A stretch of DNA of 56,154 bases from Patescibacteria group bacterium (GTDB lineage: Bacteria > Patescibacteriota > Minisyncoccia > Phycocordibacterales > WO2-35-19): NCBI GenBank assembly GCA_038056395.1, contig JBBUFS010000011.1, positions 1 to 56,154 of the forward strand. The letters are read 5' to 3'. Shown one piece after another: positions 1-56,154 of this stretch. Positions within the stretch are counted from its first letter, which is position 1. Each line of letters begins with the position of its first letter. The notes under the pieces are model-generated. The model was not told where the DNA came from and did not search any database. It worked only from the letters and a program-made list of their open reading frames with translations. Position numbers and translations under genes: made by a program.

Positions 1-159
1 CCTTACAGGCTAACACGAAATATCAAAATTAGACTGCTCTAAAGGGCTTTAACTCCGAATTCCGATCCGGAAAGAGTTCTGACAGTTTCAGGCTCAAATC
101 CGCCTGAACGGAGAGGCAATAGCATTGACATTAGAGCGCCGGGCGTAAAACTTATTAAT

Positions 160-1962
160 TTGATAATTTACGATACCGGCCAAGGCATAAGTTCTTGGGT
201 TCAAGCTCCCGATTTTGAAGCTTATGGAAATTTAGTTTTTAACAACGGCTGGTGGGCGCCGGACAGAGGGCATGGACACAATATTTATACTCAAAATCAG
301 ACTGGAACTAAATTATATCGAGACAATATTTTATTGAACGCCTTTGGTTATAATATCCAAATGTATGGATCTGACCAGGCATTCCTGAACAACTTCACCT
401 GGGAGGGCAATATGGTAGTTAATAGCGGCACATTGTTTGGAGGGGGCACCCCGGTCAACAACCTAACACTGCGGGACAACCTCTTCTACAAAGCCGGGGC
501 GGGTTTCGGCTACTCTAATCCTAACAACGAAGGGGTGCTGCTGACGGGCAATTATTTGACCAATGGGATCTCGTTGAAGTACTTCCGCAATGTGACGGCG
601 ACCGGCAACACGATGCTACAGTTGACCCATGACGGGCAATCAAAGATTGTCTCAGCGACCATGCCCACTGGAGTCAACCTGACCGATTATCAATTCGACC
701 AGAACAATTATTTCAAGTCGTCTTGGGGTGGTGATGACTTTTGGACGCCAGGGATATTGTATTATTTTTCCGACTGGCAGGCCCAAGGATTTGATATTAA
801 CGGCACTTATACGACTACTGTTAGTCCGGACTTTTTGCCTACCGGCATAAAAATATTTTTTAGAAAAAACCAATACGATTCCAGCAGAGCTCATATTGCA
901 ATCTATAATTGGGATCATGCCAACTCAGTTGATGTTTTGGCTGGGGATGTGTCGCAAGTATTATCTTCAGGCGACAGCTACGAACTCCGCAATGTTCAAG
1001 ACTATTTTAATGACATTATCACCGGCACTTACAGCGGAGGCAATCTCTCTGTTCCCATGACAGGTCATACCGTGGCTAAACCTATTGGCTATGACCAAAC
1101 ATTAGGCGCTAATACTTTTCCCGAATTCGGCGCTTTCGTGCTCATCAAAACCGCTTCCGGTGGCGGCACGCCCACTCCGGCACCCGCACCAACTCCAACC
1201 CCCACCACTCCCTCGGTTCCCTCGGGAACTACGGCCCCATCAACTCCCACTCCAACAACTCCAACAACCTCAACCCCAATTACTCCTCTGCCCACTCCAG
1301 CCCTGCCGCCTCAAGTCATATTGGATACACTCAACGCTCTTCAAACTTCACTTGGGTTGGGCGTAAAGAACGCCACCCAAGAAGTCACTTCTCTGCAAAC
1401 CTTCCTTTTTCTAGAGAAATATATTTCAGAAGACCAGATTTCCGGGTCTTTTGATGCCGTCACTGACAGCGCCGTTAAAAAATACCAGTGTGACAAAAAT
1501 ATCATTTGCAGCGGAGCTTTTTGGGGAAATGTCGGCAGAACTACTCGCGATAAAATCAATGTTGATATATTCAGGTATAGAAGCGCCGCCACCTCCGCTT
1601 CAACCACCTCTTCTCAACAAATCTCCAAAAACATTTCTCTAGGCGCTCGCGGTACTGATGTCACCATTCTCCAAACTTTTCTCATTAAACAAAATCATCT
1701 GACGGCAGACAATGTTACTGGATACTTCGGTTATGCCACCGAATCTGCTGTCCAGAAATTCCAGAAAGCCATGAACATAGTTTCCTCTGGCAGTCCAAAT
1801 TCCACCGGTTATGGAGCGGTCGGAAATATTACCAGAGCTAAAATCAACACAATGCTTAATTCTTCCTCCCAAATATCCACGGCAGAAATGCAACAAAAAA
1901 TAGCTGAATTACAGAAAATAATCAATGATCTTATGGAGCAGTTGAAAAAGATGGGGAGATAA
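160..1962 (+). CDS. Surface protein: parallel beta-helix-like N-terminal region, Pro/Thr linker and two peptidoglycan-binding (PGBD-like) domains; 5' end apparently truncated
   Basis: Asn/Gly-rich beta-helix-like repeats (NLVFNNG, DNILLN, GNMVVN); PT-rich linker; two PGBD-like motifs (LQTFL...FDAVTDSAVKKYQ and LQTFL...YFGYATESAVQKFQ). The frame is open from 43 and there is no signal peptide. Confidence 0.7.
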   Translation: MIIYDTGQGISSWVQAPDFEAYGNLVFNNGWWAPDRGHGHNIYTQNQTGTKLYRDNILLNAFGYNIQMYGSDQAFLNNFTWEGNMVVNSGTLFGGGTPVNNLTLRDNLFYKAGAGFGYSNPNNEGVLLTGNYLTNGISLKYFRNVTATGNTMLQLTHDGQSKIVSATMPTGVNLTDYQFDQNNYFKSSWGGDDFWTPGILYYFSDWQAQGFDINGTYTTTVSPDFLPTGIKIFFRKNQYDSSRAHIAIYNWDHANSVDVLAGDVSQVLSSGDSYELRNVQDYFNDIITGTYSGGNLSVPMTGHTVAKPIGYDQTLGANTFPEFGAFVLIKTASGGGTPTPAPAPTPTPTTPSVPSGTTAPSTPTPTTPTTSTPITPLPTPALPPQVILDTLNALQTSLGLGVKNATQEVTSLQTFLFLEKYISEDQISGSFDAVTDSAVKKYQCDKNIICSGAFWGNVGRTTRDKINVDIFRYRSAATSASTTSSQQISKNISLGARGTDVTILQTFLIKQNHLTADNVTGYFGYATESAVQKFQKAMNIVSSGSPNSTGYGAVGNITRAKINTMLNSSSQISTAEMQQKIAELQKIINDLMEQLKKMGR

Positions 1963-1979
1963 TGCTATAATCCAATATT

Positions 1980-2222
1980 ATGAAAAAGGTCGGGAAAGTA
2001 ACACATTATTATGACAACATTGGGGTTGCCATTGTGGAGCTGGAAGCCACTCTTAAGGTTGGCGACAAGGTGAAATTTGAAGGTCATGGCGCCGATTTTG
2101 AGCAAGAGGTGACTTCTCTCCAGGTTAATCACGAGCAGGTGGAAAAAGCTTCTGCCGGTGATGCCATCGGTTTAAAGACAGACCAGAAGGTTAAAGAGGG
2201 AACAGAAGTAAAAAAAGTTTAA
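1980..2222 (+). CDS. Small beta-barrel protein (EF-Tu domain 2-like / U32 peptidase C-terminal-like)
   Basis: VGKVTHYY..IGVA...LKVGD..F.Q.V.SLQ...A..G..IG pattern. Confidence 0.7.
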   Translation: MKKVGKVTHYYDNIGVAIVELEATLKVGDKVKFEGHGADFEQEVTSLQVNHEQVEKASAGDAIGLKTDQKVKEGTEVKKV

Positions 2223-2281
2223 CCAAAAAACCCCATTTTTAAGCTGGAAAAAACTCTTATTTTGTGTGAGAATGTTTTTGT

Positions 2282-2354
2282 AATGGTGACTACTCCGACG
2301 TTCTGATTGCGTAGCATATCAGAAGTCGGAGCCCCGACTGAAACGTCGGGGTAG
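2282..2354. repeat. Copy of the tRNA-His 5' end (AATGGTGACTA) followed by a double hairpin with CTAC...GTAG ends
   Basis: 11-bp direct repeat with 2629-2639; hairpins CTCCGAC..TTCTGAT/ATCAGAA..GTCGGAG (2293-2331) and CCCCGAC/GTCGGGG (2332-2351). Confidence 0.75.
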
Positions 2355-2365
2355 AACCGTAAAAA

Positions 2366-2626
2366 ATGAAAGGTTACGTGTATATTTTAAAAGATGATAA
2401 TGGCAAGTTTTACATTGGGAGTAGTAAAAATACCGATGAAAGATACAAAAGACATTTGTCTGGATTTGTTTTTACAACCCACAGGATGAAAAATCCGAAA
2501 ATTGTTCTTGTTCAAGAATATGATTCAATCGAAGTGGCGATTAAAATTGAAAGAAAACTAAAGAAGTTAAAAAGGAAAGATTATATTGAGAAAATAGTAA
2601 AAGACGGGTATATTAAAGTGGTGTAA
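2366..2626 (+). CDS. GIY-YIG nuclease family protein (small standalone type)
   Basis: GYVYIL...FYIGSS...R...H and AIKIERKLK motifs. Confidence 0.9.
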   Translation: MKGYVYILKDDNGKFYIGSSKNTDERYKRHLSGFVFTTHRMKNPKIVLVQEYDSIEVAIKIERKLKKLKRKDYIEKIVKDGYIKVV

Positions 2627-2631
2627 TAAAT

Positions 2632-2703
2632 GGTGACTATAGTGTAGCGGTAACACGACAGCTTGTGGAGCTGTTTTCGCCGGTTCGAATCCGGCTAGTC
2701 ACC
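2632..2703 (+). tRNA. tRNA-His (GUG) with encoded G-1; full CCA not encoded
   Basis: Acceptor stem GTGACTA/TAGTCAC, anticodon arm ACAGC-TTGTGGA-GCTGT, T-arm CCGG-TTCGAAT-CCGG, C discriminator. Confidence 0.95.
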
Positions 2704-2821
2704 CAATTTGAGTGTTTTAGAACCATTTAAAACAAGCCATATAAACAAAGAATGATTTGGAACGAGAAAGTTATAAATAATTATTTGTCTCACCACACAC
2801 AAACATTTTATAACAAAAAGC

Positions 2822-2849
2822 TTGACAGATATTTTAATAGGCATATACT
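2822..2849 (+). promoter_or_regulatory. sigma70-type promoter pointing into the 3' end of the NYN gene
   Basis: TTGACA-16 bp-TATACT; no + strand ORF until 3465. Confidence 0.55.
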
Positions 2850-2854
2850 ACAAT

Positions 2855-2915
2855 AGTACTATTACGAAAAAGGAACCGAACGGTGTCAGTGCCTAAGGTC
2901 CCTTTTTCTTTTTGT
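2855..2915 (+). ncRNA. Putative ~55-60 nt structured antisense RNA overlapping the NYN stop codon
   Basis: AAAAAGGAACC...GGTCCCTTTTT stem with an inner GGUG-UCAG-UGCC stem (G-U pairs form only on the + strand), then a U-tract, directly after the promoter. Confidence 0.35.
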
Positions 2916-3417
2916 GTAAATACTCTATTTTTGATTTTATATTATCAAGGTAATCAAAAAATCTTACCGTTAAGTATTTATATAAAGAGGAAGCTGATTT
3001 TCTATCAGGAAAAAGTATTTTTATAAATAGATTTTTGTTTATCAGATACTCAACGAGTTTTCTGTAATCTCCGTCGCCAGATACTAAAACAATTTTATCA
3101 AAATCTTTGTTATCAATAATATTTTTCATTACCTCAAAAACAATATCCGTATCAACATTTCCTTTTTTCTCTGTTATTAAGTTTAAACTATGATATTTGA
3201 ATATAATAACAAACCCAGCCTCTTGCAGATTTTTATATAAATCATTTTGTGTTTCAGATGTATAACCAAGAAAATAATACGCTTTTTCAACTTTGTATTT
3301 GTCTTTCAAATAAATCCTAAATTTTTTAAAATCAACCTTCCAGCCATTTTGAGCAGTTCCAAAATGTAAATTTTGCCCATCTATAAAAGCAAGATTGTTT
3401 TCTTCGAGTTTTTTCAT
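2893..3417 (-). CDS. NYN domain (LabA/DUF88, PIN-like) nuclease
   Basis: AFIDGQNL, KGNVDTD and LVSGDGDY motifs; start placed at MKKLEEN. Confidence 0.9.
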   Translation of the reverse strand: MKKLEENNLAFIDGQNLHFGTAQNGWKVDFKKFRIYLKDKYKVEKAYYFLGYTSETQNDLYKNLQEAGFVIIFKYHSLNLITEKKGNVDTDIVFEVMKNIIDNKDFDKIVLVSGDGDYRKLVEYLINKNLFIKILFPDRKSASSLYKYLTVRFFDYLDNIKSKIEYLHKKKKGP

Positions 3418-3464
3418 TGTTTTTAAGTATATCAAAAAAATTAAAATGATATAATTATTAAATA

Positions 3465-4184
3465 ATGATTGAAATACCTTTTCGTTTTGCATATATAACT
3501 CTCACTATTCCTTTTTTAATTATATGGCTGATTTTGTTTTTCGTCAGAAAAGATACCAGAAAAGAACAGTTGAGGATGAGTTATATTGTGGCAATAATTG
3601 GTCCAATATCGGAGCTTATATATTTCAAAGATTACTGGTTTCCACAGAGTGTCTTTCCAATTTTCATAAATAAATTTCCTTTAATGATTGAGGATATACT
3701 ATTCGGCTTTGCTATTGGCGGGATAGCGGCAGTTATATATGAAGTAATTTTTAGAAAACAATTATCTAAATTTTCAGTTCATTCTAAATACACAATAAAA
3801 TCAATTTATATAGTCCTCACATTTGCCCTTGTTTTGATTGGACTTATAAAATTCGGGGTGAATTCGATTTACGCCTCAGCGATAGCGTTTTTTGTAAGTG
3901 CCCTGATACTGCTAATTTTAAGGCACGATTTGTTTGTAAATGCAGTTGGGAGTGGGGTTGGAGTAATGCTTGTAATGTTTGCTTGCTACTTTTTTCTTTT
4001 CAATATCCTTGCTTCAAATACAGAAGAATTACTAAAACAAGGTTGGATTATCCGCAATTCAATACTTGATATGAGAATAGCTAACATTCCTTTGACAGAG
4101 ATGGTCTGGGGCTTTACTTGGGGATTTTTGGCGGGTCCTTGGTATGAGTTTGCTAACAGAAAGAAAAATATTGAGTTAAATTAA
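3465..4184 (+). CDS. Membrane protein with two lycopene-cyclase-domain (CrtYc/d-like) repeats
   Basis: Multi-TM protein with duplicated P(L)xxE-type motifs (PLMIEDILFGF, IPLTEMVWGF). Confidence 0.65.
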   Translation: MIEIPFRFAYITLTIPFLIIWLILFFVRKDTRKEQLRMSYIVAIIGPISELIYFKDYWFPQSVFPIFINKFPLMIEDILFGFAIGGIAAVIYEVIFRKQLSKFSVHSKYTIKSIYIVLTFALVLIGLIKFGVNSIYASAIAFFVSALILLILRHDLFVNAVGSGVGVMLVMFACYFFLFNILASNTEELLKQGWIIRNSILDMRIANIPLTEMVWGFTWGFLAGPWYEFANRKKNIELN

Positions 4185-4485
4185 ATTGAGTATAATATCG
4201 TTAAGACAAGATTAAAACGCTCAAAATTTGCTAAAATTAAACTGCAATTTGAGCCGAAATCAGCTTTATAATGTTATTATGATCAAGACCCCAAATATGG
4301 CTTAAAATAATAATTTTTACTAAAAAACCTTGCAAGCCGTATACATACAAATGAGTATGCATGCGGTTTTTGATTATTTAATTTCAGCTAGAATTCAGCA
4401 ATCCACACAAAGGGGATGCGGAGGGATTTGTTTTGGTATAATATAAAAGCGCTTAGATTTATTATTATCTAATCCAATAATTAAT

Positions 4486-4755
4486 ATGGACGGACTATCC
4501 AAAGACGAATACAAACAAATACTTACCGAAATAATAAAAAAGCAGATTATTATTCTGGGCCCCCAGATTGCCGTCCTGAAAGCCAGAAAAGTACCCGGGA
4601 TTTCGGTCGAAGATGACGGGTCAATAATTGATATTTCCGGGTCGGAACAAATTATCTTGCAAAGATTGATTGACGAATATGTGGCCCTTTCGGGAGAGAT
4701 TGTCAGAAATGCCGTTAATTCTATCTTTGAAAAGTATCCTTCAATAAAACATTAA
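4486..4755 (+). CDS. Small conserved hypothetical protein heading a signalling operon
   Basis: 89 aa ORF with TATAAT upstream; co-directional with the histidine kinase. Confidence 0.7.
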   Translation: MDGLSKDEYKQILTEIIKKQIIILGPQIAVLKARKVPGISVEDDGSIIDISGSEQIILQRLIDEYVALSGEIVRNAVNSIFEKYPSIKH

Positions 4756-4773
4756 TTTAATCGCGCCAATATT

Positions 4774-5169
4774 ATGAAAAAACTTTTGCTGTCCAGCCTT
4801 GTGGGAGTCCTGCCGCCAGTGGCTGCTTTTGCCCAGCAATGGGATGTGCCGCTTTCCAATGACGGTTTTGCATATGCTTCTATTTTTGCCGGCAGTTTTT
4901 CCTTGCTGCTTTCCATTGTGATAGGAATTATCGCCACTACCCTTGTTTTCAGAGCCGCCAAGAAATTGGGAGGCGGACTGTTTGGGTTGGTGCTTAATTA
5001 TGTTGGCATCGGCATGTCTTTAATTGTCCTGGGAACTGTGTCAGCGGTGGCGGATTCGTGGCTGATTGGTTCTTGGTTTGATATCATCAGCATGGCCTGC
5101 TTTGCCATGGGCTATGTGTTTTTGGTTGTTGGCGCCAACAAGCTTCTTAAAGGCATAATGAACACCTAA
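4774..5169 (+). CDS. Small multi-TM membrane protein (possible standalone sensor module)
   Basis: Signal-like N-terminus plus 3 hydrophobic helices; abuts the kinase start. Confidence 0.7.
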   Translation: MKKLLLSSLVGVLPPVAAFAQQWDVPLSNDGFAYASIFAGSFSLLLSIVIGIIATTLVFRAAKKLGGGLFGLVLNYVGIGMSLIVLGTVSAVADSWLIGSWFDIISMACFAMGYVFLVVGANKLLKGIMNT

Positions 5170-6936
5170 ATGAATATCGCGCTTTCTTCAAGCGCTGCCT
5201 TGTATCTATTTTTTATTCCGGCGATTTTGATATTAGTTGTTTTGGTTTTTTATTTTTATCACTTTTTCAGGAAAAAAGAGCGGGAAATTATAAAAGAAAA
5301 AGAAGAATCAACTCGCCGCCTCTATGAACTGGCTATTTTAAAAGAATTGGGGGAGCGAGTCGGCTATTCTTTGAATGTGGAGGAAATTCTCCAGATTATA
5401 ACCGGTTCCCTGAGGCAATTTATAGATTATACGGCAGTAGGCTATGTGGTCATTACCCCTGAAAAAATAAAAATAAGCACCCATATTGAACGGTCAGTCG
5501 GCAGTTCATTTTTGAAAGAAATGAAAGAAAGGATGATTGCCTCTCTCTCGGCGCTGACCAACAAATCTTTTGATTCTTCAGCAGTTGAAGAGGCGGTTTC
5601 CGGAGCCATCGTTATTGATGAAATAAAGCAAAATATCGGTTCCCTGTTTAATATTCCTTTGGTGATAAGCGGCGCGGTGGTCGGTGTTTTGACGGTAGCT
5701 CACATCGATGCCGGATTGTACAAAGAAGAGGACATGACCATTTTATATAAAATTACAGGTCAAGCTTCGGAAGCAGTTTCTCGTTTGCAGGAAGTGGTCA
5801 GAATGGAAAAAGGCAAATTGAACGCCATGGTGGAGAGTATGGGAGACGGAGTTTTGATGGTTGATGCCGAATATCGGATGATTGTGGCCAATCCGGCTAT
5901 CAAAAAAATTATAAAATTTAGCGGAGACAAAGATATCAATATTTTTAATTTCGTTGACGCCCTTGGAGGCAAGTTTGACATTCATGGCCGATTGGAGGAA
6001 GCCTTGGTCAATAAAAATTCTTTTGTCTCAGAGAGAATAAATATTGAAGATTCTTTTTTTGAGATAGGAGTTTATCCGGTTCTGCATTCTATGCTGAAAG
6101 GTGGCGGTCAAATGCTCGGCGCGGTGGTGGTTTTCCATGATATCACCAGAGACATAGAACTGGAGAGAGTGAGGGAAGAATTTACGGGTATGATTGTTCA
6201 TGAACTCCGTTCGCCTCTTGATGGCATAAAAAAGATAATTGAACTGGTGATTTCCGGCTCTATCCCAGCCGGTTCGGATAAATTTAAAGAATATCTGAAT
6301 ATGGCTCACCAGGGTTCGTCCTCTATGCTTGAATTAATAAATGATATTTTAGATCTTTCCAAGCTTCAGGCCGGCAAGTTTGAAGTTAATAAAGAGAAAG
6401 CCAGCATTAGAGAAGTGGTGGAAAACAGAATTATGTTCTATAAAATTTCTGCAGACAGCAAAAAGCTTTCTCTGCGAGCTGCCTTTAGCGGCAATTTGCC
6501 GCCCTCTTGCGAATTTGACCCGCAAGCCGTCAAGCAGATTTTGAATAATTTTATTTCGAACTCTATGAAATTCACTTCTCAGGGCGGGGAAATACTAGTC
6601 TCTGTCTTTGTTTATGAACCTGGCCGCTCATTGCCGGAAGATATAGATAAATCAAGATTTTCCGTATATCCGGAAGCGATTGATATTAAAATTAAAGTTC
6701 CGTCTTTATGCGTGGCGGTTTCTGATACAGGCATAGGCATACCGGAAGATAATATTAAGGATTTGTTCCATACTTTCAAACAAGCTAAATTAAGTCCGAT
6801 TGACAAAGAAAGCAAGGGCACCGGACTCGGTTTGGTCATTGCCAAAGGCATTGCCGAAGCCCACGGCGGCACTATTGGGGTGGTTTCCAAAGAGAGCCTA
6901 GGCACCAGTTTCTTCTTTACTATTCCTATCAATTAG
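5170..6936 (+). CDS. Sensor histidine kinase (TM-GAF-PAS-HisKA-HATPase_c)
   Basis: H-box HELRSPL, N-box NFISNSMKF, G1 DTGIGI, G2 GTGLGL; PAS signature SMGDGVLMVD. Confidence 0.93.
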   Translation: MNIALSSSAALYLFFIPAILILVVLVFYFYHFFRKKEREIIKEKEESTRRLYELAILKELGERVGYSLNVEEILQIITGSLRQFIDYTAVGYVVITPEKIKISTHIERSVGSSFLKEMKERMIASLSALTNKSFDSSAVEEAVSGAIVIDEIKQNIGSLFNIPLVISGAVVGVLTVAHIDAGLYKEEDMTILYKITGQASEAVSRLQEVVRMEKGKLNAMVESMGDGVLMVDAEYRMIVANPAIKKIIKFSGDKDINIFNFVDALGGKFDIHGRLEEALVNKNSFVSERINIEDSFFEIGVYPVLHSMLKGGGQMLGAVVVFHDITRDIELERVREEFTGMIVHELRSPLDGIKKIIELVISGSIPAGSDKFKEYLNMAHQGSSSMLELINDILDLSKLQAGKFEVNKEKASIREVVENRIMFYKISADSKKLSLRAAFSGNLPPSCEFDPQAVKQILNNFISNSMKFTSQGGEILVSVFVYEPGRSLPEDIDKSRFSVYPEAIDIKIKVPSLCVAVSDTGIGIPEDNIKDLFHTFKQAKLSPIDKESKGTGLGLVIAKGIAEAHGGTIGVVSKESLGTSFFFTIPIN

Positions 6937-6980
6937 TGATAATATAGATACATTATAAAATAAAAAATAACAACAAATCC

Positions 6981-7367
6981 ATGAAGAAAATTTTAGTGAT
7001 AGACGATGACCAGTTTTTTTCAAAGACTTTAGAAGCTGCTTTGCCGGCCGGCAAATATGTTCTTATCAGCGCCGAAGATGGAGAAGTGGGTTTAGAAAAG
7101 CTTAAATCCGAGAAACCGGATCTGGTCATTCTGGATTTGATGATGCCAAAACTGGACGGCACCGCTTTTCTAAAAAAACTCCAGGAATCAAAAGATTTAC
7201 CCAAGGTGCCGATTTTGGTTTCCTCCAATCTTTCCAGCGTCAAAAAAATCAGCGATGTCATGGCCATGGGCGCTGTCGGCTATGTCATCAAATCTGACGA
7301 AAGTCTGCAATCTATCGTTCAGGATATTGAACGGGTGCTTGGCGAGGAAGGCAATAAAGAGTCGTGA
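6981..7367 (+). CDS. Single-domain response regulator (CheY-like receiver)
   Basis: ILVIDDD, LDLMMPKLDG and GYVIK motifs. Confidence 0.92.
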   Translation: MKKILVIDDDQFFSKTLEAALPAGKYVLISAEDGEVGLEKLKSEKPDLVILDLMMPKLDGTAFLKKLQESKDLPKVPILVSSNLSSVKKISDVMAMGAVGYVIKSDESLQSIVQDIERVLGEEGNKES

Positions 7368-7373
7368 TTTGAA

Positions 7374-7943
7374 TTAAAATATTTTTGAAATAATGTCGCC
7401 GAAATAGACGGTTAGAATGTTGCTTGGAATAAGGCCAAGCATGGTGCCGATTATATAATCTTCCGTTTTTATTTTGGAAACGCCCATTAAAATATTCAAA
7501 ACATTGAATGGCATGATGGGAGTGGCTCTTAAAATTATGAGGTCCCAAACAGCTCCTTCTTCCAGCCTCTTGTTATATCGGCTTAGATGCTCCAGGTATT
7601 TATGCTCCAAAATTCTATCCACTTTATCTTTGCCTAATTTTCTTGATATGGTAAAAACAATAATGGAGCTTAAAAAGCCGCCAATGATGGTGTAAGCCAG
7701 GCCGTATTTGAAACCGAATAAAATTCCGGCGATGGCCATAAAGGGGGTGGAGGGAATAAAGATGGTGCCAAAGGTATAAAGCATTATAAAAATAAGAGGC
7801 GCCCAGATGCCAAAGTCTTTCAAATATTGCCTGATAGTCTCCACATCAATACCATCTCCCAATATCTGGTATAAAAAAAGCGAACTGATAATTAAAATCA
7901 GAAACGCGACCAAGGTTATTTTTTGCAATTTTTGCCATTTCAT
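7374..7943 (-). CDS. TVP38/TMEM64 (VTT, DedA superfamily) membrane protein
   Basis: PSTPF..IAGILFG and LRATPIMPFNVLN motifs. Confidence 0.88.
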   Translation of the reverse strand: MKWQKLQKITLVAFLILIISSLFLYQILGDGIDVETIRQYLKDFGIWAPLIFIMLYTFGTIFIPSTPFMAIAGILFGFKYGLAYTIIGGFLSSIIVFTISRKLGKDKVDRILEHKYLEHLSRYNKRLEEGAVWDLIILRATPIMPFNVLNILMGVSKIKTEDYIIGTMLGLIPSNILTVYFGDIISKIF

Positions 7944-7957
7944 ATCAATATAATACC

Positions 7958-8797
7958 ATGATTTTATATGGCGCTCCGGTCAGGGAGAAAATAAAACAAG
8001 AACTTATAGAGAGAGTAAGAAGACTTAAAAAAAAGCCGGTTTTGGCTATTGTGCAAGTTGGCGATAGGGAAGATTCAAATGTTTATATAAAACAGAAGCA
8101 AAAATTTGGAGGGGAGATAGAAATAGAAATTTTGTTAAATAAATTTGAAAAGAACATTTCTGAAAAAGATCTGATTCTAGAAATAAAAAAATTAAATAAG
8201 GATAAAAAAGTGGGCGGAATTATTGTCCAATTGCCATTGCCAAAGAATTTTGACACAGAAAAAATAATAAATTCAGTTTCAGTAAAAAAGGATGCAGATG
8301 GGTTAGTGTCAAGGGCAACCCTTGAAGATTGCCCTAAAAGGGTTGCCCTTGACACTATTCCTGCGACAGCGCGCGGAGTGATGGCCCTGCTTGATTATTA
8401 TGAAATTGAAATAAAAGGCAAAAAAGCGGCGGTAATTGGCCAGTCAATTTTGGCAGGCAAGCCGATAGCCAATGAACTTGAAAAAAGAGGAGCGGAAGTT
8501 TTTAGATGCGATATCAATACTGAAAATATTCCAAAAATTGCCGGAGAGTGCGATATTTTGATTTCAGCAGTTGGCAAAGCGGGACTGATAACAAAAGAAT
8601 TTGTGAATAAAGAGCAAGTGATAATAGATGTTGGAATAAACAGGACAAAAGAGGGAAAACTTACCGGTGATGTCGATTTTGAGGAGATAAAGCGGATAGT
8701 GGCTGCTATTACTCCAGTTCCCGGCGGCGTCGGCCCGCTGACCGTGGCTTGTTTGTTCCAAAATTTACTTGATTTGTGTGAACAAAAAGTGCTATAA
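7958..8797 (+). CDS. folD: Methylene-THF dehydrogenase/cyclohydrolase FolD
   Basis: GIIVQLPLP, KDADG, IDVGIN and ITPVPGGVGPLT motifs. Confidence 0.95.
   Translation: MILYGAPVREKIKQELIERVRRLKKKPVLAIVQVGDREDSNVYIKQKQKFGGEIEIEILLNKFEKNISEKDLILEIKKLNKDKKVGGIIVQLPLPKNFDTEKIINSVSVKKDADGLVSRATLEDCPKRVALDTIPATARGVMALLDYYEIEIKGKKAAVIGQSILAGKPIANELEKRGAEVFRCDINTENIPKIAGECDILISAVGKAGLITKEFVNKEQVIIDVGINRTKEGKLTGDVDFEEIKRIVAAITPVPGGVGPLTVACLFQNLLDLCEQKVL
8304..8357. repeat. Family-A palindromic element, in frame inside folD
   Basis: Perfect 20-bp arms TAGTGTCAAGGGCAACCCTT / AAGGGTTGCCCTTGACACTA; encodes VSRATLEDCPKRVALDT. Confidence 0.85.
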
Positions 8798-8832
8798 TAG
8801 ATTTCTTAACAATTAATATTTAGTTAAAAAAT

Positions 8833-9669
8833 ATGTTCAATCAATTTTTTGGAGAAGAGGAAGCCAAGAGAATGTCTAAATTGATCGCTATTTCTCTGAT
8901 GACCCTATCATTATTTCTTTTAGTAAAAGTGATAGAAGATTTTAAAAGATTGCCGAATGTCGGCCGGGAAATTTATCCGCAATCAACCATTATGGTTTCC
9001 GGCAGCGGAGAAGCTTACGCCATTCCTGATATTGCCACCTTTAATTTTTCCGTGGTTGAAATTGGCGATACCGTCAAACAAGCTCAAGAAAAAGCTGATG
9101 CGAAAATCAATAAAGCTCTGGCGGCAGTTCGTGAATCAGGAATAGAGGATAAAGATATTAAAACAACCGGCTATAATGTTTACCCTAAATACGAATGGAG
9201 TCAAAGGCCCTGTCCTTTAGGTATTAGTTCAAATGGCATGATGTATCCTTGCCCTGCTGGTAAAAATATTTTGACCGGCTATGAAGTCAATCAAACTATC
9301 ACCGTGAAAGTCCGCGATACAGAAAAGGCGGCAGATTTGGTGACCAAAATTGGAGCAGTCGGAGTGGAAAATATAAGCAACCTTGAATTTAGCGTTGATG
9401 ATAGAGAAAAATATGTGGCGGAAGCCAGATCAGAAGCTATAGCTGAAGCCAAAACAAAAGCCAAGGAACTGGCCAAACAGCTTGGAGTAAAACTAGGCAA
9501 AATAATCTATTACAACGAGAACGGCAATTATCCAATCTACTATGGTATGGAAGGTAAAGGCGGCGGCGCTGATATGATGACCTCATCCGTGGCTCCAGCC
9601 AGAGCCGAATTGCCGCAAGGCGAAACCAAAATCACTTCAGAGATAAGTATTACTTATGAGATAAAATAG
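8833..9669 (+). CDS. SIMPL domain (DUF541) protein
   Basis: TIMVSGSGEA..IPDIA, DIKT..YNVYPKY and AI.EAK.KA.ELAKQLGVKLG patterns. Confidence 0.9.
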   Translation: MFNQFFGEEEAKRMSKLIAISLMTLSLFLLVKVIEDFKRLPNVGREIYPQSTIMVSGSGEAYAIPDIATFNFSVVEIGDTVKQAQEKADAKINKALAAVRESGIEDKDIKTTGYNVYPKYEWSQRPCPLGISSNGMMYPCPAGKNILTGYEVNQTITVKVRDTEKAADLVTKIGAVGVENISNLEFSVDDREKYVAEARSEAIAEAKTKAKELAKQLGVKLGKIIYYNENGNYPIYYGMEGKGGGADMMTSSVAPARAELPQGETKITSEISITYEIK

Positions 9670-9683
9670 CGACCCCTTTCCTG

Positions 9684-9725
9684 GAGGATGACCTTTGAAG
9701 AATTTTGCCCCAAAAGGTCGTCCTC
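9684..9725. repeat. Family-A palindromic element (intergenic)
   Basis: GAGGATGACCTTT-GAAGAATTTTGCCCCA-AAAGGTCGTCCTC. Confidence 0.75.
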
Positions 9726-9764
9726 AAATTTCTCTTAAGTTTTTGGTTATCCACAATTTTCCTT

Positions 9765-9796
9765 TTGACTGACTAAATAGTCGGGTATAATATAAT
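9765..9796 (+). promoter_or_regulatory. lexA promoter with palindromic operator candidate GACTA-AA-TAGTC
   Basis: TTGACT at 9765, TATAAT boxes at 9786 and 9791, palindrome at 9771-9782 between them. Confidence 0.55.
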
Positions 9797-9798
9797 GT

Positions 9799-10446
9799 AT
9801 GGAAAAACCAATAACAACAAGACAAAAAGAGCTTTTATCTATAATATATGATTATTTTAAAAGTATGGGATATCCACCTACATTTGAAGAAATGAGAGAA
9901 AGTTTGAAAGTTTCTTCTAATCAATCAATCATTGATTTACTTGAAAAGCTTGAGAAATCAAGGCTTATTAAAAAAAGTAGGGATGCCGCTCGTGGAATAA
10001 CTATTTTGCCCCTGGGTTATAAAATACTGGATTTGCCTCCTCTCACTGCATTTTTGGGGGTTACTAGCGCCGGAGCTCCTATACAATCTCTAGAAGTATC
10101 AGGAGAATGGAAAGAAACGCCGTCAATTGACGACAAAATCACAAAACTTGACGAGGAAGTATTTATGTTGAGAATATCAGGAGATTCAATGATAAACGCG
10201 GATATTGAGAATGGTGATACCGTACTAGTCCAAACCAAAAAAGAATTCATATCCGGTGAAATTGTCTATGCCCAGATCAATGACGAGGGAACAGTCAAAA
10301 GATTTATTTCAGAAGACAAACCACCATATGTGTATTTAAAACCGGAGAATCCAAAATATGAAAATATACTTTTTACGGATGAAGTCGTATTGAAGGGGAA
10401 AATAATATCAGTTTTGAAAAATAATTATTGGAAATTGGTAAAATAA
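9799..10446 (+). CDS. lexA: LexA repressor
   Basis: GYPPT.EE HTH, AG cleavage site (TSAGAP), catalytic Ser (GDSM) and Lys (TVKR). Confidence 0.92.
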   Translation: MEKPITTRQKELLSIIYDYFKSMGYPPTFEEMRESLKVSSNQSIIDLLEKLEKSRLIKKSRDAARGITILPLGYKILDLPPLTAFLGVTSAGAPIQSLEVSGEWKETPSIDDKITKLDEEVFMLRISGDSMINADIENGDTVLVQTKKEFISGEIVYAQINDEGTVKRFISEDKPPYVYLKPENPKYENILFTDEVVLKGKIISVLKNNYWKLVK

Positions 10447-10495
10447 TATAAAAGCGGTAAGAAATAATTATTTGATAATATGTTAATATAAAAAT

Positions 10496-12853
10496 ATGTC
10501 AAAAAATGAAAGGATTACAGAAAATATGGTGCGAAAAAAATTAGAAGCTGTCGGAATAACCGTGCAAGAAGGTTTTTTGGTCGAGGAACAAAAGAGTGAA
10601 AACCCGCTTGTGAAAAAGCTTCTGGAAAGTGCTAGCAAATCAGGCAATGGTGCCGGTAAACCGGAGTTTCTGATTTCCAACCCAAACAATAAAGAATTTA
10701 TATTGATTATAGAATGCAAAGCTGATACGAAATTCCATGAATCATCAAATCGTGACCAATTCAAAGATTACGCCATTGATGGAGTTTTGCTTTATGCTAG
10801 CTATCTATCAAAAGAATTTAATGTGATTGCTGTTGGCGTAAGCGGTCAATTTGAAAATGAATTAAAAATTGATGCATTTCTACACCCCAAAGGCGCAACT
10901 GATGCATCCTCCCTAAAAGACACTTCAGAAAAACCGGTTTTGGTAAAAGATATTATTTCTTGGGAGCAATATATCAGATATGCTACCTACGATGAAAATT
11001 TAGTACAAGCACAAAAGAGTGAATTAAATAAGTTCTCTCGTGACTTACATGATTACATACGCGACTATGGAAAAATTACTGAGGCCCAGAAACCACTCTT
11101 GGTAAGCGGTATTCTGTTGGCTTTGATGGAAAAGGGTTTTAAGGTGGCCTATCCGAAATATGAAGGAGCAGAACTTGCCCAGAAAACTTTTCAAGCAGTG
11201 AAAGATATTATAGAAATGGCTAGACTTGGCGTAAACCAAGAGAGAAAGAAAAATGCTATTATCAACGCTTTTCGTTTTATCGAAGATCATCCGGAGCTAC
11301 AAAAAGTTGATAGAAAGCGAAATGAATCGCCACTTGCTCATATTGTTCGAGATATCGATCATGAAGTCAAACCTTTCACCCAAAACCATTACGATTATGA
11401 TGTAATAGGAAATTTCTATGGAGAGTTTATTCGCTATACGGGCGGGGATGCCCAAGGTCTTGGGATAGTTCTGACTCCTAAGCATATAACCGAACTTTTC
11501 GCTGATTTGGCAAAATTAAACAAGAATTCCGTGGTATTAGATACTTGTTGTGGTACTGGCGGGTTTCTTATTTCAGCAATGAAAAAAATGACCGTCGATG
11601 TAAGTGAGAATGAGAAGAAAAAAATTTTGGAAAACTCTTTGATTGGTGTTGAACAAGAGCCATCCATGTTTGCACTAGCTGTGTCAAATATGATTTTACG
11701 AGGAGATGGCAAAACTAACCTTTATCAGGGTTCGTGTTTTGATGAAGAAATTTTCAATTTAGTCAAAAATAAAGCAACTGTTGGTTTTATCAACCCACCA
11801 TATTCACAAAAAGGTGATGATTTACATGAATGGAATTTTGTTATTCAACTGCTAAACGCCTTACAAAAAAACGCGGCTGGTATTGTAATAGTGCCAATGT
11901 CACTTGCCATTGCCAAACATCCTATTCGAGAACAACTCCTAAAAGAGCATAGACTTGAAGCGGTAATGAGTATGCCGAACGACTTATTTTATCCGATAGG
12001 AGTCGTACCGTGCATTATAGTTTTTACTGCACATGTGCCACATAACAGCGACTCTCATCATGAAAGTTGGTTTGGTTATTGGAAGGATGATGGGTTTCGA
12101 AAAGACAGAATTGAAGGAAGAATTCCAACAAACTATTGGCCAGAAATTCGTACTAAATGGCTACACTCATACCGTAGACTCCAAACTCCAGGTGAAAGTG
12201 TGTGGAGAAAAGTTGGCGCTGAAGATGAGTGGAGTGCCGAAGCATATTTAGAAACAGATTATTCTAGATTGCAAAGCAAAGATTTTATATCAAATGTAAA
12301 AAAATATATTGCTTATAAACTTTTAAATTCTGACGAAGAGATTTCCTCAAAACCATTATTAAATGATTCAAATAGAGTAGTAGATGTTAGTAAGTGGCAC
12401 AGTTTTTTGATTAAAGATTTATTCGATGTATCAGGAACAAAAACAACTCAAAAAAGAAGATTGGAAGAAATAGGGGCAGGAAAATATCCGTATATAACTA
12501 CACAATCAACGAACAATGGTGTTGAGGGTTTTTATGATTTTTATACTGAAAAAGGTAATGTGATAGTTATAGATTCTGCCGTAGCTGGCTTTTCTTCTTA
12601 TCAAGGAGAAAATTTTACGGCAAGCGATCATGTTGAAAAATTAACTCCTCAATTTAAGCTAAATAAATATATGGGATTATTTTTACAGACAGTAATAAAT
12701 CTGGAGCAGTTTCGTTACTCATATGGTAAAAAGTTTAACCAAGAAAAAATTAGAAATACTGAAACCAAACTTCCGGTGGATACAAGTGGTAATCCGGATT
12801 GGAAATTTATGGAAGATTTTATAAAATCGTTACCTTATTCTAGTTCGATCTAA
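10496..12853 (+). CDS. Single-chain restriction-modification enzyme (BcgI-like Type IIB/IIG: REase, N6-adenine MTase and one TRD)
   Basis: N-terminal KPEF...IIECK nuclease motif, DTCCGTGGF and INPPY methyltransferase motifs, C-terminal S-subunit-like half (PYIT...NNGV...PDWKFMEDFIK). Confidence 0.85.
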   Translation: MSKNERITENMVRKKLEAVGITVQEGFLVEEQKSENPLVKKLLESASKSGNGAGKPEFLISNPNNKEFILIIECKADTKFHESSNRDQFKDYAIDGVLLYASYLSKEFNVIAVGVSGQFENELKIDAFLHPKGATDASSLKDTSEKPVLVKDIISWEQYIRYATYDENLVQAQKSELNKFSRDLHDYIRDYGKITEAQKPLLVSGILLALMEKGFKVAYPKYEGAELAQKTFQAVKDIIEMARLGVNQERKKNAIINAFRFIEDHPELQKVDRKRNESPLAHIVRDIDHEVKPFTQNHYDYDVIGNFYGEFIRYTGGDAQGLGIVLTPKHITELFADLAKLNKNSVVLDTCCGTGGFLISAMKKMTVDVSENEKKKILENSLIGVEQEPSMFALAVSNMILRGDGKTNLYQGSCFDEEIFNLVKNKATVGFINPPYSQKGDDLHEWNFVIQLLNALQKNAAGIVIVPMSLAIAKHPIREQLLKEHRLEAVMSMPNDLFYPIGVVPCIIVFTAHVPHNSDSHHESWFGYWKDDGFRKDRIEGRIPTNYWPEIRTKWLHSYRRLQTPGESVWRKVGAEDEWSAEAYLETDYSRLQSKDFISNVKKYIAYKLLNSDEEISSKPLLNDSNRVVDVSKWHSFLIKDLFDVSGTKTTQKRRLEEIGAGKYPYITTQSTNNGVEGFYDFYTEKGNVIVIDSAVAGFSSYQGENFTASDHVEKLTPQFKLNKYMGLFLQTVINLEQFRYSYGKKFNQEKIRNTETKLPVDTSGNPDWKFMEDFIKSLPYSSSI

Positions 12854-13675
12854 ATGTGGAATTCTATATGGAAAACATTTCGATGGATTGTCGAAAAACA
12901 AGGGATAAAAAACGGCTTATTTTTTATTACTGGAGTAACGTTGACTTTTGTTTACTATAATTTTTTTCCCAAAAATGAGGTGGTTAATCCAAATATTAAA
13001 AATGAAGCAAGTGTTTTCATGGGTACACAAGATACAGAACAAAAAGATCTATTAGATAAAACTTGTGTTGAAGATGAGTTTTCAGAAACTAGTTGGGATT
13101 TAAAAAGCTATACCAAATCTGATAATGGTTTTTATTGTACGAAACAGAGTACAAACTTCGGATCTCCAGATATGTGGTACAAAAATACAATACCTTCTGA
13201 CTTTAATTTTATAGAAATTAGATATAAGGCTGAAAATCAAGATGACGATAATGATTTTTTACCAACTTTTATATTTTCTCTAGGAGACAATCCAAGAATA
13301 CTACGTTTTTATATAGCAGAACAAGACAAAAAAGTAATAGGTTTTGAAAAGAATAATTTAGCGACAACTACTGATTACAAAGACAATCTAGAAAGAGAAT
13401 CTCCAGCTAGAACACTCTCTTATTCTATGAAAAAAAATGTTCCGGTTGATATATTGATTAAACCGTTTTTAACTAATAGTAATTCGGCTAGTATTAATTT
13501 TAATATCAGATATATATCATCAGAAAATGGAGAAACCAAAACAGAAGATTACCTATACAATTTTCAATTTCCAGATCCTTCGCCCACAAACAAAAATTCT
13601 AAAATAAAATTTGGTATAGGCACGGTAAAAGGAGGATGTGTAAAACCGATTAGTTATAAGGTTTGCTATAAATAG
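12854..13675 (+). CDS. Hypothetical membrane-anchored protein
   Basis: 273 aa ORF with one N-terminal TM helix; starts immediately after the RM stop. Confidence 0.65.
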   Translation: MWNSIWKTFRWIVEKQGIKNGLFFITGVTLTFVYYNFFPKNEVVNPNIKNEASVFMGTQDTEQKDLLDKTCVEDEFSETSWDLKSYTKSDNGFYCTKQSTNFGSPDMWYKNTIPSDFNFIEIRYKAENQDDDNDFLPTFIFSLGDNPRILRFYIAEQDKKVIGFEKNNLATTTDYKDNLERESPARTLSYSMKKNVPVDILIKPFLTNSNSASINFNIRYISSENGETKTEDYLYNFQFPDPSPTNKNSKIKFGIGTVKGGCVKPISYKVCYK

Positions 13676-13689
13676 AAGTTGTTCGAAAT

Positions 13690-13788
13690 GAAAAAATTGC
13701 CGATTTGATAAGAGGATCGCACGAGGCAAGGGGAAAAGCCAAGGAACTTTTAGAAGAAGCCAAAAGAAAAGTGGAAGAATTGATATAG
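13690..13788 (+). pseudogene. Orphan 3' remnant resembling the C-terminal helix of an RM specificity (S) subunit
   Basis: Reads EKIADLIRGSHEARGKAKELLEEAKRKVEELI* with no start of its own. Confidence 0.55.
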
Positions 13789-13792
13789 GATA

Positions 13793-13851
13793 AATCTGTC
13801 AAAGATGACCCTTTGGAACAGGGGCATTTCAAGGGTCATCTTTGACAGATT
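13793..13851. repeat. Family-A palindromic element (intergenic)
   Basis: Perfect 21-bp arms AATCTGTCAAAGATGACCCTT / AAGGGTCATCTTTGACAGATT. Confidence 0.85.
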
Positions 13852-13858
13852 CGTCGAT

Positions 13859-13886
13859 TTGACAAGAATTTTGATTTGTGTATAAT
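13859..13886 (+). promoter_or_regulatory. Promoter of secE-nusG-rplK
   Basis: TTGACA-16 bp-TATAAT. Confidence 0.7.
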
Positions 13887-13905
13887 GGAGCTACAATTTA
13901 ATAAG

Positions 13906-13929
13906 AAAAGCCCCGCAAGGGGTTTTTTC
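13906..13929 (+). terminator. Intrinsic-terminator-like hairpin in the secE leader
   Basis: GCCCC-GCAA-GGGGT followed by a T run. Confidence 0.55.
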
Positions 13930-13994
13930 AAAACTGAATTAATTTTAAAATTTTCGTTATTATTTCGTATTTATTCGCATAATTTTCGTATCAT

Positions 13995-14171
13995 ATGTCA
14001 ATACTTGATTACTTCAAAGAAACTCAGGGAGAGCTTTCTCATGTTAATTGGCCGACCCACAGGCAGTCGGTCGTTTTTTCTTTGGTTGTTATTATTATCT
14101 CTGTTTTGGTGGCGTTCTTTTTGGGCCTGTTTGATTTTATTTTTTCCAGAATACTCAATCTATTCATTTAA
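13995..14171 (+). CDS. secE: Preprotein translocase subunit SecE (58 aa, absent from the ORF track)
   Basis: Translates MSILDYFKETQGELSHVNWPT... plus one TM helix and D-F-I-F; directly upstream of nusG. Confidence 0.92.
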   Translation: MSILDYFKETQGELSHVNWPTHRQSVVFSLVVIIISVLVAFFLGLFDFIFSRILNLFI

Positions 14172-14216
14172 ATTTTCGTTATCATTTCATAGCTTTCGTA
14201 TAATTTTAGTATCGTT

Positions 14217-14762
14217 ATGTCAAAACAACAAATACAAGAAGGCCGAAATTGGTATGCTATTCACACCTATTCCGGCTATGAAAACGCGGTTATGAGAAAC
14301 CTAAAACAGCGCATTGAATCTTTGGGAATGGAAGACAAGATTTTCAATGTTTTGGTGCCGACCGAGAAAAAAATAAAAATAAAAGGCAATAAGCGGGTAG
14401 AGGAAGAGGAAAAAATTTACCCGGGCTATATTTTGGTGAATATGATTGTCACCGACGATTCGTGGTACGTAGTCAGAAATACGCCGCGGGTAACCGGCTT
14501 CGTCGGAGCTGGAGTTTTTCCGGTGCCGCTTGACCCAAAGGAAGTGGAGGATCTTTTCAAGAGAATGAATTCGGAAAAAGTCAAACATAATATTGACCTT
14601 TCTTTGGATGAGGCTGTAAAAATTGTGGACGGGCCATTCAAGGATTTGGAGGGCAAAGTGGGGGAAGTGGACGAGGAAAGAGGCAAAGTTAAAATTTTGG
14701 TGCCTATGTTTGGCCGGGAAACTCCGGTGGAGTTGGACTTCTTGCAAGTGAAGAAAATCTGA
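14217..14762 (+). CDS. nusG: Transcription termination/antitermination factor NusG
   Basis: WYAIHTYSGYE, VRNTPRVTGFVG, KOW motif, MFGRETPVEL. Confidence 0.97.
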   Translation: MSKQQIQEGRNWYAIHTYSGYENAVMRNLKQRIESLGMEDKIFNVLVPTEKKIKIKGNKRVEEEEKIYPGYILVNMIVTDDSWYVVRNTPRVTGFVGAGVFPVPLDPKEVEDLFKRMNSEKVKHNIDLSLDEAVKIVDGPFKDLEGKVGEVDEERGKVKILVPMFGRETPVELDFLQVKKI

Positions 14763-14802
14763 CCTCACTCCCCAACCCCTCTCCTTGCGAAGGAGAGAGG
14801 AG
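14759..14802. repeat. Family-C palindromic element (ACCTCAC...CCCTCTCC/GGAGAG)
   Basis: CTCTCCTT-GCG-AAGGAGAG hairpin; related to 26645-26696 and 53823-53884. Confidence 0.7.
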
Positions 14803-14841
14803 TTGCGAGGATAGAATGATTGTAGTAATGTTGCTTCACAA

Positions 14842-15264
14842 ATGGCAAAGAAAATAACTAAAAAAATAAAATTGGTAATAACGGCAGGAAAGGCAACCCC
14901 GGCGCCGCCAGTGGGCACCGCTTTGGGCCCGGCCGGCATTAACATCGGCGAGTTTGTCACCAAATTTAATGAAGCCACCAAAAAAATGGAGGGTTTAGTG
15001 CCCGCCGAGATAAATGTTTACGAAGACAGAACTTTTGACTTTATTTTAAAAACTCCTCCGGCTTCAAGCCTCATAATGAAAGCGCTTGGTATTGAAAAAG
15101 GGGCTGGAAAACCGCCGGCTCAAAAAGTAGGTGTTATCACCCGCAAACAGCTGGAAGAAATTGCTCAAATAAAAATGGTTGACCTTAATGCCAACGATTT
15201 AGAAGCAGCCGTCAAAATAATCACCGGCACCTGCCGGAGCATGGGCGTCGAAGTGAAAAATTAA
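14842..15264 (+). CDS. rplK: 50S ribosomal protein L11
   Basis: [20 protein letters not shown] and GT.RSMG motifs. Confidence 0.97.
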
Positions 15265-15379
15265 AATAATATTGTTTCTGCGTTAGGTCTTAAGGATAAG
15301 GCTCTTGAAACAACATTATTTTAATTTTTTAAAAAAATAACAAAACAAAAAGACTTCTAAAACAAGTCTTTTTGTTTTG
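15256..15379. terminator. Two AT-rich inverted repeats after rplK
   Basis: 23-bp arms at 15256-15278 and 15307-15329 (1 mismatch); CAAAACAAAAAGACTT/AAGTCTTTTTGTTTTG at 15341-15379. Confidence 0.55.
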
Positions 15380-15425
15380 TCAAAAATGTGTAAGATGATG
15401 GAGGAAGTTGTTTGAAAGGAGCTTT

Positions 15426-16013
15426 ATGCCGACCCTCAAAAATGTCCTGCAAGGAAATTGCCTGCAGGACAAATACATTCCTGATTTTGAGGATCTAGCG
15501 AAAATTGTCCGCCAACTCAAAGAAGGCGGCTTTAAAATCGCTATGACCCAAGGTGTCTTCGACATGTTCCATGTAGGACATGGGCGCTATCTGAGAGAAG
15601 CCAGATCTTATGGCGATGTTTTAATCGTTGGAGTTGACTCGGACGAACTGACTAGAGAAATGAAAGGTCCGAAAAGACCTTTCGACGTATTTGAAGAGAG
15701 GATAGAAATTCTCTCCATGCTTGCTTCGGTAAGCATTATCGCCCGCAGACACACAGACAAGCATAAGTATGACCTGATCAAGTTAGTTGAGCCGGATATT
15801 CTCATCATGTCCAAGACAACCAGCTCTTTTAATGATGACGATAAGAGAGAGCTGGACCAGTACTGCGGCAAAATCGAGCATTTGGAAGCTAAAGCGGCAA
15901 CGACCACTACCGCCAAAACGCTTCGCCTCATGACTGACGGAGCGAAAGAATTGGCTGAAAGAATAGAGCGAACCGTCACAGATTTCTTTCAGCAGAATGG
16001 AGAAGGCCAATGA
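15426..16013 (+). CDS. Cytidylyltransferase-like (RfaE/TagD, HxGH) nucleotidyltransferase
   Basis: TQGVFDMFHVGH, LIVGVDSD, KGPKRP and ER..IL motifs; ATG at 15426 chosen as start. Confidence 0.88.
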   Translation: MPTLKNVLQGNCLQDKYIPDFEDLAKIVRQLKEGGFKIAMTQGVFDMFHVGHGRYLREARSYGDVLIVGVDSDELTREMKGPKRPFDVFEERIEILSMLASVSIIARRHTDKHKYDLIKLVEPDILIMSKTTSSFNDDDKRELDQYCGKIEHLEAKAATTTTAKTLRLMTDGAKELAERIERTVTDFFQQNGEGQ

Positions 16014-16879
16014 CTAACCTCATCGCCTACATTCCGGCTTTGAACCAGCGCCATCTGGACTGGTTCAAGAAGCATTCCAACGGAGACCTGTATCTTATTC
16101 CACAAGAGATGGCACAGTCGCTTTTGCCGAGACTTTCTCGGAACTTGGCGGCTGTGCCGACACTGGTTCAAATCAGTTCAATTCGTAGTCTGCCGGATCC
16201 ATGGAAGGTGTGGCAAGTATTGAAGTTTGATCCAATCAACCACGAACCGTTCCTGGGTAGGCCTGCCGGTTGGGGCGAACCGTGGATTTTGCCGGACGAG
16301 GATATATCGCACGCAGTCGTTGAAAAGTATTTTACAAGTACGCGGGCGGAAGCGAAGTTTGAGAACATTCGCGCGCGTTGGGATATGACCGCAGTCAAAC
16401 GCCGGTCGCCGATAATGGCCGGAGTCGACGTGATCACTGGCCACAATTTGCGTATGGAGTTTGCTCGAAAAGAGGCCGCGAAAAGTCCGGATTGGTGGCG
16501 GCGGATAGGTGCGGCTCTGTATGTGAACGGCCATTGTATGGCGGTTGGATGCAACGACCATTACCCGACAGAATATGAGCAGGACATCAAAGGCGATCCG
16601 CGTGGAAATTTTGAAGCGGGTCAACCAGGCAAGTATCTTTCTTTCCACGCAGAGAAAACGGTTATCGCCAAGTGTGCCAATGCCGGGATTGCGACCAAAG
16701 GCGCTATTCTCTACACGACAGTATTTCCGTGCGAGGATTGTGCCCGGGCGATCGTAGTCGCTGGCATAGACCACGTGTTCTTTGAAGAAGGATATTCTAC
16801 CCTTGACGCGCAAGAAGTGCTTCGGGGCGCAGGTGTCCAAATCACACAAGTAGTAAAAAAAGACCCCGAGTCCGCTTAG
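16010..16879 (+). CDS. dCMP-deaminase-family zinc deaminase with a ~130 aa N-terminal extension
   Basis: HAE and FPCEDC zinc motifs; SPDWWRRIGA segment; ATGA overlap with the upstream gene. Confidence 0.88.
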   Translation: MTNLIAYIPALNQRHLDWFKKHSNGDLYLIPQEMAQSLLPRLSRNLAAVPTLVQISSIRSLPDPWKVWQVLKFDPINHEPFLGRPAGWGEPWILPDEDISHAVVEKYFTSTRAEAKFENIRARWDMTAVKRRSPIMAGVDVITGHNLRMEFARKEAAKSPDWWRRIGAALYVNGHCMAVGCNDHYPTEYEQDIKGDPRGNFEAGQPGKYLSFHAEKTVIAKCANAGIATKGAILYTTVFPCEDCARAIVVAGIDHVFFEEGYSTLDAQEVLRGAGVQITQVVKKDPESA

Positions 16880-16900
16880 CGCGGCCTCGGGGCAATTTTT
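16864..16900. terminator. Hairpin between convergent genes
   Basis: CCCCGAG.CCGC...GCGG.CTCGGGG followed by a T run. Confidence 0.6.
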
Positions 16901-17392
16901 TTATTTAGTTTTGTACCCAATAGCGGTAGTTATGAAAGAATCCGGATATTTTGGATTTTTAATATTTTTTCTTGAAATGCCAGAAATAATTTGAGCATGA
17001 AGATGAAAGATGGTAGCGCCTGTGTAAGTCATATCTCCAAAACGCATTACAATAGTCGCTCCCTTAATTTTTTTCTCTTTGCAAAACTTTGAAAAAAGCA
17101 GAAGTAATTCATCACCCGCTCCCAGGGCGAGTTCGGAAATTAATGAGATGTGATCTTTGTAAATAGCAAGATAATGATACTTACTTCCAATGTAAGGATG
17201 GTCATTTGCCGTTATCACCCAAAATTTACCTTTCTTTATTACCGGCGCATCATGCCATTCAGAGAGATTTTTCCAACAAAAAGGACAAATTCCAAGTTTG
17301 ATACATTTTTCCATCCTGTCTTTCTGCGACTTTACTCTCGTATGAGCAAGTTCAAACAAAAGTTTTTTACCTGACACTTTTTTAAGTTCCAT
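16901..17392 (-). CDS. HIT-superfamily nucleotide hydrolase/transferase with HxHxQ motif
   Basis: CPFC, N.HPY and GATIFHLHAQ motifs. Confidence 0.85.
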   Translation of the reverse strand: MELKKVSGKKLLFELAHTRVKSQKDRMEKCIKLGICPFCWKNLSEWHDAPVIKKGKFWVITANDHPYIGSKYHYLAIYKDHISLISELALGAGDELLLLFSKFCKEKKIKGATIVMRFGDMTYTGATIFHLHAQIISGISRKNIKNPKYPDSFITTAIGYKTK

Positions 17393-17419
17393 AATAAGTG
17401 GATTATAAACATTTTTTTA

Positions 17420-17460
17420 AAAAAAGAAAGCTGCCCGAACCTGTACAATGTAGGGGCAGC
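17420..17460 (-). terminator. Terminator-like hairpin downstream of folA
   Basis: GCTGCCC...GGGCAGC followed by TTTCTTTTTTT on the - strand. Confidence 0.55.
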
Positions 17461-17474
17461 CATAAAGAGCTTCG

Positions 17475-18050
17475 TTACCATACACGCCGGAAGGCGTAGT
17501 AGCTGGAATCGATTTGATCTTTCTTTTTTTCGGTTCCGCTTATTCCAGCACTGCAGTGCTCCTCGCCGATTTTCCTCCACTCGTTCCAGTCGATGTACGG
17601 AAAGAAGGTATCCCCATCGAATTCTTCGTGGATCATAGTCCAGTGCAGGTAGTCTGTATAGGGGAGCGCCAGAGCGTAAATCTCCGCGCCGCCGATTATC
17701 CACACGTTCTCCGATTTGGCGATCATCACTGCCTCTTCGAGAGAATGAGCCATGGCCACTTCAGTATTCGGACCCAGTTTTGTCCGGTCAAATTCCGGCC
17801 GAAAGTTTGTGTCATGAGTCAGGATGATGTTCTGCCGATTTTTCAAGGGCTTGAAACTGTTCGAGAGAGAATCCCATGTTTTTCTACCCGGAATTACAGA
17901 GTGGTACGAGGTTAACCTCACGAACCGGCTCATGTCGGAGGGAACTAATCCTTGCCATCCTGGCAAGTCGTTACCCTTACCGATTACACGTCTGTCGTCC
18001 TCTCTTTCAGAGGAGGCGAAGGCAATCTTGAGTATCTTTCTGTTCAGCAT
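17475..18050 (-). CDS. folA: Dihydrofolate reductase
   Basis: VIG..N.LP.W...D..RF, GRKTWDSL, PL.NR.NIIL, IIGGAEIY and GDTFFP motifs. Confidence 0.93.
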   Translation of the reverse strand: MLNRKILKIAFASSEREDDRRVIGKGNDLPGWQGLVPSDMSRFVRLTSYHSVIPGRKTWDSLSNSFKPLKNRQNIILTHDTNFRPEFDRTKLGPNTEVAMAHSLEEAVMIAKSENVWIIGGAEIYALALPYTDYLHWTMIHEEFDGDTFFPYIDWNEWRKIGEEHCSAGISGTEKKKDQIDSSYYAFRRVW

Positions 18051-18061
18051 GTCTTCTCCTT

Positions 18062-19006
18062 TTAGCGTGTTGTCGGGATTTTCATCCCCGGATGGGACTC
18101 ATAATCCCAAAGTTCGAAGTGGTCAGCCGTGAAATCAAAGATGTTATCCACCTTCTGGCCCTCTTCGGTTAGTATGAGACGGGGGAATGGATAAGGCTTT
18201 CTTGTCAGAAGCTCATCCACCCCTTCGATTTGATCCTCGTAAATCTGAGCGTCGTTTATTTTGAGGATAAACTTGTAAGGTTCGTATCCGCAAATGTGAG
18301 CAAGGTAGATAACGAGAGCGGCGTATTGGATGATGTTGGAAACGCCACCCACAGCCACATCTTGCGATCTTTGTACCATGGTCAATACTAGAAGTTTGCC
18401 ATTAATCACGGTGCACTGAATCGTGGTGCCATGACAGGGCGCGACTGCCACTTGGCGCTTGTGCTTCGAGTGTTGCATGGCAAGAGGCGGAATCCAGGTG
18501 GTAATCACATGGCCATTCAGAGCCGGTCCGTCTTTTAATGATTGAACCAGATTCTCTACTTGATTGAACGGCTTGTATTCCCACTGGCCGGTTTTCTCGT
18601 TCAATTCAAAGTGTGGGTAAATGTTTAAAGCCGGTCCGTAAGAACCAGGCCCTAAATCTCCCGGTGGCAAGTTGAAGTAGGAGCATTGCTCATCGGTAAC
18701 CCACTGTGCCCACCAATCGCAACCAGCCTCCACCATTTCCTGTTGAGTGTGAATCCCTTTCATAAACTGCAGAAGTTCAGCGACAGGCTTTTTCCAGAAG
18801 GGAATCCTTCTCTCAGTGCATATAGGAAACCCATTGCGCAGGTTGTAAATCAAATTCGGGGTTTCCAAATTTGTCCAACGACCGTACTTTTGGTGGGGAT
18901 GCTTTTGCAAAAACGTTTCAGGCGAATTACGGATAAATCGCAACAAATCGGAATATTGCGTATCTGAAGTCCGTTCCAGATACGGCTTATATGGTATTGT
19001 TGTCAT
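18062..19006 (-). CDS. thyA: Thymidylate synthase ThyA (divergent)
   Basis: GFP..T, GDLGP, APCH catalytic Cys, QRS.D...G..N and Y..HP..K motifs; start placed at MTTIPY. Confidence 0.9.
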   Translation of the reverse strand: MTTIPYKPYLERTSDTQYSDLLRFIRNSPETFLQKHPHQKYGRWTNLETPNLIYNLRNGFPICTERRIPFWKKPVAELLQFMKGIHTQQEMVEAGCDWWAQWVTDEQCSYFNLPPGDLGPGSYGPALNIYPHFELNEKTGQWEYKPFNQVENLVQSLKDGPALNGHVITTWIPPLAMQHSKHKRQVAVAPCHGTTIQCTVINGKLLVLTMVQRSQDVAVGGVSNIIQYAALVIYLAHICGYEPYKFILKINDAQIYEDQIEGVDELLTRKPYPFPRLILTEEGQKVDNIFDFTADHFELWDYESHPGMKIPTTR

Positions 19007-19077
19007 GTCAAAACAACTCCTGTCCCATATTCTCCACAAAAATAGAAAAGAAGCAAATTTGTGGTATAGTGCAGGCA

Positions 19078-20286
19078 ATGAAAGATCCACAAATCAAAAA
19101 ATTGATAGAGCAAGAGAAGAAGAGGCAAAAAAAGGTCATAAACCTGATTGCCTCGGAAAATTATGCATCCAAGGATGTTTTGGCGGCGTTAGGGTCGGAG
19201 CTGACTAATAAATACGCCGAAGGCTATGCGGGAAAAAGATATTATGGGGGCAATGAAATAGTTGATAAAATTGAAAATTTATGCAAAGAGCGCGCTTTGA
19301 AATTATTCGGACTCTCGCCCCAAAAATGGCATGTCAATGTTCAGCCATTATCGGGTTCTCCGGCGAATCTGGCAGTTTATTTGGCACTCTTGGGCGGAGC
19401 CGACTTCACTAAAAATCACATTGAGCCGAAGAAAATAATGGGTATGTCTTTAGACCATGGCGGCCATTTGACTCACGGGCACAAAGTTTCAGCTAGCGGA
19501 AAATTCTGGACACAGATTTCCTACGGAGTAGATAAAAAAACGGAGCAGCTTGATTACGATGAAATAAAAAGAATAGCTTTAAGAGAAAAGCCGGATATAA
19601 TCGTTGCCGGATATACCGCTTACTCCCGTAAAATAGATTGGAAAAAATTCAAAATAATAGCCGACGTCTGCGGCGCATATTTGATGGCAGATATTTCCCA
19701 CATCGCGGGTCTAGTGGCTGCCGGAGAACACCTTTCGCCTTTTCTATATTGCGATGTGGTAACCTCGACTACCCACAAAACATTGCGCGGCCCTCGGGCG
19801 GCTTTGATTTTTTCCAAAATAGATTCAAGGGAAATTTACAAAAAAATAGACAAAGCGGTTTTCCCGGGATTACAAGGCGGGCCGCATCTCAATAATATCG
19901 CTTCGGTCGCCATAGCTCTAGCGGAAGCGAACCAGCCGTCCTTTAAAAAATATATCAAACAAGTTGTCAGAAACGCCAAAGCCATGTCGGAAGAGTTTAA
20001 AAAACTTGGCTGGCGGGTGATTTCAGGCGGCACAGATACTCATCTGTTTTTGCTTGATACTATGTCGCGGGGGATTTCAGGCAAACAGGCCAGCGAACTG
20101 CTTGAGCAAAATGGTATTATTGTGAATAAGAATGCAATCCCGTTTGATTCCCGCCCGCCCATGGACCCTTCCGGCATCCGTATTGGCGCTCCGGCTGAAA
20201 CTACTCGCGGCAGAAAAGAAAAAGATTTCATCCGAATTGCCAGAAAAATAGACGGGATTTTAAGGGCAGAAGTTGGTAATATTTAA
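19078..20286 (+). CDS. glyA: Serine hydroxymethyltransferase
   Basis: LIASEN, NKYAEGY...RYYGG, GGHLTHG and TTHKTLRGPR motifs. Confidence 0.97.
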   Translation: MKDPQIKKLIEQEKKRQKKVINLIASENYASKDVLAALGSELTNKYAEGYAGKRYYGGNEIVDKIENLCKERALKLFGLSPQKWHVNVQPLSGSPANLAVYLALLGGADFTKNHIEPKKIMGMSLDHGGHLTHGHKVSASGKFWTQISYGVDKKTEQLDYDEIKRIALREKPDIIVAGYTAYSRKIDWKKFKIIADVCGAYLMADISHIAGLVAAGEHLSPFLYCDVVTSTTHKTLRGPRAALIFSKIDSREIYKKIDKAVFPGLQGGPHLNNIASVAIALAEANQPSFKKYIKQVVRNAKAMSEEFKKLGWRVISGGTDTHLFLLDTMSRGISGKQASELLEQNGIIVNKNAIPFDSRPPMDPSGIRIGAPAETTRGRKEKDFIRIARKIDGILRAEVGNI

Positions 20287-20289
20287 ATA

Positions 20290-20823
20290 ATGAAAGCGAA
20301 AGATAGAAAAATTGCCATGACGGATTTGGAAACCAGCGGGGATGTTTTTGGGACGCATGAAATTTTGGAAATCGGGCTTGTGGTTTTTGACCAAAAAACT
20401 TTTGAAATAGCAGATACTTTAAATATCAAAATCAAACCTCTTCATATTGAAAACGCTGTTCCCGCCGCTCTTGAAAGAAATGGGTATAACGAGAAGGATT
20501 GGAAAGAAGCGGTCTCTTTGGAAGAAGCCATCAAAACTTATGCCGATAAAACCAAAGACTGCATTTTTTGCGCTTACAATGTCTCGTTTGATTGGGGGTT
20601 TATGAACGAAGCGTTCAGGAATACAAAAGTTAAAGACGAGATGGATTATCACCGCCTTGACCTCTTATCAATCGTTTGGGAAAAGGGCCTAAAAAATGAG
20701 GATAGCTTTAGCCTCAAAACAGCATGTAAACTTTTTGGGGTTCCACCGGAACCAGACCCTCATTCCGCCCCAAACGGAGCTATGACGGCTTATGAATTAT
20801 TTAAAAAACTGCAAAATAAATGA
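20290..20823 (+). CDS. DEDDh-family 3'-5' exonuclease
   Basis: DLETSG, YNVSFD and H.A motifs; the final Asp appears as Gly (HSAPNGA), so activity is uncertain. Confidence 0.8.
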   Translation: MKAKDRKIAMTDLETSGDVFGTHEILEIGLVVFDQKTFEIADTLNIKIKPLHIENAVPAALERNGYNEKDWKEAVSLEEAIKTYADKTKDCIFCAYNVSFDWGFMNEAFRNTKVKDEMDYHRLDLLSIVWEKGLKNEDSFSLKTACKLFGVPPEPDPHSAPNGAMTAYELFKKLQNK

Positions 20824-22496
20824 ACATAAAAGAAAAAATAGAAAACTGGATAAAAGAAACACTCAAAATTGAAGGAGATTTTGTATTGGCGCATTCCAAA
20901 GATCTGAAAAATGGCGATTATTCTTTTTTTGCACCCCAAAATGTAAATGAATTCGACCAATCCTTAAATGAAAACAAAATTCCGGAAATCTCGGAAATTA
21001 AAATTGCTGGCAACTTCATAAACTTTTATTTATCAAAAGAATTTTTTGCCTATTCAGTCAAAGAAATTTTGAAAGAAAAAGAAAAATACGGGCAAAATAA
21101 ATTGCTTGATGGCCAGAAGATAATGGTTGACTACACCGACCCGAATCCATTTAAAGAATTTCATATAGGTCACCTAATGAGTAATGCTATAGGCGAATCA
21201 GTTTGCAGGATATTAGACTTTAATGGCGCCGAAGTGATTAGGGTTTGTTATCAGGGTGATGTGGGATTACAAGTTGCCAAGGCAATATGGGGCATATTGC
21301 AAAATAAAAAAGATTTTCCCAAAGATGACGCTTCTCTATCGGAAAAAATTGCTTATTTGGGCGAAGCCTATGTATTAGGTTCGCAAAAATATAGCGATGA
21401 CAAAAAAGCTACGGAGGAAATTGTTCAAATAAATAAAAAAATTTTTGAAAAGTCTAACGAAGAAATAAACACTATTTATAAAAAGGGGAGAGAATGGAGT
21501 CTTTTGCATTTTGACGAAATTTACGAAAAGCTTGGCACGAAGTTTGATCATATCATTCCAGAATCCTCGGTTATTGAAGATGGGCAAAAGATTGTTGAAG
21601 AATTTTTAGATAAAGGCATATTTGAAAAAAGCGATGGAGCCGTAGTATTTCGCGGCGAAAACTACGGGCTACATACTAGAGTTTTCATAAATTTCCAAGG
21701 ATTACCAACATATGAGGCCAAGGATTTGGGTCTTGCTAAAAAGAAAACCGAACTGGAAAAGAATTTAGATGTCTCAATTATTGTAACGGCCAATGAACAA
21801 AGCGATTATTTCAAAGTGGTTTTCAAAGCAATAAGTTTTATTTATCCTGAATACGCAAAAATTTCAAAACATTTAGGGCACGGCATACTTCGCTTTGCTT
21901 CGGGTAAAATGTCCTCGCGGGAAGGCAACGTAATCACTGGCGAATCACTGATTTTCCAAGTTGAGGGTTTAGTCAAGGGAAAAGTAGAGGATAGGGATTA
22001 TTCTGAAAAAGAAAAAGAGGAAATCATTCAGAAAGTGGCTATCGGGGCAATCAAATATTCCATACTGCGGCAGGCCATAGGAGGGGATATTATTTTTGAT
22101 TTTGATAAATCTATTTCTTTTGAAGGAGATTCAGGACCGTATCTCCAATATGCGTGTGTGCGCGCCAATTCGATTTTGGAAAAAGCTAAAGTGTCAAGGA
22201 GCGTCCTTGACATGTCAAAGATGCCCTTTGACACTTGGAAGACGACGGAGCTGGAAAGGTATTTGTACAGATTTCCGGAAGTGGTGGAGAGAGCTGGTAG
22301 GGAATACGCGCCGCACTATATTGTTACTTATCTAACTGAACTGGCCAGTATTTTTAACAGCTTTTATGCTGGTAATAAAATCATAGACGAGAATGATCCA
22401 AATTCTCCTTACAAAATAACTCTGACCCAAGCTGTTGCCTACATTCTCAAATACGGTCTCCATCTTCTAGGCATCAAAGTGCCGGAAAAAATGTAA
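20820..22496 (+). CDS. argS: Arginine--tRNA ligase
   Basis: PNPFKEFHIGH, KMSSREGN, GDSGPYLQYA and GI.VPEKM motifs. Confidence 0.97.
   Translation: MNIKEKIENWIKETLKIEGDFVLAHSKDLKNGDYSFFAPQNVNEFDQSLNENKIPEISEIKIAGNFINFYLSKEFFAYSVKEILKEKEKYGQNKLLDGQKIMVDYTDPNPFKEFHIGHLMSNAIGESVCRILDFNGAEVIRVCYQGDVGLQVAKAIWGILQNKKDFPKDDASLSEKIAYLGEAYVLGSQKYSDDKKATEEIVQINKKIFEKSNEEINTIYKKGREWSLLHFDEIYEKLGTKFDHIIPESSVIEDGQKIVEEFLDKGIFEKSDGAVVFRGENYGLHTRVFINFQGLPTYEAKDLGLAKKKTELEKNLDVSIIVTANEQSDYFKVVFKAISFIYPEYAKISKHLGHGILRFASGKMSSREGNVITGESLIFQVEGLVKGKVEDRDYSEKEKEEIIQKVAIGAIKYSILRQAIGGDIIFDFDKSISFEGDSGPYLQYACVRANSILEKAKVSRSVLDMSKMPFDTWKTTELERYLYRFPEVVERAGREYAPHYIVTYLTELASIFNSFYAGNKIIDENDPNSPYKITLTQAVAYILKYGLHLLGIKVPEKM
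22189..22236. repeat. Family-A tandem mini-hairpins, in frame inside argS
   Basis: GTCAAGGA-GCG-TCCTTGAC plus TGTCAAAG-ATGCC-CTTTGACA; 22210-22235 is identical to 53670-53695. Confidence 0.85.
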
Positions 22497-22539
22497 ATCT
22501 GTTTTACTTAAATTGAGCTGAAAGTGATAAAATGAAATC

Positions 22540-23070
22540 ATGGATATTTTTTCCCACGGCTTATATGGCGGAGTGGCTCTTGGCCGAAAAAGCAAGAAAG
22601 ATTATTTGATTGCTTTTCTGTTTGGTATAGGGCCAGACCTTTTGTCTTTTGGGCCGTTTGTCTTATCTGCCATGCTAGGATTTGGGGCTTGGCCAAATGG
22701 CGGTCCGAAATCGTCGGACGCTATTTCAGACTTGGGTCCGTTTGGGAAACTTCCTATATTTCCTGATATCGTCCATTTTCTTTACAGCGCCACTCACAGC
22801 CTGGTCATATACGCGCTATTTTTCGCTTTGCTTTGGTGGTTGGGAAAGAAAAATTTTACCAAGCTCACTTTGGCCTGGCCGCTCCATATTTTGGTTGATA
22901 TTCCGACCCATTCGGCCGACTTTTTTCCGACTCATTTTTTGTGGCCAGTGTCAAATTTTTTTATAGACGGCATTTCCTGGGCCCGTCCAATCATATTTAT
23001 TCCAAATGTGATAATTATCCTCATTCTCTATTTGTATTGGTATATGAAGAAGAGAAAAATAAAAGTTTGA
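22540..23070 (+). CDS. Membrane-bound metal-dependent hydrolase (YdjM/DUF457-like)
   Basis: MD..SH, PD, THSL and HILVDIPTH motifs with TM segments. Confidence 0.8.
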   Translation: MDIFSHGLYGGVALGRKSKKDYLIAFLFGIGPDLLSFGPFVLSAMLGFGAWPNGGPKSSDAISDLGPFGKLPIFPDIVHFLYSATHSLVIYALFFALLWWLGKKNFTKLTLAWPLHILVDIPTHSADFFPTHFLWPVSNFFIDGISWARPIIFIPNVIIILILYLYWYMKKRKIKV

Positions 23071-23097
23071 CAATAGGAGCTTATTTGATAGTATATT
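23067..23097 (+). promoter_or_regulatory. Promoter for the rpsS-rplE block
   Basis: TTGACA at 23067; TAGTAT/TATATT at 23089-23097. Confidence 0.55.
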
Positions 23098-23122
23098 ACA
23101 CAAGCTCGTTTGAGCTTTTATT

Positions 23123-23467
23123 ATGTCAAGGTCGCTTAAAAAGGGCCCTTATGTTGACACAAGGGTGCTTAAAAAGGTAGAAGGAAAAAAGCCGCAGGAC
23201 ACTGGGGTTATTAAAACTTGGTCCAGAGCTTGCGCTATTTCTCCGGAAATGATCGGTTTCACTTTCGGGGTGCATAACGGCCGGGACCATATTGAAGTTT
23301 TTATCAGTGAAGATATGGTCGGCCACAAATTGGGGGAATTTTCACTGACCCGCAAATTTATAAAGCACGGAGGCAAAATGCAGAAAGATTTGGAAGCCAA
23401 GAAAAAAGAGGATGAAATAAACGCCGCCAAGGGCGCTAAAGCCGCAGCAGAAACAGCTAAAAAGTAA
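23123..23467 (+). CDS. rpsS: 30S ribosomal protein S19
   Basis: [15 protein letters not shown] and MVGHKLGEF motifs. Confidence 0.97.
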
Positions 23468-23479
23468 TTAAAATTATTT

Positions 23480-23821
23480 ATGACAGAAATAACAGCACAA
23501 CTGAATAGCTATCGCCAATCGCCGAGAAAAGTAAGAATAGTGGCTGACGCTTTAAAGGGCAAGTCTGTCAAAGAAGCCAAAAACAGACTGGATTTTGTTA
23601 CCAAACGAGCCACCGGTCCCTTACACAAGCTTTTGAATTCAGCTATTGCCAATGCCAAAAATTTGGGAGCAAACGCGGATAATCTCTGGATTAAATCCAT
23701 TACCGTTAATGGCGGCAAGATATTGTACAGGCGCCGACCTGTTTCTCATGGTTCAGCCCATCCTATTCACAAGCGCACTTCGCACATTAAATTTGTCCTA
23801 TCGGACAAATTAAAAGATTAA
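23480..23821 (+). CDS. rplV: 50S ribosomal protein L22
   Basis: RQSPRKVR, LLNSAIANA and IHKRTSHI motifs. Confidence 0.97.
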   Translation: MTEITAQLNSYRQSPRKVRIVADALKGKSVKEAKNRLDFVTKRATGPLHKLLNSAIANAKNLGANADNLWIKSITVNGGKILYRRRPVSHGSAHPIHKRTSHIKFVLSDKLKD

Positions 23822-23854
23822 TTTTGCATTTTGATTTTTAAATTTTAAATTATC

Positions 23855-24529
23855 ATGACTCATACCGTACATCCATATGCGCATAGATTAGGCATTATTC
23901 GCGATTGGCGGTCGCGCTGGTTTGGAGTTAAATCCAAATACAAGGAAAATTTGAAAGGAGATATTTTAATTTTTGAATATTTAAAAAAACGTCTGAAAGG
24001 GTCTTTTGTAAACTCCATTGAAATTGAAAGAAGTGTTAAAATTTTCAGAATTATTATTGAAACTTCCCGCCCGGGGCTGATTATAGGTCGAAGCGGAGAG
24101 GGTATGATAAAACTTCGCGATGATATTGTTCATTTTATGAAGCGCCGCGACCTAAGCTTTAAAGAGGAGCTGAAGATAGATATAAAAGAAGTAAAATCGC
24201 CTGAATCAAGCGCTATGATAGTGGCTCAAATGGTGGCTGAGGGGCTTGAAAAAAGGATGCCTTTTAGAAGAGTAATGAAAACCATGGTTGAAAAAGCTTT
24301 TGCCAACCGCGATGTTCAGGGCGTTAAAATCACTTTGGCTGGCATTATGGGCGGTTCCAATATGGCCAGAATAGAGACTAAAAAAGTTGGCCGCATTCCT
24401 TTGCAGACCTTGCGGGCCGATATTGATTATGCTTTTTACGAGGCCCATTTGCCGCTTGGAAAAATCGGCATAAAGGTTTGGATTTATAAAGGAGAAATTT
24501 TTAATAAAGATAAAAGCGTAAAATCGTAA
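23855..24529 (+). CDS. rpsC: 30S ribosomal protein S3
   Basis: HP...RLG, RPGLIIGR and PLQTLRADIDY motifs. Confidence 0.97.
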   Translation: MTHTVHPYAHRLGIIRDWRSRWFGVKSKYKENLKGDILIFEYLKKRLKGSFVNSIEIERSVKIFRIIIETSRPGLIIGRSGEGMIKLRDDIVHFMKRRDLSFKEELKIDIKEVKSPESSAMIVAQMVAEGLEKRMPFRRVMKTMVEKAFANRDVQGVKITLAGIMGGSNMARIETKKVGRIPLQTLRADIDYAFYEAHLPLGKIGIKVWIYKGEIFNKDKSVKS

Positions 24530-24539
24530 ATTTAATATC

Positions 24540-24959
24540 ATGCTTTTTCCAAAAAAAGTTAAATATAGAAAATGGCACACTATGCGCCAGAACCCAAAAA
24601 AAGTCGGGCCGGCTACCCGTGGCGTCAATGTCTCTTTTGGTTCTCATGGCTTAAAAGCTATGGCTCCGGGCCGAATTACTTCCAATCAGATTGAGTCGGC
24701 CAGAAAAGTTATCACCCGCAATTTAGGCAAAACTGGCCGAGTTTGGATACGCATTTTTCCTGATATGCCCTTTACCAAAAAACCGGCAGAGGTAAAAATG
24801 GGCAAAGGCAAAGGAGATATAGAAGGATATTGCGCCAGAGTTTTGGCCGGGCAAGTGATGTTTGAAGTGGATGGAACGCTGGCCCCGGTGGCCATAGAGT
24901 CTTTGCGCAAAGGCGGCACTAAGATGCCTATAAAAACGAAAGTAGTTGCAAGAAATTAA
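24540..24959 (+). CDS. rplP: 50S ribosomal protein L16
   Basis: MLFPKKVKYRK, WIRIFPD and MGKGKG motifs. Confidence 0.97.
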   Translation: MLFPKKVKYRKWHTMRQNPKKVGPATRGVNVSFGSHGLKAMAPGRITSNQIESARKVITRNLGKTGRVWIRIFPDMPFTKKPAEVKMGKGKGDIEGYCARVLAGQVMFEVDGTLAPVAIESLRKGGTKMPIKTKVVARN

Positions 24960-24968
24960 AACAAAAAT

Positions 24969-25151
24969 ATGAAAAAAGAATCATTAAAAAAAAGCAGGGC
25001 GGATTTGATAAAAGAGCTTGACGAGAAACGGCTCTCTTTGCGCGAGATTAGATTCGGCTTGGCCGGCAGCAAGAGCAAGAATGTCAAAGAGCAAAAAATG
25101 ATCAAAAAGAATATCGCCAGGATTGAAACCGCACTCAATAAGATGAATTAA
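24969..25151 (+). CDS. rpmC: 50S ribosomal protein L29
   Basis: RF...KKNIARI.T pattern; position between rplP and rpsQ. Confidence 0.92.
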   Translation: MKKESLKKSRADLIKELDEKRLSLREIRFGLAGSKSKNVKEQKMIKKNIARIETALNKMN

Positions 25152-25156
25152 AAATT

Positions 25157-25417
25157 ATGGATAAAGCAAAAATAAAAAGTAATAAGACGCAAAAAACCGG
25201 AAGAGCGCTAGCGGGTGTAGTGGTATCAGACAAGATGAAAGATACTTGCGTGGTTTTAGTTACCAGATTTGTCAAACACAAAAAGTATAAAAAATATTAC
25301 AAGGTCAGCAAAAAATTCAAAGCCCATGATGCCGGCAATACTAAAAAAGTTGGAGATAAGGTAAAGATAAAAGAAAGCAAACCAATTTCCAAGGATAAGC
25401 ATTTTATAATTGTATGA
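25157..25417 (+). CDS. rpsQ: 30S ribosomal protein S17
   Basis: GVVVSDKM, KAHD and E.KPISK.K motifs. Confidence 0.96.
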   Translation: MDKAKIKSNKTQKTGRALAGVVVSDKMKDTCVVLVTRFVKHKKYKKYYKVSKKFKAHDAGNTKKVGDKVKIKESKPISKDKHFIIV

Positions 25418-25791
25418 TTCAACCAAGAACAATAGTAAAAATAGCGGACAATTCCGGAGCCAAAATAGGTCGGGTTTTTAAGATATTGGGTAGCTCCAAA
25501 AAAAGATACGCCAAAATCGGCGAACTGGTTATTTTTTCCGTTCAAAAAGCCGAGCCCCGCAAAGAAATAAAAAAGAAGGCGGTGCTTTTGGGCTTAGTAG
25601 TTCGCCAAAAGGCCCCGCTCAGGAGAAAAGACGGCTCTTATATCCGTTTTGATGAAAATGCGGTTATTGTGGTAGAACAAAAAAAGAGCGAGATTATCCC
25701 CAAAGCCGGACGCATCTTTGGTCCCATTCCGAGAGAAATCGCCGAACTGGGGTATCAAGCGATTGTTTCTTTGGCCCCTGAAGTCATATGA
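25414..25791 (+). CDS. rplN: 50S ribosomal protein L14
   Basis: MIQ...ADNSGAK, FDENA, RIFGP and SLAPEV motifs. Confidence 0.97.
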
Positions 25792-26003
25792 AAATAAAAA
25801 AAGGAGATAAAGTAATAGTGATCACCGGCAAAGAAAAAGGCAAATCGGGGCCTGTTATAAAAGCCTTCCCCAAAGATTTTATGGTTTTGGTTGAAGGATT
25901 GAATAAAAAGAAATTGCACAAAAAACCAAAAAGGAAAAATGAAAAGGGTAAAATCATAGAACAAGCAACACCGATTCATGTGTCAAATGTTAGGAAGATA
26001 TAA
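25788..26003 (+). CDS. rplX: 50S ribosomal protein L24 (short form)
   Basis: IKKGDKV.VI.GK.KGK and PIHVSNV motifs. Confidence 0.95.
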
Positions 26004-26012
26004 CTTACCAAA

Positions 26013-26555
26013 ATGAAAACTCAATCAATGAAAGAAAAAACAAAAGAAGCTTTTAAAGAACTCAAAGAAAAATTGGGGCTCAAAAATATTATGCAATCTC
26101 CCAAGATTGTGAAAGTAGTGGTTAATTCTGGTGTCGGCTCTTTCAGTGATAAGAAAAAAATAGATATAGTGATAGATCGGCTCGCCAGAATCACGGGACA
26201 AAAGGCCATAAAAAGGGGCGCCAAGAAATCAATCGCCACTTTTAAATCCAGAGAGGGAGATATTGTGGGAGCGCAAGTAACTTTGCGGGGCGAAAAAATG
26301 TGGGGTTTTTTAGACCGGCTTTTCAATATTGCTCTGCCCCGCACCAAAGACTTTAGAGGCATTTCTCTTGGCGCCATAGATGAAATGGGCAATTACACTT
26401 TATCTGTTAAAGAACACATAGTTTTTCCAGAAACTGCCGATGAAGACCTTAAAGATGTTTTCGGCTTTTCCGCCACCATTGTCACCAGTTTAAAAAACAA
26501 ATCCGACGCTTTGGAATTTTTCAAAGCTTTAGGTTTTCCGTTTAAGAAAAAATAA
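26013..26555 (+). CDS. rplE: 50S ribosomal protein L5
   Basis: KVVVN.GVG, ITGQK, VTLRG and PR..DFRG motifs. Confidence 0.97.
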   Translation: MKTQSMKEKTKEAFKELKEKLGLKNIMQSPKIVKVVVNSGVGSFSDKKKIDIVIDRLARITGQKAIKRGAKKSIATFKSREGDIVGAQVTLRGEKMWGFLDRLFNIALPRTKDFRGISLGAIDEMGNYTLSVKEHIVFPETADEDLKDVFGFSATIVTSLKNKSDALEFFKALGFPFKKK

Positions 26556-26570
26556 CTCCTCTTTTTCCCA

Positions 26571-26768
26571 GAAGATGACCTTTGAAGATTCTGCTTGTCC
26601 AGCGAAGCTTCAGCGGAGTTGGGCCCCAAAGGGTCATCTTCAAATTTTTCAGACCTCACCCTCGCTCCGCTCGCCCTCTCCTTGTCTAATGAGAGGGAAG
26701 ACCAAACGGCTCAACGATAATCCCGTTGAGCCGTTGGCAAAATACACAGGGTAGCCCTGTGTATTTTG
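26571..26768. repeat. Composite array of palindromic elements (family A containing a nested family B, then C, D and a perfect hairpin)
   Basis: GAAGATGACC.../...GGTCATCTTC (26571-26641); CAGACCTCACCC...GAGAGGG; AACGGCTCAACG/CGTTGAGCCGTT; CAAAATACACAGGG/CCCTGTGTATTTTG. Confidence 0.8.
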
Positions 26769-26817
26769 GTTAAATATGAGCTTGGAAAATATGGATAAAA
26801 ATGGTATGATTTTAGGA

Positions 26818-29790
26818 ATGAAAACAGAATTTGTAGAAAACTATATTTCAGAAATAATTAAACATTTTCAAACTGGTCAAGCGGGCGAGCATGCTTATCG
26901 TCCTGCTTTTAAGTCTTTGATGAATTCAATATTGCCGGACTTACAAGCGATAAATGATCCAAAACGCTCAGAACATGGCGCGCCAGATTTTATTTTTATG
27001 CGTTCAAAAGAACTTACTGCCGGTTATGCAGAAACAAAAGATATAAATGTGAATCTTGATGACACGGAAAAAAGCGACCAGATGAAGCGTTATCTTGGAT
27101 ACGATTCTCTCATACTCACCAATTATATTGAATTTCGTTTTTTTAGATATGGAGAAAAATTTGGCGAGCCGATTATTGTAGCCAAACTGCAAAATAACAA
27201 TATTGAAGTTGACGAAAAAAGATTTGGAGAATTAACAGATGCTCTACATGATTTTTTCTCTCAAACAGAGCCAATAAAATCAAGTTCAAAACTTGCAAAA
27301 ATTATGGGGGGAAAGGCTCGTCGTATAAGAGACAACATCCGCAGATTCGTGGAAGACACAAATGAAAGAAACAAAGAAATCAGAAACATTTTTGAATCAT
27401 TCAAAAAACTGCTTATCCATGATCTGAGAGAAAATCAATTTGCCGATATGTATGCGCAAACTCTTGTTTATGGTCTTTTTGCCGCTAGATATGAGGATAC
27501 TACACCAAATAACTTTACTCGTCGGGAAGCTAGAGATTTAATACCTGTTTCAAATCCATTTTTAAGGCACTTTTTTGATCATATTACCGGATCAAGTTTT
27601 GATGATCGGCTTGCCATAATTGTAAATGAGCTTTGCGAAGTATTTTCCAACACTGATGTTCGGACGCTTATGTACGAATATGCAACACAAAAAAGTCTTC
27701 TCGGAGAAGATAAAGAATTTGCCGACCCCGTAATTCATTTTTATGAGGATTTTTTAAAAGAATATGACTCTGATCAAAGAAAAAAACTTGGAGCATTTTA
27801 TACACCCTTACCTGTTGTTAGATTTATTGTCAGGGCGGTAGATTATATTCTTAAAAAAGATTTTGATCTTTTGGAAGGACTTGCTGATACTTCAAAAATT
27901 GAAGTGATAAAAAATGTTCAGGGGAAAAATACAAAAGAATCTCTCCATAAAGTGCAAATTTTAGATCCAGCAGTGGGAACAGGGACATTTCTAAACGAAG
28001 TAATCAAAAATATTTATTCTCGCTTCAAAAATCAAGAAGGCAGATGGAAATCTTACATTGAAAATGATTTGCTGCCCCGTATTCACGGTTTTGAACTTAT
28101 GATGGCTCCATATACTATTGCGCATCTTAAAATAGCTATGACTTTGAAAGATAGCGGGCATAAAGATTTTAAGGAACGACTAGGAATTTATCTCACCAAT
28201 TCTCTTGAAGAATCGTCAAAATCAGAAGATACACTATTTGGTCCAGGTTTTGGTCAAGTTATTACAGAAGAAGGAAAAGAAGCTTCAAAAATAAAAAATG
28301 AAAAGCCTATCATGGTTGTTATCGGAAATCCGCCATATAGCGGAGAAAGCTCAAATAATTTTGAAAGTGCTAATAATCTTGTTAATAAATACAAATTTGA
28401 GCCTGGCGGAGTAACAAAACTTAAAGAGAGGAATCCCAAATGGATTAATGATGACTATGTGAAATTTATAGCTCTTGCAGAAAATTTAGTAGAAAAAAAC
28501 GGAGAAGGTATTTTGGGTTACATTACAAACCATGCATACCTGGATAACCCCACATTTCGAGGGATGAGATGGAAACTCGCGAATACTTTTGATGATATTT
28601 ATATTATAGATTTGCATGGTAATTCAAAGAAAAAAGAAATATCACCCGATGGAACTAAAGATGAGAATGTATTTAATATTCAACAAGGTGTCGCAATAAT
28701 TATTGGGGTAAAAAAGCGTGGTAATAAAAATAAGGTTGCAAATATATATCACGCGGAAACATACGGCAAGAGAATTAAAAAATTTGAGTATTTAAGCAAA
28801 GAAATAAAATATAAAAAAATAGATTTAGATTCAAAATATTATTTCTTTGTTCCAAAAAATATTGAAGGTAAGGATGATTACAACAAGGGCTTTTCTTTAC
28901 AAGATTTATTTACACAAAATAGTGTTTGTATTGTGAGCGGAGATGATGAAAAGTTTATTAAGTTTAAAAGAAAGGAATTTGACCCGGATATTATTGAAGA
29001 AAATATAAAAACTCTAAATTATCGAATATTTGATACTAGATATATTAATTATGATTTAAAATTAATAACAAGATCAAGAATTAAAACCATGAGTCATTTC
29101 ATTAACAACGATAATATTGGCCTAACTTTTATTAGAAATGATCAAGGTGCAAAAAATTTCTCACATATTTTTATATCAAATATTTTAACCGATGGCCACC
29201 TTCATCCAGGGTTAACATATACAGCTCCACTTTATCTCTATGTCGAAGACGGATCAAAAATACCAAATCTGAAAAAAGAAATTGTTGATGAAATAGAAAA
29301 AATAATTGGTAAAGCTGAGCCAGAGGATATTTTTGATTATATTTATGCGGTTTTACATTCGCCAAATTATCGTGAAAAATACAAGGAGTTTCTAAAAATT
29401 GATTTTCCGAGAGTGCCATATCCAAAAGATGTCGAATTTTTCAAAAAACTTGTTGAGTTAGGTGGGGAATTGCGAGAACTTCATCTGTTAGAATCGCCAA
29501 AAGTTAAAAATTTTATTACCACTTTTACAGAATCAGGAAGTGATGAAGTAGAAGCAAAATACCCCAAATATGAAAAAGAAAAAGTTTTTATAAATGCTAA
29601 ACAATATTTTGGCAATGTTCCAGAAATTGCTTGGAATTTCTATATTGGTGGTTATCAACCTGCTCAAAAATGGCTCAAAGATCGCAGAGGCAGAAAATTA
29701 ATATCAGAAGACTTTGAGCATTACCAAAAAATTATTGTTGCTCTTGTTGAAACAGACAGAATTATGAAAGAAATTGACAAGATAAAATGA
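26818..29790 (+). CDS. Type IIG-like single-chain RM enzyme (PD-(D/E)XK, N6-adenine MTase and ISP-like C-terminal TRD; no helicase)
   Basis: APDF...YAETKD, GAFYTP, LDPAVGTGTF, IGNPPY and IGGYQPAQKWLKDR motifs; start placed at MKTEF. Confidence 0.88.
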   Translation: MKTEFVENYISEIIKHFQTGQAGEHAYRPAFKSLMNSILPDLQAINDPKRSEHGAPDFIFMRSKELTAGYAETKDINVNLDDTEKSDQMKRYLGYDSLILTNYIEFRFFRYGEKFGEPIIVAKLQNNNIEVDEKRFGELTDALHDFFSQTEPIKSSSKLAKIMGGKARRIRDNIRRFVEDTNERNKEIRNIFESFKKLLIHDLRENQFADMYAQTLVYGLFAARYEDTTPNNFTRREARDLIPVSNPFLRHFFDHITGSSFDDRLAIIVNELCEVFSNTDVRTLMYEYATQKSLLGEDKEFADPVIHFYEDFLKEYDSDQRKKLGAFYTPLPVVRFIVRAVDYILKKDFDLLEGLADTSKIEVIKNVQGKNTKESLHKVQILDPAVGTGTFLNEVIKNIYSRFKNQEGRWKSYIENDLLPRIHGFELMMAPYTIAHLKIAMTLKDSGHKDFKERLGIYLTNSLEESSKSEDTLFGPGFGQVITEEGKEASKIKNEKPIMVVIGNPPYSGESSNNFESANNLVNKYKFEPGGVTKLKERNPKWINDDYVKFIALAENLVEKNGEGILGYITNHAYLDNPTFRGMRWKLANTFDDIYIIDLHGNSKKKEISPDGTKDENVFNIQQGVAIIIGVKKRGNKNKVANIYHAETYGKRIKKFEYLSKEIKYKKIDLDSKYYFFVPKNIEGKDDYNKGFSLQDLFTQNSVCIVSGDDEKFIKFKRKEFDPDIIEENIKTLNYRIFDTRYINYDLKLITRSRIKTMSHFINNDNIGLTFIRNDQGAKNFSHIFISNILTDGHLHPGLTYTAPLYLYVEDGSKIPNLKKEIVDEIEKIIGKAEPEDIFDYIYAVLHSPNYREKYKEFLKIDFPRVPYPKDVEFFKKLVELGGELRELHLLESPKVKNFITTFTESGSDEVEAKYPKYEKEKVFINAKQYFGNVPEIAWNFYIGGYQPAQKWLKDRRGRKLISEDFEHYQKIIVALVETDRIMKEIDKIK

Positions 29791-30395
29791 AAGAGCAAGC
29801 AAAATATTTTTTAGGAAGTATCTTTGAAGCAAAATCAGCATATAATATTTGGAAAATGATCGTGTATTCAAAATACATCCATTATGTGGGAGAAGAAATG
29901 GCAAATAAATATGTAGAAATACAAAAAACTCACGCAAACTTTTTTAAACTCGTTGAAAGATCGCTATTATTTCATTGGGTGTTAGTAATTTTGCATTGTT
30001 TTGATGATCACAGAAAAGATACTTATTCTTTGAATAAAATGGATAAAAAACATTATAATGAATTCTTGAAAAATAAAGATAACAGGACTACTCTAAAAAG
30101 ATTAAAAGATGTGCGTAATTCATTACTCGCACACAGGGCAAAAATAATTAAAAACAGCAATTTAGGAAGCGTTGAAGAACTTGATCTGTTTTTTAAAAAT
30201 GTAGAAAATTTATATAATAATATTAGACATGATTTAGATAGTACAGGAGTTCTATTTAATAACGCTGACGACATAAAATTTGATGTTGAAAGTTTATTTA
30301 TGAATATAGAGATAGCAAACAATATAACAAAACAAGAAACAGAGGATGAATTATTATGGTGGAAAAATCAAAAAAGAATTTCAAATATACTTTAA
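29787..30395 (+). CDS. HEPN-motif protein (AbiU2-like), putative RNase
   Basis: R-N-x3-A-H motif (VRNSLLAH) in a helical 202 aa protein; ATGA overlap with the RM gene. Confidence 0.65.
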   Translation: MKEQAKYFLGSIFEAKSAYNIWKMIVYSKYIHYVGEEMANKYVEIQKTHANFFKLVERSLLFHWVLVILHCFDDHRKDTYSLNKMDKKHYNEFLKNKDNRTTLKRLKDVRNSLLAHRAKIIKNSNLGSVEELDLFFKNVENLYNNIRHDLDSTGVLFNNADDIKFDVESLFMNIEIANNITKQETEDELLWWKNQKRISNIL

Positions 30396-30450
30396 TTTTA
30401 TGCCGCCAGAAAATCTCAAACAAATTTTAGTAAAGATATAAGCAACAGTT

Positions 30451-30762
30451 ATGAAATCCGTAGATTATATATACCTAATGACAGAAGAGGATAAATTGAG
30501 GATAATGTTTATAAAAAAGAAGGGCAAAATTACTAAATTTATAGTTCAATATTCATCATTGATTAATAATCGTTGGAGATCTATAATGAGAGTTGATACT
30601 TGCCACAACTATGCGCACAAGCACACATTTCGTCTAAAAAACAAAGAATATATAATGGATTTAACAGCAAAAGGCGATGATCTAAACAATGTATTTACTG
30701 AATGGGCCAGCTTTATTAAAAACAATTTTTCAAAAATTAAAGATAATTTTTTAAGCAATTAA
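30451..30762 (+). CDS. Small His-motif protein, putative toxin
   Basis: F.VQY...W..I.R.D..H...H.H pattern; bicistronic with the next small gene. Confidence 0.6.
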   Translation: MKSVDYIYLMTEEDKLRIMFIKKKGKITKFIVQYSSLINNRWRSIMRVDTCHNYAHKHTFRLKNKEYIMDLTAKGDDLNNVFTEWASFIKNNFSKIKDNFLSN

Positions 30763-30764
30763 AT

Positions 30765-31004
30765 ATGCCAAAAGATTTAATACAAAAAAATATACGGCTT
30801 TCTAATGAATTAGATAAATATATATCTAGTAGTTCTGACGCGTATCGTAAAATTCCAAAAGGCGCCCATGTGGTGATAACTATTGATAGTGATAAAAGGT
30901 TATCTGATGCAAATATGTCGCTTATGCGAAATAGCAGGAGCGGTCGATTTGTGCAGGCCAACAAGAGTCGTGTCGGTTGGACAATCAAAACTCTCAAGGG
31001 GTAA
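30765..31004 (+). CDS. Small protein, putative antitoxin partner (DUF5647-like from recall)
   Basis: KN..LS.E.DKY......KIP.GA.VV.....D..L...N pattern; 2 bp gap from the upstream gene. Confidence 0.55.
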   Translation: MPKDLIQKNIRLSNELDKYISSSSDAYRKIPKGAHVVITIDSDKRLSDANMSLMRNSRSGRFVQANKSRVGWTIKTLKG

Positions 31005-31008
31005 TGAT

Positions 31009-31332
31009 ATGAACCTAATTATTATTTTCATTTTAGGGGTGGTTGTTGGGGGAGTTGTTGTTTGGTTTGTTATTAAAATGCCGGAAAGAAAGAAAAAGGA
31101 AACTCTAATTGAAAAACAGGCCAAAGAAAAAGTAGCGAATAAAGAAGCCATTTTGGGTCTTTTAGAAACTCAGGGTAAATTAACGAATAATCATATTGAA
31201 ATGATGTTAGGGATCTCAGACGCGACAGCGGAGAGATATCTTAATGAGCTTGAAAAAGAAGGAAAAGTGAAGCAAGTGGGGGACATTGGTTCTGGGGTTT
31301 ACTACGAACGGCTCAATGGCGCCTCTCGTTGA
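31009..31332 (+). CDS. Membrane-anchored winged-HTH protein
   Basis: N-terminal TM helix; ISDATAERYLNELEKEG..Q.G..G..V.Y wHTH; ATG at 31009. Confidence 0.75.
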   Translation: MNLIIIFILGVVVGGVVVWFVIKMPERKKKETLIEKQAKEKVANKEAILGLLETQGKLTNNHIEMMLGISDATAERYLNELEKEGKVKQVGDIGSGVYYERLNGASR

Positions 31333-31339
31333 GCCGTTC
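31306..31339. repeat. Family-D hairpin supplying the stop codon of the wHTH gene
   Basis: GAACGGCTCAA...TTGAGCCGTTC; same arms at 26705 and 54271. Confidence 0.75.
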
Positions 31340-31437
31340 CATAAATTCTCTCTTAAATTAAGAGAGATTTAGAGAGTTAGAAAAAATAGATTGTATTTTT
31401 CTCTCTATTATGCTATAAAAAATAAGGAGGTTTTGTC

Positions 31438-31824
31438 ATGGAGAACGGGATTATTTTCTTCGCAGATGGTAAGGAATACACAATGCCCCCACTCATATCT
31501 GGTCTCTTGCTTCGTGGGCATAGGGTGGTTTTAACAGCCTTTAGTTTGAAAAATGCTCTGTTGGCTGTTAACGAAGGATTGTTGGGGGAAAAAGGTGTAA
31601 ATGTTGCCATCGTTGGTGACGGTTTTCCGGATGGAAGTGGAGAAATAACTTTTTCTGGATTGGTCATTGTTGAGGCGATTAGAAGAAGAGAACCATCAAT
31701 TAAAGTAATCACCTACAACGAATTCACGGTTGACGAGACTATAAACGGTACCGCACATGTTTTTAAGGGATATTCTAATCCCGCAAAGCTTCTTGCTGAA
31801 GCCATCGCTTCTTTAGTGAAGTGA
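31438..31824 (+). CDS. Hypothetical protein, possibly a degenerate receiver domain
   Basis: VAIVGD.FPDG.G...G..IVEAIRR..PSIKVI pattern. Confidence 0.5.
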   Translation: MENGIIFFADGKEYTMPPLISGLLLRGHRVVLTAFSLKNALLAVNEGLLGEKGVNVAIVGDGFPDGSGEITFSGLVIVEAIRRREPSIKVITYNEFTVDETINGTAHVFKGYSNPAKLLAEAIASLVK

Positions 31825-31879
31825 ACAAATCGCTTTTGTTTGAAAACTGTCTCCGGTTTTCTACGGAGCGGTTTTCTTT

Positions 31880-32275
31880 TTATTTCAGATTTCTCAATAT
31901 TGAAATTATTTGCTTGTCAAAAGTAAGCAAGGGAATACCTTTTTCTTTTGAAATTTTTATCAAGGTCGCGTCGGCAAAAGATATTTTTTTGTTAAGTTTA
32001 AGAAAAAATTCCATCTCTTTATTAATGTCAGAAAATGGAAGTATTATATTTTCAGAATTCAGCACATTTTCTAAAAAATCTTTTACTACCTCTGTCCCAA
32101 ATTTATAACACAAAACAGTAGCTACTTCTTGAACTATATATTGATGAAGATAAATTGTTTTATCCTTAATTTTATCTGCCCAAAACAAAGCGTGTTCATG
32201 ATCAGAATCGTTTGGATCATTGGCGGCAATTATTACATTGCTGTCTACAATTATAGAATTACCTTGCAAATCCAT
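31880..32275 (-). CDS. PIN-domain (VapC-like) toxin
   Basis: IIVDSNVIIA, ISFADA and LLTFD motifs. Confidence 0.9.
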   Translation of the reverse strand: MDLQGNSIIVDSNVIIAANDPNDSDHEHALFWADKIKDKTIYLHQYIVQEVATVLCYKFGTEVVKDFLENVLNSENIILPFSDINKEMEFFLKLNKKISFADATLIKISKEKGIPLLTFDKQIISILRNLK

Positions 32276-32426
32276 AAACAATTTTGTCTACATTTCTAGA
32301 AAGAGTTGTTTTTTTACCTCCTCTTTTGATCTTTGTGGCGCTCTTTTTAAGCAAATCAAAAAATTTGCCAGTTTTGGCTTTTTTGACCCTTGGATAAACC
32401 ATAAATTGTTCCATTTTCGTATTCAT
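32259..32426 (-). CDS. Putative antitoxin (VapB-like)
   Basis: Small ORF overlapping the PIN gene start; C-terminal LS.NVDKIVYG. Confidence 0.7.
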   Translation of the reverse strand: MNTKMEQFMVYPRVKKAKTGKFFDLLKKSATKIKRGGKKTTLSRNVDKIVYGFAR

Positions 32427-32469
32427 ATGCCTAATTATATCACAAATCAGGCGGGCAAACAACAAAAAT

Positions 32470-33135
32470 TTAATGCGCTATAAATATTCCAATTACTCTT
32501 TTGGCGCCGGCGGATAATAAAGCGCGGCGGGCTTCCGATAAAGAAGCGCCGGTGGTGTAGACATCGTCTAAGACGATAATTGTTTTATTTTTTATAATTT
32601 TACTTTCTGCTTCCATAGAATTCATTACATTCAAAATTCTTTCTTCTCTGCTTAGTTTTGTTTGTCTTTCTGTTTCCCTTATCTTTTTTAAAGTATCGTA
32701 AGAAACTTCTATATTATCGCCTCCCAGTTTTTTTATTTCTCTCACCAATTCTTCGCACTGATTAAATCCTCTTTTTCTTTTCTCTTTTTTGCTCATGGGC
32801 ATGGGGACAAGAAGAGGCGGAGCGCCTTCAAAAAGAGCAATATCAGAAGACATATCTATTATCTCCTCATATAAATAAACCGCGATTCTTTTTCTTAAAT
32901 TGGCGTTATTTTTGTATTTTATAGATTTAACTATGAGCCGGACAATTTTATTTTGGTAATCAAACAAAACAAAAACATCCTTCATATAAACAGGAGACTT
33001 GGGTAAAAGGTCCCGCATTATGCCTGCAGGAAAATCCAAAAGCTTTTGTATTTTGGCGTCTTCCGGCGCCAAAAGATTTTGGATTGTCGCTATTAACCTT
33101 TTTACCCATTTTTTAAATGTCTTCATGATTTCCAT
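32470..33135 (-). CDS. comF: ComF-family phosphoribosyltransferase-like competence protein
   Basis: VPMP....RKRGFNQ and LDDVYTTGASL motifs; divergent from the pil operon. Confidence 0.88.
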   Translation of the reverse strand: MEIMKTFKKWVKRLIATIQNLLAPEDAKIQKLLDFPAGIMRDLLPKSPVYMKDVFVLFDYQNKIVRLIVKSIKYKNNANLRKRIAVYLYEEIIDMSSDIALFEGAPPLLVPMPMSKKEKRKRGFNQCEELVREIKKLGGDNIEVSYDTLKKIRETERQTKLSREERILNVMNSMEAESKIIKNKTIIVLDDVYTTGASLSEARRALLSAGAKRVIGIFIAH

Positions 33136-33154
33136 TATGATATAATAATACAGT

Positions 33155-34261
33155 ATGAGTTTTCTTTCCGATATTTTTAAAAAGAAAAATACCAGCGCCT
33201 TGGGCATTGATATTGGCTCTTCTTCCATTAAAGTGGTGCAGCTTAGGAAAAAAGGGGATAAAGCTATACTGGAAACATATGGCGAGCTTTCTTTGGGTCC
33301 ATATGGCGGAGTCTCTATTGGCCAGTCTACCAATTTGTCCACTGAAAAAATAATTCAAGCCATGAATGATCTGCTGGCTGAAAAGGAGGTGGCCATTACC
33401 ACCAAAGTTTGCGGTTTGGCCATTCCTTTTAAAGCTTCCCTGCTTTCCATTATAGAAATGCCTGCCATTGGGCAAAAAGAGCTTGCCGGCATGGTGCCTA
33501 TAGAGGCTCGCAAATATATACCGGTGCCAATATCGGAAGTTACCATTGATTGGTCCATCATACCCAAATTGGAAGTTGAGGAAAATAATCCCCAAGAAAA
33601 AGATAAAAGCAGAGGCAAGACCGTCAACATTCTACTGGTAGCTATCCATAATAATATTATCAACCAGTATAAAGAAGTTGTTTCCAAAACCCAACTTGAC
33701 GCCAAATTTTTTGAGATAGAAGTTTTTTGTTCAATGAGAGCAATCCTGGAAGGGGTGCAGGGGCCCATAATGATTATTGATATGGGAGCTTCAGCCACCA
33801 AGTTGTATATAGTGGACAGGGGTTTGGTTAAATACTCCCATACCATAAATGAAGGCTCTCAAGAAATAACGGCAAATATCTCAAGATTTTTGAATGTTTC
33901 TCTGGAAGAAGCGGAAGTGATTAAAAGATCTGTTGGCATGGGCAAGACAGCGGATGGGACGGATTTATTGGAGACAGTATTTGTGGTCGCTGACAGCATC
34001 TTTTCCGAGGCCAATAGGTTTTTGTTTGATTTTCAAAAAAAGAGAAATCAGAACATAAAATCGGTATTCTTGACTGGCGGCGGCTCGGCTCTGCTGGGCT
34101 TCAGAGATTTGGTGGCTAAAAATTTCAAAGTGGAAGTAATTTCCGGCAATCCTTTTGAGAAAGTGGAAACGCCGGCCTTTTTGGAAAATATTCTTAGAAT
34201 AACCGGTCCAGAATTCACCGTTGCTGTCGGTGCCGCCCTGCGCTGTTTGCAGGAGATATAA
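33155..34261 (+). CDS. pilM: Type IV pilus assembly protein PilM
   Basis: GIDIGSSSIKVV, IDMGASAT and FLTGGGS actin-like motifs. Confidence 0.92.
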   Translation: MSFLSDIFKKKNTSALGIDIGSSSIKVVQLRKKGDKAILETYGELSLGPYGGVSIGQSTNLSTEKIIQAMNDLLAEKEVAITTKVCGLAIPFKASLLSIIEMPAIGQKELAGMVPIEARKYIPVPISEVTIDWSIIPKLEVEENNPQEKDKSRGKTVNILLVAIHNNIINQYKEVVSKTQLDAKFFEIEVFCSMRAILEGVQGPIMIIDMGASATKLYIVDRGLVKYSHTINEGSQEITANISRFLNVSLEEAEVIKRSVGMGKTADGTDLLETVFVVADSIFSEANRFLFDFQKKRNQNIKSVFLTGGGSALLGFRDLVAKNFKVEVISGNPFEKVETPAFLENILRITGPEFTVAVGAALRCLQEI

Positions 34262-34326
34262 AAAATAAAGTAATCAACATATTTATTTACATTTTAAATT
34301 TTTGTAAAGTATAATTATGGTTAATT

Positions 34327-34896
34327 ATGGCTCCTAATTTTCAATCATCGTTTATCCCCAAAGAGCCCGTGACCGAAGAGGTTTTTAAAAAGAAAAAAGC
34401 CGGCATATTCGGCGTGCTGGCTGTTTCTTTGTTTATTTCTTCAATAGTTATCTCGGCAGCGATGTATGTCTATAAAGGCATCATAAAAAGCGAGATTCAA
34501 AACCTTCAATCACAATTAGCCGAATCAGAAAAAAATATAGATAAAAAAACTATAGGCGATATGTCTCAATTTGCCAAAAAATTGGACATTGTCAAATCAA
34601 TTGTCTATAAACATCAAGTAATATCAAACTTTTTAAGTTCCCTGGCTTCTTCAACCGTCAGCTCGGTTCAATTTACCGATTTTGCCTATAATAACGCCAA
34701 AGAGGACAGTCTGGATGTTACTTTGCATGGCAAGGCTGACAGCTATGCAAGCATTGCTTTGCAAGAAAATATTTTTTCCCAGAATAAGCGCTTTAAATCG
34801 ATGTTATTTTCAAATCTGACTTTGGCGGATAAGGGCGAGGTTTCTTTTGATTTAGCCATTTCCGTTGACCCGCAAATTTCCGTCTATGCTCCGTAA
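34327..34896 (+). CDS. PilN-like pilus assembly protein
   Basis: SFIPK N-terminus, TM helix, coiled coil and L.G.A.SY; follows pilM. Confidence 0.75.
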   Translation: MAPNFQSSFIPKEPVTEEVFKKKKAGIFGVLAVSLFISSIVISAAMYVYKGIIKSEIQNLQSQLAESEKNIDKKTIGDMSQFAKKLDIVKSIVYKHQVISNFLSSLASSTVSSVQFTDFAYNNAKEDSLDVTLHGKADSYASIALQENIFSQNKRFKSMLFSNLTLADKGEVSFDLAISVDPQISVYAP

Positions 34897-34913
34897 TTTA
34901 TAATATTCAAAAT

Positions 34914-35456
34914 ATGAGTAGCACTTCAAAAATCGCATACCTAATACTTACTCTGGCTGTCGGATATATTTTTATATATCCATCGGTGGGGGATTTGTCC
35001 GCTCTCATGAGTGAAAAACAAAGATACAATGATTCCCTGGAGACAGTTAGCAATATTGAAGACAAAAAAAATGAACTGCTGACAAAGTTCAATGATATAT
35101 CTGATGATGATAAAAAAGAGATAGAAATTATTCTGCCCAGTTCTTTGAATTTTATAAAATTGATTTCCCAGATTGACGCTGTGGCGGCCGGCAACGGCAT
35201 ATCAATAGATAAGATATCATCAAAAGAAACAAGCTCTTCCATTGGAAATTCAATAGAAGAAGCTCAACCCCAAAGACCATATCAGTCGTCAATTATAGAG
35301 TTTTCCTTTACCGCTTCCTATGAGAAATTTAACGCTTTTATGGATAAATTGGAAAAAAGCCTAAGAATTTTAGATGTAAAATCTGTAAAGCTAACCATTC
35401 AAGAAGACGGAGATTATTCATATAGTGTAGAATTTGAAACATATTGGCTTAAATAG
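34914..35456 (+). CDS. PilO-like pilus assembly protein
   Basis: TM helix, LP, SYE.F..F...LEKSLRI.DV. Confidence 0.75.
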   Translation: MSSTSKIAYLILTLAVGYIFIYPSVGDLSALMSEKQRYNDSLETVSNIEDKKNELLTKFNDISDDDKKEIEIILPSSLNFIKLISQIDAVAAGNGISIDKISSKETSSSIGNSIEEAQPQRPYQSSIIEFSFTASYEKFNAFMDKLEKSLRILDVKSVKLTIQEDGDYSYSVEFETYWLK

Positions 35457-35461
35457 TTATA

Positions 35462-35755
35462 ATGAAAAATTTTAAAAATAAGCGCACTGTAATTTTGGTT
35501 GTAATCCTCTTGGGGCTTTTGGCGCTGGCTTATAAAGTTATGTTTGTCTCGCCCAGTGAAGATTTATCGGTTGATGAAAATATTGCGGCCAGTGAAAGGG
35601 TGGAGGGCATCTTGCGAGAGGTCGAAAATATAAATTTTGACACAAGCATAATGGAAGACCAAAAATTTAAATCTCTCAAGAGTATTGAAACTCCCTTGAT
35701 ATCATTGCCTATCGGCAGGAAAAACCCCTTTTCGGTCGTTTCCGGCTCCAATTAA
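35462..35755 (+). CDS. Small PilP-like membrane protein
   Basis: TM helix plus GR.NPF motif; position in the pilMNOP order. Confidence 0.65.
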   Translation: MKNFKNKRTVILVVILLGLLALAYKVMFVSPSEDLSVDENIAASERVEGILREVENINFDTSIMEDQKFKSLKSIETPLISLPIGRKNPFSVVSGSN

Positions 35756-35767
35756 TATTCCAAAATC

Positions 35768-37534
35768 ATGAGTATTTTAGATGTTCTTGTAAAACAGGGA
35801 GTCATTGAGACTAAAGACCTTTCTTCAATCAGGGAAAAAACTCAATCTTCTGGGAAAGACATTGGGGAGGCGCTTTTGGCTTTGGGAGTAAGTGAAGAAG
35901 ATATTTTAAGGGCCAAATCCGAGTATTATGCTATGCCTTTCAAAAACATTGATATCTCTTCAATCACCAGCAAAGTTTTGGATTACATTCCGGAGGAAGC
36001 CTCAGTTTACTATCAGTTTGTTCCGATTGGAGTGGCCGATGGCGTTTTGGAAGTGGGAGTGGTAGATCCAGACAACATTTCGGCCCGTGACGCCCTCAAT
36101 TTTATTTCATCTAAAGTAAATTTACCGTTCAAAACTTTCATTGTATCTCGAGATGATTTTGATAAAGTTATAAATTTATACAAAGGCCTTTCTGGCGAAG
36201 TGACCAAAGCTTTAACCGAACTGGAGACTGAATTTGTGACTGAATCTTCCAAGGAAGAAGGAGACCAGAAAGAAGAAAAAAAGAAAGCGCCTGAAGAATC
36301 TGAAAATGTAAGCGATCTTGGCGGAGGAGGAGAAAACAAAGACGCTAGAATTATTGAAAATGCTCCAGTTACAAAAATAGTGGCCACTATTTTAAGATAT
36401 GCCATTGATGGCCGAGCTTCTGATATTCATATAGAACCGACTGTTTCAAATGTAAAAATTCGTTTTCGAGTGGATGGCATTATGAACACCAGTATTGTTC
36501 TTCCTTTGAGAGTGCACAGCGCGGTAGTAGCCAGAATTAAAATTATGTCCAATATGCGGCTTGATGAAAAAAGAAAACCGCAAGACGGCAGATTTTCCGC
36601 CAAACTAAACGAGAGAAAAGTTGATTTCAGAGTTTCCACCTTTCCCACTTATTACGGCGAAAAGGTGGTTATCCGTATTTTGGATCAAGAGAAAGGCATA
36701 CGCCGATTAAGCGAACTGGGTTTAAGCAAGAAAAATCTGGAGCAGATTATGAGCGCTATTGATCGGCCCTATGGTCTCATTCTGGTATCAGGTCCAACCG
36801 GGTCAGGCAAGTCTACTACTTTGTATGCCATGATGAATGAAGTCGATAAGGACCATAAAAATGTGCTTTCTCTTGAGGATCCGATTGAATATAATATGGA
36901 GGGCATGAGCCAATCCCAGGTGATGCCGGAGATTGGGTATACCTTCGCTTCTGGTCTTCGCACCACTCTCCGTCAGGACCCGGATATTATAATGGTGGGT
37001 GAGATAAGAGACAAAGAGACAGCCCAACTGGCAATCCAGGCCGCTTTAACCGGCCACTTGGTTTTTTCTACCATTCACACCAACAATGCCATAGGAGCCA
37101 TCCCTCGCCTGATTGATATGGGCGTAGACCCTTTCCTTATTGCTCCCACTTTGATTATTGCTATTGCTCAAAGATTGGCTAGAACTTTCTGTCCAGGCGC
37201 TGGTAAGCCGGTTAAAGTGGACGCAAGCATACAGATGATGATAGACAAGCAATTTGCGGATTTGCCGGAAGTTTACAAAAAAGAAATTTCGTTCGGCAAA
37301 GAGGTATATGAAATTTCTCCGGGGCCAAATTGTCCTAATGGCGTGCAGGGCCGGGTGGCCGTGATGGAAGTGCTTGAAATTGATAAAGAAATGGAGCGAA
37401 TTATTCTTAAAAATCCGACGGAACAGGAGATTTGGAAATACGCCAGATCCAAAGGCATGCTCACTATGAAAGACGATGCTATCATCAAAGTTTTCAATAA
37501 AGTTATTCCGTTTGAGGAATATAATAGTTTATAG
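35768..37534 (+). CDS. pilB: Type IV pilus extension ATPase PilB/GspE
   Basis: ASDIHIEP, PQDGRF, GPTGSGKSTT, LRQDPDIIMVGEIRD and STIHTN motifs. Confidence 0.94.
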   Translation: MSILDVLVKQGVIETKDLSSIREKTQSSGKDIGEALLALGVSEEDILRAKSEYYAMPFKNIDISSITSKVLDYIPEEASVYYQFVPIGVADGVLEVGVVDPDNISARDALNFISSKVNLPFKTFIVSRDDFDKVINLYKGLSGEVTKALTELETEFVTESSKEEGDQKEEKKKAPEESENVSDLGGGGENKDARIIENAPVTKIVATILRYAIDGRASDIHIEPTVSNVKIRFRVDGIMNTSIVLPLRVHSAVVARIKIMSNMRLDEKRKPQDGRFSAKLNERKVDFRVSTFPTYYGEKVVIRILDQEKGIRRLSELGLSKKNLEQIMSAIDRPYGLILVSGPTGSGKSTTLYAMMNEVDKDHKNVLSLEDPIEYNMEGMSQSQVMPEIGYTFASGLRTTLRQDPDIIMVGEIRDKETAQLAIQAALTGHLVFSTIHTNNAIGAIPRLIDMGVDPFLIAPTLIIAIAQRLARTFCPGAGKPVKVDASIQMMIDKQFADLPEVYKKEISFGKEVYEISPGPNCPNGVQGRVAVMEVLEIDKEMERIILKNPTEQEIWKYARSKGMLTMKDDAIIKVFNKVIPFEEYNSL

Positions 37535-37543
37535 AATGATATA

Positions 37544-37951
37544 ATGAATAACATGTCCGAAGAAGAAAAAAAATATACAATTATAATAGTGGATGACGAT
37601 GATTTTTTGGTTAACATGTATGCCACCAAATTTGGTCATAGCGGTGTTTCAGTGGAGGCTTGCAAAACCGGAGAATTGTTTTTGGAGAAATTGCGCGCCG
37701 GGGCAAAAGCGGATTTGATACTTTTGGATATTGTGATGCCCGGCAAAAATGGCATAGATGTATTAAAAGAAATGCGCAAACTTAAATTGGGGGAGGGTAT
37801 TCCTGTGGTAATGCTTTCCAACCAAAGCGATGAAAAAGGTATAAGTGAAAGCAAAAAACTGAATATTGCCGGCTATATAGTCAAATCAGCGGCCACTCCG
37901 TCGGAAGTGGTTGACGAAGTGTTAAGAATTATAAAAAATTCACACCCCTAA
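37544..37951 (+). CDS. Single-domain response regulator inside the pil operon
   Basis: IVDDD, LLDIVMPGKNG and GYIVK motifs. Confidence 0.9.
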   Translation: MNNMSEEEKKYTIIIVDDDDFLVNMYATKFGHSGVSVEACKTGELFLEKLRAGAKADLILLDIVMPGKNGIDVLKEMRKLKLGEGIPVVMLSNQSDEKGISESKKLNIAGYIVKSAATPSEVVDEVLRIIKNSHP

Positions 37952-37960
37952 TTTTATTTT

Positions 37961-39010
37961 ATGAACGAATTAGACACTCTTATAGAACTGGTGGTTAAGG
38001 AAGGAGCTTCGGATTTGCATCTTTCTGAAGAAAGATGTCCATACCTTCGAGTTTCCGGCCAATTGGTGCCTCTTTCCAAATATCAAAAGTTCACCAAAGC
38101 TTCAATGGAAAATATCCTCAGCAAAACTCTTTCCGATTTAAAAAAGGATGCATTTAAAAATTCCCAGAGCGCCGATTTTGCCTACGGCTATAAAGGAGAA
38201 AGATTCAGAGCCCATATATTTTTGGACCAGCAAAAAATTTGCCTGACTCTGCGCCATATCCCCAAAAAAATTCCAACCTTGGCCGAGTTGAATCTGCCGG
38301 ATAATCTGGAAAATTTTGCCAGATTGAAAGCGGGCTTCTTTCTAGTAGTTGGTCCGACCGGACACGGCAAATCCACTACTCTGGCTTCTATGATAGAGAG
38401 TATAAATAATGAAAGATTGGAGAATATAATTACCATAGAAGATCCCATAGAATATTTATTTACTCCCAAGAAATCCATTATCCACCAAAGAGAGGTCGGC
38501 ATAGACACGCCAAGTTTCGGAGATGCCCTGCGAAATTCTTTCAGAGCTGATGTCAATGTAATAATGGTTGGCGAAATGAGAGATGCGGATACTATGTCTA
38601 CGGCAGTCTCGGCGGCCGAAACCGGCCACTTGGTATTTTCCACTCTGCATACCAATAACGCCGCTCAGACGGTTGACCGCATTTTAGATTCGTTTAGCCA
38701 TGACCAGCAGGACCAGATTCGCCTCCAATTGGCCGCTTCTTTGTCTGGCATCTTTTCCCAGAGATTAATTCCTAAAATATCTGGCGGTTTGGTGCCGGCC
38801 TATGAACTTATGATAAATAATGTGGCAGTCTCAAATCTTATTCGAGATAAGCGAACCCATGAATTAAATACAGTCATTGAGACCAGTTCTCAAGACGGCA
38901 TGATTGATTTCAATAGGTGTCTGGTAGAAAAAGTGAATCGCGGGGAAATCAGCATTGAAAACGCATACTTGTATTCCACCAACCCGCGCTCTTTGGAGAA
39001 GATGCTATAA
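37961..39010 (+). CDS. pilT: Type IV pilus retraction ATPase PilT
   Basis: ASDLHL, GPTGHGKSTT, QREVG, AAETGHLVFSTLHT and NLIR motifs. Confidence 0.94.
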   Translation: MNELDTLIELVVKEGASDLHLSEERCPYLRVSGQLVPLSKYQKFTKASMENILSKTLSDLKKDAFKNSQSADFAYGYKGERFRAHIFLDQQKICLTLRHIPKKIPTLAELNLPDNLENFARLKAGFFLVVGPTGHGKSTTLASMIESINNERLENIITIEDPIEYLFTPKKSIIHQREVGIDTPSFGDALRNSFRADVNVIMVGEMRDADTMSTAVSAAETGHLVFSTLHTNNAAQTVDRILDSFSHDQQDQIRLQLAASLSGIFSQRLIPKISGGLVPAYELMINNVAVSNLIRDKRTHELNTVIETSSQDGMIDFNRCLVEKVNRGEISIENAYLYSTNPRSLEKML

Positions 39011-39014
39011 CACC

Positions 39015-40226
39015 ATGCTTTTTTCATATAAAACAATCAATAAAAATGGAGAAAGAGAAGAAGGCGACATAGAAGCTTTTAGCTTGGATTTAGCCATCTC
39101 CTCTTTGCAGAGAAGAGGATTGATTGTCTCCACCATCAAGCTAAAAGATGAAAGTGGTGGAGATATACTCCAAAAAATTCCTTTCTTAAACAGGGTTTCA
39201 AACAAGGATATTGTTATTCTCTCAAGGCAAATGTCCACTCTTTTTGAGGCTCAAGTTTCGGCCCTTCGTGTTTTTAAACTGATTGGCGCCGAAGCGGAAA
39301 ATATTACTTTGAGAAAGCATTTGCTTGAAGTGGTTGATGACCTGCAGGGCGGCAGTTCAATATCGGCCGCTCTCTCCAAACACCCGGATATTTTTTCCGA
39401 TTTTTATGTCAATATGGTTAAGACCGGAGAAGAATCCGGCCACATAGACCAAACTTTTTTATATCTGGCTGATTATATGGACCGCACCTACGAAGTTACA
39501 TCCAAAGCCAAGAATGCTCTTATTTATCCGGCCTTTGTCATCTTTACTTTTATATCCGTTATGATTTTGATGTTTACGGTTATTGTGCCGAAAATCGGCG
39601 CTATTATAAAAGATTCTGCCCAAGAAATACCTATCTATACAAAAATTGTTTTTTGGGTGAGCGACTTATTTGTCAATAATTGGTTAGTGATGCTTTTGTT
39701 GTTGTTTGCTTTGATTGCGGGTGTTGTCTGGTATGGCAGAACCGAAGAAGGCAAAAGATGGATTTCAAATGCCCGGCTCCATATTCCCTATATAGGCGAC
39801 CTTTACCGCAAATTGTATCTTTCCCGCTTTTCTGACAATATGAGCACCATGATTCTCTCCGGTATTCCGATGCTGAAAGCGATTGAAGTGACCTCTTCCA
39901 TTATAGATAATGAAATATACAAAGAAGTTTTGAATGAATCTTTGGCTAAAATTAAAGCCGGCCAGGCTCTTTCAGCGGCGCTTGGAGAACGAAAAGAAAT
40001 GCCAAATATGTTAATCCAGATGATAAGAGTCGGAGAGGAAACTGGAGAGCTTGGCAGTATTTTGAAAACCATGTCAAAGTTTTATCAAAGGGAAGTCATG
40101 AACGCGGTGGATACTTTGGTGGGCATGATTGAACCTATAATGATAGTGGCTCTGGGAGTTGGCGTCGGCATTCTCTTGGCCTCAGTCCTGATGCCTATCT
40201 ATAATATAGCTTCAACCGCGTCATGA
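39015..40226 (+). CDS. pilC: Type IV pilus platform protein PilC (T2SS F family)
   Basis: GEESG, ALIYP, GEETGEL and IEPIMIV motifs; ATG at 39015. Confidence 0.93.
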   Translation: MLFSYKTINKNGEREEGDIEAFSLDLAISSLQRRGLIVSTIKLKDESGGDILQKIPFLNRVSNKDIVILSRQMSTLFEAQVSALRVFKLIGAEAENITLRKHLLEVVDDLQGGSSISAALSKHPDIFSDFYVNMVKTGEESGHIDQTFLYLADYMDRTYEVTSKAKNALIYPAFVIFTFISVMILMFTVIVPKIGAIIKDSAQEIPIYTKIVFWVSDLFVNNWLVMLLLLFALIAGVVWYGRTEEGKRWISNARLHIPYIGDLYRKLYLSRFSDNMSTMILSGIPMLKAIEVTSSIIDNEIYKEVLNESLAKIKAGQALSAALGERKEMPNMLIQMIRVGEETGELGSILKTMSKFYQREVMNAVDTLVGMIEPIMIVALGVGVGILLASVLMPIYNIASTAS

Positions 40227-40684
40227 AAAATAAAAATTTAGGGTTTACATTAATTGAATTGCTCGTAGTCATTATGATTATAGGAGTTTTGTCTTCCATT
40301 ATTTTAACCAGTCTTTCAAATTCAAGAGCCAGAGCTTATGATTCAAAAATAAAGCAGCAACTTAATGGTTTTCGCACGGCTACTGAAATATATTTTACTA
40401 ATCAAGATCCAAATAGTTATAACACTACTGGCAATCTTATCATTTCTTGCGCTAATGGCATATTTAGCGATATCAGTTCTGAAAATGGCGCTCCGGGTTT
40501 GTATCTTGATTCGGCCAATCTTCCGGATTTTGCCATTACGGTTTGCGGGGCCAATGCTTCTGGTTCTGCTTATGCCGTCAAAGCTCCGCTTTATTCCGGC
40601 AATGAATATTGGTGCATAGACAACGGGGGTTTTTCTGGACTGGTAGCGGACGCGATAACTGGCCCTACCACTATTTGCCCATAA
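40223..40684 (+). CDS. Type IV pilin
   Basis: G/FTLIELLVV prepilin motif; C-terminal WCID. Confidence 0.92.
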   Translation: MKNKNLGFTLIELLVVIMIIGVLSSIILTSLSNSRARAYDSKIKQQLNGFRTATEIYFTNQDPNSYNTTGNLIISCANGIFSDISSENGAPGLYLDSANLPDFAITVCGANASGSAYAVKAPLYSGNEYWCIDNGGFSGLVADAITGPTTICP

Positions 40685-40824
40685 TATAAGATATCCACAT
40701 ATTTGCTACTGATAGTTCTTTTATTGTTTATAATATAGAATAAGCTTAAGAGTTAAATATATAAGGTCGATTCAAACTTAAGCTTCTCTCTCGAGAGAGA
40801 AATTAGTTAATTTCATTTAAAAAT

Positions 40825-41274
40825 ATGTTTAAAAATCAAAAAGGTTTTACACTTATTGAACTTCTTGTCGTTATCGCCATTATAGGTATATTGTCTTCTG
40901 TCGTTTTGGCTTCTCTTAACACTGCTCGAGGCCGAGGCAATGATGCTAAAGTCAAATCTCAGCTTTCCGGCCTTCGTGCTTCTGCAGAGCTCTTTTACGA
41001 CACTGCTGGCAACTATGGCGCAGCAACAGATCTTTGTACAGCTGCAATGTTCGCCGACACAGCTTCTGGTATGGCAACTTATGCCACTCAAGCTAACTAC
41101 CCAACAGGGGCTACTCTGGCGTGTCATGCAATTCTTTCACCAGCAACCTATGCAGTTTCTGCGGTCTTGCCCGGAACTACTGCTGGTAACAATGACAACT
41201 GGTGTGTTGATTCCACAGGCGCTTCCAAATTCATAAATGATCCGTTGGCTGCTGGCGATACAGTTTGCAACTAA
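40825..41274 (+). CDS. Type IV pilin (likely major pilin)
   Basis: KG/FTLIELLVVIAIIG; has its own upstream region and a downstream hairpin (41298-41329). Confidence 0.93.
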   Translation: MFKNQKGFTLIELLVVIAIIGILSSVVLASLNTARGRGNDAKVKSQLSGLRASAELFYDTAGNYGAATDLCTAAMFADTASGMATYATQANYPTGATLACHAILSPATYAVSAVLPGTTAGNNDNWCVDSTGASKFINDPLAAGDTVCN

Positions 41275-41346
41275 TTCTAGTTAAAGTTATCTAGAGCAAA
41301 ACACCCGAGAACTTATCAGAGGGTGTTTTGTGTTATTATTTAACAA

Positions 41347-42210
41347 ATGCAATATTTTTTTCTGATTTTAATATTTTGGTTCGGGGCGGCTTTGGGCAGT
41401 TTTGTGGCGGTGATTGCAAACAGGCACAATACCGGTTTGCCTTTTTTAAAAGGCCGATCAATATGTTTTTCCTGCAATGCAAAACTTCAAAAAAAAGATT
41501 TAATCCCTATTTTTTCTTTTCTTTTTTTAAAAGGCAAATGCGGACATTGCGGGTCAAAAATACCCAAAGAAACTATTATCATTGAAATTTTGATGGGAGT
41601 TCTTTCTGTTTTAGCCGCTTTTAAATCCGGTTTTTTAGTTTCCGATTTTTCTCTCCGCCTCGCCACAGCTTTTAGCGAAGGCTGGTTGTTGCTAATTGCT
41701 AGCTACTTGTTACTGACAGCTATTTTCGCCAATATCCTGCTTATCTCCGTTTATGACTTGAAACACTTCATTATTCCCGACTCCTTTCTTGTTTCTTTAT
41801 TCATTTTTTCTCTTTTCTATACCTTGATGCCGGCTACTGACTACTGGCTACTTATTAATATAATTTCTGGTATCGTTCTCGCCATACCATTCCTCCTCAT
41901 ATTTTTAATTTCCAAAGGCCGCTGGCTGGGTTTTGGAGATGTTAAATATATTTTGGTTTTAGGCTTTTTACTGGGATTTATTCAGGGCTTATCAGCCATT
42001 GTCTTGTCTTTTTGGATAGGAGCCGCCTTTTCTTTGATTGCTCTTTTTCTGAATCGACTTAAACCCCATATAAATTTGCCTCTCTTTAAAAATAGTCTTA
42101 CAATTAAGTCTGAAGTTCCCTTCGGGCCTTTTCTCTCTCTGGGAATAATAATAAGTTTTTATTTAAATTTGGATCTGTTTCAAATTCATGAGCTCTTCAA
42201 TATTTTTTAA
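41347..42210 (+). CDS. pilD: Prepilin peptidase
   Basis: GSF, RS.C..C, KGKC..C, YDLKH.IIPD, GFGDVK and PFGPFL motifs. Confidence 0.93.
   Translation: MQYFFLILIFWFGAALGSFVAVIANRHNTGLPFLKGRSICFSCNAKLQKKDLIPIFSFLFLKGKCGHCGSKIPKETIIIEILMGVLSVLAAFKSGFLVSDFSLRLATAFSEGWLLLIASYLLLTAIFANILLISVYDLKHFIIPDSFLVSLFIFSLFYTLMPATDYWLLINIISGIVLAIPFLLIFLISKGRWLGFGDVKYILVLGFLLGFIQGLSAIVLSFWIGAAFSLIALFLNRLKPHINLPLFKNSLTIKSEVPFGPFLSLGIIISFYLNLDLFQIHELFNIF
41653..41685. repeat. Family-B element, in frame inside pilD
   Basis: CGCCACAGCTTTTAGCGAAGGC core; encodes LRLATAFSEGW. Confidence 0.55.
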
Positions 42211-42859
42211 AAATAAAAATAAAGGCTTGCCCCGCGAGGCTTTAGCGAAGTGGGGGTTTACTTTGGTTGAACTTATAGTGGTTATGAGTATAGCCACTGT
42301 TATTATGACTGCTCTGATTATCCAGCAGAGCAAATGGAATGACCGCTTGACGGTCAATACTCAAGCTTACGAATTGGCTTTAATGATTCGTCAAGCCCAG
42401 ATTTATAGTTTGGGGGTGAGGGAAGATATGGCTGGGGGAGGCGGATTTGATGTGGGGTATGGGGTTTACTTTGATAAAGATTATGTTGATGTTAATGGTA
42501 AAATAAATAGGTATATATTTTTCGCTGATAAAAACAATGCAGATATAGGAAAATATGACGCCGGGGATGCGATAATTGAAACCAAAACTTTCACCAGGGG
42601 AGTAATTATAGACGAGTTTTGCGGAACAAAAGGCAATGGCCAAAATGATGACAGATGCGCGCCTGGCGCCGGTAATGTGGTTATGCTCAACATCACCTTT
42701 TTTAGGCCGGACCCTAAAGCCAACATACTTTTTTTGAATAATGGAGGTCAGTCAACCAATATCATTCCTCCCGCTAAAATTTATCTAAAATCTCTCGGAG
42801 GCAAGGAATATTCAGTAAATGTGGAGGCTAATGGGCAGATTTCAATAATACAAATTTAA
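42188..42859 (+). CDS. Minor pilin (FimT/GspH-like)
   Basis: WG/FTLVELIVV motif. Confidence 0.88.
   Translation: MSSSIFFKNKNKGLPREALAKWGFTLVELIVVMSIATVIMTALIIQQSKWNDRLTVNTQAYELALMIRQAQIYSLGVREDMAGGGGFDVGYGVYFDKDYVDVNGKINRYIFFADKNNADIGKYDAGDAIIETKTFTRGVIIDEFCGTKGNGQNDDRCAPGAGNVVMLNITFFRPDPKANILFLNNGGQSTNIIPPAKIYLKSLGGKEYSVNVEANGQISIIQI
42225..42254. repeat. Family-B element, in frame at the prepilin cleavage site
   Basis: GCTTGCCCCGCGAGGCTTTAGCGAAGTGGG matches 26593-26622 at 24 of 30 positions. Confidence 0.75.
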
Positions 42860-43413
42860 TGGCAAACAAACTAAAAATTAATGAAGGATTTACCTTGGTG
42901 GAGCTTCTTATCGCGGTGTCTTTGTTTATCATCGTAGCCACCATCTCAATGGGGGCCATAATCAGCGTTTTTGATGCCAACAAAAAATCCCAATCATCTA
43001 AAACGGTGGTGGATAATTTAAATCTTTCTATTGAAAATATGGTCAGGGTGGTTCGTTTTGGAGGTAATTATCATTGCGGTACCAGCGGCAATTTAAATAC
43101 CCCGAGAAACTGCTCTAATGGCGATACTTTCCTGGCCACCTCTTTTAACGGCGATGTCATATCCTACGGCCTTTGCGGCGCTGAAATCAGGCGGGGAACA
43201 GGCGGTGAAAAAAATTGCAATCAAATGCCGGCCATTACTTCGCCAGATACTTTTATAGAGTATTTAAAATTTTATGTTTTTGGAGCTGAAGATTCCGGTA
43301 TTAATCAACCATATATTATCGCTGTTATAAAAGGTCGTGTGGGAGCTAAACCGACCACTCAAACCGCGTTTTCCATAGAAACTTTAATATCCCAAAGAGC
43401 GCTTGATTTATGA
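42859..43413 (+). CDS. Minor pilin (PilW-like)
   Basis: EG/FTLVELLIA motif. Confidence 0.88.
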   Translation: MANKLKINEGFTLVELLIAVSLFIIVATISMGAIISVFDANKKSQSSKTVVDNLNLSIENMVRVVRFGGNYHCGTSGNLNTPRNCSNGDTFLATSFNGDVISYGLCGAEIRRGTGGEKNCNQMPAITSPDTFIEYLKFYVFGAEDSGINQPYIIAVIKGRVGAKPTTQTAFSIETLISQRALDL

Positions 43414-43967
43414 TAAATAAATTTAAAAAACAAGGGGGGTTTACAATGCTTGAATCTATCGTGGCTATTTTTATACTTTCCCTCTCCATATCGGGAGTTT
43501 TCTCGGCGGTCCAGCAAGGTCTTTCTCAAACCATAATAGCCAAAGACGAAGTCAAGGCTTTTTATCTGGCTCAAGAAGCGGTGGAAATAATAAGAAATAA
43601 AAGAGACAACAACCAGCTCAACAGAATAAGCACCGGCGCAGGTTATTGGCTTGATGGCATAGCCGGATCTCTCGGAGATCCATGTTTTAATCAAATATGC
43701 AGAGCTGATGCCACCGGTCCCGGCTCGCCCCCGGTTTTCCTTTATGCTTGCGGCATGTGGGGGGATTGCCCTGTTTTAAAACAAGACCAGAGCGCCTATT
43801 TGTATAATTATGCTACGGGAAACCCCACTAATTTTAAAAGAGAAATACAAATTGAATCGGTGGCCGCTGATGAAATAGCTGTTACCGTTAAAATCACATG
43901 GACCAAAGGCTTGGCAAGCAAGGAATTCAAAGTAAAAACCATTTTATTTGATTGGATAGATATATGA
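43410..43967 (+). CDS. Minor pilin (PilV-like)
   Basis: GG/FTMLESIVA, A.YLAQEAVE.IR and F.REI patterns. Confidence 0.88.
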   Translation: MINKFKKQGGFTMLESIVAIFILSLSISGVFSAVQQGLSQTIIAKDEVKAFYLAQEAVEIIRNKRDNNQLNRISTGAGYWLDGIAGSLGDPCFNQICRADATGPGSPPVFLYACGMWGDCPVLKQDQSAYLYNYATGNPTNFKREIQIESVAADEIAVTVKITWTKGLASKEFKVKTILFDWIDI

Positions 43968-44485
43968 AAAACAAAGGCATGACATTGTTTATAGCGGTGG
44001 TAATAATGGGCATTTTGCTTTTTATCAGTTTTGCGGTGATTAACATTACTTTAAAGGCCACCCTGTTTGCCTCTTCCGGCCGGGATTCCCAGTACGCTTT
44101 TTACGCCGCCGATGCCGGCATAGAATGCGCCATTTACTGGGATTCCAAATTTGACAAATTTGCCACATCAACCTCGGGCGCTTCTATAAGTTGCGCCAAT
44201 CCGGTTGTTCCTCCGCCGGACAATATAGTTGCCGGACAGACCATTCCCGGCAATGCGTCGCTAACCTTAATTGGGGGTGGCGGCGACGCAGATCAGACAA
44301 GCATTTTTTATTTCACCATGAATCAGGGTTTAAACCCGGTGCCCTATTGCGCCATTGTGACGGTAAAAAAATATTATGATGGTAGCCCAAAAATCCTCAA
44401 AACTTACATCAAATCTAAAGGTTATAACACCTGCGATACTTTCAATTCCAGAAGAGTAGAGAGGGGAATTGAGGTAACATATTAA
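43964..44485 (+). CDS. Minor pilin (PilX-like)
   Basis: KG/MTLFIAV lacking E5; AFYAADAGIECA; ATGA overlap. Confidence 0.85.
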   Translation: MKNKGMTLFIAVVIMGILLFISFAVINITLKATLFASSGRDSQYAFYAADAGIECAIYWDSKFDKFATSTSGASISCANPVVPPPDNIVAGQTIPGNASLTLIGGGGDADQTSIFYFTMNQGLNPVPYCAIVTVKKYYDGSPKILKTYIKSKGYNTCDTFNSRRVERGIEVTY

Positions 44486-46567
<2,082 letters not shown>

Positions 46568-46588
46568 AAAAATGTTATTATTCAAAGT

Positions 46589-46897
46589 ATGATTTCCAAA
46601 GAAGAAATTAAAAAATTGGCTGATTTGGCAAGGATAGATGTAGCGGACGGAGAAATAGAAAACTTAAGGGGCGAAATGGACTCTATACTTGAATATGTGG
46701 GACAAATAAAAAAGGTCGCTAGGGAGGCAGTTTTTCCCTCTCCTGAACAAGGAGGGGGCGACACAATAGTGCGGGGTGAGGTCAATGTTATGCGAGAAGA
46801 TACGAACCCGACAGAATCAGAAAAATACAGCAAAGAATTAACAGCTGAATTTCCGGATAGTGAGAATAATTATTTGAAAGTAAAGAAGATTTTATGA
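46589..46897 (+). CDS. gatC: Asp/Glu-tRNA amidotransferase subunit C
   Basis: LA.LARI, IL.YV, NVMRED and KVKKIL motifs; upstream of gatA. Confidence 0.92.
   Translation: MISKEEIKKLADLARIDVADGEIENLRGEMDSILEYVGQIKKVAREAVFPSPEQGGGDTIVRGEVNVMREDTNPTESEKYSKELTAEFPDSENNYLKVKKIL
46736..46758. repeat. Family-C hairpin, in frame inside gatC
   Basis: CCCTCTCCT-GAACA-AGGAGGGGG; encodes PSPEQGG. Confidence 0.55.
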
Positions 46898-48315
46898 CAA
46901 TAAAAGAAGCAAGAGAATTACTTGATACTAAAAAAATCAATGTTAAAGAACTGACTGAAATTTGTTTAAAAAACATTGAAAATAAAAACAAAGAACTAAA
47001 TGTTTTTTTGGAAGTTTATGATGATGTTTTGGAACAAGCAAAGGAGGCTCAAAAATTAATTGATTCCGGAAAGTCAAAAGAATTGACCGGCATTCCCTTG
47101 GCTATAAAAGACAACATTTTGATTAAAGGCAAAAAAGCCAGCGCCGCTTCTAAAATTCTTCAAAATTATAAAGCGACTTATACCGCCACTGCCGCCCAAA
47201 AATTGATAGACCAAAATGCAGTCTTAATCGGTCGCACAAATATGGACGAATTCGCCATGGGCGGTTCCACTGAAAATTCGGCCTTCGGGGTGACTAGAAA
47301 TCCTTATGATATTTCTCGAGTGGCCGGCGGCTCTTCCGGCGGCTCTGCCGCGGCAGTGGCTGCCGGTATGGCTTTGGGAGCTCTCGGCTCCGACACCGGC
47401 GGTTCGGTGCGGGAACCGGCCAGTTTTTGCGGGGTGGTGGGGATAAAACCGACATACGGAGCCGTTTCCCGTTATGGTCTCATGGCTATGGGATCATCAC
47501 TTGATGTCATAGGCCCTATTTCAAAAAGTGTTTCTGATACAGAGATTATTTTCAATGCAATAAAGGGGAAAGATAAATTTGATAGTACGAGTATCGATCT
47601 AACCTCCCCAACCCCTCCTTACATTAAGGAGGGGCAGGAGAAAACAAGAATTGGGGTGCCGTACAGCATTTTGGAAGGAAAAGGCATTTCAGAAGAAGTA
47701 AAGAAAAATTTTGATGAAAGCATAGATAAATTAAAAAAATTAGGATTTGAAATTATAGATATTAAATTGCCAAACATAGACAAATCGCTGGCTGTTTATT
47801 ATATAGTGATGCCCGCAGAAGTTTCTTCCAATATGGCAAGATATGACGGCATCAAATATGGTTTGTCGGTGGACGGAGAAAATTTAATGGATGTTTATAA
47901 AAAAACCAGAAGGCAGGGGTTTGGCAAGGAAGTCAAAAGAAGAATAATTTTAGGCACTTATGTTCTTTCTTCCGGCTATTATGATGCTTATTACGGCAAA
48001 GCTATGATGGCCAGGAAAATCATCCGCAATGAATTCAACAAGGCTTTTGAAGAAATAGACGCCATTCTTACTCCAACAGCTCCATCTCCAGCTTGGAAAA
48101 TAGGCGAAAAAACCAGCCCTTTGGAAAATTATTTAGCTGATATATTTACGGTAACGGCAAATATTGTCGGTTGTCCGGCCATCTCTTTACCATCAGGATT
48201 TAGTGAAAATAATGGCAAAAAATTGCCTCTTGGCATACAATTAATGTCATCACATATGTCTGAAAATATTTTGTTTGAAATAGGAAAGAAATTCTTGGGT
48301 GAACAATTTTCGTAA
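46894..48315 (+). CDS. gatA: Asp/Glu-tRNA amidotransferase subunit A
   Basis: KDNI, NMDEFAMG, GGSSGGSA, GSDTGGSVR and EVKRRIILG motifs. Confidence 0.97.
   Translation: MTIKEARELLDTKKINVKELTEICLKNIENKNKELNVFLEVYDDVLEQAKEAQKLIDSGKSKELTGIPLAIKDNILIKGKKASAASKILQNYKATYTATAAQKLIDQNAVLIGRTNMDEFAMGGSTENSAFGVTRNPYDISRVAGGSSGGSAAAVAAGMALGALGSDTGGSVREPASFCGVVGIKPTYGAVSRYGLMAMGSSLDVIGPISKSVSDTEIIFNAIKGKDKFDSTSIDLTSPTPPYIKEGQEKTRIGVPYSILEGKGISEEVKKNFDESIDKLKKLGFEIIDIKLPNIDKSLAVYYIVMPAEVSSNMARYDGIKYGLSVDGENLMDVYKKTRRQGFGKEVKRRIILGTYVLSSGYYDAYYGKAMMARKIIRNEFNKAFEEIDAILTPTAPSPAWKIGEKTSPLENYLADIFTVTANIVGCPAISLPSGFSENNGKKLPLGIQLMSSHMSENILFEIGKKFLGEQFS
47599..47634. repeat. Family-C element, in frame inside gatA
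   Basis: CTAACCTCCCCAA-CCCCTCCTT-ACATT-AAGGAGGGG; encodes LTSPTPPYIKEG. Confidence 0.65.
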
Positions 48316-48346
48316 TTTTTGTTTATTTCGCATAATTTTCGTATCA

Positions 48347-49021
48347 ATGCCCCCTAAAGACAAAAAAAAAGAAAAACCAGCCGGCTGGAATTTTGATCTG
48401 CTGGAAGGTCTTGTCATACTGCTTTTTTTGATGGCCATTTTGGGAACTGTTGTACCTGTTATATGGAGTTATTTGACTTCGGACGAGCTTTCTTTTTATG
48501 GTTTTAAGTTGTCCGGTATCATTAACTTTTTTAAAAACAATATTCAATTTTTTAAGACCTTGGGTTTTGTGACAGCGGGCGGAGCCGCTCTTGGCACTTT
48601 TATATTTACCAAAAAAGCTGACGCTGTCTGGCGGGAAGAAAAAGCGAAAATGTATCCGGAAAATATGCCAGCAATTTCTTCGGCAAGTAAGCCAACTAAA
48701 AACCCAATGACAGAAAAATGGGAAAAGATAATTAAAAACTCTGAATCTCAAAATCCTTCCGATTGGCGTTTGGCAATTATAGAAGCCGACATCATACTGG
48801 ACGAACTTTTGGATAAACTTCAATTGCCGGGGGATACTATGGGGGAAAAACTGAAGGCGGTGGAAAAAAGCGATTTCACCACCATAGAATATGCTTGGGA
48901 AGCCCACAAAGCCCGCAATATGATTGCTCACGAAGGCAGTGATTTTCTTTTAAATCAAAAGCAAACCCGCCGCATCATCTCCCTCTACGAAGCGGTTTTC
49001 AAGGAGTTCAGTATAATATAA
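48347..49021 (+). CDS. Conserved hypothetical membrane protein
   Basis: Two TM helices; W..AIIEAD..LD..L...G.T.GE.LK and AW.AHK.RN.IAH motifs. Confidence 0.75.
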   Translation: MPPKDKKKEKPAGWNFDLLEGLVILLFLMAILGTVVPVIWSYLTSDELSFYGFKLSGIINFFKNNIQFFKTLGFVTAGGAALGTFIFTKKADAVWREEKAKMYPENMPAISSASKPTKNPMTEKWEKIIKNSESQNPSDWRLAIIEADIILDELLDKLQLPGDTMGEKLKAVEKSDFTTIEYAWEAHKARNMIAHEGSDFLLNQKQTRRIISLYEAVFKEFSII

Positions 49022-49095
49022 TTGAAATTGATATAATCCAACGGCAATAAAACTTGTGTCCGAAGAGGCGAAATTTTTCCAATTCGTTCATAAAA

Positions 49096-49983
49096 TTATA
49101 TTTTCTTGTATTCAACGCCTATTTTCCAAACACCTTTCTCTAAAAAAGCTTCAATGGTTTGACGAATAGCTTTGTTTATAAGATTTGAGTGAGAAATCTT
49201 TTTTGATTTGGCATATTCAATCAGAGTAATAATTTTTTTATTCTCCAAATATGCCAATCTTTTATGATAACTATTCGTGAGTGCTTTGGCCACAATTTCT
49301 TCCATTATTTTCGTACTGCCATTTTTATCAAATTCTTTGAATGCATCATAATATTTTGTACGATCTATAAATTTAATGTTGATAGGCACATAACCTTCTC
49401 TAATAAGCAGATAATTATTTAGGACACGACCAATACGACCGTTGCCATCTATAAATGGATGGGTGTATTCAAAAGAAAGATGCAGTTTTGCGATACGCTT
49501 TACAATACTTTCATTGCTGCCAGCGTTATATTCTGCGAGCATTTTTTCTAATCTCTCTAAAATTTCTTGTGGCGCTGGAGCGATATGACTTCCGACACGC
49601 ACAAATTCTTTATCTTTTCTAAATCTTCCGGCAATATCGTCACGAATATTTGAAATAAGCATTTTATGAAGTGAAAGAATTACATCAAGAGTCAATTCTT
49701 GTTCTTTTGAGTGCTTATCAATATATGAGACCACTCGCGCGAGATTTTTGGTTTCAAAAATCTCGCGTTCGCTGATATACCGATCGAGATCAATCTGAAG
49801 CAATATCTTTTCTGTTTCCTCAAGTGTAAGCGTGCTATTTTCAATAGCATTAGAGTTGTACACTTGCTCCGCAATCTCTGCTTCACTAACAAGCTTAATA
49901 AGCGCTTCTTTGTCGATAGAAGCTTTGTAGTATCGCCCACGCAATATATTGATTTTCTTAAATACCGCAGGTGTCTTTGCCAT
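49096..49983 (-). CDS. Fic-domain AMPylase with an N-terminal inhibitory motif and a C-terminal HTH-like tail
   Basis: HPFIDGNGRIGR active-site motif; SNAIEN inhibitory motif. Confidence 0.92.
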   Translation of the reverse strand: MAKTPAVFKKINILRGRYYKASIDKEALIKLVSEAEIAEQVYNSNAIENSTLTLEETEKILLQIDLDRYISEREIFETKNLARVVSYIDKHSKEQELTLDVILSLHKMLISNIRDDIAGRFRKDKEFVRVGSHIAPAPQEILERLEKMLAEYNAGSNESIVKRIAKLHLSFEYTHPFIDGNGRIGRVLNNYLLIREGYVPINIKFIDRTKYYDAFKEFDKNGSTKIMEEIVAKALTNSYHKRLAYLENKKIITLIEYAKSKKISHSNLINKAIRQTIEAFLEKGVWKIGVEYKKI

Positions 49984-49991
49984 ATACTCCA

Positions 49992-50066
49992 AGTATAGTC
50001 ATTTTCACGCTTTTGTCAACATAATCGTGAAAAACTGTGGTTTTTTAGCATTTTTTCACGCTTTTG
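49992..50066 (-). promoter_or_regulatory. Fic promoter with three TTTTCACG boxes
   Basis: TTGACA-16 bp-TATACT on the - strand; TTTTCACGCTTTTG at 50002 and 50053; CGTGAAAA at 50026. Confidence 0.55.
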
Positions 50067-50219
50067 ACTACAATTCTATTTTTTCTCTTGTTGCGCCATA
50101 GTTTTAGGCGAAGGTTGGGGTTGAGCTGGTTCTGGCTTTGACGCGCCAAAGCTTTCAGCGTCGGCGGTAGTGGGTTGTGGTGCTTCGTCTAGCATATTTA
50201 AATTATAGCAAATTTAATT

Positions 50220-50660
50220 TTAGATTTTACCCCATCTTAATAAGATTGGTCTTTTATAAGATCTAGTTGTAGAATCTGTTTGCTCAATTTCTATTTCCGA
50301 ATAAAATTTGTCCCCGTCTGTATTTGTATAGTCAAAATGTAAAATTACAATTTCTTTTGGTTTTAATTGGTTATGGAAACCAAATACTGCCACTAAGCCA
50401 GAATTTCCAGAACGAATGTAATCAATAGGACCTGTAAAATTCCACAAATTATTAGGTAAAGAATTAAAACTATTATTCCTTTCCGTAATATTCTTTGCCA
50501 TATCTGTTCCAACATTTCTTATATAAATATTTGGGAATTCAGACTCGATAACAATCTTTGGACTTTTAGAAATCCAGTATGTTTTGTAGGTATAGTTAAC
50601 GGCAAATATTGTAAGAAAAATAGAAATAGATCCTAGAATAATTGTGATTATTGTGTCCAT
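50220..50660 (-). CDS. Hypothetical protein with an N-terminal TM helix
   Basis: 146 aa ORF; AT-rich accessory context. Confidence 0.6.
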   Translation of the reverse strand: MDTIITIILGSISIFLTIFAVNYTYKTYWISKSPKIVIESEFPNIYIRNVGTDMAKNITERNNSFNSLPNNLWNFTGPIDYIRSGNSGLVAVFGFHNQLKPKEIVILHFDYTNTDGDKFYSEIEIEQTDSTTRSYKRPILLRWGKI

Positions 50661-50700
50661 TATTTAAATTTAATATTATTAATTTTTTTATTAAATTAAT

Positions 50701-50817
50701 TTATTTTTGTAATGCAATTATTGCTATCATAAGAGCACCGAGAGCAATTATATTGGCGATAATACCAATCCAAAACTCAACTTTTTTGTACCATGGTTTT
50801 GTCATCTCATTCGCCAT
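50701..50817 (-). CDS. 38 aa single-TM peptide
   Basis: MANEMTKPWYKKVEFWIGIIANIIALGALMIAIIALQK*; lies between co-directional genes. Confidence 0.5.
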   Translation of the reverse strand: MANEMTKPWYKKVEFWIGIIANIIALGALMIAIIALQK

Positions 50818-50838
50818 AGTTTTAAGTGCTTTTGTAAA

Positions 50839-53211
50839 TTATATTTCAAATTCTGAACTTCCCAGCGATGCAATCATTGGCAATAGTGTTGGAGAGATAG
50901 CTTCCGTAAGAAATGATATTTGGTCATAAATTGATATTCCATTATTGGGCTCAACTTTATTTTTGTTGTTTTTTTGCTGATTATTTTCGAAATCAAGAAT
51001 TGAGATTCCTAGTAAAACCATTCCATATCGATACCTTGCTTCTAGTATTACCGGATCTGTTTTACTATCCCCCTTCATTTCAGTTCTCAAAAAAGAATTG
51101 TCTATGTTTATAAAGAAATCATACCCGTTTCCTTCCCCGGCATTTCTGACCTTTAGAGCGCTGTATTCATTAAAGTTAAATTCCTTATAGTCCTCTTTGT
51201 TCCAATCTTCCCTTTTTATATCTACAACATTTGGAACATCTAGGTAAGATTCTCTCTGTCTGTCATTTCCTTTTTTGTCACCGGGAGGATTTTTCCTGTG
51301 TCCATTTTTTGACCCATTAGTCACTTGCTCTTTTGTAATCTGTATACAAAATTGACCTGCAAATGGATTAATTTGGTTAATGTCAGAAACTTTTGTATCA
51401 AAACATAAAATATCACCAGCTTTTGTATTTTCTGGAATACTTATTGTTAAGGTCGCCAAACCGTTCCACAGGTTCATCGAATAATCTTTTATTGCCTCAC
51501 CGCCAAGTTTTAAGACCAGTTCTCCGGGATCTTTATCTCGATTGAAATAATTATTTTCTGCATTTGTTTCGTATTGAATTCTGAACTTATGATTTATGGG
51601 GCAGCTCTTTGGGGTATCATTTGTATAGCTTTTTACAGGCTTAAAATAGGTAGGGAATTCTCTGCCTTTAAATTCTTCCTGCTTGGTTACCCCTTCGGTA
51701 TTAAATGGATTTTTGATTCTTATGCCTCGCAAGAAAAGATTGGAGAGTGTGGGAGATTTTTTAATAATTTTCTCTAAAACATCTGCCAAAGGTTTAGAAT
51801 CTTGAAGCCTATCTTCTATTGCTTCTTTTCTCCGCCTATTTTGTAAATCTTTCAAGCCACTATGGTTTTTAATGATATCCTCCATTTCCTTTTCAATAGA
51901 GAAACGAAAAGGTGTTTCCGCCAATCTGTCACGGCTAGGCATAAACAACTCTTCTTGTTTTCTTCTTGATATTTTGGTGCAGTTGATTGTTATTAAAATA
52001 CTGTCGGACAAGTAGGACATACCTACCGCATTGCGATCAAAAAATGTTTTTGGTAAAAATCCATGTGTCTGCCCGTTTATTGAAAAGACAACACCTTCAC
52101 TAGTGGCATAATTTTCTTTTTTTCCTTTTTTAAAAACATAAATTGAATAATCTAATTTTTGTCCCTCAACAGTCATCTCTCCGGTACTGGGCGTTTGAAA
52201 CTCTATTTCAAGATTTTCACTTTTGTCTTCATCCAAACGAACACTTAAACCGGCAAGAGTTTTGTCGTGGGAGTGCGCTCTATAATCTCTGCGCTCGAAC
52301 ATTCTTATCGGCAAAGCGATATCGGGCATTAGAAGTGCAAGACGGTAATATAAATCAAATCCGATAAATGATCTTAAATTTGAGCCAATTTCGTACTCGT
52401 ATAGTTTAATGTAGGTTCCAGATTCAAGAAAATTACCAAACACCTTCGGATAGGGACCTGGTAACAATGCGAGTTTGTCTGCTGAAAAAGATAATATTTT
52501 GTCATTTGGTGCAAGGTAGGTGTAATGAGAGCTTTTTTCACCTTCTTTTGGGTCCTCGCGTCTTGCCACAGTTACACCCCACAATTCTTTGGTTTCGTCA
52601 TTGTCTTGTATCTGTATATCCCGTTTTGAGATCACAAGCAATAATTTATATTCCGAACTACAAAATCTTAGGACACCACTTCCCCCCATTCCAAATTTAC
52701 CCTGAACAAAAGGGATTTTTATTTTATTTCTTTTTGTCAAAGACAAAAGAGTTTCCGGCATACCATTTGGCGTTTGTCCTTCGCCCTTATCTATAATCGA
52801 GAACGATGGTTTTATCTTGCCGCCAGTTGCTACAAGTAAAATATTTTCTGCAAGAGAAGTTCTTTGTCTTTCATCAATACTTGATAATTTTCCGTTATAA
52901 ATATCAAAAAATTTCTTTTGTGCTTCAGCAATACTTTGCGGAGCGTCTTTACTATCTGGTTTAATTCCTCGTCTTAGACATTCCCTTGTCAACACCGCAT
53001 CTACTGAATTTACAAGCTTTTCAACCAATGCATTGTCTGGACTACTTTGTTGGTTTCCAATTGTAGAATAATTCATTGGGTCATTGCCGTATTCATGCCA
53101 CACAGAACCGTCATTCCAAAACCCAGACTTTTTTAGAATATTTACGACCTCTTTCTCCGTATCTGCTTGAGCAAGAGAAAGAGCTAATTTTTTAATCTCA
53201 TCATTTTTCAT
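50839..53211 (-). CDS. Large GHKL (MORC/MutL/Topo VI-B-like) ATPase-domain protein
   Basis: Bergerat motifs EKLVNSVDA, IIDKGEGQ and GKFGMGG. Confidence 0.82.
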   Translation of the reverse strand: MKNDEIKKLALSLAQADTEKEVVNILKKSGFWNDGSVWHEYGNDPMNYSTIGNQQSSPDNALVEKLVNSVDAVLTRECLRRGIKPDSKDAPQSIAEAQKKFFDIYNGKLSSIDERQRTSLAENILLVATGGKIKPSFSIIDKGEGQTPNGMPETLLSLTKRNKIKIPFVQGKFGMGGSGVLRFCSSEYKLLLVISKRDIQIQDNDETKELWGVTVARREDPKEGEKSSHYTYLAPNDKILSFSADKLALLPGPYPKVFGNFLESGTYIKLYEYEIGSNLRSFIGFDLYYRLALLMPDIALPIRMFERRDYRAHSHDKTLAGLSVRLDEDKSENLEIEFQTPSTGEMTVEGQKLDYSIYVFKKGKKENYATSEGVVFSINGQTHGFLPKTFFDRNAVGMSYLSDSILITINCTKISRRKQEELFMPSRDRLAETPFRFSIEKEMEDIIKNHSGLKDLQNRRRKEAIEDRLQDSKPLADVLEKIIKKSPTLSNLFLRGIRIKNPFNTEGVTKQEEFKGREFPTYFKPVKSYTNDTPKSCPINHKFRIQYETNAENNYFNRDKDPGELVLKLGGEAIKDYSMNLWNGLATLTISIPENTKAGDILCFDTKVSDINQINPFAGQFCIQITKEQVTNGSKNGHRKNPPGDKKGNDRQRESYLDVPNVVDIKREDWNKEDYKEFNFNEYSALKVRNAGEGNGYDFFINIDNSFLRTEMKGDSKTDPVILEARYRYGMVLLGISILDFENNQQKNNKNKVEPNNGISIYDQISFLTEAISPTLLPMIASLGSSEFEI

Positions 53212-53432
53212 AGTCTAAATTCTTTGTTTTTAGGAAAGTGAAATTTTGCTTTTGTTTCCCGAACTCGACGCTCAATTTCGGAAAATATTTTATTCACCTC
53301 TTCTTCAGAATAATCATATGCACTCCGGTTAGCACAATTTCCTAAAACTTTTAATCTCAACAAAACCAAATTTGTGCGTTGTGTTGCAAGCCTTTTAAAC
53401 CTTCCCCTTTTTTGTTCTCTGTTTTGATCCAT
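53208..53432 (-). CDS. Small basic helical protein translationally coupled to the GHKL ATPase
   Basis: RF.RLA..RT.......LGNC.NR..Y.Y...EV.KIF..I pattern; ATGA overlap. Confidence 0.8.
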   Translation of the reverse strand: MDQNREQKRGRFKRLATQRTNLVLLRLKVLGNCANRSAYDYSEEEVNKIFSEIERRVRETKAKFHFPKNKEFRL

Positions 53433-53472
53433 AGCAATTAATATAATCTATTACATAAATAAAAGCAATATG

Positions 53473-53505
53473 TGTAAGGATATACTACCCTTACATACAA
53501 GTCAA
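53473..53505 (-). promoter_or_regulatory. Promoter overlapped by the palindrome TGTAAGG-N9-CCTTACA
   Basis: TTGACT-17 bp-TATCCT on the - strand; palindrome at 53473-53495. Confidence 0.5.
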
Positions 53506-53669
53506 CACCCTTACTTGTGGATAAGTGTAACGAACAAATTTTCGCCAAAAGTATTTTTCTGCTGAAAAATCTTTTCGCCACACCTCGCACCGTCGCGCTC
53601 CGGTCTTGCACTGCTTCAAGTTTTCGCAGTTCACCCTCGTCCCACCACTCCTTAACAGGAGCTGTCCCC

Positions 53670-54351
53670 ACATGTCAAAGATGCCCTTTGACACTATCTT
53701 TTTGTGAAGTTTCGTGATTTCGTTTATTATGTTAATTTAATTTTTTGCAAAACTCTCAATGAGTCTTGCGGTCGGGTCCCAACCCGACCTCACTCTCAAT
53801 ATTTCAACCCGCGCAAACCAGACCCCTCCCATTAGACAAGGGGAGGGGAATTTTCCGTAAGGAAAATGGGGTGAGGTCTGAAAAGACAATGGAGTTAAAA
53901 TCGTGGCTGCGTAAAATTTGCTACGCTCATCACGCGGTTACTTAATTGCAAACATAAAATCGAGTTTTCAATAACTGGATTTTATGTGCAATTTGCGTGT
54001 TACCCTCTACGACCAAATCCGAACCTTTTTCAAGTCACAATGTTAGCGCACGCTCCACGCGCTGTGTTATTTTTTCCTTTTGCATACGCTCCATACGCCA
54101 CTAAATTCTAGAAAATGAATTCCGCTTGCCTCGCTCCGCTCGGCTCTGCCCCTCGCCCCCACCAAGAATACTTCTCATCTTTTCTTTAACGCGGGGTTAT
54201 TAAAATGGATGAGTTGGTGGGGGCTCGGGTCGGACTTTTTCTTTAAGGAAAAAGTAAGCGGAATTCTCGGAACGGCTCAAATGGCAGGAAATGAGCCGTT
54301 GCTTGTAAGAGAATGGTCCTTGAAGAATTTTGTCCCCAAAGAATTATCCTC
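53670..54351. repeat. Non-coding cluster of palindromic elements (families A, C, D and others)
   Basis: A at 53670 and 54309, GTCGGG/CCCGAC at 53770, C at 53823-53884, long hairpin at 53946-53991, D at 54271-54300. Confidence 0.7.
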
Positions 54352-54362
54352 AATGTTTCTCA

Positions 54363-55004
54363 CTAAATTTTTGAAAAGAAATATTTTTGGGGACCAAGAA
54401 TTAAATAGGAAATAAAATTTTTCAACCACCCAAAAACAGCAGGAACAAACAAGAGTAAAGCAAAACCAATATAAATTTTACTAAAAATGTCTAATTGCGG
54501 GACCATAATCATATTGCCTACTGTAGACATTTCTATTATTGAATTCGGATTATATTGTTGCAATGGAGATTCCTTAGTTTTTATTGATATTGAGTCAAAA
54601 AGATTAGATAAGTCATTTTGTTTAACTGTTTTGATTACATTTTCCTTTTTATATTCAATTTCCTTGATTTCTCCATGAGATACAATCTCCAATATAGAAT
54701 CAGTGTAAGCCAGTGGTGGTTGTGCACTTTTAGATTCAAAAACGAGCTTATAATTATTTATTATTAAAATATCAAATTCTAATAATCCTATTCCAATTCT
54801 ATTTGTAAAAGATCCCATCAATTTATCAAATATATTTTGTCTTCCAGAATCACTTAATTTTAGAATCTTTTGGGTTTGTACATTTTGGGACAGAAATGCC
54901 AAATCTGTAATCACAGTAGGAGTTGGGGTGAAATACTGACAAATTAACACAAATAAAACAGACCAAATTGCAAAAGGTAAAATAAAATTTTTAATATTAA
55001 TCAA
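54363..55004 (-). CDS. Hypothetical two-TM membrane protein
   Basis: 213 aa ORF with N- and C-terminal TM helices; start codon uncertain. Confidence 0.55.
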   Translation of the reverse strand: MINIKNFILPFAIWSVLFVLICQYFTPTPTVITDLAFLSQNVQTQKILKLSDSGRQNIFDKLMGSFTNRIGIGLLEFDILIINNYKLVFESKSAQPPLAYTDSILEIVSHGEIKEIEYKKENVIKTVKQNDLSNLFDSISIKTKESPLQQYNPNSIIEMSTVGNMIMVPQLDIFSKIYIGFALLLFVPAVFGWLKNFISYLILGPQKYFFSKI

Positions 55005-55020
55005 TATAATATAAATCTGA

Positions 55021-56076
55021 TTAGTTCGCCAAACACGTTTTTAAAGCTTTTGCTTTTTCTGTAGCGGCGGTGCAACCGACCATAAATCCAGCCTTATCAA
55101 TTGATCCATCATAGCCATTACCACCATTAGTAGGATATACAGCCTCTGCTCTTTTCTCGCAATCAGGTATTGAACCATTGTTACCATATGCTGTGTAGAT
55201 ATAATCAAATCCTTGATTCTGAACACTTCCCGCACCCTGATAAGGCGATGGGAAAATTTTATACGAATCACACTTATTTGAACAACTAACAGGAACAGCT
55301 ACTGTATTTGTGAAGGTGTAAGTATAAGGAGGTTGATAATTATTGTATTTTGTCGGCTGAATATTACCGAATTTTGAAGTCAAAGTAATTTCACCAACAC
55401 CTGGAATGAGAGACAATTTGACATTTGATACCGTGCTTTTTTCAAAGGAATTTCCGCCACCAATACTTTTTTGGATTACTCCATACTGCCAGTCATCGCC
55501 AGAAACAGTGAAAGGAACAACCAAATCATTATCAGAAGAATTCCACTGAAACTCACAAACTGGTGTCCCAAAAGTTATAGCTGGAGCAGTTGGTTTGGGC
55601 GGAACATAAACTGGGGCTGGAGTAGTATTTTGTTGAATTTGCTGAATACTTGTTAGGGTTGATTCTTGTGTTTGGTTTTGTTTAGCGATTAATTCTTGCA
55701 AAACTTTTATTTGATTTAACATCTGCGTAATTTTGTCATTTACAGATGGTGTTGAAACTAAACCCGTTTCTAATGCTTCTTGCTGATTTGCGGAGTCCAT
55801 TTTTGTGGCGAGTTCTGTATTGATTTTTTCACGAGTCATTGGACCAACAAATCCGGTGGTAGGAAGTCCTACACTTCCTTGGTATTTAATAACGGCACTG
55901 TTTGTTAAAGAGAAAAAATTGCCAGTAGCGTTTGAAACTAAGAATCCTTTATCTACTAAAAACTCTTGAAGTTCTATAACCTCTGCTCCAGTAGCACCAT
56001 ATTTAAGATTTGCGTCTATTGAGGCACTGGCAAAAACAGGAACAAACAGAAGCGAAATTAAAAGTATCTTTTTCAT
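55021..56076 (-). CDS. Secreted protein with a peptidoglycan-binding domain
   Basis: Signal peptide; LQEFL...ATGNFFSLT..AV.KYQ...TGFVGPMTR PGBD motif; Cys-containing C-terminus. Confidence 0.85.
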   Translation of the reverse strand: MKKILLISLLFVPVFASASIDANLKYGATGAEVIELQEFLVDKGFLVSNATGNFFSLTNSAVIKYQGSVGLPTTGFVGPMTREKINTELATKMDSANQQEALETGLVSTPSVNDKITQMLNQIKVLQELIAKQNQTQESTLTSIQQIQQNTTPAPVYVPPKPTAPAITFGTPVCEFQWNSSDNDLVVPFTVSGDDWQYGVIQKSIGGGNSFEKSTVSNVKLSLIPGVGEITLTSKFGNIQPTKYNNYQPPYTYTFTNTVAVPVSCSNKCDSYKIFPSPYQGAGSVQNQGFDYIYTAYGNNGSIPDCEKRAEAVYPTNGGNGYDGSIDKAGFMVGCTAATEKAKALKTCLAN

Positions 56077-56154
56077 ATTCTTATTGTTATTTGATTAAGT
56101 ACTAATACTATCCCTCTTTTGAGATAAAAAAGCAATAGGAAGGGGTTATCCACA

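Follow-up and report, generated by a model that had tools for sequence, protein, structure and literature searches.

The classical thymidylate cycle of dCMP deaminase, ThyA, dihydrofolate reductase (DHFR) and serine hydroxymethyltransferase (SHMT), as found in Gram-positives, eukaryotes and the cd-td-frd genes of phage T4, draws on four enzyme families. In a member of the Patescibacteria whose genome is 66% complete, the same four families are clustered by the same logic, but they are accompanied by an HxGH nucleotidyltransferase (NT) and a HIT-superfamily protein. What do these two proteins contribute? An earlier sequence-only reading had proposed that they load and unload a carrier to which the nucleotide is conjugated during deamination and methylation, with a modified pyrimidine as an alternative product. 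We revisited this proposal for the window, i.e. the whole analysed stretch of 56,154 nucleotides, and delineated the following features:

15426-16013, plus strand: NT, an HxGH cytidylyltransferase-like nucleotidyltransferase, 195 aa; PF01467, 46.4 bits
16010-16879, plus strand: two-domain dCMP-type deaminase, 289 aa; PF00383 at residues 148-258
16010-16423, plus strand: N-terminal domain of the deaminase, about 138 aa; predicted nucleotidyltransferase-like fold, variant motif NQRH
16451-16879, plus strand: C-terminal dCMP-type zinc domain of the deaminase; PF00383, 50.5 bits
16864-16900, no strand assigned: terminator-like hairpin and T-run between the convergent deaminase and HIT genes; direct sequence reading
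16901-17392, minus strand: AT-rich gene for the HIT-superfamily protein, 163 aa; CPFC...H and HLHAQ motifs
17413-17462, minus strand: terminator-like hairpin and T-run, 3' of folA and 5' of the HIT gene; direct sequence reading
17475-18050, minus strand: folA, DHFR, 191 aa; PF00186, 128.2 bits
18062-19006, minus strand: thyA of a distinct cassette subfamily, start set by alignment; PF00303, 171.5 bits
19078-20286, plus strand: glyA, SHMT, divergent from thyA; PF00464, 524 bits

All genes lie where the earlier reading had placed them. The start codon of the deaminase (ATG, 16010-16012) and the stop codon of NT (TGA, 16011-16013) share two bases in the sequence ATGA, the deaminase gene converges with the HIT gene and the folA and thyA genes beyond it, and glyA points away from thyA. 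The flanking genes encode NusG, L11, a DEDD exonuclease, ArgRS and ribosomal proteins. Two further observations of that reading likewise held up: a terminator-like hairpin (17431-17462, with a T-run after it on the minus strand) separates folA from the HIT gene, and the HIT gene is more AT-rich than its neighbours (GC content of 0.36 versus 0.45-0.54). The hairpin between the deaminase and HIT genes (CCCCGAG...CTCGGGG) was absent from the output of the consensus scan.

Recurrence and spread of the cassette

The arrangement of these genes is far from chance. The NT, deaminase, HIT and ThyA genes are adjacent in 21 of 21 related loci, comprising 11 of 11 loci from relatives, down to a deaminase identity of 30%, and all ten loci drawn from 301 sampled genomes of the phylum. 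Within this sample, the 11 best matches to the NT profile come from exactly the 11 genomes that contain the two-domain deaminase; each of them adjoins the deaminase gene, and NT orthologues were found only there. Among 80 further species loci, NT lies next to the deaminase, on its immediate upstream side, in every case. HIT accompanies the pair in 76 loci and ThyA in 75; the four loci that lack HIT do not exceed 3.8 kb. Contrary to the outcome that would have refuted the sequence-only reading, NT and HIT are clearly conserved neighbours elsewhere, and both are obligatory members of the cassette. A glyA gene lies beside it in 6 of the 11 relatives' loci and 33 of the 80 further loci.

In many Patescibacteria, the cassette shares the NusG-L11 ... 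ArgRS context. However, four of the 80 further loci, labelled Solirubrobacterales or Solirubrobacteraceae (Actinomycetota), contain all five genes in a context other than NusG-L11, two of them in the order ThyA-DHFR-HIT-NT-deaminase on one strand. Gene order within the cassette is shuffled between loci, but its membership is retained. The cassette is very likely conserved across the Patescibacteria and also present in some Solirubrobacterales, often with SHMT next to it. In a variant cluster of genome G091, NT, HIT and a deaminase occur together with an APH-type kinase, a Nudix protein and a ThyA-like protein; four of these families form or cleave phosphate or pyrophosphate bonds.

The HIT protein is also tied to the pathway by gene fusion. 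DHFR and HIT form a single open reading frame in 5 of the 10 phylum-wide loci, and among the 150 best HIT representatives, 35 proteins of 276-340 aa have HIT in their C-terminal half; of these, all seven that were tested are DHFR-HIT fusions. In addition, P0231 is a HIT-ThyA fusion, and DHFR-ThyA fusions occur in 2 of the 80 loci. Pathway members are similarly tied by fusion in the bifunctional DHFR-TS enzymes of protozoa and plants, which channel their substrate, but the common fusion partner of the cassette DHFR is a HIT domain. A full-text literature search returned no description of the cassette or of DHFR-HIT and HIT-ThyA fusions. Collectively, we are highly confident that NT, the deaminase, HIT, DHFR and the unusual ThyA represent one portable functional unit for making thymidylate. 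In all likelihood, the deaminase converts a deoxycytidine nucleotide to its uracil form, which is then methylated by ThyA, while DHFR and SHMT recycle the folate.

Distinctive features of the cassette proteins

NT is closest to RfaE domain II and HldC, although it stays well below the equivalog cut-off: its top NCBIfam match is rfaE_dom_II (TIGR02199; 95.3 bits versus a cut-off of 181.5) and its top PDB sequence match HldC (5x9q; 1.1e-13). It carries the motif HVGH, and HxGH is kept in 78 of 80 orthologues; one orthologue, at locus L016, has a degenerate version. The HIT protein of the window, when searched alone, matched only DcpS_C (17.9 bits versus a cut-off of 24). However, a profile of 12 orthologues ranked HIT proteins first in the PDB (4zgl, 1.3e-05), and 11 of the 12 family members matched PF01230 at E <= 0.1. 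In 27 of 76 cassette HIT proteins, including that of the window, the motif reads HxHxQ, a form known from the transferase/phosphorylase branch (GalT).

The C-terminal domain of the deaminase has an ordinary dCMP-deaminase fold. Its top Foldseek match is the dCMP deaminase of phage T4 (1vq2, 2.6e-11), the top PDB matches of the family profile are dCMP deaminases (4p9c, 3.1e-21), and H213, E215, C241 and C244 are invariant. The top NCBIfam match, NF041025, covers the C-terminal 63 residues, with 72.6 versus a cut-off of 400. By contrast, residues 1-145 match no Pfam family. Based on a structural model, this half appears to fold like an HxGH nucleotidyltransferase, with a moderate match. Ranks 1-16 of the fold search (Z 9.0-6.9), including 3do8 (rank 1, Z 9.0), 3glv (Z 8.8) and TagD (2b7l, Z 8.3), are cytidylyltransferase-type transferases except for 3do8, which is titled a protein of unknown function; Foldseek gave no match for this domain at E <= 0.001. 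The motif at the HxGH position is HxGY in 64 and NxxH/Y in 11 of 80 orthologues and was aligned by hhalign with the HxGH motif of NT, with an E-value of only 0.11. In the window's NQRH version, the first His is lost.

The cassette ThyAs have retained the catalytic residues and lost two of the four arginines that clamp the dUMP phosphate. C146, E58, D169 and Y94 are kept in 75 of 75 sequences and N177 in 74, whereas R21 is present in none and R127 in one (position 127 being Thr in 70), with R126 retained in 56 and R166 in 73. By comparison, seven of eight canonical ThyAs of this phylum retain all four arginines. In the alignment with E. coli ThyA, the window's protein has H, N and G in place of R21, R126 and R127, and it scores barely above the cut-off of TIGR03284 (111.6 versus 108.35) and far below the NF0024xx equivalogs. 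Cassette ThyAs still have R166, S167 and usually R126, and a basic insertion of 7-9 residues before the PCH strand could substitute for the lost arginines. Compared with the classical cycle, the cassette thus keeps C146, E58, D169, N177 and R166 of ThyA as well as the HAE and PCxxC motifs of the deaminase, but it differs in the obligatory NT and HIT, the NT-like deaminase domain and the absence of R21 and R127 (in the window, also R126).

Possible roles of NT and HIT

The expectation of the sequence-only reading that the cassette would be anti-correlated with dut and dcd was not borne out within the phylum, where dUTPase was found in 5 of 11 cassette genomes, compared with 189 of 301 genomes overall. 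No dUTPase was found in the window's genome, four of five relatives and the remaining 6 of the 11 cassette genomes, and the Solirubrobacterales genome G340 (a single chromosome of 3.2 Mb) gave no match to dUTPase or DCD. HIT and Dut coexist in genomes G003, G063, G109, G123 and G266; in three of these (G003, G063 and G123), the dut gene sits within the cassette or next to it. Thymidylate kinase (Tmk; PF02223) exceeded the cut-off in only one of five relatives, and no match from the window's genome did so. In the phylum sample, 5 of 11 cassette genomes gave strong matches, with E-values of 2.0e-30 or better, compared with 220 of 301 genomes above the cut-off overall, and weak Tmk-like matches in G070, G109, G027 and G029 may represent divergent kinases. 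The tmk gene adjoins thyA in G088 and G113 and lies 5 kb from the cassette in G123. The presence of dut and tmk in or by cassettes indicates that at least some cassette genomes make use of free dUMP and dTMP. Gram-negatives and actinobacteria accomplish the same net task, supplying dUMP to ThyA, by the Dcd-Dut route, which leads from dCTP via dUTP to dUMP. The enzyme families of this route are unrelated to those of the cassette. Several cassette genomes lack Dut and Dcd matches, but the cassette and Dut are not cleanly anti-correlated, and some cassettes even contain dut.

It is quite possible that the pathway operates on free nucleotides, with the deaminase acting on free dCMP or dCTP and ThyA on free dUMP. 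HIT would then be a pyrophosphatase that converts dUTP or dCTP to the monophosphate, feeding ThyA and replacing Dut, whereas NT and the NT-like deaminase domain would sense or regulate the pathway, perhaps by binding the allosteric effectors dCTP and dTTP or by producing a small effector. This scenario, the main rival of the handle model presented below, agrees with the typical deaminase fold, the partial match to a dCTP-deaminase family, the genomes without detected dUTPase (in G340, also without Dcd) and the free monophosphates implied by tmk and dut within some cassettes. HIT fusions to DHFR or ThyA would suit an enzyme that passes dUMP to ThyA, and the loss of the first His in the window's N-domain a binding rather than catalytic role. 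However, it provides no catalytic role for NT, although HxGH is so widely kept and NT never missing, has HIT alongside Dut in five genomes and leaves the cassette-specific loss of R21 and R127 unexplained. A route in which NT and HIT instead convert dTMP to dTDP or dTTP and bypass thymidylate kinase is unlikely; here, dTMP would first be adenylylated and HIT would then catalyse a phosphorolysis or pyrophosphorolysis. The scarcity of Tmk matches and the HxHxQ motif would fit such a route, but NT is tied to the enzyme of the first step, the deaminase, rather than to ThyA, the cassette coexists with Tmk in the genomes with linked tmk, and the weak Tmk-like matches may represent divergent kinases.

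The remaining explanations fare worse. That NT and HIT are unrelated housekeeping proteins (of CDP-alcohol, heptose or cofactor nucleotide metabolism) carried along in an old shared operon is very improbable. The closest characterised relatives of NT are indeed sugar-phosphate and alcohol-phosphate nucleotidyltransferases, and the NusG-L11 ... ArgRS context is widely conserved. Yet membership outlasts the shuffling of gene order and the change of context in Solirubrobacterales, HIT is fused to DHFR and ThyA, an NT-like domain is part of the deaminase, no NT orthologue was found away from the deaminase in the 301 sampled genomes, and no GmhA-type SIS_2 protein was above the cut-off in the window's genome at its 66% completeness (best score of 18.5 versus 27 bits). 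The modified-pyrimidine alternative, with a hypermodified or hydroxymethylated pyrimidine nucleotide in place of dTMP, has very little probability. The divergent ThyA and the extra nucleotide enzymes around it might point in this direction, but Asn177, the uracil-specifying residue, is nearly invariant, and it is a separate ThyA-like group of the phylum that has Asp177. Moreover, the linkage and fusion with DHFR imply the production of dihydrofolate and thus reductive methylation, the established chemistry of thymidylate synthase; tmk adjoins thyA in two genomes; and neither ThyX nor a second ThyA was found in the window's genome, so that the cassette ThyA must supply dTMP.

We tentatively favour a model in which NT loads a nucleotidyl handle and HIT unloads it, such that deamination, and probably methylation, would take place on a conjugate from which HIT frees the monophosphate. 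NT would form a pyrophosphate bond between a deoxycytidine nucleotide and a partner, either from NTP and dCMP to give a dinucleoside diphosphate, in analogy to NMN and FMN adenylyltransferases, or, equally, from dCTP and X-phosphate to give dCDP-X. The NT-like domain of the deaminase would hold the handle while the C-terminal domain deaminates the base. ThyA, with its depleted phosphate pocket, would then take the conjugate or, alternatively, receive dUMP straight from HIT. Relatives of HIT hydrolyse NMP-X and dinucleoside polyphosphates; the monophosphate released by HIT would finally be used by Tmk. Such a scheme would keep dUMP and dUTP from accumulating. The carrier concept of the sequence-only reading stands in part. 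It fits the constant linkage and ATGA overlap, the HIT fusions, the NT-like deaminase domain, the lost ThyA arginines, the G091 cluster with its kinase and Nudix genes and the lack of detected dUTPase in the window's genome, most relatives and G340. Conversely, the failed anti-correlation with dut, the involvement of free dUMP and dTMP, the remaining ThyA arginines, S167 and basic insertion, the ordinary deaminase fold, the moderate N-domain match, the degenerate motif at L016 and the hairpin between HIT and folA count against it.

The constant extra partners of the cassette point to a candidate additional step in thymidylate synthesis. A comparable pairing is known from mononucleotide adenylyltransferases (NMNAT, the archaeal FMNAT RibL and PPAT) and HIT hydrolases (Fhit, HINT). 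The HxGH fold of the former is also that of NT and, judging by the structural model, of the deaminase N-domain, and the cassette HIT belongs to the superfamily of the latter. However, NT is nearest to RfaE domain II/HldC rather than NMNAT, and the pairing serves here as an analogy. Similarly, the two-domain anti-phage dCTP deaminases of NF041025 combine a nucleotide-binding N-domain with a dCMP-type deaminase; however, their N-domain is kinase-like rather than HxGH-like, and the cassette lies among housekeeping thymidylate genes instead of defence genes.

The cassette and its conservation

ORF listing and family scans recovered in place all genes named in the sequence-only reading. They form a cassette encoding a cytidylyltransferase-like HxGH nucleotidyltransferase (NT), a two-domain deaminase, a HIT protein, DHFR and ThyA, with an SHMT gene nearby:

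15426-16013, plus strand: NT (PF01467, HVGH motif; top NCBIfam match RfaE domain II)
16010-16879, plus strand: deaminase, 289 aa (dCMP/cytidine deaminase family match at residues 148-258 only)
16901-17392, minus strand: HIT-like protein, 163 aa
17475-18050, minus strand: folA, DHFR (PF00186, 128.2 bits, above the family cut-off)
18062-19006, minus strand: thyA (PF00303, 171.5 bits against a cut-off of 24.3)
19078-20286, plus strand: glyA, SHMT (PF00464, 524.2 bits, above the family cut-off)

The ATGA overlap of the NT gene with the deaminase gene was confirmed in the sequence, and both the hairpin between folA and the HIT gene and the AT-richness of the latter (GC 0.36 versus 0.45-0.54 for its neighbours) are real. 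A recent foreign origin of the HIT gene, hinted at by its low GC content, is rejected because the protein is about as similar to its orthologues in close relatives (64-70% identity) as ThyA is (61-67%). Another hairpin with a T-run parts the convergent deaminase and HIT genes. The cassette is flanked by genes for NusG, L11, a DEDD exonuclease, ArgRS and ribosomal proteins, in a genome of 565 kb (15 contigs, 66% marker completeness) whose relatives are labelled Zambryskibacteria, Parcubacteria, Minisyncoccia or Paceibacterota in the sources. Between the L11 and NT genes, at 15338-15382, an extended AT-rich inverted repeat whose stem measures 19 bp leads into a T-run and is probably the rplK terminator. 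After NusG-L11, rplA would usually be expected; NusG-L11 precedes the cassette in 55 of 80 loci (the best 80 of 102 described below). Further upstream, a 785-aa ORF (10496-12853) resembles, by its sequence, a type I restriction-modification methylase with a fused specificity-like C-terminal part.

Conservation was followed in three sets of genomes, and every sample shows the clustering to be meaningful. Among 41 relatives' genomes, including that of the window, 12 (again including that of the window) encode a full-length two-domain deaminase. NT, deaminase, HIT and ThyA genes are adjacent in all 11 loci other than the window, with DHFR present in 10 and SHMT in six of them, even though deaminase identity falls as low as 30% and the position of DHFR shifts. 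In an even set of 301 genomes from the phylum, a profile of the N-terminal half of the deaminase (N-domain) matched 11 genomes, the window's among them, and all five cassette genes occur together in 10 of 10 loci besides the window's. The top 11 matches to the NT profile (136-306 bits) fall in exactly the 11 deaminase genomes, each next to the deaminase gene. NT and HIT are thus conserved neighbours elsewhere (11/11 and 10/10 loci), contrary to the outcome that the sequence-only reading had named as speaking against its proposal. Finally, a scan of species genomes with an N-domain peptide pattern retrieved 102 relatives, of which the best 80 were retained; some of these loci probably represent genomes already in the other samples, so that the counts overlap. 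Among these best 80 of 102, the NT gene immediately precedes that of the deaminase in every case, with HIT in 76, ThyA in 75 and DHFR in 62 loci; the four HIT-less loci are at most 3.8 kb long.

All five genes are present, but the NusG-L11 context is not, in four loci that bear the label Solirubrobacterales or Solirubrobacteraceae (Actinomycetota). Two of these loci lie on chromosomes (3.2 and 3.4 Mb), and in two of the four the genes follow the order ThyA-DHFR-HIT-NT-deaminase on one strand. Clustering of all ORFs from 22 loci yielded no further universal member of the cassette. None of the conclusions depends on the unpublished genome G194. There was also no sign of a phage origin in a phage collection searched with the deaminase, where all 1551 matching records aligned with the C-terminal domain only and none covered 80% of the query.

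Features of the cassette enzymes

The window's NT matches PF01467 with 46.4 bits, and its HxGH motif is kept in 78 of 80 orthologues (best 80 of 102), together with conserved KGPxRP and TTTSAKxRRL motifs. By sequence, the solved structure closest to it is that of HldC (5x9q, 1.1e-13). Its score against the RfaE domain II/HldC equivalog TIGR02199 is 95.3 bits, against a cut-off of 181.5. It has no fused kinase domain, and the best GmhA-type SIS_2 match in the window's genome (66% complete) reaches 18.5 bits, below the cut-off of 27. A search for fusions among longer NT matches gave five at E ≤ 1e-10, none of them with a cassette partner; three, carrying an extra sugar-kinase domain, are HldE-type proteins. 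One close relative, G004, has an NT with a degenerate HxGH motif (LSDAH) and 38% identity to that of the window (L016:7352-8005), with the remainder of the cassette intact.

The C-terminal domain of the deaminase has the ordinary dCMP-deaminase fold. It matches PF00383 (50.5 bits against a cut-off of 25), contains HAE and PCxxC motifs, with H213, E215, C241 and C244 invariant, and gives T4 Cd (1vq2, 2.6e-11) as its top Foldseek match; the family profile, compared with the PDB, best matches the S-TIM5, T4, S. mutans, human and PBCV-1 enzymes. Whereas a single-domain dCMP deaminase (ComEB) has about 150 aa, this protein carries an extra N-domain of 138 aa, and it scores well below both the single-domain equivalog TIGR02571 (47.7 against 219.45 bits) and the anti-phage dCTP deaminase family NF041025 (72.6 against 400 bits, with residues 212-274 alone aligned). 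When the N-domain was modelled alone (pLDDT 76), Foldseek returned nothing from the PDB at E ≤ 0.001. A consistent family came from the wide VIA-align search only: in this exhaustive comparison, ranks 1-16 were HxGH-class transferases except for rank 1, an entry titled protein of unknown function (3do8, Z 9.0), and included 3glv (Z 8.8), TagD (8.3), the cytidylyltransferase domain of Fom1 (8.1), NMNAT (7.8) and HldC (7.4). At the HxGH position, 64 of the best 80 of 102 N-domains have HxGY and 11 have NxxH/Y, the window reading NQRH. An hhalign comparison of N-domain and NT gave a weak match (E 0.11) that may be considered suggestive by motif register only, both motifs being in register. Since its PDED and RWD motifs are almost invariant, the N-domain is under selection, and it is probably a nucleotide-binding module.

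The HIT family is marked by a CPFC...H motif, with H130 and H132 invariant, and its profile retrieves HIT proteins as top matches from the PDB. The window's protein, with the sequence HLHAQ, has no PF01230 match and scores 17.9 bits against DcpS_C (cut-off 24), and 11 of 12 orthologues match PF01230 at E ≤ 0.1 (best 7.4e-07). Of 76 orthologues, 46 carry the motif as HxHxH and 27 as HxHxQ. Fusions connect HIT to the thymidylate enzymes. Among the best 150 of 1156 HIT representatives (E ≤ 0.001), 35 are proteins of 276-340 aa with HIT in the C-terminal half; all seven long representatives tested are DHFR-HIT fusions, DHFR and HIT form a single ORF in five of 10 phylum-sample loci, and one representative, P0231, is a HIT-ThyA fusion. 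At least two HIT matches occur in 24 of 80 loci (best 80 of 102). Often, the HIT and deaminase genes enclose another HIT-like paralogue (about 200 aa) that is more divergent and has no Pfam match, for instance at L019:7343-7954, L021:7332-7946 and L023:2997-3587.

The window's ThyA reaches the family model TIGR03284 marginally (111.6 against a cut-off of 108.35) and falls far under the cut-offs of the NF0024xx equivalogs; the catalytic Cys146-His147, Glu58, Asp169 and Tyr94 and the uracil-specifying Asn177 (E. coli numbering) are all present. An alignment of 75 cassette ThyAs, including that of the window, with the E. coli enzyme gave a consistent picture: C146, E58, D169 and Y94 are kept in all 75, H147, S167 and N177 in 74 and R166 in 73 proteins, and K48 is replaced by Arg throughout. 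In ThyA, the 5'-phosphate of dUMP is held by a clamp of four arginines, R21, R126', R127' and R166. R21 is kept in none of the 75 cassette proteins (Gln in 41), R127 in one (Thr in 70) and R126 in 56, with Asn in the window's subgroup; in the window's protein, the residues at R21, R126, R127 and R166 are H, N, G and R, respectively. By contrast, seven of eight high-scoring canonical ThyAs of the same phylum possess all four arginines. Among 10 intermediate-scoring ThyA-like proteins outside the cassette, eight have Asp177 (cytosine-type), seven of which keep R21. It follows that the loss of the two clamp arginines is cassette-specific. The change shows a remodelled pocket, of which a new substrate is not a necessary consequence. 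The loss could be offset by a basic stretch of 7-9 residues inserted ahead of the PCH strand. Indirectly, the linkage and fusion to DHFR and the recovery of ThyA as the only thymidylate synthase match point to the putative reaction dUMP + methylene-THF → dTMP + DHF; in the window's genome (66% complete), ThyX gave no match and PF00303 this one only. The Asp177 ThyA-likes, encoded in the patescibacterial loci L131-L138 (G060, G253, G187, G281, G262, G066, G044 and G130), adjoin DHFR-like, dUTPase-like (about 220-240 aa) or deaminase-like genes and could be dCMP methylases or hydroxymethylases.

Deoxynucleotide enzymes in cassette genomes

The anti-correlation with dut and dcd that the sequence-only reading had led us to look for was not seen in the phylum, dUTPase being present in 5 of 11 cassette genomes and in 189 of 301 genomes overall. 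G063 carries dut immediately ahead of ThyA, G123 has it next to the cassette, and in G003 it is placed between the DHFR and ArgRS genes. The window's genome and four of five close relatives yielded no dUTPase, and in the window's order Dut and Tmk were mostly not found. Tmk scores above its cut-off in 220 of 301 phylum genomes, with strong matches (E 2.0e-30 or better) in 5 of 11 cassette genomes, and these counts do not support an anti-correlation with the cassette. The five-gene operon L094 lies in the single 3.2 Mb Solirubrobacterales chromosome of G340, which gave no match to dUTPase (PF00692) or DCD (PF22769), an uncommon finding in a free-living actinobacterium. G341 lacks dUTPase and shows weak DCD-like matches only, and G342 possesses Dut.

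Ribonucleotide reductase (PF02867, PF13597) was not found in the four genomes searched from the window's order (G000, which contains the window, G003, G011 and G027), three of which are 100% complete, and this order may be entirely dependent on salvaged deoxyribonucleotides. PF02867 is present in G070, in every one of the nine other phylum-sample genomes with a cassette (G123 with a weak match only) and in G340. Since the reductase occurs in these remaining genomes, the cassette is not bound to a reductase-less lifestyle, and a tie to reductase loss is rejected.

Joint action in dTMP supply

Our results show that the five cassette genes act jointly in dTMP supply. As for the mechanism, we tentatively favour a model in which NT would make a pyrophosphate-linked conjugate of a deoxycytidine nucleotide, the N-domain of the deaminase would grip its non-pyrimidine half during the conversion of C to U, and HIT would free the monophosphate just before or just after methylation. 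We prefer this model because the ThyA pocket is remodelled and because coupling within the cassette runs in pathway order, with NT connected to the deaminase by gene overlap and a shared fold, and HIT to DHFR and ThyA by fusions. It retains the carrier idea of the sequence-only reading, with NT for loading and HIT for unloading, and makes two corrections. As tmk adjoins ThyA in some genomes (G088 and G113), free dTMP is the product leaving the cassette, to be used by Tmk; moreover, free dUMP from Dut can enter in some genomes. A stronger form of the conjugate model is possible but less likely: here, tagging would give either dCDP-X or a dinucleoside diphosphate, the transferase-like domain of the deaminase would hold the tag, both deamination and C5-methylation would proceed on the tagged substrate, for which the ThyA pocket would be rebuilt, and HIT fused to DHFR or ThyA would release dTMP, so that free dUMP and dUTP never accumulate and Dut and Dcd become dispensable. 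If true, it would constitute a third way to dTMP beside the Dcd-Dut and dCMP-deaminase routes, spanning CPR bacteria and some Actinomycetota.

The main rival, which we regard as quite possible, holds that the nucleotides are free throughout, with HIT acting as a dUTP/dCTP pyrophosphatase and NT and the N-domain as a sensor or regulator; it accounts for the fusions and for the missing Dut, yet gives no reaction to an NT that is intact and never missing. A bypass of Tmk is unlikely, and even less probable is mere operon hitch-hiking of NT and HIT. Least of all do we expect a modified base as the product, the alternative that the sequence-only reading had offered. It is contradicted by Asn177, where pyrimidine hydroxymethylases and dCMP-specific enzymes have Asp, by the linkage to DHFR and by the finding of no other thymidylate synthase in the 66% complete genome.

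The synthesis of dTMP is among the best-studied and most drug-targeted metabolic steps. Here, the thymidylate genes are joined by three obligatory but uncharacterised partners and include a ThyA subfamily of its own kind; NT, HIT and the rebuilt ThyA pocket extend across a vast bacterial radiation, most of it uncultured, and also occur in free-living Solirubrobacterales. Loading and unloading of a carrier by NT and HIT would represent a new way to make T and keep uracil out of DNA, and a role as Dut substitute and regulator would fill gaps in minimal-genome nucleotide metabolism. With only five genes, all from soluble enzyme families, the cassette is open to ordinary biochemistry. In the full-text literature, supplementary files aside, we found no description of NT or HIT partners of thymidylate genes. 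Passages from two CPR studies describe folA and glyA as frequent in CPR genomes (PMC11974145) and report a transfer of thyA into Patescibacteria (PMC12455944), and in those passages neither NT nor HIT nor the two-domain deaminase is mentioned, nor any fusion of them.

NT-like genes with weaker profile scores (89-130 bits) turned up in another 30 genomes of the 301-genome sample. G156 combines NT, a short deaminase, canonical ThyA, DHFR and SHMT, with no HIT seen in the locus. In G091, G116 and G162, one of the weaker NT-like genes heads a variant cluster that also includes HIT, a deaminase whose N-extension differs, and a ThyA-like protein some 500 aa long with MtrA-like, TS and pterin-binding DUF4346 domains. 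The NT start in G091 is overlapped by an APH-type kinase gene and the NT end by HIT, with a Nudix gene next; kinases, nucleotidyltransferases, HIT and Nudix proteins all form or split phosphate or pyrophosphate links to a nucleotide. The long ThyA-like proteins are found at L040:9441-10931 (G091) and in about 25 genomes, in several of which they adjoin NT-like, HIT, Nudix and deaminase genes in loci where no DHFR gene was seen. By coordinate comparison, an NT-like gene also lies within about 6 kb of a long ThyA-like gene in G144, G282, G252, G237, G325 and G182.
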